A stretch of 64,000 bases of DNA, taken from contig CM000154.2 of NCBI GenBank assembly GCA_000004695.1, forward strand, positions 2,496,001-2,560,000. The letters are read 5' to 3'. The position numbers were made by a program, and so were the translations under genes. Below, piece after piece: positions 1-64,000 of the stretch. The stretch is from Dictyostelium discoideum (lineage: Eukaryota). The notes under the pieces are model-generated. The model made no database searches. It saw only the letters and a list, made by a program, of their open reading frames with translations, and was not told the origin of the DNA. Position 1 is the stretch's first letter. Each line of letters opens with the position of its first letter.

Positions 1-1264
1 AAACACCTTGGTCAAAAGTTATTAGTGCTGATTCAGGAAGTGACCATTCAAAAATTTCTTATCAATTCAATAATATAGATAAAGTAGATAGCGGTGGCGG
101 TGGTGGGACTATTTGCTTTGGTGATTTAAATTGGCAAAGAAAGCAAGAGGCACGTGGAGGTGGTGCTTTTTGTAGTGATAAAATGAAATATCTTTCTGAA
201 TACTTTTACAGAAGAGTTGGTATAATTAGACACCCAGAGGAAAATCAATATCTTAAAAAAGAATTATTAAGATTAAATAGCATTGCAGGTCAAAAGTTGA
301 ATTTAAACGGATTAATAACTAAATATCCAAAGGAACTCAAAGTCATTTTAGGTGACAGAAAGCTAGACTTTGAAACCAAGGTTAAAGGTTATGGAGATGA
401 TGAAAAATACTATCATTTGAATCCATTTATTATCGTTTACAATAATGAAAAAGATGAAGATAAATTATTTTCAAATGAATATAATTATGGTTATGACAAT
501 GTTTATATTCCACTATTAACCCAACTTAAGGATCAAACTTCAACAAATAAATACAAATCAGAGTTATTCGATTTCAATGTGTTTCCATCAATTAAAAGGG
601 AAATTATTTTATGTGATGATAATGATGTCACTTGTAGATTTGAAAAATCCAAATCTTACCAATTGTATAAAGATATCTATGTTGAATCAACATTAACAGT
701 TACTTTAAAAGATAGACGTGTAAACGATGAAACAGAAAATACAATTGTTGTACCAACATCAACAGTCACACCTTTCCCAGACAAGATATATATCGATTTA
801 AAAACTGTGGATTCAGTTAAAAGACTCTATGAAAAATTGAATTTTAAAAAAAATGAAAACATCATTCAATTGAAAGAAGTCAATATAGAAGATTTAGAAA
901 AATTTAAATTCCCAGATGAAGGCGATCAAAGTGATAGCGAAGAAGGTCATGATGATAAAGATTATAATGAAATTAATAAAAAAATATGTAAAGCTTATCC
1001 AAGTGATACAGATTCAAAAATCATTAATTATCATCCGGATTGTCAAGATCATCTTATCTATTGTATTCTCTTAACAGAAAATAAACATGGTGATCTACAA
1101 AATATCAATTCCATTGAAGAGTTTAGAAAAGTTTTGGGTGAATATACCGAAGGTGTAAGTATTAAATTTATTTTATTTTAATTTAATTTTTTTAAAATTT
1201 AACTAATTCCAAAAATAAAATTTTTTAGTTTTTAAAATTGGATAAATGGTGCATTAAGAAATAA
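1..1264 (+). CDS. Hypothetical protein, 5'-partial (the gene starts upstream of the window). Exon 3..1154, and a candidate short terminal exon 1229..1264.
   Basis: The frame of the 183..1181 ORF stays open back to base 3, so the CDS enters from the window edge. The ORF ends at a consensus donor GGT|GTAAGT (1155). A plausible acceptor TTTTTTAG ends at 1228, followed by 11 codons and TAA. I recognise no family. Confidence 0.4.
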
Positions 1265-1717
1265 AAAAAAAAATTCTATTTTAAAATAAATATCACATTT
1301 AATTTTTTTTTAATGGTTAATCAAATAAAAAAATGAAGCTTGAAAATATGAAGATGGATGCCATAATTGAATTACTGTAGCCAGATTTTCTAATTATTCT
1401 TTTTGATTTAAACCATTGAATTTATCATTTTTTTGATTTTTAATTTCATCCTGTTTATCTTTTTCTAGTTTTTCTATTTCTTTTTTAATTTTGCTTTTAC
1501 CTTTACTATTACTATTACTATTAATAAAATATTAATTGGATAGTTAGCTATAATTTGACCCCTTGAATGTTACAAAAAGGTTAAAAATAATTTAGTTTTT
1601 TTATTAAAAAATTAAAATTAATTAGAAATATTCAGAGGAATAATTAATATTAATATTAGTAAACAATAATTAAAATGTTATACATGTAAAAACACTAAAA
1701 ATGAATTTTGTATCAAA

Positions 1718-3637
1718 TTAAATTATTGATAAAACCATGTTTTTATTTTGTTTTAATGCAAACATAAGTTGAATATGAAACTGAATAAGTGGAGTTTTTA
1801 TGGTATTATCTGTGCATGTTAGATAAGTTGAAAGATCATAATGAAGTTCTTTTTCATTTGTTGGACATTTGACATTAGTTCCAATCGTTGGTTGGAGATC
1901 TATTGAATATGGATTGGCTGAATCATAAATACATTTGGAATCATCATCAATTGATGGAGTTGGTGGTAATGTTGGTTCTGGAATTATGTTATCATCTTGT
2001 GATGGTTGAGATTTCATTGTACATCTATAGTATGGATAATCTGTGGTGCATGTAATTGAGTTCTTATAGAAAAAGATTTTAGAATGTCAATATAATCTTT
2101 TTCAGATACAGATGATACCCGTATCTGCTAAACAAGAAATCGTATTATTATCTTGACTTAATGATTCATCTTTTGAACATGAAAGTGTAGTATTCATAAT
2201 GAAGTAATTTTCAGTTTCATTATTATAACATCTTAATGGACTATTATTAGAGTGTGTTGATAATGAATTTTCAATGAGATTATATTGACATTCTAAAATA
2301 TTTGAATATTCATCATCTTCAATTGGATCGGATTAATTTTAATAGAAGTTTCTGTTTTTTCAATGGTTGTTGTTGGTTTATTATTAAATTTAACAACAAT
2401 TTCATCAGATCCATCATCATATTCTATAAAGTTATTACCAATAAAATTGGCTTCTCATATGAGAAGTAAACGGTTTCATTTGAATCTTGATTACCAACTT
2501 TAATAATAGTATTGAATTTATGGTTTTATTTTCATTCTGGTTGTAATGATCTGGTAACTCTTTTGGAATAAAGTTATTACCTGTTATTATAATTTCATTG
2601 TTACCATCTGTTGAAGAATAGTAATGTGTTTCATTTCCAGTGGAATTATTGATTGTATCAAGTTTTGGTGGATCGTAAGAATACAAATAATCAGTATGAT
2701 TTGGTGATTGAAGGCCTACTTTTACAATGATTGTATGATTAACACCAATTCCTGGTGGGATTGTACAATTTAATTCATAGGAACTGGTCCAATTAATTGA
2801 TTGACAAAGATAGCTTTCACCAATTAATATTTCTGATTGATTTAACCATTGTGCAATAGTTTCATTGTTTTCATAGTATGGACTTAAATTTTCGAATGGT
2901 AAAAAGTTGTAACCATTTATAACGATAACCTCACCACCATCAGTGTTTGTTGATAAAGAGTTTTGTGTTAATTTTTCAATCCATGGTTCATAATAAGAGT
3001 AGGTGAAAGTTTGGTTTTGGTATTCTGAAATTTTGATACTGATTGATTTATCTATACCAATCGAATCAGCTAAAATACAATTTACTATATCAAAGTTTTC
3101 ATCGATATATTGATAATTATTATATTTTAAATATTGACAAATTCCTTGATCTTTTATATCTATATCTTCAATAATTTCTAAACTTTCACAGAAATCGAAT
3201 TCGCAACTTGCATAAAACTCTTGATTGATAATAATATCCACTTGTTCTGCAATGTATGTACCTAAACCTCTACCTATTACTGTGAAATAATTTGTACCTG
3301 TTGTGTTTAATTTTGATTCATAATTTGAAAGAATGACTTGGTCTATAATTGGTGAAGGATAACTAAATGATATTTCTTCTAAACTGTATTGATCATCTGA
3401 ATGAACAACTACAAGTCCACTAATAAATCCAAATGGTGCTGAAGCAATAATCTCTTGGTTTGAAATGAATTCAATATCATTTATTAATATGTCTCCAATT
3501 TTTACTGATTGACCTTTTCTAAAATTATTACCATTAATTGTAACTTTTGTATTGTAATCTCCATTTGTTGGTAATATACTATTAATAATTGGTCTTTCAA
3601 ATGAAAATTCTAAATTAATATCATCGTTTATAAACAT
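1718..3637 (-). pseudogene. Remnant of an IPT/TIG-repeat cell-surface protein gene (Dictyostelium tiger/Tgr-like). The ORF 2435..3637 is intact, but the 3' part is disrupted by frame breaks.
   Basis: The 400-aa ORF contains repeated IPT/TIG-like strands (motifs ...VTINGNNF.., VIVINGYNF.., IIITGNNF.., then FIGNNFIEYDDGSDEIVVKF in a different frame). Below 2435 the coding signal jumps between all three frames, with in-frame stops at ~2300 and ~2440, before the final 99-aa ORF 1718..2017. The pieces lack both a signal peptide and a TM/tail region. Confidence 0.4.
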
Positions 3638-3740
3638 CGGTAAACTATCACTATAAAATAATTGAATGAAACTGTAAAAAAATATTTTTAAATATTAATA
3701 AATATTAATAAATTTTTTTTTTTAATTTTTTTTTTTTCAC

Positions 3741-4400
3741 TTACTTTAAAGAACCTAAACCAGAAGCAATAAATGAAAATGAATCAACTCCATTTATGCT
3801 TGTTAATCCAAATATAGTATCAGTTAATTCAAGATCATCAATAAAAACTTTGATTGTTAAAATATTATTTAAAATAATTGATTTATTTTTTGGTAAATCG
3901 TTGTCATTTCCTTTTGAATATAGTTTATCGCAAATGGATAATACTCTATCCAATGTTTTTAAATCTGCTCTAATTGTTGAAAGTTCAATGGCTCGAGGGT
4001 ATTGGGCAAGTTTTCCTAATGCAATTTCGTCATCTTGAAATAATTTATCATTTTCAATATTATCAAAAAAATAATTTAAAGATGTAAACTATATCTACTA
4101 TAATAATAATTTCGGTTGGATCTTCACCTTCTTTTTCATTTCCAAATTCTTTTTTTTTTGCCATTTTTTTCTTTTTTTTTTTTTTTTCTCCTTTTCTGTA
4201 TCATCCACATCACTCTCTTTTGGAATTTCTTGGTCTATTATTTTCATTATCCTCTTCATCTTTTTTAGTTTTTAATTTTTTTGATATTCTTTTTTTTTTA
4301 GTAATTAGTGAATTGATTGAATTTAAATCAATTGTTTCACCTTTTCCCCTTTTTTTTTTTGGAAAGTTCATCATTATAATCCATTTGTTTTTAAAAAATA
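3741..4400 (-). pseudogene. Partial, rearranged duplicate of the neighbouring gene 4724..7600. It carries a copy of that gene's 5' end/start region plus an internal segment, and lies directly upstream of the Tgr-like remnant.
   Basis: About 4110-4400 is nearly identical to ~7530-7800, including the ATG region, 5' flank and the motif ...gtaattagtgaattgattgaatttaaatcaattgtttcacc.... About 3890-4080 is nearly identical to ~5040-5230 and encodes ...STIRADLKTLDRVL(S/A)IC(D/E)KLYSKGNDN.... The 70-aa ORF 3741..3953 ends AAG|GTAAGTG and would splice in phase (2+1) onto the 2435..3637 ORF through acceptor TTTTTTACAG at ~3669. Confidence 0.45.
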
Positions 4401-4723
4401 ATTATTGGTGTGTTTGTGATTTTGGTGTTTTAAAAAAAAAAAAAAAAAAAAAAAGAAGTAAAAAAAAAAATAAAAAATAAAAATAAAAAAAACTGGGTCC
4501 AAGATAAAAAAAATTTGAATTTCTGATAAAAAAAATTATTTTCTTGGTTTTTTCTCTGTTTTTCAAATTTCCTCTTAAAAATATTTTATTTTTAATTTCT
4601 AAAAAATAAATAATAATAATAATAATAAAAATTCATATTTAAAGGTTTAAAAAAAAAAATAAAATAAAATAAAATAAAAAATAAAAAAAATCAAATAAAC
4701 AAATTAATAATTAACTAAAATCT

Positions 4724-7600
4724 TTATTTAAATCTATCTTGAAAATGAAAATAAATTGGTTTGGATGAATGTTTTTCAAATTGTATTTTTGTGATTATAA
4801 TAGTTGATAAGAGGAGATTTGTAAGTTTAATATTGTAATGACGTAAAGATATAAACACCAATTCACGTAAGTCATTTTGTGTAAATATACCATTTCTAAA
4901 ACTATCATTTGAGTTTAATTTTGATTTTGAATCTGTTTTCTTTTTAAAGATATACATATGATTTGATATAAGATATTCTATTGTGAAAATTTGTTGTTGA
5001 GAAACTGCAATTATTAAAATATTATAAAAAATAATTGATTCTATTTTTGATAAATTATTGTCATTTCCTTTTGAATATAGTTTCTCACAAATGGCTAATA
5101 CTCTATCCAATGTTTTTAAATCTGCTCTAATTGTTGAAAGTTCAATGACATGTTGGTATTGAATAAATTCTTCTAATGTAATTTCGTCATCTTGAAATAA
5201 TTTATCATTTTCAATATTATCAAAATAATAATTTAAAAGATGTAAACTATATCTACTTATATGACTATTTCTTGGTGAAAGATCTTGATAAATTTTAAAA
5301 GCAATACGAAGAGATTTAAGTGGGATTAAATTAAAATATCGACTCATAAAGTGGTCATCAATTTTTGGCCAATTTGGAAAACTTTGAACTATTTTAACTT
5401 GATCAATTAAACATTGGCAATAATCACTGTGATTTTCATAAAAATCTATTGGTTTAAATTGTAAAATTTTCTCTAAATTATATTTGTATGGATTTTTAAA
5501 AACATATTTAATAAAAGATACTGATAGTTTGGCCTGAGGGGAAAATGTTATTAATCTATAATATAAACTTTTATTTGCAATCATCATTTCGAGGTGTTTG
5601 GAATATTTTGGGTCTGCCATATTTGCAGTAAATGAAAAATGATGTAATTTGTTGAATAAATATTCAAACATTTCAATTGATTTGATATTTTCGAAAATTG
5701 AATGTTCACTTAATTGTTCATTCTGATCAGTTTTTTGAGCAACAATTAAACTTTTATTGACTCTAGAAAAAAAATAATCTACCAACTCTAAATTATTATT
5801 TTTAACAAGTAACATTAATAAAAAAATTGGAAATAATTTTTCGTTACTTGATGTAAGAATATCATTGATTAAATTATCTATTAATTCAATTTGAGATTCT
5901 TTTTTTGGACATTTTTTAAAAAGAATAAAGTTTTCATTTATAAAAAAGTATATATAAAGATTATCATCAATTTTAGATTTATATGTAAGGTCATCAAAAG
6001 AACATGTGGACCATATTCTATAATTTGCGTGTTCTAATATAATTTTTCCAAATGCGAATATATTTCTCGTTTCGACTGATATACTATTTAAAAGTTGGTA
6101 CAAATTAAAATCTTCTTTAACTTTAAATTCTCCTCTATAACAAATAAAGTATTCAACAAACCAATGTGATCTTGGATTGTTTACAATATGATAAATACTT
6201 AATAGTTTAGATATGGTTTCATTTTCTTTACATTGGTAATTAATTGGATGATAAACACTTGATTCTAGTTGATCATTTGAAAATGTTGATTTAATAAATT
6301 CAATTTTATTTTTAAATTCATCAATTAATAATTCAATTTCATTGCTATTGAATGACTCCTCTTTATGCCATGGATATTTAAATTGAATAGCAAGTTTTTT
6401 AAATGTTTCCCAATAATCTAATGAATCGAAAAAAGTGATCAATTCTATTAATGTTTTTAAATTTTCTTTTTTTTCAGATTTAAATAAATCAAATAAAATC
6501 CTAATGAGACTTGGAATTGCAGTATCTGAATGTTTTTCATTGGTTTTTAATAAGTTGATTAAATATTTTATTGTGTCATAATATTCATCATCTCTAGAAT
6601 TATAATTATAATTATAATTATAATTATAAATACTATAACTAAAATAATCAGAATTACTATAATAATATGAAATACCAGATACAATATTATCAATATTATT
6701 TTCAATTTCTCCATTGAAAATATGTGGTAATATAAGTTTAATAAATTCAAGTCTATAATCAGAGATTGAAGCCTTTAAATCTTGCATTGTTGGTGTGTAT
6801 AATGAATTTTCAATTAAAACTTGTAAACCTACAATACAATTTGCTGCTTTTAATTGATCTACTATAATTCCAAATTTATTATTATTGTCTAAAAATGGAA
6901 TTTGATCTTTATAATTTTTGCAAAGATTTCTATAAAATTCTTTATCATCTTGAATTTTTAAAAATATTTCATACCATCCCATTGTTTTTTCTACACGATT
7001 TAAAGTATGAAATACCTTTGGAAAAAATGATAAATATTTATTTGATTTTACTTTATCTTTTAAAATACTAATTTGATTATTTTTTAACATTGAGTCTACT
7101 GATACAATATGATCATATTGAATCATTGAGATTGTTAATGTCTGAGTGTGTAACATTATAGTTTTAAAAATTGATTTGTTTTTAAAAACTTTCCAAAATA
7201 ATAATTCATTTTCTCCATCTTTACCACCAATTGGAATAACTAATGAACCAAATGTATTTTTATTGAATGGATTGATATTATCTCTTTTAATTTTATTTTC
7301 AATGATTTCATTATTGATTTTTATAAAATTTTTTATTATTTCAATTAAGTCATGTTTTTTAATACCATTTTCAAATAAACCAATTGAGGTTGCAATGAAT
7401 TTAATTTCTTCTAAATTTTTATATTCTAGTTTATCGATTTTAACCTGATCCCATTTTATTGGTTTAGAATAATCAATTGGATCTTCATCTTCTTTTAAAG
7501 AGTCAATTGGGTCTTCATCTTCTTTTAAAGAGTCAATTGGATCTTCATCTTCTTTTTCATTTTCCAATTGTTTTTTTTTCTCCTTTTCTGTATCATCCAC
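4724..7600 (-). CDS. Hypothetical protein of 958 aa, single exon. The N-terminus has three tandem copies of KEDEDPIDSL, and there is an internal (YN)5 run.
   Basis: One uninterrupted ORF from ATG (7600) to the stop (4724). The start context is A-rich. The composition is Dictyostelium-like (N/K/I-rich). I recognise no family. It is the parent of the partial duplicate at 3741..4400. Confidence 0.6.
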   Translation of the reverse strand: MDDTEKEKKKQLENEKEDEDPIDSLKEDEDPIDSLKEDEDPIDYSKPIKWDQVKIDKLEYKNLEEIKFIATSIGLFENGIKKHDLIEIIKNFIKINNEIIENKIKRDNINPFNKNTFGSLVIPIGGKDGENELLFWKVFKNKSIFKTIMLHTQTLTISMIQYDHIVSVDSMLKNNQISILKDKVKSNKYLSFFPKVFHTLNRVEKTMGWYEIFLKIQDDKEFYRNLCKNYKDQIPFLDNNNKFGIIVDQLKAANCIVGLQVLIENSLYTPTMQDLKASISDYRLEFIKLILPHIFNGEIENNIDNIVSGISYYYSNSDYFSYSIYNYNYNYNYNSRDDEYYDTIKYLINLLKTNEKHSDTAIPSLIRILFDLFKSEKKENLKTLIELITFFDSLDYWETFKKLAIQFKYPWHKEESFNSNEIELLIDEFKNKIEFIKSTFSNDQLESSVYHPINYQCKENETISKLLSIYHIVNNPRSHWFVEYFICYRGEFKVKEDFNLYQLLNSISVETRNIFAFGKIILEHANYRIWSTCSFDDLTYKSKIDDNLYIYFFINENFILFKKCPKKESQIELIDNLINDILTSSNEKLFPIFLLMLLVKNNNLELVDYFFSRVNKSLIVAQKTDQNEQLSEHSIFENIKSIEMFEYLFNKLHHFSFTANMADPKYSKHLEMMIANKSLYYRLITFSPQAKLSVSFIKYVFKNPYKYNLEKILQFKPIDFYENHSDYCQCLIDQVKIVQSFPNWPKIDDHFMSRYFNLIPLKSLRIAFKIYQDLSPRNSHISRYSLHLLNYYFDNIENDKLFQDDEITLEEFIQYQHVIELSTIRADLKTLDRVLAICEKLYSKGNDNNLSKIESIIFYNILIIAVSQQQIFTIEYLISNHMYIFKKKTDSKSKLNSNDSFRNGIFTQNDLRELVFISLRHYNIKLTNLLLSTIIITKIQFEKHSSKPIYFHFQDRFK

Positions 7601-7821
7601 ATCAGTCTCTTTTGGAATTTCTTGGTCTATTATTTTATTTTCATCTTCCTCTTCATCTTTTTTAGTTTTTGATATTCTTTTTTTTTTTAGTAATTAGTGA
7701 ATTGATTGAATTTAAATCAATTGTTTCACCTTTTCCCCTTTTTTTTTTGGAAAATTCAGATAATAAATTATAATCCATTTGTTTTTAAAAAATAAAATTA
7801 ATTTGTTTGTTATTATTAAAC

Positions 7822-7852
<31 letters not shown>

Positions 7853-7874
7853 TACTGACAAAAATTTGTCAAAG

Positions 7875-7913
<39 letters not shown>

Positions 7914-8134
7914 AATTAAATATAGTGTTGAAATTTTTACATCGACCAAACTTAAAAAAACAGGTTTTTATTCTTTAAAAAAACTTCCTCTTATAGAATA
8001 TTATATTTTTGGTTTTTATTTTATTTTTTAATTTAAAAAATAAAATAATTGGTATAAAAAAAAGAAATGATTTTGAAATCTTGGATATTTTTTTTTTTTT
8101 TTTTTTCTTTATATATATTTATTTTATTTTATTT

Positions 8135-9958
8135 TCAAATTTTAAAATTATCAAATTGATTATTTTTATCAATTAAAGAACAATCATTCAAATAATTTAA
8201 AATATGCTCGAGTATTAAATAGTCGCCACTTCTTGGTAAAGGTTGTAATTTTTGATTTGAGAATCTCATTGAAGATTGTGGTGAATGATTTGGAGTGGCT
8301 AAAGGAGTTGCCAATGGTGTTAAATTTGAAGAAGGGATTGGAATTGTTGAAGCTGGTGTTGAATTTGTAAATAAATTAAAAGATGGTGGAATGGGTTGTT
8401 TTATTGATGAATAAAATTTAAGTGTTTCATTCAATGTCATTGCTTTTCCTAATAATTCTCTAAGTTTATCCTCTAAAAACATTATACAAGTTTCTGGTGG
8501 CATTCCAATTGTCCAAAAATAAACTATTGATGATAAAACTGATGATATATAATCTGATGATACACCATTTAATACTTTAATATCAGGATATGATACATTA
8601 TTTCTAATTTAAATTTAAAAAATTAAAAAAATTAATATATATATATATATATTTTTACGAAATTAAAATAATAAATAATAAAACAATTTACATTTGAACA
8701 GGAGGATTTGAAGAAAGCCAAAGATTTTCTTTACTACAAATTATAATATCAACTTTACATCTTGTAACATCAGCAATGATAGCATTTGATTCTTTAATTG
8801 GAGAAGAGAAAGGATGATGATCAACCCATAATCTAAGATCTTCAATTAATTTTGGATAGAAATCATCTTTTTGTAATGCCATTATTGAGAAATCACTAAT
8901 ATACTTTGAAGAGCATGTACCAGTTAGTGATCTTGAAATATCGAAAAAGTAATTTGGTAACTTTAAATTTTGTGTTCCAATCGTATAATCTGTATGTTGT
9001 GATTTCGCTGATAATGATAATGATTCATTAAAATGATCATTTAATAATTTACTTGTATTTGATTTAATATGTGATGGATGATGTTGTTGTTGTTGATGAT
9101 TATGTGATGATGATGATGATGATGATGAGGATGGTGATTGTTGTTGTTGTTGTTGTTGTTGATTATCTTGTTGATTATCCAAAAAGTTTATTAAAAATTC
9201 ATTTTCATTATATAATGGTTTATGAGTTTGTTGAGTATTTGATAAAAAGTTTTTATTTATAATTAATTCAAAAGTTCTCCAAAAGTAACTAACTATATTC
9301 AATAATTTCTTTGATAAATCATCCTTTTGAGATAATATTATTAGTTTACTTAGTTTATAATTTCCTCTATTATTTTTACAACCTGGTGAAATACAACCAC
9401 TATATCCATAAATTTGAGATAATTGATAAAGAAATTGATTTTGAAAATTATAATCGTTATTGCATTTTTCATTTGTACATCTAAATGATGGTGAATTTCC
9501 ATTTGCTGATAATATATTACTTAACCATGTTTGATTATATGATAGAATCGTTGAAATTAAATTTGATAAAAAACTAAAATAAAAAATAAAAAAAAAAAAA
9601 AAAAAAGGTTAAAAATCTATACAAACCCCTAATAATTAATAGATACATACAATTTTGATTTTTGAGAATTATAAATTGGTAATAATTCTCTTAAACTTTC
9701 TAATAAAACTACATATGTTTGTCTTTTTGTACTTGGATTTGTTAATGTATCCAACCATAAAGGTTTTTCCAATCTTGGTGCTGTATAAAAATCTTTAATA
9801 TAAACTCTAAATTTTTCAACCTCAGCATATAATTGATTAATTTCTGTAACTCCAAATCCATTTAGCTATTAATAATAAAAAAAAAAAAAAAAATAAAAAA
9901 AAAAAAAATAAAAAAAATAAAAAAAAATAAAAAAAAAAAAAGAATTAGTTTAAAGTGA

Positions 9959-10054
<96 letters not shown>

Positions 10055-10527
10055 ACATACTGAACCATTCTTTGGTAAATTTGTAAATTTTGAATATAAT
10101 TGATTTTTTAATAATTTTACAATAAATTTAATTCTCATATCAATTATTAAAAAATGAGTTATAATAAACTGATGGAAATTTGAAACGGATTCAATGTTTC
10201 CTGGTTTTTTATTATTATCTGATGATGGTGATGGTGATGGTGAAGATGATGATGATGGTGATGATGATGAATTTGGAGTAGTTGTTGTTGTTGGAATTGA
10301 TTTTAATTGTTCAACAGTTGGTCCAAAAATTACACATATTGCAACTGTTAATTTTGTTACTTTTGGTTGTGATAATGGTGATCTTGGTATTCTACCACCA
10401 AGTGATGATGATGATCTTATTCTATTTGATGATGATGATAACGATGCATTATTATGATTAACTCCATTCATATCTTTTGTTGGTGTCGTATGAGGTATAC
10501 CTGTATCTGATGAATTCAAATTTATAC

Positions 10528-10588
<61 letters not shown>

Positions 10589-10775
10589 GGTGTTGGTGCC
10601 ATTTTGGCTATTACTATTATTATCTGCACTATCAGATGATAATACTGAAGCTGTATCAGAGACATTTTTATTTTGTTGTGATAATAAATCTGCTGATGAT
10701 GATGACTGAGTCATTTGCGATTTATTGTTGTTGCTATTGTTACTGTGATTATTATTATTGTTGTTGTTGTTGTTG

Positions 10776-10807
<32 letters not shown>

Positions 10808-11476
10808 GCTACTATTGTTGTTATTATTATTATTATTATTGTTATTGCTACTATTGTTATTGTTACTATTGCTATTGTTACTATTATTACTAGTATGATT
10901 TGGTGAAGAAGGTGCAGAAGATAAATCCAAACTACTATGAGGTGATTTTTCTTCTCTCTTTAAATTTAATGTAAATAATTTTGTAAGTAAAACTTGTTGA
11001 CTATCTGGTAAATAATGTATTTTTGTAGTTGTTCCCTGTATATTCATTGGTACCGTACCAAACATCATTTCTCTTAACATATCAATTTTACCTGTCTAAA
11101 GTAACAATAAGTATGTATTAATATATATATATATATATATATGTATTGATATGTATTGTATATTGATATGTATAATAATAATAATAATAATAATAATTAC
11201 TCTTGTTTGATTTGGAGAAGGTGTAGAAGGTTTACCATTTAAATTAGAATTATTTGTAGAAGTTGGTGAAGGTTTTGTAACAATTGTTGGATTACCACTT
11301 GAATTTAAAATTACTTTTGTAGTTGTACCATTGGTTGTACCTGTAGCCTTTGCTTTATTCTTTAAATAATCAACTTGAAGTGTATCGAATAAGAGTGTAC
11401 TTGAATTTTGATAAACTACAAACCTAATTTGATCATTATTTAATTCAAATTCTGGTGACCTACTACTAAAAATCAT
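8135..11476 (-). CDS. Hypothetical N/Q/S-rich protein of ~958 aa with 5 exons: complement(join(8135..8603,8692..9573,9651..9865,10061..11095,11201..11476)).
   Basis: All four junctions keep the reading phase. Donors are AGA|GTAATT, TCA|GTATGT, TT|GTATGT and AT|GTAAAT. Acceptors are TTACTTTAG, TATTAATAG, TTTTAG and AAATTAG. The (TTTA)n microsatellite lies inside intron 2. An in-phase upstream exon is possible at 11549..11598 (MEGFFKFFRSDSSSNQ, donor AG|GTATTA, acceptor TTTTTAG at 11466). Confidence 0.5.
9957..10052. repeat. (AAAT)n microsatellite of ~24 units, flanked by poly(A)
   Basis: Perfect aaat repeats, read directly. They sit within intron 2 of the 8135..11476 gene. The ORF 9862..10068 is a translation artefact of this repeat. 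Confidence 0.9.
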
Positions 11477-11866
11477 ATTTTATTTTATAGCATTAGAATC
11501 AAACACAAAATAAATAAATAAAAAAAATAATAATAATAACAATAATACCTTTGATTTGAACTTGAATCTGATCTAAAAAATTTAAAAAATCCCTCCATTT
11601 ATGTATTTATATATATATGCGAGTTATTTTATTTTTTATTTTTTTTATTTTTTTTTTTTTGGATGTATGATGTGTTTGAAAAAAAAAAAAAAAAATTGTT
11701 ATAAATACATTAATATATTGTACTAACAATAATTAAATTAGTAATACATATAAAATGTTATTTAGAAACTAAAGAAAATAAAAAAAAAAAAAAAAAAAGA
11801 TGAAAAATAAAAAAAAAAAGTAAAAGACGGGAATTGGGTTAATATATTTTGTGTATCGGGAGAAAT

Positions 11867-11902
<36 letters not shown>

Positions 11903-12165
11903 GAAAAAAAAAAAAAAAATAAAAAAATTTTAAAAAAAAAAAAAAAAAAAAAAAAGATATTTGAGACAAATAAAAGTGAAATTAAAATTTTAAGTGTTTG
12001 ATATATTTACAAAGGTTTATTCTATTTATTTTTTTTTTTTTTGAAAAAAATTATTGCTGTGGGGTTGAAGAAATTAGTAGTTGAATTATTGTTATTACTA
12101 TTATTACTATTATTAATTATCGAGATTAAAAAAAAAAAAAGAAATTAATCTTTTTTTTTTTTGGA

Positions 12166-12197
<32 letters not shown>

Positions 12198-12265
12198 CCT
12201 GGATTTTTTTTTTTTTTTTTTTGATTATAATTTATAATGTACAAATATAATTAGGATCTTCATAA

Positions 12266-13064
12266 TTAATAATCATTATTTAAATGATCATCAGGATTAA
12301 TGTTTACAGCAAGTGGAGCAACGGATGGTGCGCTTTGAGAATGAGAATGACGTGCGGTTTTGCTTGGTTTGGTACTATTTCCTTCATTTTGATCACTATT
12401 GTAGCAACCACGGCAAACGGAAATATATTTATCTATACCACCAATTAATTCGATATCATCACTTTCGACGATACGTTTTGAAAAGGCGGCTTCATTGTAG
12501 CAAACCATACAAACGGCAGTTAACTTTGTAATATATTCAGCCTTTGATACTAAATCAATGACTGATTGGAATGGTTTTCTTTGGAAGGTACCATCTAGTG
12601 CGGCAATTATAACGGTTTTACCTTGATTTGCCAAGTCTTCACTAAATTGTACAACGTCTGGGAAAAATTGGCCTTCATCAATACCAATTACATCATAGTT
12701 TTGTGCTTGTTCTTTAACATCTTCTAAAATTGAACATGGGAAAGCTTGATAATTTTGTCTGATTGAAAAGAAAAGAAATAAAAAAAAAAAAAGTTAATAA
12801 AATGTTTTTTTAATCTTTTCCATAGTAATAAAAAAAAAACTTACTTGTCATGGGTAACTAAAAATGATTTATCAATGTTATCGTTATATCTAGTATCTTT
12901 ACTATATTTAATTAATAAGCATTTTTTGTTTGCAAAATTAAATCTTTTAATTCTTCTAATGAGCTCAGTGGTCTAGTTTATATTATTAAAAAAAAAAAAA
13001 AAAAAAGGGGGGAAAAAAAAAAAAAAAAAACGAAAATTAGTTTTTTTTTTTTTTTTTATGTGGG

Positions 13065-13095
<31 letters not shown>

Positions 13096-13150
13096 ACCTT
13101 TCCGCTAAACATTGGACCAAAGATGACTTGAATTTTACCAGCAATTTGAG
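12266..13150 (-). CDS. thyB: Thymidine kinase (TK1-type), 227 aa, 3 exons: complement(join(12266..12758,12845..12972,13088..13150)).
   Basis: Exon 1 encodes MIVTQIAGKIQVIFGPMFSGK (P-loop) and ends at donor GTAATT. Exon 2 encodes TTELIRRIKRFNFANKKCLLIKYSKDTRYN...THDK and ends at donor GTAAGT. Exon 3 encodes QNYQAFPCSILEDV...VIGIDEGQFF...ALDGTFQRKPF...VCMVC...VCRGCY (zinc ribbon). The phases agree (0, 2+1). The symbol is from memory of the Dictyostelium TK gene. Confidence 0.85.
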
Positions 13151-14004
13151 TTACAATCATTTTTTGAATTTAATTTTAATTAATTATCAATTTAAATTTG
13201 AATTTTTTAAATGGGGAATAAAAAAAGATGAGAGTGAAAAAGATATACTAAAAGTATAAATTTATATGATGTAAGTTATTTAATAATAACGGTTTTAATT
13301 TGTATGAAAGCAAATTTATAAGATATATATATGATTTTTTATTAATTAAAAAATATATATATAAATATGATTAAGTGTGTGAGTGTGTGTATATGTAAAA
13401 AAAAAAAAAGAAAAGTTTAAAAATTTTTTCAATTTATATTTTATTTTTTTTATCCGTTATTTCGAAGAAAAATAAAAAAAAAAATAAAAAAAAAAAAAAA
13501 TTAAATATTATATTTAAATTTGAATTTGAAAAAAAATAAAATTAAATAAAAATAAATAAAAAAAAAAAAACCTGCGGAAAATCTGTGATTTTCAAAAACC
13601 AATAAAAAGTAAATTATCTGCTGTCGCTTTCATATCAAAAAAAAAAAAAAAAAAACCAAAAAAAAAAAAAAAAAAAAAGAAAAAAATGAAAAATAAAAAA
13701 GAAAAATAAAATTTAGAAGAAAAAAAAAAAGATATTTAGATATTTTTTTTTTTAAAAATTAGATACCTAATTAAATAAGCACTATTTTTGCTTATTTAAT
13801 TTCAATTTTATTTTACTTTTTTAAATATTCAAATAGAAATATTTTCAAATCGAACCATTATTAATTTTCATTCTATAAAAAAAAAAAAAAAAAAAATAAT
13901 AATAATGTTTTTTGAAGATAAAAGTTATTTTTTATTACTTTTTTTTATTTTTTTTTTTTTTTTCTATTATCAAATATGATTATTACAAATGATTGTTATG
14001 AAAT

Positions 14005-14053
<49 letters not shown>

Positions 14054-14063
14054 TATATATAGT

Positions 14064-17000
14064 TTACATATTTAATAAATTTAATTGATATTCATCATTA
14101 AATATTGAAGTTAAATTATTTTCTGGTAAAGCACCAAAAAGTATTGGAATTCTACAAACGACATTAAACGCTCTCTTTACAAAACATTGAATTACAATAT
14201 TGTAATGGCATTTAATTAAAGTACCATTTGTAGTTTGATTAAAACCTTTGATTTCATTTGTATCAAATAAAATTGTATCACTAAAATTACAATGTGCATC
14301 AACACCATTAAATCGTTGACTAGTTTTAAAAGTACATTTTTTAAATATTAAATTATTATTATTATTATTATTATTCTTTGAAGATGATGTATTTGAAGAA
14401 TTTGATAAAAATGATGAAGATGATGGTGATAAAGTTAGATCTGTAATATTTGGTTGTTGTTCATCATTATCTTTTTCAATTTGTTGTTGTTGCTTTTCAT
14501 TATTATTTTTTGATTTTTTAATTAAACTTAATGAGATATTTTGAATTTTTTTAATTGAAATTAAAATATAATCAATACTTCTTGATGATGCATTTTCAAT
14601 TTTTATATTGATTGGAATTTTTTCATTTGCAAAGAAAATCGTTCTTTTCAAGGCAACCTTTAATGAAATTTGACCAGAATTTACTAAAAATGATTTCTTT
14701 TTCTCCATTCTAATCGGAATTTCATTAACTTTTGCAGCAATTATAGATGGTTCACAAACTGTAAAACTTTTTTTAATTTTATAATCTTTTAATAATTCAT
14801 ATAATGATTTTAAATATTCTTTTTTATTTCTAATATTTTCATTATCTTCATTATCATCATGTTGATTATAAAAATTATTATTATTATTTTCATCATTATC
14901 TTCTTCTTCATATAAAATATCTTGAAATGAAATTGAAAGTTTATAAATAATTGCTGATAATATTTTTTCATTTGTTTCTTTATCAATTGTAAAATCACTA
15001 AATGAACTTGGTAAATGTGATGGTAATAAAAAAGAAAATGGAATTATATGTAAACCAGAATTCATTATACCACCATTATCATCAGTTTGAAAAATTGAAT
15101 CACCAGATTCATAAATTGTTTTTTTTTCTTGATTTTTATAAATTAATCTATTTTCATTAAATAAATTTAAATTATAATTACTTGATGAATTTAATGAAAA
15201 ATCAGATGATGATGAAGTTAATGGATTAATTTTTAAAAAATTTGTAATACTTGAACTGTTCTTTAAAACATTAAATATCTTTGAATTCTTTTTTAATGTA
15301 CCACCTTTATAATTATTAAAATTATAATTATTTAAATTAATTGATTGACTATTTCTTAATGAACTACCACAGTTTGAAGAATTTGAAAAACTTTTTAAAG
15401 AAGATGCATCAATTAATTCAAATGATTGATCTCTTATTAATGATTCTGAATTATTATTTTCATTATCATTATCATTTTCTTTTTCTTTTTCTTTTTCCTT
15501 TTCTTTATCTTTTTTATTTAATTTTTGAGGTGATTGTGGTGATTGGTAATGATTGATTATAACATGTTCAAAAACTTTCCATTTTAAATTTAAACCAGAT
15601 GTTTTAATATCTTGATTTAATGAAATTTCTAAATTACCAGTTACTTTTTGACCAGCAATGAAATATCCATTTGATAAATTAATTTTAATTGAGTCAATTA
15701 AATTATCGATTTCACATGTTGCGTTGTTGGTTTGTGATGTTTCATTTAAAAACATTAAATTATCTTCAATGTGTTGTTGATCATTTTTATTAAAATAATT
15801 ATTACCATCATCAATTTCTGCACCATTGATTTGAATAATTTGAGATTTCATTAAAACGTTATCCATATTATTTTTATTTAATCTATCAATATTATTATTT
15901 AATAATTTTTTAAAAATTTTAATTTTTGATTTTGATTTTTTATTATTATTATTATTATTATTTATATTAATATTATTAATATTATTAATATTATTATTAC
16001 TTTTTTTTAAAATATTATCTTTTGATTTTTTTAAATTATTATTATGATAAAAATTATTATTATTATTTAATAAATTTAAATTTTTTTCAAAATTTTCATT
16101 ATTTTCAATAATATTATTATTATTATTTTTAAAATCAAATTCATTATTATAAATATTTATAGATTTATTTTTAGCATCACAATTATTTTCTAACTGGTGT
16201 TGAATTATATTATCACAATTATTTAAATTTTGAAAAACTGGTGGTTGTGGTGGTGATGGTGGTGCTGGTGGTAATTCTAATTTTTTGAAAAGTGTGCTTT
16301 TGTGTGTATTATTAGAAGTGGGTGTTAGTGGTTGTGTGAGTGTGTGTGGTTGAGATAATATTTGTTTGTTTTTATCATTTAAATTTTCGATGTGTGGTTT
16401 ATCGAGAATTATTATTTTACAATCTTCATCATCATCACTATCACCATTATCATTTTTGTTATTATTATTGTTTTTTTCTTTTATAATTAAATTATTAGAA
16501 ATTGAAAAACTATTATTATTATTACCATCTGTTTCATTTTGAATGTTATTATTAGTTTCATCGTTATCATAAAAATTATTTAATTTTGAAATGGTGGTAT
16601 CTATATCATTTTTAGTTTCTGTGTTAATGGTAGTGGTGTTTGTAGTAGTGGTAGTGGTATTGGCTATTTTTTCTTCAATATTTATAATATCGGTTAATGG
16701 ATTATTATTATTATTATTTTTATTATTAATATTTTTTTTATTATCAGTATCATCTTCTTCCCCATCATCAAAATTACTATTGTCACTAATATTTTTATTT
16801 TCATTATTTAAATATTTTAAATCAGAGTTTTTAAGATTTAATGATGAATTGGTTGGTGATGTATATTTCCATGTTAATTTTTGAGATTGATAATTATGAT
16901 TGTGATTGATTTTATATGAGGTTAATCCTATTGGTTTTGCAACAATACTATTTCTTCTTTGTGGCATTCCACTATTACCACCAACACCAACACTCTTATT

Positions 17001-17156
17001 ATAATTTATTCCATGAGAATTAACAAAATCATTTTTTTTAAATGATGCTTTCCATTTCTTTTTAAAACTTAATTGTCTTTTACTACCACTTTTCTTTTTT
17101 GGAATATTATTAATATTTTCACCATCATTTTCATTATTCTCTTTTATTATTTCCAT
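14064..17156 (-). CDS. Arrestin-fold (ARRDC/Adc-like) protein with very long N-rich and poly-N insertions, 1030 aa, single exon.
   Basis: Continuous ORF. The N-lobe-like segment is ...NGYFIAGQKVTGNLEISLNQDIKTSGLNLKWKVFEHV.... The C-lobe-like segment is ...KSFLVNSGQISLKVALKRTIFFANEKIPINIKIENASSRSIDYILISIKK.... These alternating beta patterns are typical of arrestin N/C domains. The identification rests on motifs only. Confidence 0.45.
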   Translation of the reverse strand: MEIIKENNENDGENINNIPKKKSGSKRQLSFKKKWKASFKKNDFVNSHGINYNKSVGVGGNSGMPQRRNSIVAKPIGLTSYKINHNHNYQSQKLTWKYTSPTNSSLNLKNSDLKYLNNENKNISDNSNFDDGEEDDTDNKKNINNKNNNNNNPLTDIINIEEKIANTTTTTTNTTTINTETKNDIDTTISKLNNFYDNDETNNNIQNETDGNNNNSFSISNNLIIKEKNNNNNKNDNGDSDDDEDCKIIILDKPHIENLNDKNKQILSQPHTLTQPLTPTSNNTHKSTLFKKLELPPAPPSPPQPPVFQNLNNCDNIIQHQLENNCDAKNKSINIYNNEFDFKNNNNNIIENNENFEKNLNLLNNNNNFYHNNNLKKSKDNILKKSNNNINNINNININNNNNNNKKSKSKIKIFKKLLNNNIDRLNKNNMDNVLMKSQIIQINGAEIDDGNNYFNKNDQQHIEDNLMFLNETSQTNNATCEIDNLIDSIKINLSNGYFIAGQKVTGNLEISLNQDIKTSGLNLKWKVFEHVIINHYQSPQSPQKLNKKDKEKEKEKEKENDNDNENNNSESLIRDQSFELIDASSLKSFSNSSNCGSSLRNSQSINLNNYNFNNYKGGTLKKNSKIFNVLKNSSSITNFLKINPLTSSSSDFSLNSSSNYNLNLFNENRLIYKNQEKKTIYESGDSIFQTDDNGGIMNSGLHIIPFSFLLPSHLPSSFSDFTIDKETNEKILSAIIYKLSISFQDILYEEEDNDENNNNNFYNQHDDNEDNENIRNKKEYLKSLYELLKDYKIKKSFTVCEPSIIAAKVNEIPIRMEKKKSFLVNSGQISLKVALKRTIFFANEKIPINIKIENASSRSIDYILISIKKIQNISLSLIKKSKNNNEKQQQQIEKDNDEQQPNITDLTLSPSSSSFLSNSSNTSSSKNNNNNNNNLIFKKCTFKTSQRFNGVDAHCNFSDTILFDTNEIKGFNQTTNGTLIKCHYNIVIQCFVKRAFNVVCRIPILFGALPENNLTSIFNDEYQLNLLNM

Positions 17157-17466
17157 ATTTTTTTTTTTTTTAAATAAAAAAATTAAAATTTTTAAATTTT
17201 TATATATATAAATATAATAAAAAATGTTTTAATTAATATTTATAAATGATTTTAATAATAAAAAAAATTATATTAATTTTTAAAAGAAAAAAAAAAAAAA
17301 AAGAAGAAAAAAAAAAAAAAGAAAAACTGGTTTTTATAGGAAAAAGAAAAAAAAAAAAAAAAAAACCCGTAAAAAGATGTTTTTTTGTGTAATATATTTA
17401 TAACATTTATCAATTTCTCAATTTTTTAATAACATTTGTTATTAGAAACGATTGTTTTATTTACAC

Positions 17467-17498
<32 letters not shown>

Positions 17499-19880
17499 GG
17501 TTTAAATCGTTTTCCACCCAATTTTTATTTTTTCAATATTTTTTCAATTTTTTTTTTAATACCCTTTTTTGATTGGCTTGTTTTAAATTCAAGTTTTTTA
17601 TGATTTGTTTAATACATAACTTCAGGAATTGGAACGAATTTTTAATTGGTCAATTTTTCNTTTTTTTTTTTTTTTTTTGGTGTTGTTTTTTAAACCAATT
17701 AAATTCAAACATCAAAATCAATCGATATATGTACTCAATTTTCCCCCATTAGAAAAGAAAATAGGAAGAAAATTATTCTTTTTATTAAAAAAAAAAATTT
17801 AATTTCCTCTTAAAATTTTATTTAAATTTGGTGGTTTTTTATTTGTTTAAAAAAAAAAAAAACAATGTGGTAATTAAACCATTTAAAATATCTCATAATT
17901 AACAAATCATTTTTGATAACCATATACCATTTACAAAATTTAAAAATATCTTCAATCGTTTCAAAAAAGTGGTCCGAATATTATTAGTATAAAAAAAAAA
18001 AAATAAAAAATAAAAAAATAAAAAAAAAAAAAGAATATTAATAAATAAAAAAAAAAAAAAAAAAAAAAATGGGAATTGAATGTATGATTATCAGTGGTCC
18101 CAATTTTTAATTAAAAATTTTAAACAGCAAATTGATTTTATTTATAAAATTCATTATATATTTAATGAAATGTTGAAAAAATCCCATCATAATTTAAAAT
18201 GTAAATTAAAAAAAAAAAATAAAAACAAAAAAAAAACAAGTAAAACCATTTATATATTATTCAGGAATACAGAAGCAGCAATAGCAACAGTGAAAAATTC
18301 TTCATAGATAATAATTTTAATAAAAAAAAAAAAAAAATCAATTTTTTTAAAAAGAATTTAATTCCAATCAAATAACATTTTGCAACATGACAAAATAAAT
18401 AAAATTTTTAAATAATATACCTATAAAATTCTTTATTGTTTATAATAGAATTTATTTTAATTTTATTTTTTTTAAATTTCTTTTTTTTTTATTTTTTTAT
18501 ATATATATAATTTTATTTTTTTATTTTATTTCTTTTTTTTTTTTCATTTTGGATTGTGGAGACTCTATTTCAAATGAATTTCAATAGTTAATATATTACT
18601 TCCAATTTCATTAATTATAACAATAGTAAAAAATCTGTATTTTTTTTTTTTTTTTTTTTTTTTACATTTTAATATATTGGATAGATTGAATCAATTACTA
18701 TATTTATTTTTGATAAATAAAGAAAAAAATAAGAATAAAAAAAAAAATTTAAAAAAAATAAAAATAAAAAAAATAAAAATATCTTTTTTTTTTCTATTTT
18801 TTTTTATTTTTATAATTTTATCCAAAAAAAAAAAATATCTTTTTTTATCACACACAAAATTCTTGAAAATCTTTAAAGGATTTATAAAAATAGTTTTGAA
18901 ATGCTGGCTTTTGATGCTTTTTATTAAACACATAAACAATCGATTGAATTAATTTTTTTTTTTTTTTTTTCCCCTTTTAAAACCGCTGTTATAAAATTTC
19001 CCCACTTTAAAGTGAAAAAAAAAAAAAAAAATATTATTTTTTGCCAGCAATACACTTTCAAGGTTTTATTGATTTAAAATTTAATTTTTTTTTATTTTTA
19101 TTTTATGTGGTTGGTGAGTCAAAAAAAAAAAAAAAAATTAACTACTATTATTATTACTACTATTACAAAGGTTAAACATAGTTGATTTTATTGTTACAAC
19201 AAAAAAAAAAAAAAAAAAAAAAAAAATTTATAATTTAAAAAAAAAAAAAAAAAAATTTCTTTCATTTCAAAACATTAAAAAATAATTATAAAACCAAATA
19301 TTTATAATAGTTAATTATTTTCTTATAAATTTTAATATTTTCTCAACAATAATTTTTTTAATTTGTGTATGTAAGAAATATCTTTTTTTTTTAAGTTTAA
19401 AAAAATAAAAAAAAGAAAAAAAAAAGAAGTTCAGAAGAATTTTTTTTTTTATTATTTTTATTTTTTTTTTTTTTTTTTTTTTTTTTTTCTTTCGAGCGAC
19501 CTTTGTTTTTTTTTTTTTGAATTTTTTTTTTCATTTTTTTTTTTTTTATTTCAATAAAATATATATAAATTGTAATTATATCAATAGTTTTTAATTATTC
19601 ATTTATTTTTTTATTAATTATCGTTTGTATACTTTTTTTATTTTTTCACTTTCTTTTTCTTTCTTTCTTTCAAATCCCACACCATATTGTTAATTTATTT
19701 TACACACAATAAAAAAAATAAAAATAGAAATAAAAATAAAATAAAATAAAATATCCCACACAACCACACAACATAAAATTGTAGTGCCAACTCACACACA
19801 AAAAAAAAAAAAAAAAAAAAAACAATTTGATATTATGTTGTATTATTATATTGAAACGAAAAAATTTTAAACACACTGAT

Positions 19881-19966
<86 letters not shown>

Positions 19967-20558
19967 AATTAATTTTTATTTATTTATTATTATTTTAGTC
20001 CAACTGATATATTAAAAAAAAAAAAAAAAAAAATTATATTATTGTGTTTTTTTTTTTTTTTCTCTTTCTTTCTTTCTTCTTTCTATTTAAATAAAACTTG
20101 TATTATTATAAAAAATAAAAATAAAAAAAAAAAAAAGGTGTGGATAAAAATAAAAACTAAAAATAAAACCTAAAAATATCACATAATATTTTATAATAAT
20201 CTTATTTAAATATGGTCAAAACATTTTTATTTTTTTTTTATTTTTTTTTTATTTTTTTTTTATTTTTTTTTTTTATAATAATAAAAACCAAACAATAGAA
20301 AAGGGCGCAAACACTGTCTCGCATTATTTTGTGTGTGCAACCTCACTTCACCCATTTTTTTTACAATTTTTCAAAAAAAAAAATATATTTTTTTTTTTTT
20401 TATTTTTTATTTTTTATTTTTTTTTTTGAAAAATTTTCTTTTCAATTTTTTTTTTTTTTTTTATTTTTTTTTTTAGAGTCAACTGATTTATTCACATTAA
20501 AAACTATATATATTTATAAATAATCAAAAAAAAAAAAAAAAACTAATAAATTAATTAA

Positions 20559-21682
<1,124 letters not shown>

Positions 21683-22175
21683 ATGACGTAGGAGGTCAAT
21701 TTAATAGAGTTTATTAGATTTTTTAATTATTTAATAATCTAATTAAACTACTGTTGTTTAATTTTGAAATAAAAAAAAAAAAAACCTTGTTTATATAAAT
21801 AATAATAAATAAAATAATAATAATAATAAAAAAAAAAAAAAAAAAAAGAATCCACTAAAAATTTTATGTGATTGCACACAAATTTAATTCTTTTTTTTGT
21901 GTTAAAATAAACTTTAATTTTATTTTTTATTTTTTTTTTTTATCCTTACTATTTTATTTTTTATACCCTGTTTTATTTCTTTTTAATCCCAACAACAAAA
22001 AAAAAAAAAAAAAAAAAGATTTAATTATTTGATGGAATAAGATTTTATTTACTAAAGAGTTAAAAATCACAATATTTTATATATATATAAAAAGGTTTTT
22101 ATTTTTTTTTTTTTTTTATTTTTTTTTTGTATTTTTTTTTTTTTTTTTTTGATTTATTATTTTTTAAAATTGAGT

Positions 22176-22340
22176 TTATTTCTTCCCGGTTGAGTTTGAA
22201 GTATTGTTTGCGTTAATAGCTGCAGCAGATTGAGCTCTTGAAGCAAATGAACCAGATGAGACATCACCACCTGATTTAGCTGCTGATGATTGGATTCTTG
22301 ATGCAGCATCTTTAGTCATTGGAGTAGATTTTTTAGACAT
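22176..22340 (-). CDS. Small hydrophilic protein of 54 aa with an SMP (seed-maturation-protein / LEA-like) repeat motif.
   Basis: ATG aaaatgtct...TAA encodes MSKKSTPMTKDAASRIQSSAAKSGGDVSSGSFASRAQSAAAINANNTSNSTGKK. There are two half-repeats of the pattern DAAxIQ(S/A)AE...GG.A(S)xAQSAAxxNA. The start is A-rich. It is below the 60-aa cutoff of the ORF track. Confidence 0.35.
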   Translation of the reverse strand: MSKKSTPMTKDAASRIQSSAAKSGGDVSSGSFASRAQSAAAINANNTSNSTGKK

Positions 22341-22800
22341 TTTGAAAGTTTAAAATTTGTTTATATAAAATTTTATCTATTTCTTTATATATTGAAAAAA
22401 AGAGGATGATTTATTTTGTATTAAATAATTTTTTTTTTTTTTTTTTTTTTTTTTATTTTAATTTTAAATCCAAAGAAAATAATTAAATAAAAAAAAAATT
22501 AATTACTTAAAAAAAAATAAAATAAAAATTATTAATAGATCTAAATTATGTTGTTCTCACCTAATTTGGAAATTTAGTTTTTTTTTTAAATTAATTAAAA
22601 AAAAAAAAAAAAAAAATGGAATATTAGTTGCCGGAATATTAATTGAAATAAATTAATTTTTTTTTAATTTTTTCTTTTTTAAGAATAAATAGTGTTTTTG
22701 ATATAAATATACCTGTAAGTGATTAATAATACACTTTTATTAAATAATAATAAAACTTTTTTTTTTTTTTTTTTATTTAAAAAAATAAAAAAATAAAAAA

Positions 22801-22802
22801 AA

Positions 22803-22884
<82 letters not shown>
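22801..22884. repeat. (AAAT)n microsatellite
   Basis: Perfect aaat repeats followed by aaaaat units. The ORF 22679..22945 is a translation artefact of this repeat. Confidence 0.9.
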
Positions 22885-22885
<1 letters not shown>

Positions 22886-23339
22886 AAAATAAAAAATAAA
22901 AAATAAAAAATTAAAAATAAAAATAAAAAATAAAGCAAATATCATTTTTTAAATTATTTAAGAAATTGGTGATGGAATATGCAAAAGAAAAAATCAAAAA
23001 ATGAGGTACAAGAATCCGAAGATACATTATGAAAACATAATAGCCAGACTTTATATGTGAATCAGTAAATTCCCTGATAGAATTAAAGCATAATGCTTTT
23101 TCTAATTAAATGTGTTTTTGAGGAGTTTATTAATTACTATTCAAAAAAAAAAACAATGTGCTTGGACTTAAAAAAAAAAAAATAAAAAAAAAAAAATATT
23201 TACAAAAAAAAAAAAAAAGACAAATATCTTTTTTTTATTTTTTAAAAAAAAAATATCTAAAAAAAAAATTTTGGATTAGGTTTTTTAATTTTTATTTTAT
23301 TATTATTTTTTAATTGATTAAAAAAAAAAAAAAAAAAAA

Positions 23340-24881
23340 ATGAAAAGATATTTTATAATAATTTTATTTATTATTTATTTAATTGTGGTTGTTAAATCAA
23401 CATTTTTAAAGAATAGATTTAATTCACCATATCCATATTATAGTAATATTAAAAATAGAATAAACAAAGTCAAATTAAATCTTAGTGATCCAGTGCCAAC
23501 ACCTTATACATTGTTATGGTTTAATCAAACATTAGATCATTTTAATTTTGAAACAAGTGGTTATTTTAATCAAAGAGTATTAATTATTGATCAATATTTT
23601 AATGAAAAATCAAAAAATGAGATTGATCAAATTTGTACCAAACCATTAATTTTCTTTTGTGGTAATGAAGGAGATGTTACATTTTTTTATGAAAATTCAT
23701 TATTCATTACAAATACATTAGCACAAGAAATGAATGCATTGGTTATATTTGCAGAACATAGATATTATGGTGAAAGTTTGCCATTTGGTAATCAATCATA
23801 TACAAACGAAAACTTTCAATATTTATCATCAGAACAAGCATTGGCAGATTATTCAAAAATAATACCATCGATTTTAAAACAATACAATGCATTAAATTGT
23901 CCAGTTTTTACAACATCAGGATCATATGGTGGTGATTTAGCAGCATGGATGAGATTAAAATATCCATTTATTGTTGATGGTGCGTTGGCATCATCTGCCC
24001 CATTACTTTCATACATGGGTACAGGTGTACCATATGATGTATTCCCAGTTGGGGTTACCAATGATTTTAAGGAAACAAGCCAAGATGGTTCATGTGCTAT
24101 TAAAATTAGAAATGCATTCAATGATCTCGAAACAATTGCTAAAGCTGATAATGGTTTTAATGAAATTTCTACATCATTTAAACTATGTACACCAATTAAT
24201 TCAAATGATGATTTTCAATCATTTTTAGGTTGGGTAGAGAGTGGTTTTAGTTATATGTCAATGGCAGATTACCCATATCCAGCATCATTTTTAGAACCAA
24301 TGATGGGAAATCCAGTGAATGAAACATGTAATTTAATTAACCAATTGGATAATAGTATTGATATAATTATGTCTGGTTTACAAATTTATTATAATTATAC
24401 AGGTCAAATGATGCAATGTTTTAATACAAATATTTTCATTGAAGATCAAGGTATGTTAATACCATGGAGTTATCAAAGTTGTACTGAATTTGTATTCCCA
24501 TTTACAACTACTGGTATTAAAGATATGTTTTATTATAGTCCATTTAATTTAACAGAGTATATTGAAAATTGTCAAGAAGAATATAATGTCACACCAGACC
24601 CAAATTGGGTTACAAGTGTTTATGGAGGTACACCCAATTTTCCAAGTTCAAATATTATATTTTCAAATGGTGTTTTGGATGGATGGCATGGTGCAGGTAT
24701 CAATGTTACTGATTATTCTAAAAATATAATTGCAATATTAATTCCAGGTGCTGCTCATCATTTAGATTTAAGAGGTTCAAATCCATTGGACCCACAATCA
24801 ATTACTGATGCCAGATTATTAGAATTAAAATATTTAACAGAATGGTCTGAAGAAATTGGTAAAATTAAATCATTAAAATAA
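23340..24881 (+). CDS. Serine peptidase of family S28 (lysosomal Pro-X carboxypeptidase / DPP7-like), 513 aa, with an N-terminal signal peptide.
   Basis: Single ORF. The hydrophobic N-terminus is MKRYFIIILFIIYLIVVVKS. The catalytic Ser motif is TSGSYGGDLAAWMRLKYP. Other S28-typical segments are ...FFCGNEGD... and LIPGAAHHLDLR. Confidence 0.8.
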   Translation: MKRYFIIILFIIYLIVVVKSTFLKNRFNSPYPYYSNIKNRINKVKLNLSDPVPTPYTLLWFNQTLDHFNFETSGYFNQRVLIIDQYFNEKSKNEIDQICTKPLIFFCGNEGDVTFFYENSLFITNTLAQEMNALVIFAEHRYYGESLPFGNQSYTNENFQYLSSEQALADYSKIIPSILKQYNALNCPVFTTSGSYGGDLAAWMRLKYPFIVDGALASSAPLLSYMGTGVPYDVFPVGVTNDFKETSQDGSCAIKIRNAFNDLETIAKADNGFNEISTSFKLCTPINSNDDFQSFLGWVESGFSYMSMADYPYPASFLEPMMGNPVNETCNLINQLDNSIDIIMSGLQIYYNYTGQMMQCFNTNIFIEDQGMLIPWSYQSCTEFVFPFTTTGIKDMFYYSPFNLTEYIENCQEEYNVTPDPNWVTSVYGGTPNFPSSNIIFSNGVLDGWHGAGINVTDYSKNIIAILIPGAAHHLDLRGSNPLDPQSITDARLLELKYLTEWSEEIGKIKSLK

Positions 24882-25041
24882 AAAAACTTTCTTTTTATTT
24901 TTTTTTAAACAATATTTTTTTATTTATTTTTATTTCTATTTTTTTATTATCTTTACAATTTATTTATTTATTTTTTCTATCAATTTTTCTTTTTATAATA
25001 ATAATAATAATAAAGGAGATTATGTGTCGGTAATTTTATTA

Positions 25042-27190
25042 TTAAAGATATTTTGGTAAAGAACTTGACATGTCCTTTGGTTGAGAAGAAAAATTATTAT
25101 TATTAATATTATTATTGTTATTATTATTATTATTAATATTATTATTGTTACCAGTACTATTATTATTACTTGATGAAGAAGAAGAGGAAGAAATATTTAA
25201 ATTATTAAAATTACTATTAATTGTAGTAACTTGAGGAGGTGGGGCAGTGATTGGAGAAGAAGGTGATGACATTGTTAATTGTTGTTGATGTTGTTGATTA
25301 GTAATTTTATTATTTATATAAGATTGAATTCCATATGGTAATTGTCTTTGTTGATTAAATGGTGTTTCTATATCTAAATTATTATTATTGTTATTATTGT
25401 TATTATTAATTTGATTATTTCTATCTTTATAAAATTTTTCATGTGAAACTTGAATTTCTTTAAAATGATCTAACAAATTATTAAAATTAATATCTTTTAA
25501 TCCTTCATTATTATTTGAGTTATTACCATCTTCATTTTGTCTATTTTTTAAAAAAAAAAAAAAAAAAAATAAAACAAATTAATTATATGTATATTAATAT
25601 ATATATAGTAAAGTTAATAATTAATAATACTTTTTTGGAATTAAATTTAAAACACCTAAAGAGGAAATACAAGTTAATCTATTCTTTAAAGTTTCAAAAG
25701 CACTACTTTGTGGTAAAATCATTAAAAGACCATATAAACTTTTAAAAAGTGATGGATATTTCTCTGGTTCTAATAATTGTAATCTTAATGCCATAAATTT
25801 TGGTGATTCTAATAATTGTACTAATCTATCCATTTCCATTAAAAAGTTTACATTAATTTCGATTTCAGTGCTATAAAATAAAAATATAATGATGTTAGTA
25901 AATTCATTATAAATAAATAAATAAATAAATAAATAAATATTTATTATACATACAATTTAGATAAAAGAGCACAGGAATGTTCATAAACTTGACAAAGCAT
26001 ACATAAACTAAATAAAGAAGCAGGACTATGGGCCCAAGAAGTATAAAGTACAGAGAATAGGTCTCTACTTTCAGGAGTTGAAAGCGATCTTAAATTTCTA
26101 CGAATTTCAACACATTCATCAGATGTTAATAAGATTAAATTTAATGTTTGTACCATAACACTTGCGAATTCCGGATTAATTTCTTTTGAGTTTTCACCAT
26201 TACCATCTTGATTACCATTACCACCACTACCACTACCACTATTACCTAATATATTTGAGAATCTACGGAAAATTAATTCTGGATTTAAGAATAAACAAAG
26301 TTGACGAATTATAAAGTTACCTCTTGTACGTAACAATTGAGAATCATTTGAAAAGAGTATCACTAAATTTTGAATTAACTTATCAAATAACTCTGTATTA
26401 TCAGAAATCTTTGCAATAGTTTTCAAATCTAATTTTACAACTTCATCACTATTATCACTTAATGTCTTTAATAATGGTGGGAATAAATCTGTTAAATATG
26501 ATGAAATTCCACTTGATAATTTACTATGTAACATTAATATCCAATTTAATGATGCTAATCTAGACTGTACTGAATTACTTATTAAATGTTGAGTATTTAT
26601 ATTTAAAAATTCACTAAAAATAAAAAATAAAAAATAAAAAATTTAGTATTAATTATTATTATTAATTGATGATTATTATTAATTTAATATTTACCCAACT
26701 GGAAAATCTTGATTAGTTTCTAATATTAGTTTATGTAAATTAATATTTGAAAGTGAAGCCATCTTTTCAATATTGACTAATTGATGTGATAATGAAGATA
26801 AGATACCATTTAATAATAATGGACAATAAGGTAAAAGTTTTTTTTTACCAACCAAAATGAATTCATTAATCCAAGTCAAAGCACTTAATCTAGTGAATTC
26901 ATCAGAACTTATACAATGGGGTACAATTGTTTTAACCATACTACCATAATCAACATTTTCAGCTGTTTGTAATTCCCTTAAAAATTCTGATAATGCTTTA
27001 TCTGCCTCATTTCTAATTTCTTTATTTTGATCTCTTAACATTTTAAAAATACCATCTAAATATTTTGGCAAATGAATTAACATATCAATATTTGGTACAC
27101 TATCTAATACAATAATCCATCCAACTAAAAATTGTCTACAAAATGGATTAATAATATAAAGTCTTTCTTTTAATAATGGTATAAATCTAT

Positions 27191-27221
<31 letters not shown>

Positions 27222-27874
27222 TAGTAAATATATTTTTTTATATTTTTGAATTTAAAAAAAAAAAAAACTTACTTATCAATGTCAAAAGTTGGAGATTCTG
27301 TAACAATATCTTTTAATAATCTATCAAATAATTGAACACCACCTTTTACTTGAGGATCTAAGTCTGATGATAATTTACAAAGTACATCGAAAATTTCATT
27401 GAAAAAGAATAATATCTTTGATCTTGTTACTTTAGCAATATTAAATAATGATTCACAAGCATAAAATCTAATTCTACTATCATGATCTATAAAACATCTT
27501 AATACTGGTGGTACAATCTCCTGAATATATAAATATGCATCCTATTATTATTTTTATTTTTTATAAAAAAAAAAGTATTAATAAATTAATAAAAATTTTT
27601 TTTAAAAAAAGATAATTAAAATACAAACAGTTCCTAAACCAATTGCAACAGAAGCTAAACCAATTAAGCCACCTTTTTTATTATTACCTTGAGCTGAATC
27701 TGTATATTCTGTTGAGATTTGTTTAATTATTGCTCTGATTACTGCTTGATCATCATTTGAGTGATGTTCTCTAATTAATTGTTCAATTTCTTGTGCTCCA
27801 GTTTTACGTTTATCAGTATTCTTATCGGCTAAATTTTTTAATACAATTGATGGTATTGGTGAAAGATTATTCAT
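25042..27874 (-). CDS. vac14: Vac14 homologue (scaffold of the PIKfyve/Fab1 PI(3,5)P2 complex), ~801 aa, 6 exons: complement(join(25042..25540,25631..25870,25954..26613,26695..27186,27273..27541,27629..27874)).
   Basis: The N-terminus is MNNLSPIPSIVLKNLADKNTDKRKTGAQEIEQLIRE. Exon 2 encodes EIVPPVLRCFIDHDSRIRFYACESLFNIAKV...DPQVKGGVQLFDRLLKDIVTE. Exon 3 encodes FIPLLKERLYIINPFCRQFLVGWIIVLDSVPNIDMLIHLPKYLDGIF.... The C-terminus encodes ...MDRLVQLLESPKFMALRLQLLEP...LLMILPQSSAFETL. All five junctions conserve phase with GT..AG. Confidence 0.8.
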
Positions 27875-28159
27875 CTTTTCTTTTTATTTCTGTTTTTTAT
27901 TTTATTTTTTTTTTATCTTTAATTAAAAAAAAAAAATTAAAATGAAATTAAAAAAAAAATCAAAAAAATAATTTTTTTTTGTAAAAATAAAAAAAGAATT
28001 TTAAAAAAATAAAAATCTTTTTTTTATTTTTTTATTTTTTTTTTTTTTTAATTTTAATTTTTTTTTTTTTTTTTTGGCTTCGTTCGTTTTTTTTTTTTTT
28101 TTTTCATATTTTTTTTTATTTTTTTTTTTTTATTTTTGTAATCAAATTAAATTTAAAAA

Positions 28160-30858
28160 ATGGTTGGAAAAAAACAAAAATTATCAAAAAAGATAGCCAA
28201 AAAGTATACACTCCATAGAAAATATTATAGTGATACAGTTAGTGAATTTTCCAGTTTAAATCCATTTCAAAGAACCAAGAAATCCGATAAATATGCAGCG
28301 ATTTCACAGAAAGTTAATGCACAAAATCAAAGAATAAAAGAACTTGAAGAGCAACAAGAACAAGATGAATTAGAACAAGAAATTGGTGGTGATGTTGACA
28401 CACTCTATGAAGTTGGTCCATCATCTTATGACCTTTTAGTTAAATCATCACAAGATAAGTTAAAATTAAGATTAAAACAATTGGAAGAACAAGAAAAATT
28501 AGAAAAGAAATTAGAAAAGAATAATAAAAAAAGATCATTTTCTGATATTAAAGATCAAAATCAAGATGAGGATGAGGATGAAGATGAAGATAATGATATT
28601 GAAGAAGATGTAGAGGATGATGTAAAAGAGGATGTAGAAGAGGATGCAGAAGAGGATGTAGAAGAGGAAGAAGAAGAAGAAGAAGTTGAAGGTGAAGAAG
28701 AGGAAGAAGAGGTTGAAGGAGAAGAAGAGGACGAAGAAGAAGAAGTCGAAGAAGAGGACGAAGAAGAAGAAGTCGAAGGTGAAGAAATAGAAGAAGTTGA
28801 AAATGATTTAAATAGTGATATTGAAGAAAATGAAGAACAAGATTTTACAGATGTTTATGGTAATAAAGATGATAAAGAAGAGGAAGAAGAAGTTGAAACA
28901 AATAAAACATTAGAAAAATTGAAAAAATCAGAATTATTTGAAAATACAAATGATAATGGTATTTATAATATTCATTTTAATAAAGATATTACAAGTAAAG
29001 AAGAAATGAATGAATTATTATTGAAGTCACAAAGTTTGGAATCAATTTCAAAAGAGATTGAAGATATTGGTGTTATTACATCAATAGGTTGTGTTGATTA
29101 TGATAATTTAATTAATGAAAATAAACCTGGAAAATCCAATCAAAAGAAAGTTAAAGAACAAAAAGAGAGTATTTTACCAAATTTAAAAAATACATTTCAT
29201 GATTACGATATAAAGAAGAGATTATATAAACCATGGTTAAAATCTAAAACAAAGAAAGAGAATGAACTATATTTTACAAATCTTCAAAAGAATTTATTCC
29301 CAATTTTCAACGAATATCGTGATTTATTATACACTGAAGAATCAATGAAAAACCATAAGAGTATTTTTAAACTTTATGCATTACATGCCGTCAATCATAT
29401 ATTCAAATCAAAAGATCAATTGAGTGAAGATAATGCATTGATAAATGAATGTAAAAAGTTGAAAAAACCAGAACCAGATCTTAGACACCAAGGTTTCACT
29501 CGTCCAAAAGTTGTAATCATTGTCCCATTCCGTAATACCGCCTTTGAAATCGTTAGATTCATATTAAAACTTGTACCACACGAATTAAAAGATCAAGTTG
29601 AAAATAAAACCAAATTCAATAATGAATACACTCAATTCGATCAAGATCAAGAGATTAATGAAAATAAACCAGATGATTATAAATATATTTTCCGTGATAA
29701 TATTGATGATTGTTTCCGTTTTGGTTTATCATTTAGAAAAGGTGGTGTTAAATTATATTCAACATTTTATCATGCTGATATTATCATTGCCTCACCATTA
29801 GGTCTTCGTTTAGTAATTGGTACTGAAGGTGATTCACAAAGAGATTTCGATTTCTTATCATCTGTTGAAGTTTTAATCATTGATCAAATCGATTCAATTC
29901 AACAACAAAATTGGGATCACATTAATGTTTTATTTGAAAATTTAAATAGAATTCCAACTCAAGATCATAATATTGATTTCTCACGTCTTAGAAATTCTTC
30001 TTTAGAAGGTTTAAGTTCAAATTTACGTCAAACTTTATTATTTTCTTCAAATTTGACACCAGAATTAAATTCAATTTTTAATCAACATTGTAAAAGTAAA
30101 TATTATTAAATTAAATATATTTTATTTAAAAAAAAGATATTAATTTATTTATTTTATTTTTTTAGATATTTCAGGTAAAATTAGAATTAAAAAAATTAAA
30201 AATGGTGAAATTACAAATATTGTACCATCATTAAGACAAACTTTCCATAGACTTTATTTAGATTCAAATGATGATTCTAAAATTAGATTTAACTTTTTAA
30301 TTGATAATGTAATTATAATTTTAATTTTAGATTATTAATAATAATATTAATTTATAAATATGTTAACATTTTATATATATTTTTATTTTTTTATTTTTTT
30401 ATTTAATTATAAAGATTTTACCAAAATTTGTACAACAAGGTGAAAATAGTGGTATTTTATTATATATTTCAAACTTTTTTGAATTTACAATGATTAGAAA
30501 TTATTTTAGAAAAGAAGCCAAATCCTATGTAATTTGCTCAGAATATACAGATCCAAAAGCAGTTACAAGAGCACGTTCACAATTTAAAGAGAGTGCCAAA
30601 ACAATTATGTTATTTACCGAACGTTTCCACTTTTTTAATCGTTATCATATTAGAGGTATTAAACATGTAATCTTTTTCGGGTTACCTCAAAATTCTCATT
30701 TCTATTCAGAAATTTTAAATATGATCACTGAAAATGATGGTTCAATTATTTCTTTATATACTTTAAAAGATAAAATGGCTTTAGAAAGAATTGTTGGTAC
30801 CCAAAGATCTTATAAAATGTTAGAATCTGATAAACCAACTCATTTATTTAGTAATTAA
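28160..30858 (+). CDS. Utp25 / digestive-organ-expansion-factor-like nucleolar protein (DEAD-like fold, DUF1253), ~840 aa, 3 exons: join(28160..30095,30166..30308,30415..30858).
   Basis: A long acidic E/D-rich N-terminal tract (~28560-28900). Then ...DLRHQGFTRPKVVIIVPFRNTAFEIV...GDSQRDFDFLSSVEVLIIDQ.... The C-terminus is ...ICSEYTDPKAVTRARSQF...FFGLPQNSHFYSEIL.... Donors are AAAA|GTAAAT and AAT|GTAATT. Acceptors are TTTTTAG and ATTATAAAG. Phases are consistent. Confidence 0.6.
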
Positions 30859-30969
30859 ATAATTAATTAAAAATAAAAAAATAAAAAAAATAAAAATAAA
30901 AATAATATTTATATAATTTTTTTTTTTCAATTTATTTCATTTATTTATTAATTTTATTTATTTTTTTAT

Positions 30970-33900
30970 TTATTTATTATTATTTACTAAATTTGAAATT
31001 TGTAAAGTTTTTTCTAAAACTTCATACATTAAAGTTATATTTTCAAATATTAAATCAATATTTTTAGAATCAATTTCATACCAAACTAAATCTTTAATTA
31101 TTGATGGAGTATTTTGATTATCTTTTAAAGAAAGATCAGGAGTAATAACTATTATAGTTTTATCTTGATTGCCTTTTTCATCTTTAAATGATTTTGCATA
31201 TTCAATTTGTAAACAATACTTTTCAATTTCTGTTTTTGTTGTTTTCCTTGTAAATAAAATACACATTAATAATGAATTTTTAATAAATTCTTTTAATGGT
31301 TGAATTGAGTGATATTTTTCATTTTCTTTTTCAATCAATAATTGTTTATAAAATTCTTCTTCACTTGTTTTACCATCATCATAATAAATTGCTTGATTAT
31401 TATTATTATTATAACTATCTTCAATTTGAATTGTAGTTGATGATGAAAAATAATTATTATTTAATTCACTTGAATTAAAATTATTATTTAAAATTGGAAT
31501 ATCATTGTCATCATAATAATTATTATTATTATTATAATTATAATTATTTTGAATAATATTATTTTGATTATTTTGATTATTTTGATTATTATTATTATTT
31601 TCATTTTCATTAATTTCATTTTCATTATCATTTTTAAAATTATATAATTGAATTAAATAATTTTCAAGATATTGATAATTTGGATCAGATGGAATTAATT
31701 TTGATTTTTCTAACTTTTTTTCAATTTTTCTTTTAATTTTCCATTGTTGTTTTAATTTTTCATCATTTTCTAATTTTAATTTCTTTTCAAGTTCAATATT
31801 TTTTTTTCTTTGAATTGAATTTTGTTTTTTTTGTTTCATTAAATTGAATAAACTAAATTGATCATCTTGATCCGAAGGTCTACCAATGATTTCATCTGAA
31901 CTAATTGTTGGAATTGAATTTTCTTTAAATTTATCACAAATGAAATCAAATAAAATTCTATCTGCATTATTAAATAATAAATAACAACCACTGTTTTTAT
32001 CATTTAAATAACATTTATCAAAAAATTCTTTACGTGATAATGATTGAACTGATTTTTCAAAGTTTTGTTGTTGTTGTTGTTGAATAGTTAAAAGTTTTGA
32101 ATCTTGTGTACCATTTAAAATTGAATGAATTAAATTTGAAATTGATGAAACATTTGAAATTACCTCTTTTTCAGACATTTCTTTAAATGTTTTTTTAGTG
32201 GTTTTTGGTATAAATGTAAATAAACCATATAGAATTGGATCGATTTGAACTGATTGTAAAAAGATTGGTATTATAACTTTACCTAATTTCTTTGACATTT
32301 TCAATTCTTTTCTACACCAAAGTGAGTTAATTGAAGTTTCAGAAATAACAAAAACCACAACATCTGAATTGACAACACCTCTAGTGATTTCAGCTCTCCA
32401 ATTACAACCAGCTTGTAGACGATATTCATCCAACCAACAACGTAATGAAAATAAACCAAAGTTTGAACGTAAATTATTTACAAATTCTGAATCTTTATGA
32501 GCATAAGATATGAAAACCTCATTTGTGAATAAAATATTTTGAAGATTTGATTTAATATCAGCAGAACAATATTGTAATGGATTTTTCATAGTTTTATCAG
32601 GTATACTTTGAGCACCATGTTTACAAAGTAATGATGACAATTGATGATTAGTTTGTGATACTGAAATGTGTAATGGAGTTTGACCTTGTACATCCTTTAA
32701 ATTTCTATTACAACCACGTACTAAAAGTATTGTAGCGATTTCATAATTACCAAATCTTGAACAATAATGTAATGGTGTTTCTTTTTGTTTGTTTAATTGA
32801 TCGATTGAATAGATTTTATTAATTAAACAATATTCTAAAATGATTTTAGATTTCAAATGATTGTTATTGAATAATGTTGAATAGTGAATTGGAGATTCCA
32901 ATGTAACTGGGTCAATTAAATTCAATGGGAATTTATGTTCCAACAATTTAAAAACTTTTAAATTACCATATTCACAACAATCTTTTGCAAGTTTAACTGC
33001 ATGAGAATGTTGAAATTTATTTGATTCAATTATTAATTTAATTAATTGGTAATGATAATTTTCATTGTAATTCAATGATCTCAATAAAAAGCTAGCTTTT
33101 AAATATTCATCATAAACTAAAACCCCAATCCTTTTCTTTAAAACTACAATATCAAATTGAGTTAAATCTTGAAAGTTTTCTTTTAAATTCATTAAAAATG
33201 AATTAAATTTAACACCAAATGTTGTACATTTCAATGGGGTTTCAACAACGATTGTTGTATCTTGTGTACATAAAACCAATGGTGATTTCCAATTAAATGA
33301 TTTTTGATCTTGATTTTTTATTAATATTGGTACTGATGAATACTTTTCCCCGATTTGACCTTGACTATTACTACCCCAACCATATAATCTACAATTACCA
33401 TCTGTGCTACTATTTGATTCAATTGCAATTGAATGATTTCCACCACAACTAATAAATGATATAAATTTATTTGAATTACTATCATATGGATCATCGAAAT
33501 TAACTAATTTAATTTCATAATTCTCCTTACTATCACTATTACCTAAACCTAATTGACCTTGATCATTTTTACCCCAACTAAAAACTTGACCTTCGTTTGT
33601 TAATAATACATTAAAATCTTTACCACATGATACCATTAAAACTTTTTTCAAAAAATTTTGATTTATAATTGAAATTGATCTTTGAATTTGATTTTCAATC
33701 ATTAATTTATTATTACCACCACCACCAATACAATTAGTATTTCCATTTTTATAACCTAATTGACCAAATTTATTTAAACCAACAGTATGAATACCTCTTT
33801 TAATCATAACTGAATGTGAACCACCAACTGAACAATAATCAACTTGATAATGGTCTGCCAATTGCTCAACTTTTTGATTTGATTTAATATTACCCCAAAT

Positions 33901-34852
33901 ATAGCATCTATTATCTTCAGTTATCATACATGATAAACCTTTTGATGATTGTTCAAATAATTTAATTGATTTAAAATTATTTGGAAAATCTTTTTCATGA
34001 TATAATGATACATCTTTATTTACAAATTGAAATATATAACCATTATTTTTAATTTTATTATTTCTAAATAAAATAAAATAAAATAATTAATTTTAGTAAA
34101 TTTTAATAATAGTAATAATAATAATAATAAAAATTATTTAAAAAAAACTTACAAATTATCAAATTTTGATTTAGTTTTTATATTTCGATTCACATTATCA
34201 TCATAATGGCCAATATTAAATAAATTAAAATCTTCTTCAATTGGTTTTTCGTTAATTTCTAAATCAATATTCGAAAATAAATTAAAATCAATTTCATCAA
34301 TATCAAAATCATCATCATTATTATTAATGTTTTCTTTATCATCAATTTCATTATCAAAATAAGATGTTGTTGTTGGTGATGTTTTTTGATTCATTGCTAA
34401 TTTTCTATCTGAAATATATGTACTTTTAAATTTAGATTTTTCTTTTTCTTTTTTTTCTTTTTCTTGTCTTTCTTTTTCTTGTTTTTCTTGATTTTCTTTT
34501 TCTTCTTTAGCTTTTTCAGCTAAAACTTGGCTTATTGGTGGCATGTTTTTAAAAACATCACCATCTGCTATTGGTGCACTATCAAGACCAAATAAATCAA
34601 AAAAATCATCATAAGCTTCTTGAATTTCTTGAATTTCTTGAATTTCTTGAATTTCTTGAATTTCTTGAATTTCTTTTATTTCTTCTTCAGGTTCTTGATA
34701 TTCAAATTTAATAATTGTTTCGTCAATAATATTTGAAATTTTATAACCTTGTAAATCATTAATTATTAAATTTTTACCAATACAATCATTAATAAATTTA
34801 TATGACAATATTGGTATACCTAAACTTTTTGATTTTTCCAAAAATAATAATC

Positions 34853-34899
<47 letters not shown>

Positions 34900-35181
34900 G
34901 AAAAATAATAAATTAGATATTACAATAATAATTAAATAATTAAATAATTAAAAAATAACATACGAATTTGATTGAAAATTATAATAATGTTGATCTCTAT
35001 CATATTCATCCAAACCATTACAAAGTATTATATAATTTGTTGAAAATTTTTGAATACAATATTGAACAGTACCACCATTTACTTCAATCTTTTTTAAAAT
35101 TTCATCTTTAATCTTTTTATCTGATGTATCTTTGGTCGGTGAAAAACAAAAAAATTTTAAACTTGAAAATAAACTCGGCAT
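30970..35181 (-). CDS. Multidomain BRCT - acidic linker - RCC1 repeats - ankyrin repeats - TIR domain protein, 1336 aa, 3 exons: complement(join(30970..34063,34153..34851,34964..35181)).
   Basis: Exons 1-2 are BRCT-like (...[26 protein letters not shown]...[17 protein letters not shown]) followed by (EIQ)n. Exon 3 has an RCC1 beta-propeller (CYIWGN..., [28 protein letters not shown]). Ankyrin repeats follow ([27 protein letters not shown]). Then a TIR domain ([18 protein letters not shown]...[23 protein letters not shown]). Junctions TC|GTATGT..AG and TT|GTAAGT..TTTAG preserve phase (2+1). The deduced length matches what I recall for Dictyostelium tirA, which I have not verified. Confidence 0.75.
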
Positions 35182-35208
35182 TTAAATTATTGTTATTATT
35201 ATTTTCAC

Positions 35209-35239
<31 letters not shown>

Positions 35240-35957
35240 ACAACTAGTTTCAAACAGTTGGTTAGAAAAAAAAAAAAAAAAAAAAAATTAAAAAAAAACA
35301 AAAAATTAATAAAAAAAAAAAAAAAAAGAAAAAATCTTTTTTTTGATTTTTCTCAAAATCTAATATTTTTCATTTTTTTTTTAATAGAAATGATTAAGAA
35401 TGTCACAACAGACCTATTTTCCCATGGAAAAAAAAAAAAATTAATGAACGAAAATAGATAAAATCCACTAAATAATTTGCCTATCCTTTTTAGTTTTTTA
35501 TCTTATCAACTCTTCTTTTAAAAATGGATAATTATTAATTTGCTTTAAAAAATGAAAAATATCTCAATAATTTTTTTTTTTTTTTACAACAATTTCAAAG
35601 AACCAAAAGTTAAATTTTATGCACAAAATATATATATTTGAAATTGTTGTGTATATATTATTAAATAATTTTTTTTTTTTTTTTTTAAATGACATCAAAA
35701 AATAATTAAATCTGGTTTATTTTATTTGTTTTTTTTTTTTTTTTTAAACTATTTATTTTCAAACATGGGAATTTTTTAAATTCTAAGCAAATATTATTAA
35801 ATAGATAATAGATAATTTCAAAAACTACAAATAAATAATAATTATATTTTTAATTTGTTTTATTTTAATTTTTTTTTATTTTATTTTTATTATTTATTAT
35901 TTACTATTTATTTACCTTTATTACTTTTTTTTTTTTTTTTTTTTTTTAATTTTAATT

Positions 35958-38791
35958 TTAATCTAAATTATAATAAACAATTGCAGTATTACCTTTACCT
36001 TTTACAAAAGTTGATTGACGTTGTTCTTTACCTTTTGGATATTGAGAGAAACTTACAACGAAATCAGTACCATTATTACGAGAATCTCTACTATTGTTAA
36101 AAGTTAAAGGATCACGAAAAACCAAAGGTATGGTTGTACCAGTTAATTTATAAACTTGTTGAACTAAATTTGTACAAACCTCAGAGACCTTTTCAACGAA
36201 ATCACAGCCAAGATCAATGTAAAGATCACGAATTGGTTGTTTGAAATGAATTGCCAAGAAGGTATCTTTTTTATTACTAGTGGAAAGAGCGACGATTGAG
36301 TGAAGTTTAAGACCCACCTTTTTTTGAGTATACTTTTTAGTATCGTATTTGTAGATATGTTGATCGGTGATAATGAGTGATCTTAATTGAGATTTACCAC
36401 GTTTATTAATTTTAATTACATTATCAGCGAAAAGGATCTCTTTATCGCCACCTTTTTGAAACATTGCTTGAACCGATTCAGAGAATTGTGATTTCTTTGG
36501 ATTACTATCATCAGATAGATAATCAGCTTGGAATTTTCTACGACAATCCCATTCTTTCTTTCTAGAATAACCCATACCAAACAAATCCAATGCTAATATC
36601 TTTTGACGAACCAATGAACGTGCTTCCATTGATAGCGAGGTGACTTTAACCTTTGCCCACCAAATAATGTGGATCGATTGCATGAGTGAATCAATTGGGG
36701 TTCTACGTAACCAAAGTGTTGGCATGATGTGACCCTTGTTATAATGTGGCCCTACAGACCAGGGTTTTAACTTTTTAATATATGTCAAAACTTTATAACG
36801 TAAATAATAAGTTTGAATTAAATTTGCACTATTCTTTCTTTTGATTTGTTTTTGAATCTCCTCTTTCTCCTCTCTTAAACGTTGTAACTCTTGTTTGTAC
36901 CATTTACGTACCTTATAGCCTCTCCATACTCTTTGGATGGTGATCACTATGGATGGTAATATCTTTTGACGTAATTCTTCGAAATGGAATAATGTAGATG
37001 CAGATTTAATAAATAATTTCTTCTTACCAAATTGACATTCACTAGTACTATTTTGAATAGCACTTGCAGCACGAACAATTGCCATTACACCATCCTTTGG
37101 TGTACCATTCCAAAATGGCCAAGTTTCTTTTGAAATCATTTTATATCTACCAAGGAAACGAGTGTAATGCTGTTTATGACAATAGCCTGCTTTACGAACA
37201 CGAATGGTTTCCAACATATTTAAATATCTAACTTGGTGTCTAACAGCCTCATAATCGAAATGATTGGAACGTTTATCTTCATTAGATTTTATACAACGAA
37301 TATAATGTGGTTGACATGTATTCAATTTACCAATTAAATCATTGATTGCATTTTTAAACTGTGTTGCTGCAGTGATTGGTATTTTCTTTACACCCAAGCT
37401 ATTCTTTTGGAAATCTTTATTAAATAATGAAAGAATGAATTTATCTTTACTACTCTCCATTGTGAATATTAAATCTTGATATAATGGATCCTTATTCTTG
37501 TAAATAAAACTATCCAAATTATAAGTCACAGGTGATGCATAATGTTTCAATGTAAAACTTTGACTTTCAATTGATAAATTATTTGATGTTTCAAAAGACT
37601 CGAAATGTTTATTCTTTGAAAAGAATTGATTAAACTTTTGAATCAATAACTCTGGTGTAGATTGACCAATCAAACATGCCTCTTCCAAAAGTTTCAATAA
37701 ACCAACTGGTTGTCCTTCAATTAAATCAATAATTGGTGTATTATCGAAATAGTTATCAATAGTTTTCCATTCAATTCCTTCTTTTAAATATTCTTCTTGC
37801 TCTTGACGTAATACTAAATTTATAAAAAGTTGTTGTAATTTTTCATTTGAATAATTTATAATAAATTGTTCAAAACTATTATTTTCAAATATTTCAAATC
37901 CATAAATATCTAAAATACCAATTGTTGATTCAATAATATAATTGCTACCATTATTACTTTTTGAACTTATTGTTGAATTGATTTTATCAATAATTGATGT
38001 GAATAATCTATCATATAAAACTTTTGAAAATGCATCACGAGTTTCTTTAGCTTGAGTTTGATTTAATAATACTTTAATACTTGATTGTCTTTTACCTGCA
38101 CCCAATGTCAATGAACGTGAAATTAATGATTTCTCTAAACTATCCTCTGAGCATTGTAATAATTGTGAAACTTTCTTTAAAGTTTCAGGTGTTGAGATAT
38201 AGACTGCGTCCACATTTGATTTTTCAACATCATTTGAAAATTCGATATTACCAATTAACAATATTGCTCCCAACACTCTCCATATGGATTCCATCTCTTG
38301 TTCTGTCCATGCTAATTGTTTTAGCGATTCTAAAACCTTTTGAAAATCTTTTGAATCGTTAATAGATGAAATTGAGAAACACATTGAATCTTTTAAATAT
38401 TTATATTGAGTTGGGTCATTTGATAATCCCAATTTACTGGTTATTCTTTTATCAGTTAGAAATTGATAAAATACATGAAAACTTCTTTCACCAATTGCTC
38501 TACTATGAACTCTTGATTTCTCCAATAGAAATTGTGATATCTTTCCAGAGATTGGCGAACCTTTACCATCAAACTCAATCTCTATAAATTTACCAAATCT
38601 ACTTGAATTATCATTTCTTAATGTTTTAGCGTTACCAAATGATTCCAAAACAATATTTGATTCAATTATTAATCTCATTATACCTTGAATATTTTCTAAA
38701 TTACCACTACAAACTTTTGAAATATAATTTAAAAATATTTTTGATGCTTCAGTTTTACCTATTTATACATATTAAAAAATTAATAAATTAT

Positions 38792-38830
<39 letters not shown>

Positions 38831-39264
38831 ATTGAAAAAATATATTTACCAGAACCAGATTCACCAGTTATAATAACACATTGTGATTCTTTTGATAATA
38901 ATAATTTTTTATAAGTATCTTGAGCTAAAGCATAAATATGTGGTGAAACTTCATACATGTACATATTTTGATAAGATTTTAAAACTTGTTCAGTATAGAT
39001 ATTTGCTTTATTTGAGAATGGATTAACACTAATAACTTGTTCACCAATATATGTATAAATATGATCTTTATTAAATCTATTTTGTAAATTATTCATTAAT
39101 TCATTCTCTTCAACATTTTCTAAAAAACACATATCTGTTAATCCAACTACATCTTTATTATGTATATTATTATGAAAAATATTACTAAAATTTTTTGACG
39201 ATACTGTTGTTGATTTATTTGAATTTAATTGATTATCTTCATTTTCTAAAGGAAGTGGTTCCAT
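35958..39264 (-). CDS. myoF: Class I (short-tailed, TH1-only) myosin heavy chain, 1071 aa, 2 exons: complement(join(35958..38758,38850..39264)).
   Basis: Exon 1 ends inside the P-loop, GESGSG|GTAAAT, at phase 1. Exon 2 resumes (G)KTEASKIFLNYIS and continues the motor (...NSSRFGKFIEIEF..., LEEACLIGQ). One IQ motif follows (IQRVWRGYKVRKWYK), then a TH1 lipid-binding tail, with no SH3. The 1071-aa length equals what I recall for Dictyostelium MyoF. The symbol is tentative. Confidence 0.8.
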
Positions 39265-39400
39265 TTTTTTTTTTTTTTTTTTTTTCTTTTTTTTTTTTTT
39301 TTTATTTTCTTTAAATTAAATATTTTACAAAATTGTAATAAAAAAAAAAAAATAAGAAAATTTAAATAAAATTTAAAATAGTTGTATAAGCAATTAAAAA

Positions 39401-39436
<36 letters not shown>

Positions 39437-39719
39437 CGGATGGGAAGGCTTATAAAAAAAAAAAAAAAATATCTTGAAAAATAAAAATTTTATTTTGAAA
39501 AAAGCTTTGGGCTGAAAAAGCGGTGGGTGAAGGTATAAAAAAAAATAAAAAAAAATATTGAGATTTTATTATGAATCAAACTGTTGTTTTAAATTATATA
39601 ATATATATAAATATCTATTCATAAAAAAAAAAAAAAAAAAAAGACTAAAAAAAAAAATATAAAAATAATAGAAAAAAACAAAAAAAATATAAAAAAAAAA
39701 AACAACAAAAAATTTTCAA

Positions 39720-52031: not shown

Positions 52032-53019
52032 AGTAATTAAATTAAATTAAATTGAAATTTACAATAACATATTTTACTTACTCTTGCATGTGGTTTTGAA
52101 AATCTTGATTTTACATTTGTATCATATTCATAATAGGTGGCACTAGATGTAAAACCAACAATACTAAAAACTATAATTAGAATGATTGAAACAATTGCAA
52201 TTGATAAATTTGCACCCTTGAAACAATAAATATTGTCATTACTAAATGTTTTAAGAATACCACCTTGACTATAATCACAATCTAAACCAATTAAAAGTAA
52301 TGAAATGATTGGAATAAATAAAACTGCTACAGTAGTACTAACAAACCAACGTAGAGTTCTAATAATCCAAATATTTGCAATTTTTCCTCTATAAAATTGA
52401 TATGCAACATACCAAATATTGAAGAAACCTAATAATAATAAACCAATAACAATCCAAAAAAATATTGTAAATCCATTATATCCAACTAAATTTGATGGGT
52501 GACTTACTGGTGACATAATTCTTTTTAAATAACTATTAAATTTAAAATTAGAATTTTTTTTTTTTTTCATACTAATTTCAAATAAGATTATACTTACTAT
52601 CCGGCATCCCCACCCCATGGATATTGTTGTTTAAAACCAAAAGATGATAATTCTATTCCATTGATATAAAATTTTAAAAGAGTTAGATAATTTTATTTAA
52701 AGAATTTGTGAAAAAAAAAAAAAAAAAAAAAGTGAATAAAAAAAAAAAAAAAAAAAAAAAATTTAATACCTACGGCAAAATTCAATCAGCAAACTTATAA
52801 TAGTTAAAATCCGTGGGAATGTATTTCCTTTAATCATTGCATATAATACACCAAAAGATCCTTTTAAAAAAGTATGTGTTATTTTATTTTCAAACTATTT
52901 TTTTTATTTTCCTTTGAAAAGTTATAATTACCTTTTTCCATTGATTTTGAAAACCCCAAAATAAGACTCATAGAACTTCCTGATGATGAAGATTTGGTTG
53001 TACTTTTGTGAGAGCTCAT
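48506..53019 (-). CDS. Large polytopic membrane protein of ~1300-1370 aa with a two-fold internal architecture (TM bundle, TPR-like region, extracellular sensor-like module, then TM + L(A/R)LAP(K/D)D motif, twice). It may belong to the TmcB-like family. Model: complement(join(48506..51991,52082..52532,52770..52860,52932..53019)).
   Basis: The core exons are certain: ...SKPHAR|GTAAGT..TTTTTTAG|FDVYILFVKL..., phase 0. The 193-aa ORF continues the N-terminal TM region (MSPVSHPSNLVGYNGFTIFFWIVIG). Two further in-phase 5' exons are proposed: MSSHKSTTKSSSSGSSMSLILGFSKSMEK(G) with AAAG|GTAATT..TTAAAAG, then GSFGVLYAMIKGNTFPRILTIISLLIEFCR with AG|GTATTA..TTTAATAG. An alternative start is Met at 52516. 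The 'MGWGCRI' start of the ORF track is rejected. Confidence 0.5.
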
Positions 53020-54087
53020 TTTTATTTTACAAATAATTTTTTTAATAAATTAATATTAAAAAAAATAGAGAGAAAAAAAAAAAAAAAAAAAATTGTGTAT
53101 ACAAAAAAAAAAAAAAAAAAAAAAAAGTTGTAGTTTATATTTGTATTTATTTAAATTTTAAAAAAAAAAAATAATATTAATAAAACTTTTTGGTTTTTAT
53201 ATAAAAAAAAAAAAAAAAAGAAAGAAAAAAAAAAAAATATATAAAAATAAAAGTTTAATTCATTAATCAAAAGTCTGAAAATCAATTAATCAATGAAAGA
53301 TAAGTAAAAATATCTTTTAACTAATCAAGCTTTCTAAAAATATAAAAATATCGAAATTAAAAAAAAAAAAAAAATTTGTCACTGTGATATGAGCGAGTCG
53401 GTTGAAATAAAACTGTTGTAATTTACAAAAAAAAAAAAAAAATTTTAATCGAGAGGTTTTTCAGTTTGAAAAATTCGAGGAAGTAGTATCTAGATTAACC
53501 AAATTTTTGTTTTTTTTAATATTTTTTTTTTATTTTTTAAAAGTTAGATTAGTGGATTTTTTTTTTTAAAATTTTTTTTTTTTTTTTATTGTAAAACATT
53601 TTACTTTTTTGAAATGGTATTTTATTTTTAGAATTATTTAAAACGATAACCTTAAACTTTTTTTTTTTTTTATTAGAAAATAATATTTATGAAGTTTATT
53701 TAATTTATGTATAGAACGAAATTTAACTATTTTTTTTTAATAATGGATTTGTTTTTAATGGGTTAATCAATTAGCTTTTTATTTATTTTATTTTGTATAC
53801 AGCAATAAGTTTAATATTGAAACACATTTGGAGAGTATTAATCATTTGAGAGATCAAAATCTAAAAATTGAGCAAAAATAAAAGCTAATTTGGGTTTTTT
53901 AATAATTTATAAGATTTATTCTTTAGATAATTAATTAAATAAGATTCTTGAAATAATTAGGATCTTTAAAATTATTTGCATATCCAATGCCAAAACTGCT
54001 TTTTTGAAATAGCTTTTTCTTTTTCTTTTTTCGTAATCTCGTTATGTTTAGGCCAAAAAAATCATCAAAAATAACAATTGTTATATA

Positions 54088-54104
54088 GCGGAATCGAACC
54101 CACG
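54088..54104 (-). promoter_or_regulatory. External B-box (ex-B; a second Pol III B-box / TFIIIC site) about 30-45 bp downstream of the tRNA-Leu gene
   Basis: The minus strand reads cGTGGGTTCGATTCCGC, a copy of the T-arm B-box consensus GGTTCGANTCC just past the tRNA 3' end. It is not part of a foldable tRNA because the stems do not pair. It matches the ex-B element typical of Dictyostelium tRNA genes. Confidence 0.45.
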
Positions 54105-54131
54105 ATTATAGGTCTTTCCTTAAAAGAATCT

Positions 54132-54213
54132 TGTAAGCTAAGGGATTCGAACCCTTGTATCAATGATATTGCAGCCTTAATGCAACCCCTTAGACCAGCT
54201 CGGGCAAGCTTAC
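54132..54213 (-). tRNA. tRNA-Leu (anticodon AAG), 82 nt, no intron
   Basis: On the minus strand: GTAAGCT TG CCC-GAGCTGGTCTAA-GGG G TTGCA-TTAAGGC-TGCAA TATCATTGATAC AAGGG-TTCGAAT-CCCTT AGCTTAC A. The 7-bp acceptor stem pairs perfectly. The D-stem is 3 bp with a large loop, and the variable arm is long (a type II tRNA). U33 and G37 are present. The A-box (TGGTCTAAGG) and B-box (GGTTCGAATCC) are intact. Confidence 0.75.
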
Positions 54214-54794
54214 TTATTATGAAATTTTTTATTTTTTGGTGCATAGTGTTTTTGATTTCCATTTTTGGTTCCCAAATGATATTTCATTTTTTCACCAAGA
54301 GTTTTTTAATATTTTTCATAGAAAAAAGTTAGGTCAGGTTAATTTTAAATTTCTCAAATAAAAAATAATACCTTGGCAAGCTTACTTTAATATTTTCATT
54401 CAAAAATAGCTGTTTCCCTTTAAAATACAATTTCTTTTTTGACGAAATTTTTTGGAAAATTTAAAATTTAAAATTTAAAATTTAATTGGATTTTTTGATT
54501 AATTTAACATCTGATTCAAATTTCACAAGTTAAATAAATCTAAGTTAAAAATTTTTTCTTTGAGGTTAAATTTCAAGATAAAAATAAATAAAAAATTTAA
54601 AAAATTTAAAATATGTTATTTGACGACGTTGGTTTTTTTTTTTTAAATTTTTCATTTTTTTTTTAAATTTTTTTTTTTAATTTTTTCAAACTCCAAAACA
54701 ATTACAAAAAATCTTCAAAAAAAAAAGAATATAAAACTTAACAATAAAACAATATTAAATAAAATCAAATAACAACCTAAATAGAGTTTAATAA

Positions 54795-54926
54795 ATGGCC
54801 CAGTTCGATATAATATCATATATAATTGGTGTATTGGTTATGATATTTGGAGTAGTTTTACCATTATCATTTATGATTTACAAGAACAAGAAAGTATTTT
54901 CAAACATTAAAACATCAAAGCAATGA
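54795..54926 (+). CDS. Candidate micro-protein of 43 aa with one transmembrane helix
   Basis: The A-rich start context aataaATGg precedes MAQFDIISYIIGVLVMIFGVVLPLSFMIYKNKKVFSNIKTSKQ*. A hydrophobic 20-aa core is followed by basic KNKK. The ORF has mixed composition, unlike the poly-A/T junk ORFs. It could not be verified from sequence alone. Confidence 0.25.
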   Translation: MAQFDIISYIIGVLVMIFGVVLPLSFMIYKNKKVFSNIKTSKQ

Positions 54927-55578
54927 AAGAAAAACAAAAAGGAAAAAAGAAAAGAAAGAAAAAAAACTTTTAAATAATAATAATAATTAAACTATGAAGA
55001 GAGAATAAATGTACATAAAAAAAAAAAAAATATTTATAAGATTAATTTCTTATAAATCAAAATTGTATTTTCTAAATTAATAAATAAAAGTAAACAAAAT
55101 AAAAATTATACATAGACTCTTTTTTTTATTTTTTTTTTCTATTTTATATAATTTAATTTAATATTTATATTTTTTTAAAAGTTACTTTTAAAAGTGGTCT
55201 CTCTCTATTCAATAATTCCATTCGATCATATAATAATTATATGAAATTATTTTTAGAATTTGTTTGATTTTCTACATTAGGAATAATTCATATAACCCTT
55301 TATTATTCGTATAGAGTGTTTTAATAATAATCATAAAAGATAAATATAGATGTTTCAGAATTAGTAATTAGCCATTTTGGGTTTTTTAAATTAAAAAAAA
55401 AAAAAATAAAAAATAAAAAATAAAATAAAATATTAAACCGCATTTGAGCGCTTTTTTTATTTTTTTTTCTTTTTTATTTTTCATTTTTTTTTATTTTTTT
55501 TTATTTTTTTTTTTTTATTTTTCATTTTTATTTTAAATTATTTTTTTCATTTAAAAAAAAAAAGTATGCATCTATAAT

Positions 55579-56503
55579 ATGGAGAATGAAACAATCGTGG
55601 ACAACAGTTTAAATAATAAAAGCAATGTTAATAATAGCAATAATGATATAAATAATAGTAAAAGCAATAATAACAACACCAACACCAATTATAACAATAA
55701 TCATAATAATACCACCACCACAACAACAATAAACAAAACAGAAGAAAAACAAAACGATAGTCCAAAAGATAGCGAATTTGAATTTTTGGACGAATTAAAA
55801 GGTGTTGATGACCAACATCATGTATTTTCATCAGAGGATGAAAGTTATACAAATGGCAATAAAAAAAGAAAACAAACAGATACTCCATTATCACCCAATC
55901 AAGATTTAAAGAAAAGATCTATAACTTCACCAACAACCTCACCAACAACTTCAACATCAACCTCAACCTCAACCTCAACTTCAACATCAACTTCAACAAT
56001 TATAAATAATAATAATAATAATTTAAAAGATAAAACTAAAGAAGAGATTGAATTTATAAAACATATTAGATCACAATTGGTTAAACCAAAGTTTTTAAAG
56101 GATAAACCAAACTTTCCATTGAGATCAAGTGGAGGGAATTGGATATTTGTTGGAAAATTACCAAGTTTACAATCGACAACTACTGACAACACTACATTAA
56201 TGTCACCAAATAATGCCACCACAACTAATGGTAGTAGTAGCAATATTTCAACAACAACAACAACTACAACAACAACAACACCAACTACAAAGATCTTATA
56301 TAGAGTGAACGGATTTTTAAGCGATAATGAAACCATTGACTCGATCGAAATCAACTTTGGTGATCCAAGAGATAGATATGAAATTGAAAGATTACATTCT
56401 TCTAGAATTAATAATCCTTTTGAATTACCTTGTGTTTCTTTTAAAAATCCTTTATTTGTAAATATTATCATTATTATATATTATTATTTTTTTCCAATAT
56501 ATA

Positions 56504-56542
<39 letters not shown>

Positions 56543-56774
56543 AATATTAATATATTTATTCTTTTAAAAATTTAGATTAAATCAAATATAGCTAAAGATA
56601 TTGGAATTTCAAACGAATATGGAGGAATGAATGATTCATTTGAATTTAGTAATCAACCTCCACCACCTTCACCACCACCCCCACCACCTCCAACTTTACC
56701 ACCCCCACCACCTCCAACTTTACCACCACAACACTCACTAGAACAACAAAGTACGAAACAACAAATATTTACTC

Positions 56775-56872
<98 letters not shown>

Positions 56873-57650
56873 ATACCAAAAATAAACCAACAACATTACA
56901 GCACTCAACCATCTGTTTTGATTGATGATATATATGATCCAAGTAATCCAACAGAGCCAATTTCTCCTCATCAAGACCATTATCCAAATTTTATATTTTC
57001 CAAGTGTATGTTTATTTCATTGGATTTAAAAAAAAAAAAAAAACTATTTTTGACTAATCTTTATTATTATTATTATTTTAGTACAACGTTATGAACATTT
57101 ACCTACTAGAAATCCTATTTCACAATATGATTATAGAGATAGGCCTAGAGATTGGGAAAGAGATAGGGATAGAGATTGGGAAAGAGATAGAGATTGGGAA
57201 AGAGATAGAGATAGAGAAAGAGACAGAGATAGAGACAGAGATTGGGAAAGAGATAGAGATTGGGAAAGAGATAGAGATTGGGAAAGAGACAGAGATAGAG
57301 ACAGAGATTGGGAAAGAGACAGAGATAGAGATTGGGAAAGAGATAGAGACAGGGATTGGGAAAGAGATAGGGAAAGAGATAGGGATAGATATGATCGTCA
57401 AACAAACTTTTCACCAGCACCACAATCAACTACTACTTCTGCTTCTACCTCCAGCACCACTTCTAGTACTGATAAAAATAGTAATAATACAACATCTACT
57501 TCAGTTTCTGCAACAACATCAACAACTAAAAGGAAATCTAAATTTAGTGAACCAATTGAACCATCACCATTTGCAATTCAAATTCCAAGGGATAATATAA
57601 AAATAAATGGTAATCTCATAAACAATAGTAGTAGTAGTAGTAGTAGTGGC

Positions 57651-57738
<88 letters not shown>

Positions 57739-60233
57739 GCAACAACAATAATAATAATAGCGATGTAAAAGATATAAAAGATAAATTATTAAAACAGTTT
57801 AAAATCTATGACCCAGTTAATGTATATATGGATGAAAGTTATTGGTATATTGATTTTAGATCATCAGAATCAAGAGAGCGTGCAATACAAGTATTGAATG
57901 GATCATTTATAGATACTTGGAAATTAAATGTAGATAATAAAAAAACCAATACAATCAATGAGGAATTACAAAAACAAAAACAACTTGAAAACGACAGTAA
58001 CAATAACAAACCAAACAACTTTAATCTACTTGAAAATGAAAGATCATTAAAAGAGATTTGTAAATTATTAGTAGCAACAGAATTACTTTCTACCTCTTCA
58101 AAAGATATTTCAAAAAATTTTATTGAGGCTGAAATACTTAAAACAATTAAATTATTGGATTCTCAAAGAATTGATCCTTTAACTCAAAATAGTACAATTA
58201 TAAATAATACTACAAATACCACTACTTCAAATATTAATAATACTAGTAATAATACAACAGTAACACCAATAGTAACACCAAAATCAATAATATCAGCACC
58301 AACATCTAGAGATAGTCCTAGAGGAGGAAGATCATCATCAACAACAACAAAGAAACCATCGAAATTAGATTTGAATGGTAGTGGCGTACCACCAACCTTA
58401 AAGAAATTAGACACAATTAAACAACAGCAACAACCACAACCACCATTATCGCCATTAAAGAGACCACCTAAAAGTCATTTCTATAGTGATAGTGAAGATG
58501 ATGGAAATAATAATAATGATGACGATGACGATGATGACGATGACGAGGACGATGATTTCGATCAAGAATTATCACCACTTCACTCTTCAAGAGATAGTAA
58601 AAAGAATATAAAATCAATCATTAAAAAGAAACCAATCTATTCTGATGATGACGATGATCATTATCATCATCATAATCATCATCATAACCATCATCATCAT
58701 CATCATCATGATCGTAGTGAAGTTGAACTTTATAATGAAAGTGATTTACAAGTAGATGTTTTAGATAGTGATAATGAAAATCAAGATGAAAGTGATTATC
58801 ATAAATCATCAGATAACTTTGGTCATGTAGAGTTATCTGATGATGATAATGAATTTGATTCTTTAGATACTGATCAAGATTTATATGATACTGAAGAAAA
58901 TGATAATGGAAAGAAATCAAATAAAAGACCTAGAAAATCAAAATTCAATGGTAAATCAAAGAAACCTACCACCACCACTTCAACAACAACAACGGCAACT
59001 AAATCAAAAGGTAGATCAAAAAAAACTACTATTACCACACCAACTCATAATATACCAGTTCTCGATGAAATTCAAAGTAATTTAGATGATGAAGATGCTT
59101 CATATGTTAGTATGGTTATGGCTGCTGATAAAGATATTAAACTTTTATTTTCTACAAAATCTGAGGAAGGTTTTGAAGATTCTTCACAAGAAATATTATC
59201 AACACCAACTAGAACTAAACCATCAAGAAATAGAAAAGAAAGAAACTTACCTTTCTTGGATGAAGAAGATGATGAATCATTTAAACAATTACCACAACCA
59301 CAACAAAAACAAGAAAAACAAGAAAAACATGAACATAAACTTAAAAATAAAGAATTAAAACAAAAAAATAATGAAGTTATTATAAATAAAACAGAAGAAC
59401 ATTTTAGTGAAAATCTTAATGGTGATAATAATAATAATAATGATAAAAGTGAAAATGAAAATGAAAATGAAAATGAAAATAAAAATGAAAATGAAAATGA
59501 TAATAATAATTTAAATACAAGTATTGATAATATAAATGGAGTTGAAAGACGTAGTATTACAGGATGTGCACGTTCAGAAGGTTATACTAGAAGCGATATT
59601 CAAAAACTATTTAAGAGAAAACAAGTTGCACCAACTGGTAAAAGAGGTGCTGCATCAAGTGCTAGTAGTGGTAGTAATTCATCATCCTCCTCAACAGCAG
59701 AATCATTTGAAACTGGTGGTAATTTATCTAAATCAGCAAGATCATCAAGATTTGATAATAGAGGATTTGGTAGTGATCCAATTACATTGGCATCATTAAA
59801 ATCAAGAAGAAAGAGAATTAAATTTGAACGTTCAGATATTCATGATTGGGGTTTATTTGCAATGGAAACTATTAGTGCAAAGGATATGGTAATCGAATAT
59901 ATTGGTGAAGTGATTCGTCAAAAGGTTGCAGATGAAAGAGAGAAACGTTATGTTAAAAAAGGTATTGGTAGTAGTTATCTATTTAGAGTCGATGATGATA
60001 CAATCATCGATGCTACATTCAAGGGTAATCTAGCAAGATTCATCAATCATTGTTGTGACCCAAATTGTATTGCAAAAGTGCTCACTATTGGAAATCAAAA
60101 GAAAATTATCATTTACGCAAAACGTGACATTAACATTGGTGAAGAAATTACTTACGATTATAAATTCCCAATTGAGGATGTTAAAATTCCTTGTTTATGT
60201 AAATCTCCAAAATGTAGACAAACTTTAAATTAA
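55579..60233 (+). CDS. set1: Set1-type histone H3K4 methyltransferase (COMPASS catalytic subunit), 1486 aa, 3 exons: join(55579..56457,56576..57005,57082..60233).
   Basis: The C-terminus has N-SET and SET domains (...[38 protein letters not shown]...[36 protein letters not shown]...EEITYDYKF) and a post-SET ([13 protein letters not shown]). An RRM-like segment lies at ~57800. Donors are TTT|GTAAAT and AAGT|GTATGT. Acceptors are TTTAG and TTTTAG. I checked the exon 3 frame codon by codon from 57084 to 57828 and found no stop. The product contains (Q)32, (RDWERD)n and (N)30 tracts. Confidence 0.85.
56775..56871 (+). repeat. Perfect (CAA)32 trinucleotide repeat encoding a polyglutamine tract inside set1 exon 2
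   Basis: Read directly. Confidence 0.95.
57140..57410 (+). repeat. An 18-bp unit (agagatagagattgggaa and variants) repeated about 15 times. It encodes the hexapeptide repeat (RDRDWE)n in set1 exon 3.
   Basis: Read directly. The ORFs 57091.., 57120.. and 57145.. in other frames are translation artefacts of this repeat. Confidence 0.9.
57646..57738 (+). repeat. (AAT)n repeat of ~30 units encoding polyasparagine in set1
   Basis: Read directly. Confidence 0.95.
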
Positions 60234-60307
60234 AAATCATATTTTTATTATTTAAAACTAATTAACATGTTTATTTCATGAATATTAAAATTAAAATAAA
60301 AATATAC

Positions 60308-60368
<61 letters not shown>

Positions 60369-60390
60369 ATTATTATATCATTTCTTATAA

Positions 60391-61506
60391 TTAATTATCT
60401 TTATTTTTAGTTTGATCATTTTTAATTATTGATTTCAATTTACTAAATCCAAATTTTCTTGAAAATATAAAATCAATTAATCTAGTTGGAAGCCAACTTA
60501 AAAATACTAAACCAATTGATCCTGGACCATATTTCATATGATTTGGAATTCTATTTGAAAATATTTTTTTCATTCTATAAATATTAATTAATAATTTAAA
60601 AAAAAAAAAAATAAAAATAAAATTAGTTTAATATTTATTTTTATATATATATAATTATAAATATAAATTAAAATCATACATTGAATCAGTTAAACCTTGA
60701 ATTGGTGCTTGATTTTTTATTGATGTTAATGGACGATCTAATAACTCTTTATAAATTGGATGATATGGAGATTCTGGATTTGATATTATTTCTTTAAATT
60801 TTGGTAATGTTTTATTAACAATTTCACTCTTTAAAGGTCCAGGCATTACTAACATAACTTTAATTGAAAATGGTGATAATTCTACTCTTATACTATAGTA
60901 GAAAAATAATTAATAAATTATTTTAAATAATAATCATAATGATTATATTTTTTTCTGTTTTTTTTTTGTTTTTTTTTTTTTTTGTTTTTTTTTTTTGTTT
61001 TTTTTCTAAATGTGTATTACCTACCTTTCATTAAAAGAATGAAGAGCTGCTTTTGAAGCACAATAAAGGCCTGATATAGGCATTGGAATAAATCCTGCAA
61101 CACTACCAATATTTATTATTAAACCAGTTCTTTCTTTTATCATATGTTTTGCAACTTCTCTTGTTGTTCTAATAAGGCCTAGTGTATTTGTTTGGAATAC
61201 ATCTTCTAATTCTTCATCAGGCATATCAATCCATGTATTAAATGATGAAATACCTGCATTGTTTATTAAGATATCTATTTTTCCTTCATTTTTAATAATT
61301 TGATTAACTGCACTTTCAATTGATAATTTATCCTTCACATCAAGTCTAATTGTATTAATTCCCATTGACGATAATTCATTCATCGATTCTAAATTTCTTG
61401 AACTTGAATAAACTTTAAAACCATACTCGTAAAATGCCTTTGAAAGTGATTTTCCAATCCCATTTCCACCACATCCTGTTATTAAAACAACTTTATCGAC
61501 TATCAT
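60391..61506 (-). CDS. Short-chain dehydrogenase/reductase (classical SDR) with a hydrophobic C-terminal tail, 292 aa, 3 exons: complement(join(60391..60574,60680..60892,61025..61506)).
   Basis: The N-terminus has the Rossmann motif MIVDKVVLITGCGGNGIGKS. Other motifs are ...NNAGI... and ...YCASKAALHSFNE (catalytic YxxxK). Exon 2 encodes SIRVELSPFSIKVMLVMPGPLKSEI. Exon 3 encodes IMKKIFSNRIP...GLVFLSWLPTRL.... Junctions are AG|GTAGGT..TACTATAG and AT|GTATGA..TTTATAG, with phases 2+1. The 5' Met of the ORF track at 61557 falls in a poly-T tract, so the start was moved to 61506. Confidence 0.7.
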
Positions 61507-61591
61507 TTTTACAATAAAAAAACAAAAAACAAAAAAAAAAAAAAAAAAAGAAAACAAAAATGGGGTTTAATTAAAAAAAAAAAGAAATGAT

Positions 61592-61645
<54 letters not shown>

Positions 61646-61965
61646 TGATGTCAAATCTGAATATTTTTATCCCACATTTCATTTTTTTTATTTTTTTTTT
61701 AATTTAACCCCATTTTTTATTCTGCCCAATTTATCTTTTTTCCAAAAAAATAATAAAATTAATGAAAATAAGAAATTCATATAAAATAAGTCTGAATGTT
61801 TTATTCAATAAAAATAAAAAATAAAAAATAAAAATAAAAAATCGATTAATTCCTAATTTCAGGATTTATTTATAATTATTTTTTGTTTTTAGAAAAAAAA
61901 ATAAAAAAAGATAAATTTTAAATTATCTCTTTTTTTTATTTATTTATTTTATTTTATTTTATTAT

Positions 61966-62227
61966 TTATAAATTTGGATCAAATAACATCTCATCCTCTT
62001 TAGAATCGTGTTTTTCCAAGTTATTACATAAACATAGATTGTAAATATAATTGTCGATATCGCTTATATCTCTTTGTTGTTGATCATATTCATCCAAAGA
62101 GTTGACAAATAAATCTAAACGAAGAGAACTCTCTTTGTATTCATTAATCAATTGATCTCTATCGAGTTTTTCATCTTCTAAAGGAAATTTTGGTTTTTTA
62201 GGTTCACTATTATTATTTATATTGTTG

Positions 62228-62274
<47 letters not shown>

Positions 62275-63337
62275 GTTGTTATTATTATTATTATTATTGC
62301 TAATATTTTTATTGTTGTTTGAGCTATTTACATCACGACCTAACTGTGGACTACTAACCGAAAGTTTCATATTTTGTGCAGAGTTTAGTCTTCGATTTGA
62401 CATTAAATCGATTGGATTTTGTGGTTGTTGTTGAGATAAATAAATTGGTGTTTGTGGTCTTGATTGGGATTGTTGTTGATGGGTTGGTACCTGTTGTTGT
62501 TGCTGTTGTTGTTGTTGTTGTTGTTGTAATAGTTGTTGTTGGTGTAACTGTTGTTGTTGTAATTGTCTAAGTTGTTGTTGTTGTTGAAATGATGAGAAAT
62601 TTGGAACCAAAGGAGGTTGATTATGATGATTATCGTCAACCATAGAAGATAAAGATGAAATGCTTGTATTTGGAGGAGAAACAACCAAACGGCTACCATC
62701 ATCAGATGAAATGATATAACCTTCTGGTGTTGAAATGATCTTTGGCGTTTTTGGTCTATTTCCATGGCTAGATGAAGGAGGTGATTGGTATGGAGAATAA
62801 AATGGTTGCTGTTGAGATTGTGGTTGTTGTTGTTGTTGTTGGTGTTGGTGTTGAGATTGTTGTAAATTATTTTCATTAATGTCATCAATGAAAGAAGGTG
62901 TTTTAAGTCTACGATCATGATTAATTACGTGAGGTGGATCTCTTTCTCCATAAGATAAAGGTGAAGTCTTTGGTCTTTCAAGGCCAATATTACCACCATA
63001 GTTAAAATTTGTATTGTTGTTGTTACTATTACCACCGCCATTATTACTATTATTATTACTATTATGATGTAAATATGGAGAAGATAAAGGTGAAAGATTA
63101 TTTGGTGGTGAATAGACTGGACTTTGCATACCATAATGTAATAATTGTTGTTTTGTTGGCGAAATAGGATAACTATTTGGTATATCATTGGCGGAACCTA
63201 ATGAACTTCTTCTTGAACCAAGTGAATCCTCTTCACTTGCAATACTTCTTTGTCTTGCCCTAGTTGAAGGATAAATTCTCCATTTGCTACTTTCAGTATT
63301 ATCAGCACTATTACTTAAAGATGAACCAACGTAGTTT

Positions 63338-63414
<77 letters not shown>

Positions 63415-63726
63415 GTTGTTATTGTTGTTATTGTTGTTATTGTTGTTGTTGTTGTTATTGTTATTGTTATTGTTATTGTTATTGTTATTGTTATTGTTAT
63501 TGTTATTGTTATTGTTATTGTTGTTGTTGTTATTATTATTATAGTTATAGTTGTTGAAATTGTTTAGATTGTTGTTGTTACTGATATTGTTATTATTTAC
63601 ATTGTTGTTATTATTATTATTATTATGACCTATGTTATTGCTATTGTTATTGTTGTTATTAATATAAAAATTGGGATTGCCATTATTGTGATTATTATAT
63701 AATTGGTTGTTATTATTACTGTTATT

Positions 63727-63757
<31 letters not shown>

Positions 63758-64000: not shown

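Follow-up and report, generated by a model that had tools for sequence, protein, structure and literature searches.

A decayed tandem duplicate of DDB_G0289227 fused in frame to an IPT/TIG gene fragment on Dictyostelium discoideum chromosome 5 is probably a relic of stepwise structural events

Several known systems resemble the locus described here. In duplicated (unprocessed) pseudogenes and birth-and-death tandem families, a tandem copy that includes flanking sequence undergoes deletion, frameshifts and insertion. Sdic and jingwei of Drosophila are chimeric genes born by duplication and fusion, in which deletions or insertions have brought a duplicated 5′ region and promoter into frame with a portion of a different gene. 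Transposons and staggered breaks are known for target-site duplications. The Tgr (tiger) proteins combine IPT/Ig-like repeats with a signal peptide and a transmembrane segment, the last being absent from some members (such as TgrB2). According to PMC12745789 and bioRxiv 10.1101/2025.10.22.684067, partial gene-fragment duplicates are also found near TIG genes at the D. discoideum tgrBC locus. That locus lies on chromosome 3, whereas the present one is on chromosome 5 and the duplicated gene is not a tgr.

The window, the whole 64-kb stretch of DNA analysed, is part of AX4 chromosome 5. The annotated gene DDB_G0289225 (UniProt Q54HU2) consists of a partial copy of the neighbouring gene DDB_G0289227 (the parent gene) and an IPT/TIG ORF, and the same fusion appears in the public models DDB_G0289225 (AX4, P0001) and ACTFIT_000944 (AX2, P0016). 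The locus is probably a relic without function, in which a duplicated pseudogene has become fused to a fragment of another gene, and the feature is likely a lineage-specific structural scar, not a designed gene. Unlike the usual duplicated pseudogenes, it continues in frame into coding sequence of foreign origin, and databases list it as a protein-coding gene. Mapped features are listed in Table 1.

Table 1. Features of the locus, in window positions.
Feature	Positions	Strand	Basis or content
Parent gene DDB_G0289227, long ORF	4724..7600	-	958 codons
Ancestral 5′ coding region of the parent	7601..7777	-	Three-frame translation, alignments, orthologues
Piece A, copy of parent 7537-7890	4116..4492	-	BLASTN, repeats, three-frame translation, alignment
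Internal-deletion junction	4103..4115	-	Three-frame translation, end comparison
Piece B, copy of parent 5010-5261	3853..4102	-	BLASTN
9-nt target-site-like duplication, left copy (TTTAACAAT)	3853..3861	-	Flank comparison
Inserted block, part in the window	1..3852		Comparison with other genomes
Native TIG-gene exon segment (KVFIDDLELTDTIFGLTSINGVDSFSFIASGLGSL)	3745..3852	-	Homology to D. purpureum ORF aa 929-962
TIG-gene intron (GTAAGTG...TTTTTTACAG)	3672..3744	-	73 nt, 93% A+T, phase 2
IPT/TIG exon	2435..3671	-	Holds 400-codon ATG ORF 2435..3637
Decayed 3′ part of the TIG gene	2039..2504	-	Short matches to D. purpureum
DNase II-like gene, 3′ part	1..1181	+	ORF open to the window start

The structure is best explained by a series of events. 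DDB_G0289227 and its upstream flank would have been duplicated in tandem in the AX4/AX2 lineage, as a unit of ~3.39 kb. The downstream copy, in which piece A now stands beside piece B, lacks ~2.25 kb between TTGG..GATCTT repeats, presumably through a subsequent deletion. The copy is further split by a 6.3-kb block with 9-nt target-site-like flanks, probably DNA inserted from elsewhere, and its last 98 codons now lie 6.3 kb downstream, beyond the window. The left junction is in frame, apparently by chance, so that piece B, the TIG exon, the TIG intron and the TIG ORF make up one open frame of 524 codons. Finally, gene finders may have added patch introns, giving DDB_G0289225. Any product would be without the signal peptide of the ancestral TIG protein.

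An earlier note on this DNA had claimed a local duplication of the neighbouring gene, and this was confirmed. BLASTN self-alignment gave significant identity in both pieces: 3853-4102 with 5010-5261 (89.7% over 253 nt, E 1e-90), 4116-4158 with 7537-7579 (90.7%), and 4176-4417 with 7568-7810 (88.4%), the last extending to 4176-4492 with 7568-7890 (85.1%, E 1e-90). A separate repeat search returned identical pairs at offsets of 1157 and 3389-3397, and self-comparison of the whole window gave no further match of comparable level to the duplicate pieces. The nearest relative of the copy is the parent, and vice versa (distance 0.085, versus 0.10-0.12 to other lineages); in 979/1000 bootstraps the parent was the sequence nearest to the copy. 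The copy has 35 derived changes, the parent 31.

As in duplicated pseudogenes, homology runs into the non-coding flank, and the copy has disabling lesions where its relatives are intact. Piece A comprises upstream flank, the start codon (ATG, 4383-4385) and the initial ~90 codons; its frame is broken by two 5-nt deletions and a 1-nt insertion, and reading from the ancestral ATG meets a stop after 15 codons. The duplicated upstream flank measures 30-110 nt: 4386-4492 matches the parent upstream region 7778-7890, with a z of 4.5 against shuffles for 4400-4492, and homology beyond 4492 is not significant by the same comparison (z 1.7). In-frame stops also occur at the deletion junction. Piece B retains 77 open codons in the frame of the parent (SLNYFFDNIENDKLFQDDEIALGK...NNILTI). 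Its dN/dS against the parent is 0.99, compared with 0.77-0.89 for true parent orthologues, and Ka/Ks cannot decide here.

The IPT/TIG assignment of the ORF at 2435..3637 was correct (Pfam PF01833, E 1.4e-18, two stretches; E 2.5e-14 in P0001), and the IPT/TIG exon aligns with D. purpureum aa 967-1356 at 41% identity. The D. purpureum homologue is a single 2168-codon ORF that has a long N-terminal region rich in Cys as well as 11 TIG stretches; its only signal-peptide-like start is far upstream, in sequence missing from AX4. The TIG part is indeed a remnant, covering aa 929-1356 and scraps of this ORF. Its decayed 3′ part matches aa 1388-1408 or 1484-1504, 1702-1734 and 2077-2154 in three different frames, with large deletions between the matches, frameshifts and two in-frame stops.

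The "unique sequence" into which the copied frame was said to continue proved to be TIG exon at the insertion edge: the first 108 nt of the insertion, fused in frame to piece B. The intron that follows is therefore native to the TIG gene. Its donor had been read as AAG|GTAAGTG and its length as 80; we correct these to AA|GTAAGTG, with the intron starting at 3744, and 73 nt. The proposed in-phase splice onto the IPT/TIG ORF holds (...GLGSL-N-FIQLFYSDSLPMFINDD...), and with the intron ending at 3672 the spliced frame aligns without gaps to the D. purpureum ORF, which has no intron here. In the annotated AX4 model the acceptor is placed 21 nt beyond this one (intron 3744..3651).

Membership of the tiger family, also suggested earlier, was not supported. 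The fragment shares IPT/TIG domains (PF01833) and the look of a decayed family member with the Tgr proteins, but TIG domains alone are present, and neither the AX4 product nor the D. purpureum ORF of 2168 codons showed a signal peptide or a transmembrane segment. Tgr proteins are moreover much smaller than the D. purpureum homologue. A hydropathy scan of the AX4 product found no hydrophobic window, and the N-termini of the public models are charged, non-hydrophobic and duplicate-derived (MAKKKEFGNEKE..., MKRIMKIIDQE...). Similarly, no 19-residue window with a mean Kyte-Doolittle value >= 1.6 occurs in P0001 or the 2168-residue D. purpureum ORF, in a scan that is crude for transmembrane segments and with a true D. 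purpureum C-terminus that may sit in a further exon. The sources name the protein only as "IPT/TIG domain-containing protein". The gene IDs of the locus are absent from the text and supplement examined of the tgr papers. The preprint bioRxiv 10.1101/2025.10.22.684067 includes an N-terminal signal sequence in the Tgr definition and describes many AX4 tgr loci as similarly decayed.

The fused open frame (4082..3745 + 3671..2438) has neither stop nor frameshift; an in-frame junction and an uninterrupted ORF are what a chimeric gene should have. The locus could be a working young chimeric gene, in which the duplicated DDB_G0289227 promoter would drive a spliced transcript for a cytosolic protein with a short parent-derived N-terminus and two TIG domains. 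Promoter capture or exon shuffling of this kind was proposed in the earlier note and is implied by the public models. In a weaker version, the 400-residue TIG ORF alone would be translated from Met-3637, with the chimeric part as 5′UTR. We consider such a gene rather unlikely, although several observations speak for it: the intron is genuine and its position is conserved, the duplication took in at least 30-110 nt of flank upstream (the proximal region being retained), the gene is annotated in two genomes, and dN/dS of the TIG part against D. purpureum is 0.38, with dS saturated.

The usable start and credible splicing of a functional chimeric gene were not found. In three-frame translation, Met-3637 has no ATG ahead of it in the open frame. 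The 5′ models of the AX4 and AX2 pipelines differ, bridging the frame break with different non-consensus introns (GTGAAG in AX4, GTGGAT in AX2). Annotated introns 1 and 3 have non-consensus donors, lie over sequence homologous to coding DNA, and are exon-like in composition (81% and 75% A+T, versus 92-93% in the real intron). The signal peptide of what was an extracellular-type protein is lost and the 3′ part of the TIG gene has decayed. No expression record was found in the literature and supplements searched, and exact-product look-ups returned nothing. The likeness to Sdic and jingwei is limited: a frameshift has disabled the ancestral start here, neither transcription nor a usable start codon nor selection is in evidence, and the TIG fragment is without the N-terminal 928 residues and most of the C-terminal part.

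Assuming ~0.04 substitutions per site per branch since the duplication, with 6% of substitutions creating stops, neutral drift over that time would give ~3.2 stops in the 447 TIG-native codons (P of none ~0.04). The unbroken frame suggests either later insertion or some constraint; were the insertion younger than the duplication, an intact frame would be only mildly improbable under neutrality. A gene newly born in the lab-strain lineage, with the promoter of the duplicate driving a cytosolic two-TIG-domain protein and the frame as a footprint of selection, is something to which we give a small chance. The earlier note had left a choice between a decayed pseudogene and promoter capture: lesions and decay favour the former, while the latter, with its "new promoter and first exon", is unproven, as the copied ATG is out of frame, the junction carries stops and the patch introns are non-consensus. 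On present evidence a relic is probably the better description, and an expressed, constrained chimeric gene a minority reading.

The whole inserted block corresponds to positions 10408-16720 of L008, an assembly of AX2-214, and 2461 nt of it lie beyond the left end of the window. Comparison with other strains and genomes, as the earlier note had advised, found the same duplicate and insertion in AX2, and the block missing from three other genomes of the D. discoideum complex (L002, L003, L004). In these three, coding sequence continues uninterrupted through the insertion point, and synteny with them resumes exactly at L008 16721. The junction lies at 3852/3853 (+/- 2 nt; parent-equivalent position 5010-5018), and TIG homology begins at 3854, exactly at the breakpoint. 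The right copy of the 9-nt duplication (TTTAATAAT) was mapped to L008 16721, at the other end of the insertion and outside the window; the repeat, TTTAAYAAT, has one mismatch and, in 78% A+T sequence, could be due to chance.

A 9-nt direct repeat around a 6.3-kb insertion, with an intact empty site elsewhere, recalls the target-site duplications of transposons or staggered breaks. Unlike transposon insertions, the block has both ends inside gene fragments. Its content is the central part of a large secreted multi-TIG gene, a diverged fragment belonging to the family of the parent, and a DNase II-like gene, of which the same genome holds a 90-91% identical paralogue at another place (L007). Precomputed Pfam matches in the block are to TIG and DNase_II only, no transposase or reverse-transcriptase domain was detected among its called genes, and its ends show low-complexity repeats only, with no terminal inverted or long terminal repeats. 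A donor locus was not found.

The block might instead be ancestral, the TIG gene being an original neighbour that was deleted in other lineages. The distance between AX4 and L002 is about the same as that between copy and parent, so the order of events is poorly resolved, and the sample of non-lab genomes is four only. Nevertheless, this would demand three precise excisions, each restoring an open frame at the exact insertion point in L002, L003 and L004, of a block that breaks a coding sequence, a short stretch of which is duplicated at its flanks; we find it very improbable.

Within the window only pieces A and B of the duplicate are visible, and the earlier note had taken them as two segments of the parent copied independently and pasted beside a pre-existing TIG remnant. 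This model has hardly any probability left. Piece C, the 3′ end of the gene, lies 6.3 kb further downstream, outside the window (L008 16721-17073, 93% identical to window 5018-4665), and together with the flanking duplication it shows that the TIG fragment was inserted into the copy, so that L008 already contradicts independent pasting. All three pieces are colinear and share one orientation, and the spacing between A and the parent equals a single unit length (~3.39 kb). The offsets of 1157 and 3392 differ by the size of one internal deletion of ~2.25 kb, with parent equivalents from about 5293 to 7476-7536, the distal end being ambiguous because of a 30-nt repeat. Both deletion ends bear the microhomology TTGG..GATCTT, which is typical of deletion. 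Moreover, related genomes carry the gene, one of them as a full tandem pair, without the TIG fragment. As judged from these alignments, the pieces are the colinear remains of a whole-gene tandem duplicate.

The region is A+T-rich and filled with homopolymers, but an error of sequencing or assembly in the AX4 reference is refuted: over window 1-8200 the independent long-read assembly of AX2-214 (Nanopore+Illumina; strain identity from PMC12745789) differs only in the length of two poly-T runs and in a single intergenic base, and the lesions are therefore real.

The main value of a relic at this locus is for annotation: DDB_G0289225 and its AX2 counterpart are probably gene-finder constructs over a fusion of a duplicate pseudogene with a gene fragment. 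The locus preserves a clean, fully reconstructable series of events, from tandem duplication through microhomology deletion to the insertion of 6.3 kb, which has a short duplication at its flanks but none of the marks of a transposon, and empty-site alleles are kept in sister genomes. It may serve as a small case study of Dictyostelium genome rearrangement outside the well-studied tgrBC hotspot. Were the fused frame expressed and constrained, it would be a datable, stepwise case of an amoebozoan gene arising through duplication, deletion and the capture of DNA, with empty-site and intermediate states, including the full tandem pair, preserved in sister genomes.

The parent gene has itself been altered. 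An internal Met serves as the start of its annotated protein (P0003), whereas the ancestral ATG is found at 7775-7777 (MDYNLLSEFSKKKRGKGETIDL...), in a 5′ region that is out of frame with the long ORF in AX4/AX2. Alignment with the copy and four other genomes located the break, a net 8-nt loss at ~7668-7688 made up of a 9-nt deletion and one extra A in an A-run. The break is identical in AX2, and full-length orthologues exist (P0006, P0007, P0008); the ancestral start of DDB_G0289227 has thus been lost in the lab strains. A Pfam search of the parent protein gave no domain and its homologues are from Dictyostelium only: DDB_G0289227 is a member of a fast-evolving, Dictyostelium-only family with no known domain. 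Sister genomes hold independent tandem and decayed copies of this family. For example, a whole-gene tandem duplication has arisen independently in L003, and D. dimigraforme has three copies of the parent gene. Finally, the D. purpureum TIG homologue is under-annotated, being listed as a "partial" protein of 493 residues against an ORF of 2168 codons.

BLASTN comparison of the window, which lies on D. discoideum AX4 chromosome 5, with itself confirmed the local duplication claimed in the earlier note, at E 1e-90. Nucleotides 3853-4102 match 5010-5261 of the parent gene DDB_G0289227 (958-codon minus-strand ORF 4724..7600; 89.7% over 253 nt, E 1e-90), 4116-4158 match 7537-7579 (90.7%), and 4176-4417 match 7568-7810 (88.4%), the last match extending to 4492 and 7890 at 85.1% (E 1e-90). 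A repeat search of the window returned the same pairs, at offsets of 1157 and about 3392. The ATG of the copy lies at 4383-4385. A duplication spanning the whole intergenic spacer was dropped: upstream of 4492 a colinear patch between copy and parent (4493-4723 against 7891-8134) reached a z of only 1.7 against shuffles, and permissive BLASTN of the spacer gave low-complexity noise only.

The same locus was located in the AX2-214 assembly (PMC12745789; locus L008) via the AX2 members of AX4 protein clusters, and this sequence reaches 8.6 kb beyond the left end of the window. We found there a segment (piece C) 93% identical to the parent over its final 98 codons and the 3′ flank, and colinearity with three other D. 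discoideum-complex genomes (L002, L003 and L004) starts again exactly at its first base, L008 16721. The copy therefore comprises three colinear pieces (see the table); an internal deletion separates A from B, and a 6.3-kb insertion (L008 10408-16720) separates B from C. The earlier note had proposed that two separate pieces were pasted together; this arrangement argues against that mechanism, and the duplicate reads as a whole-gene tandem copy that was damaged afterwards. At the A/B junction, homology of the copy to the parent is traceable into parent positions ~5276-5292 and picks up again at 7537. TTGG..GATCTT is found at both ends of the deletion, whose distal endpoint is ambiguous by up to 60 nt owing to the 30-nt repeat at 7473-7556. 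An assembly or homopolymer artefact is ruled out for the locus, the independent long-read AX2-214 assembly being identical to AX4 over window positions 1-8200 except for three differences. These are the poly-T/A runs at 7847-7852 and 7905-7912 (6 and 8 nt shorter in AX2) and a T/C difference at 4509, in the spacer between parent and copy.

Pieces of the copy, rebuilt gene model and predicted peptides at the locus
Feature	Coordinates	Strand	Remark
Piece A (5′ end of copy)	parent 7890-7537	minus	
Piece B (internal segment)	parent 5261-5010	minus	
Piece C (3′ end of copy)	parent 5018-4665		L008 16721-17073, outside the window
DDB_G0289225 exons	4164-4128, 4033-3745, 3650-2581, 2292-2102	minus	rebuilt here
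Fused frame, predicted peptides			...NNILTIKVFIDD..., ...GLGSLNFIQLFY...

The copy and its parent differ by a distance of 0.085, and each is 0.10-0.12 from L002 and L004 (866 alignable nt, three pieces). With the three pieces concatenated, the parent was the sequence nearest to the copy in 979 of 1000 bootstraps; neighbour-joining trees of single segments gave no resolution, the clear nearest-neighbour signal coming from the concatenation only. The duplication would thus fall in the AX4/AX2 lineage, soon after that lineage and the tropical isolates separated. The copy and the parent have similar numbers of derived changes (35 and 31), and the ancestral states KKLK, DDEIAL and SIILNNIL were lost in the parent and retained in the copy. 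Orthology of the AX4 duplicate with the tandem pair of L003 (D. cf. discoideum) was rejected, given that the two L003 copies are mutually closest and that their spacer differs. This pair (L003 10001-16240) is an independent tandem duplication in a cryptic sister lineage, with copies 2.4-7.8% apart, the second broken into 623- and 117-residue models, and a spacer sequence unseen in AX4.

Tandem duplication has recurred in the parent family, with two copies in L003, three in D. dimigraforme (L006) and a frameshifted copy in L004. Full-length relatives in other Dictyostelium assemblies have 980-1000 residues in a single ORF and share the start MD(Y/N)NL.SELSKKKRGKGETIDLNSINSL.TKKKRISKKLK... No Pfam domain was found in the family, and exhaustive HMMER searching returned Dictyostelium relatives only. 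The parent is damaged too. At 7668-7688 (minus strand), AX4 and AX2 have a 9-nt deletion and an A-run that is longer by one A (net -8 nt), changes found neither in the copy nor in four other genomes. They shift the ancestral ATG at 7775-7777 out of the reading frame of the 958-codon ORF; the annotated protein therefore takes an internal Met, about 188 codons in, as its start. Near the parent's N-terminus, EDEDPIDSLK is encoded three times by the 30-nt repeat, a tandem array of 2.8 copies with 96% matches, against one or two units in the other genomes. The family ORFs stay at ~950-1000 codons though their dN/dS is 0.77-0.89 between D. discoideum-complex genomes, compared with 0.26-0.58 for the arrestin-like neighbour.

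The 6.3-kb block is missing entirely from L002, L003 and L004, and the site is uninterrupted in L002. The block is flanked by what may be a 9-nt duplication of the target, with one mismatch: TTTAACAAT at the left edge (window 3861-3853) and TTTAATAAT at the right edge. A transposon origin was rejected, with neither terminal repeats nor transposon domains found in the block and the window's only tRNA gene 50 kb off. That gene is a tRNA-Leu (AAG) at 54132-54213 on the minus strand. Within the block lie the TIG fragment and a DNase II-like gene, and its right end holds a diverged fragment from the parent's family (35% identity, E 9e-5). This fragment is a 164-codon ORF (L008 16205-16720, outside the window) similar to family residues ~180-280 (33-35% identity, E 1e-4 to 3e-6); thus, part of a distant paralogue of the gene that was interrupted sits just inside the insertion. 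The DNase II-like gene (window 5-1333), for which protein searching returned no AX4 protein, has a paralogue about 90-91% identical at L007 10245-11614 (ACTFIT_007376), adjoining an unrelated TIG/EGF gene of the ComC type, and the arrangement there is likewise convergent. The reading of contig L007 as orthologue of the window's left end, with a synteny break at about 1333, was withdrawn because L007 and L008 belong to one AX2 genome, making L007 a paralogue.

The closest homologue lies in D. purpureum (P0002, locus L001), where the DNA has an uninterrupted ORF at 7217..13723, with 2168 codons and 11 TIG stretches; no other AX4 protein is similar to the TIG fragment. By TBLASTN against the window, the two main matches were residues 929-962 at 3854-3753 and 967-1356 at 3667-2504. 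TIG homology therefore starts exactly where DDB_G0289227 homology stops (3853). The 108 nt that the earlier note had called unique thus correspond to residues 929-962, and this stretch, the intron and the 400-codon ORF (2435..3637) are all native TIG-gene sequence. The N-terminal 928 residues had no TBLASTN counterpart in the window. Below 2504 we found TIG scraps in three different frames, matching residues 1388-1408 or 1484-1504, 1702-1734 and 2077-2154, with two in-frame stops inside the 2077-2154 match, in agreement with the description of this part as a remnant. The tiger (Tgr) label was not supported: TIG repeats are present at the locus, but the signal peptide is absent from the AX4 product and no transmembrane-like window was found in it or in the D. 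purpureum protein.

The proposed splice was borne out in its acceptor and its in-phase join, while the donor was off by one (...TTA AA|GTAAGTG). The intron, 3744..3672 with acceptor TTTTTTACAG, has 73 nt and 93% A+T, and the spliced product reads ...ASGLGSL-N-FIQLFYSDSLPMFINDD... At this point D. purpureum is uninterrupted (...ASSYGKINIIKVYYLNNLIMKFGEDV...) and aligns with the spliced product without gaps, which supports these sites and speaks against the annotated acceptor of DDB_G0289225 intron 2, located 21 nt beyond. The annotated acceptor (TTTTATAG, exon from 3650) drops seven codons, FIQLFYS, matched in position by D. purpureum IIKVYYL. The comparative data favour the acceptor at 3672.

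The flagged stretch encodes the public DDB_G0289225 (528 residues, UniProt Q54HU2, 'IPT/TIG domain-containing protein'), so databases already carry the fusion as a gene model. The searchable literature gave no origin for its parts. The model starts at MAKKKEFGNEKE with a GTGAAG donor in AX4 and at MKRIMKIIDQEIPKESD with a GTGGAT donor in AX2, and both first 'introns' span sequence homologous to parental coding DNA, that of AX4 having an exon-like composition (81% A+T). The annotated third intron (2580..2293, 75% A+T, donor GTAATA) starts within D. purpureum coding homology (GTNFIPKDL) and looks like a gene-finder patch.

Judged from its sequence, the locus is probably a non-functional relic. 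Two 5-nt deletions and a 1-nt insertion disrupt the frame from the copy's ATG, stops occur at the A/B junction, and the open frame has no ATG upstream of Met-3637, the start of the TIG ORF. The broken start frame, the two differing start rescues, the lack of a signal peptide and the decayed 3′ TIG part were counted as evidence against function; a protein of extracellular-type TIG domains would be left without a signal peptide. A working chimeric gene, or a product from the TIG part only, seems unlikely, with 524 codons free of lesions counted in its favour. About 6% of point substitutions in the fused frame create stops, and about 0.04 substitutions per site per branch have occurred since the duplication. 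By our own arithmetic, neutrality throughout predicts about 3.2 stops in the 447 TIG-native codons (P about 0.04 for none), which is not significant if the insertion is later than the duplication. Ka/Ks was rejected as a discriminator, because the whole family evolves at dN/dS 0.8-0.9 (0.99 for piece B against the parent, 0.77-0.89 for bona fide orthologues over about 920 codons). Neither gene ID was found in the full-text literature search or in the searched supplements of transcriptome papers and the tgr preprint, and exact-product look-ups in assemblies, including assembled read sets, gave none for DDB_G0289225, DDB_G0289227 or the 400-residue ORF.

Sdic and jingwei are chimeric genes formed by duplication and fusion. 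The locus formally shares this architecture but lacks a usable start, and it behaves like an ordinary duplicated pseudogene in birth-and-death turnover. It is a fresh example of a known phenomenon, of low general interest, and its practical consequences are for annotation. In D. purpureum, DICPUDRAFT_36081 (GL871123.1) is annotated as 'partial', with 493 residues over a 3.7-kb span, against the uninterrupted 2168-codon ORF in the DNA. More Cys-rich ORFs lie upstream of that ORF, with a signal-peptide-like start (MKKNKKIIFLFLLIFIIQSSF...) several kb away, and the public model is badly under-called.

Follow-up and report, generated by a model that had tools for sequence, protein, structure and literature searches.

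The reverse strand of a 64,000-nucleotide window of Dictyostelium discoideum DNA (contig CM000154.2, positions 2,496,001 to 2,560,000) almost certainly carries tirA (DDB_G0289237, UniProt Q54HT1) as a single three-exon gene for a cytosolic protein of 1336 aa, and the best overall explanation of this protein, with a probability that we put at roughly 60%, is that TirA is a signalling TIR protein that makes cADPR. The locus is an already known and studied amoeba defence gene, which reportedly goes back to Chen, Zhuchenko and Kuspa in 2007. Loss of tirA results in poorer growth on Klebsiella, poorer killing of bacteria by sentinel cells, and impaired formation of ROS foci and extracellular DNA traps (PMC4773522, PMC5758549, PMC4291096). 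The gene is the founding case of amoebozoan immunity through a TIR protein.

We slightly favor a mechanism in which the TIR domain of TirA belongs to the bacterial/plant-like enzymatic class, with an intact conserved active site around Glu892. Full-length TirA would be activated, probably by self-association, in a step driven or gated by the non-TIR modules; for BRCT, RCC1 and ankyrin such roles are suggested by their general functions. The activated TIR domain would then cleave or cyclise NAD+ into cADPR, and the NOX/ROS/trap response would lie downstream of this second messenger. Both the step from activation to cADPR in D. discoideum and that from cADPR to ROS are ones that we infer, and the link of tirA to NOX and ROS is purely genetic; we know of no cADPR receptor or effector in Dictyostelium.

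Gene model and identity of the locus

Splicing of 35181..34964, 34851..34153 and 34063..30970 on the reverse strand yields a CDS of 4011 nt with one terminal stop, which translates into 1336 aa (Table 1). An earlier, sequence-only reading of the locus had deduced the same length and tentatively taken it for that of TirA, and it does equal the published one. That reading had also called for two introns that split codons 2+1 and that the raw open reading frame track misses; GT..AG introns of 112 and 89 nt are found as claimed, and the track holds only pieces of 985, 230 and 77 aa. In our protein collection the 1336-aa protein is matched most closely by P0001, a variant that carries the label D. 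discoideum and that reads through at the same point as the junction of intron 2. Intron 1 has an alternative in-frame acceptor at 34825|34824; its use would cost 9 aa, and the gene model of P0001 is without these residues. The upstream acceptor (34852 side), which was also chosen in the earlier reading, appears preferable, since two orthologs keep an EKxKS segment and the published protein has 1336 aa. Assignment of the BRCT exons to a separate upstream gene was rejected in view of three other independent gene models, which keep BRCT, RCC1, ankyrin and TIR in one protein in three other genomes.

The protein agrees with the database entry for TirA in its length (1336), in its TIR coordinates (820-956) and in the position of Glu892. 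Additionally, 137 of 137 residues are those of the construct Q54HT1_1, which Table S4 of a preprint lists with a length of 1336, TIR 820-956 and catalytic residue 892 (bioRxiv 10.64898/2026.04.20.719644). The identifier DDB_G0289237 is that published for tirA (PMC4291096). No difference from TirA Q54HT1 is detectable, where sameness outside residues 820-956 rests on length and coordinates. The identification as TirA is confirmed by these agreements, and the reading of the locus from sequence proved accurate.

Table 1. Features of tirA; positions are those of the window and all features lie on the reverse strand.
Feature	Residues	Position	Strand	Remarks
Exon 1		34964..35181	-	218 nt; ATG at 35181-35179
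Intron 1		34852..34963	-	112 nt; GTATGT..TAG; codon split 2+1; donor GTATGT from 34963
Exon 2		34153..34851	-	699 nt
Intron 2		34064..34152	-	89 nt; GTAAGT..TAG; codon split 2+1
Exon 3		30970..34063	-	3094 nt; stop codon 30972-30970
BRCT domain	3-102	34764..35175, including intron 1	-	Pfam PF00533
Acidic low-complexity linker	111-305	34155..34739	-	includes (EIQ)n 9-bp repeat 34617-34684
Candidate propeller region, wider	306-650	33031-34154	-	RCC1 region
RCC1 repeats	350-555	33316..33933	-	Pfam match
Ankyrin repeats	668-772	32665..32979	-	Pfam and PDB matches
TIR domain	820-956	32113..32523	-	TIR_2; identity with construct Q54HT1_1
Glu892 codon, putative catalytic	892	32305..32307	-	in WCRKEL, residues 888-893, 32302-32319
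Extension part A: candidate strand A, helix A, strand B	997-1045	31846..31992	-	hhalign against TIR alignment
Predicted coiled-coil helix	1044-1092	31705..31851	-	AF2 pLDDT ~80
Poly-Asn low-complexity insert	1115-1195	31396..31638	-	disordered in AF2
Extension part B: candidate helix B through helix E	1226-1336	30973..31305	-	candidate second TIR-like fold

Domain composition of TirA and the position of Glu892

TirA is composed, in this order, of a BRCT domain, an acidic linker, RCC1 repeats, ankyrin repeats, the TIR domain and a conserved C-terminal extension with a coiled coil and poly-Asn. The Dictyostelium purpureum ortholog F1A3W2 (DICPUDRAFT_159346; P0002 in our collection) has the same BRCT, RCC1, ankyrin, TIR and C-terminal extension. 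All four domain calls of the earlier reading are backed by Pfam, BRCT only marginally, and both BRCT and RCC1 score above the Pfam cut-offs. For the BRCT model PF00533 (cut-off 21.3), which matches residues 3-97, the score is 22.6 bits with the full protein and 27.3 bits with the N-terminus alone, which is marginal in D. discoideum; among the orthologs, P0002 reaches 33 bits, and P0121 reaches 27.6 bits with BRCT_2 against a cut-off of 27.3. The only BRCT-type match in the PDB profile search is Mdb1 of S. pombe, a DNA damage response protein (E 0.02). The acidic linker is the least conserved part of TirA, with 17% and 12% identity to orthologs.

The RCC1 models PF00415 (64.5 bits, cut-off 21.7) and PF13540 (58.3 bits, cut-off 22) both pass, and the RLD model PF25390 matches residues 350-555 with its positions 154-346 of 363, at 98.7 bits against a cut-off of 150, and so takes in about four clear blades. 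Four to five blades are clear by eye, together with degenerate ones, within a region of 345 residues, the length of which makes a full seven-blade propeller plausible. PDB matches of this region include UVR8, HERC2 and RPGR. A metagenome scan with an alignment of four orthologs returned, via the generic RCC1 motif, only RCC1 proteins (many of them gut or environmental) and no relatives of TirA. The ankyrin models Ank_2 (53.9 bits), Ank (40.3 bits) and Ank_4 (38.1 bits) are all above cut-off, and PDB matches of the ankyrin region include ankyrin and DARPins. ARM/SAM, NB-ARC and LRR modules were sought with Pfam at E up to 1, and none was found.

The TIR domain had been placed at the C-terminus, which is wrong, as it occupies residues 820-956 and is followed by about 380 conserved residues. 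It matches TIR_2 (PF13676) over residues 822-917 (E 1.7e-21, 77.4 bits, cut-off 28) and PF01582 (37.2 bits, cut-off 21.3). It is also the most conserved region of TirA across three orthologs, with identities of 72% and 54%, and a ten-residue motif within it is invariant across the orthologs. A word-index homologue search with the TIR domain alone gave no scored match, though the TIR domains of P0001 and P0002 are near-identical to it; this is likely a limit of the index.

In an alignment of 12 diverse TIR domains (SARM1, AbTIR, BdTIR, TLR4, TLR2, Thoeris ThsB and others) the column of Glu892 is the only invariant one, and it is the column of the validated catalytic glutamates SARM1 E642 and BdTIR E127. 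The mutants SARM1 E642Q and BdTIR E127Q are given as inactive controls in the preprint, in which a TM-align structural criterion scores Q54HT1_1 as GLU / yes (bioRxiv 10.64898/2026.04.20.719644). In phmmer alignments, Glu892 pairs with the Glu of WTNYEL in AbTir and of WCLDEL in RPV1. The Glu of WCRKEL is therefore in the catalytic position, as had been proposed, aligned with the corresponding residues of SARM1, BdTIR, AbTir and RPV1.

The PADLOC models SAVED-TIR, Ago-TIR, ThsB and TIR-NLR match the TirA TIR domain with E from 1e-8 to 1e-4, and so does the Pfam model ThsB_TIR. The best sequence matches with solved structures are AbTir and other bacterial TIR_2 NADases (7uwg, 8g83, 7uxr). AbTir and TirA align in their FISxAxxD and WxxxEL motifs and in the position of the catalytic Glu, although identity is only about 25%, and the bacterial TIR_2 NADases, unlike TirA, are short, with coiled-coil or no partner domains. 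The product of AbTir is 2'cADPR, whereas canonical cADPR is that of the amoeba ortholog from D. purpureum. In SARM1 and the plant TIR-NLRs and TIR-only proteins (BdTIR, RPV1/RUN1), the catalytic Glu stands in the helix C column of Glu892. Like TirA, SARM1 and the plant TIR-NLRs are multi-domain regulated TIR proteins, but the ARM/SAM domains of the former and the NB-ARC/LRR domains of the latter were not found in TirA; the sequence likeness of SARM1 to the TirA TIR is weaker (phmmer E 0.5).

Enzymatic activity and the role of TirA

The earlier reading proposed an enzymatically active TIR domain rather than a pure adaptor. The placement of Glu in the catalytic column stands, while activity over an adaptor role is not established, the D. 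discoideum TIR not having been scored active. In the preprint's table for a screen in E. coli with LC-MS, the only assay on record, the 'Active' field of the isolated D. discoideum TIR (820-956) is blank and no cADPR isomer is recorded, whereas the TIR of the D. purpureum ortholog (Glu841) is scored active in E. coli, with cADPR as its product and nothing entered for NAD+ depletion or ThsE activation (bioRxiv 10.64898/2026.04.20.719644). The enzyme hypothesis is therefore no longer new: a test of it dates from 2026, and its result was split between the two species. The earlier interpretation as a whole is partly supported. Identity between the two TIR domains is 76% in total and rises to 86% in the first 90 residues, with no change in any motif residue; 34 alignment positions distinguish the two constructs, most of them toward the C-terminal side of the domain.

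TirA could instead act as a scaffold or adaptor, with the TIR domain working through protein-protein contacts together with BRCT, RCC1 and ankyrin, the Glu being structural or a relic, and no NAD+ chemistry leading to NOX/ROS. We regard this as rather unlikely. It would fit the D. discoideum TIR yielding no detectable cyclic ADPR isomer according to the table of the screen, in which most Glu-bearing eukaryotic TIRs are likewise inactive (active: 12 of 61 from animals and 4 of 29 from protists; bioRxiv 10.64898/2026.04.20.719644). D. discoideum TirD, moreover, forms oligomers and has a toxicity for which its putative catalytic Glu is not needed (PMC13142454), and three of the four recognised modules of TirA are classical interaction domains. 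However, enzymatic TIRs usually need assembly, so that a negative result obtained in E. coli with the domain on its own carries little weight; D. discoideum TirC E162A, for instance, was active again only when a crowding agent was present (PMC13142454). The activity of an ortholog TIR that is 76% identical and has all the same motif residues also argues against a pure adaptor, as does the fact that the TIR domain, WCRKEL included, is the most conserved part of TirA. As regards assembly with paralogs, dimerisation between the TirA TIR and the TIR domains of TirB, TirC and TirD is predicted to be weaker (PMC13142454).

If NAD+ is consumed, TirA might also be an executioner like SARM1 or TirC, which by NAD+ depletion kills or disables the infected cell instead of producing a signal. 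The NAD+ hydrolase AbTir is among the closest solved relatives, and TirC, a paralog in the amoeba, depletes NAD+ potently and in truncated form brings about cell lysis (PMC13142454). We nevertheless find an executioner role highly improbable. Null mutants of tirA show defects in the use of bacteria as food, in bacterial killing and in the production of ROS and traps (PMC4773522, PMC5758549, PMC4291096), and therefore a positive signalling role of TirA is indicated. Additionally, the table names cADPR alone for the active TIR of D. purpureum and leaves NAD+ depletion blank. Its D. discoideum counterpart was expressed in E. coli for the screen, and the columns of the table considered here give no measure of toxicity.

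The C-terminal extension

The extension that follows the TIR domain comprises 380 residues that are conserved in orthologs and specific to the orthogroup, and this part of the protein may be needed for activity. It has no matches in Pfam, PADLOC or the PDB profile search. We tentatively raise the possibility, to which we give somewhat less than even odds, that TirA is a tandem-TIR protein, in which the extension (about 997-1045 and 1226-1336) forms a second, catalytically degenerate TIR-like domain with the coiled coil and poly-Asn at the site of the BB loop; such a fold would be a possibly new, if weak, side result. With hhalign against the TIR alignment, part A gives candidates for strand A, helix A and strand B, with which its AF2 secondary structure agrees at low confidence, and the K/E-rich, heptad-like sequence of the coiled-coil segment is kept in orthologs. 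Global hhalign of the TIR domain against the C-terminus with three-sequence profiles gave no signal. AF2 prediction of residues 800-1336 from a three-sequence alignment had a mean pLDDT of 34.6 and is uninformative, because the canonical TIR domain did not fold either.

If present, a second TIR-like domain would act on the catalytic one by pairing with it or gating it, and this could account for the inactivity of the D. discoideum TIR on its own in E. coli. D. discoideum TirE (DDB_G0278125), compared here by its published description, resembles TirA in combining RCC1 and TIR in the same organism: it has RCC1 repeats and two diverged tandem TIRs, which escape Pfam (PMC13142454). In TirA, by contrast, the first TIR is canonical and recognised by Pfam. 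With a second TIR-like domain, the layout of TirA would parallel the RCC1 and double-TIR arrangement of TirE.

Identity and gene model of tirA

The locus is the known gene tirA, because its product matches the entry Q54HT1_1 in a 2026 screen of TIR domains (bioRxiv 10.64898/2026.04.20.719644) and tirA is reported as DDB_G0289237 (PMC4291096). Table S4 of the preprint gives Q54HT1_1 a protein length of 1336, a TIR at 820-956 and catalytic residue 892; the ordered sequence, minus its added Met, equals residues 820-956 of the window protein, with the Glu of WCRKEL at 892. The organism of Q54HT1 is D. discoideum in Table S3 and D. purpureum in row 130 of Table S4, which looks like a slip in the latter. 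The sequence-only reading, which proposed TirA, had accurately re-identified a well-known gene, and its enzyme hypothesis has already been tested in the public preprint.

An exact-sequence look-up of the 1336-aa protein returned no identical entry in the protein collection searched. The closest entry, P0001 (NCBI ACTFIW_008029, 1315 aa, labelled D. discoideum), is 90% identical by BLASTP and 96% in a multiple alignment, and the indels sit in repeats. Its TIR carries two residue differences from that of the window, which the Q54HT1 construct matches exactly; judging by these sequences, a divergent isolate or a sibling species is the probable source of P0001.

The region is strongly AT-rich (GC 0.11-0.30) and has coding tracts of poly-Asn and poly-Gln, both typical of Dictyostelium. 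The mechanical ORF list contains in-line minus-strand pieces of 77, 230 and 985 aa. The three joined exons form a 4011-nt frame with a single terminal stop, interrupted by introns of 112 and 89 nt that each split a codon 2+1. Read directly on the strand, canonical splice signals lie exactly where these two introns had been predicted: donor GTATGT after 34964 and acceptor TAG before 34851 for intron 1, and donor GTAAGT after 34153 and acceptor TAG before 34063 for intron 2. An in-frame AG at 34826-34825 is an alternative acceptor for intron 1, the use of which would remove nine residues from the BRCT domain, and the P0001 gene model lacks exactly these nine. We prefer the upstream acceptor as the probable one, because it keeps LLFLEKSKS, a part of the BRCT motif with counterparts in two remoter orthologs (NYEKYKS, NFEKAQS), and because the resulting length equals the published one.

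Features of tirA and its neighbors, with percent identity between D. discoideum TirA and two orthologs
Feature	Window position	Strand	Residues	Pfam score	P0002 (D. purpureum)	P0121
tirA exon 1	35181..34964	minus
tirA exon 2	34851..34153	minus
tirA exon 3	34063..30970	minus
Alternative-acceptor segment	34824-34852	minus
9-bp tandem repeat	34617-34684	minus
BRCT			3-97	22.6 bits (cut-off 21.3)	51%	31%
Acidic linker					17%	12%
RCC1 repeats (RLD match)			350-555	PF00415 64.5 bits; PF13540 58.3 bits
Ankyrin repeats			668-772	Ank_2 53.9 bits
TIR domain	32113-32523	minus	820-956		72%	54%
TIR_2 match			822-917	77.4 bits, E 1.7e-21
Extension, conserved pieces			997-1045; 1226-1336
Last 110 residues					50%	34%
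UTP25 homologue	28160-30109; 30490-30858	plus
Class I type myosin	35958-38678 and beyond	minus
tRNA-Leu (AAG)	54132-54213	minus

Domain composition and the C-terminal extension

This one gene encodes four recognisable modules and a conserved C-terminal extension. Pfam identifies the anticipated BRCT, RCC1, ankyrin and TIR domains in one protein, with weaker matches of the TIR region to the classic TIR and Thoeris ThsB_TIR models. The TIR had been placed in the C-terminal 150 residues, whereas 380 residues come after it; with this positional correction the original observation is confirmed, and its interpretation is partly supported.

The BRCT domain is the weakest of the calls, yet it holds up on profile evidence. 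Its score rises to 27.3 bits when the N-terminus is scanned alone, P0002 scores 33 bits and P0121 27.6 bits for BRCT_2, and a profile of the three N-termini finds the DNA damage response protein Mdb1 as its best solved structure (E 0.02). The whole-RLD model reaches 98.7 bits against a cut-off of 150, its match extending over about four blades; at 345 residues, the RCC1 region could have room for seven, the outer ones degenerate. An (EIQ)n tract in the acidic linker is encoded by the tandem repeat, which has 7.6 copies with 96% matches; the copy number is lower in P0001, and the tract is therefore length-polymorphic.

A phmmer search with the last 142 residues, scanning 1.84 billion representatives exhaustively, found three proteins only, all TirA orthologs: P0001, P0002 and P0121 (1241 aa). 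The order BRCT-RCC1-Ank-TIR-extension is common to all three, and stretches of 20 and 10 residues are unchanged in all orthologs. The ortholog gene models keep this order in a single protein, which argues that the BRCT exons belong with the TIR rather than to a separate upstream gene.

The two conserved pieces of the extension, which had no match in Pfam, PADLOC or PDB profile searches, flank a K/E-rich helix and a poly-Asn tract. Visual inspection of these pieces suggests strands A to E, each followed by the helix of the same letter, with the break between the pieces falling after strand B. With inserts deleted, a three-ortholog profile aligned collinearly with a profile of 12 TIRs over 120 columns (hhalign score 24.5, P 0.0035, with a probability of only 9%). 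When the columns were shuffled 200 times, this score was never reached (mean 11.5, SD 2.0, maximum 21.3); since shuffling also removes generic alpha/beta periodicity, the result speaks more for a flavodoxin-like fold than for a TIR in particular. An AF2 model of residues 985-1336 from four sequences was poor overall (pLDDT 47.6), with local values of about 80 for helix 1044-1092 and 53-77 for 1234-1304 in the expected strand-helix order. Foldseek returned nothing significant, the top non-significant hits being CheY receiver domains and bacterial PdTIR. TirE of D. discoideum, reported to carry RCC1 repeats and two diverged TIRs missed by Pfam (PMC13142454), is a precedent from the same organism. 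We regard a TIR-like fold as about as likely as not, and a regulatory role as less likely. In the hhalign register the catalytic-Glu column has Gln in D. discoideum, and the two remaining orthologs have Glu; in an alternative register, pairing YC of the extension with WC of the TIR, all three proteins have Ile there. Under either register, therefore, any second domain in D. discoideum TirA is probably not catalytic.

Putative catalytic glutamate and possible enzymatic activity of the TIR domain

The best solved-structure matches of the TIR are the bacterial NAD+ hydrolase AbTir (7uwg, 8g83; E about 3e-6), followed by further TIRs from bacteria and by that of plant RPV1; in these alignments the WCRKEL Glu pairs with that of WTNYEL and of WCLDEL. 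PADLOC models of bacterial defence TIRs matching the domain are SAVED-TIR, Ago-TIR, ThsB and TIR-NLR. In our alignment of three TirA-family TIRs with AbTIR, SARM1, BdTIR, TLR4, TLR2, a Thoeris ThsB and three further tested TIRs, the Glu892 column is the sole invariant one, and the inactive-control mutations SARM1 E642Q and BdTIR E127Q map to it. By the structural criterion of the preprint (C-alpha <=3 A from ThsB E85), Q54HT1_1 is scored GLU / yes (bioRxiv 10.64898/2026.04.20.719644). The glutamate thus occupies the catalytic position, as the sequence-only reading had held.

That reading also proposed an active enzyme, which the screen bears out for the ortholog and leaves without a positive score for D. 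discoideum. The screen over-expressed 154 Glu-bearing eukaryotic TIR domains in E. coli and looked for three cyclic ADPR isomers in the lysates by LC-MS; F1A3W2_1, the TIR of D. purpureum P0002 (769-907, Glu841), was active and made cADPR, the 'Active' field of Q54HT1_1 is blank, and the amoebozoan example named in the text is D. purpureum (bioRxiv 10.64898/2026.04.20.719644). The two constructs are 76% identical (86% over the first 90 residues), and none of their 34 differences falls at motif residues. We read this as catalytic capacity of the TirA orthogroup; the negative D. discoideum result more likely reflects expression, folding or no assembly than a dead active site. TIR enzymes generally require self-association. 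D. discoideum TirC E162A was active again only when a crowding agent was present (PMC13142454). A TIR acting as an adaptor only, to which the blank D. discoideum score would be congenial and cADPR synthesis by the ortholog is not, is an unlikely but serious alternative; TirA as an NAD+-depleting executioner appears considerably more improbable, the product recorded for the ortholog being cADPR.

Reports on tirA loss (among them PMC4773522, PMC5758549 and PMC4291096) describe amoebae that do not grow on Klebsiella and are susceptible to Legionella, sentinel cells that kill bacteria less well, reduced numbers of ROS foci and of extracellular DNA traps, and contaminated fruiting bodies. Antibacterial ROS and trap responses genetically require tirA. 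For TirA as a cADPR-producing enzyme, we suggest that a bacterial cue may lead the non-TIR modules or the coiled coil to bring the TIRs of full-length TirA together; the assembled TIRs would convert NAD+ to cADPR, which could act upstream of NOX-dependent ROS.

Genomic neighborhood

The UTP25 homologue is convergent with tirA, 111 bp separating their stop codons. Its NTPase-like domain and Utp25_C lie in two separate ORF pieces, between which there is presumably an intron, and it has a long Glu/Asp-rich repeat close to its N-terminus. Upstream of tirA lies the myosin gene (motor domain, IQ motif, TH1 tail); its ORF begins within the motor domain, and therefore more 5' exons lie above 38678. 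The window also carries a single tRNA-Leu gene.
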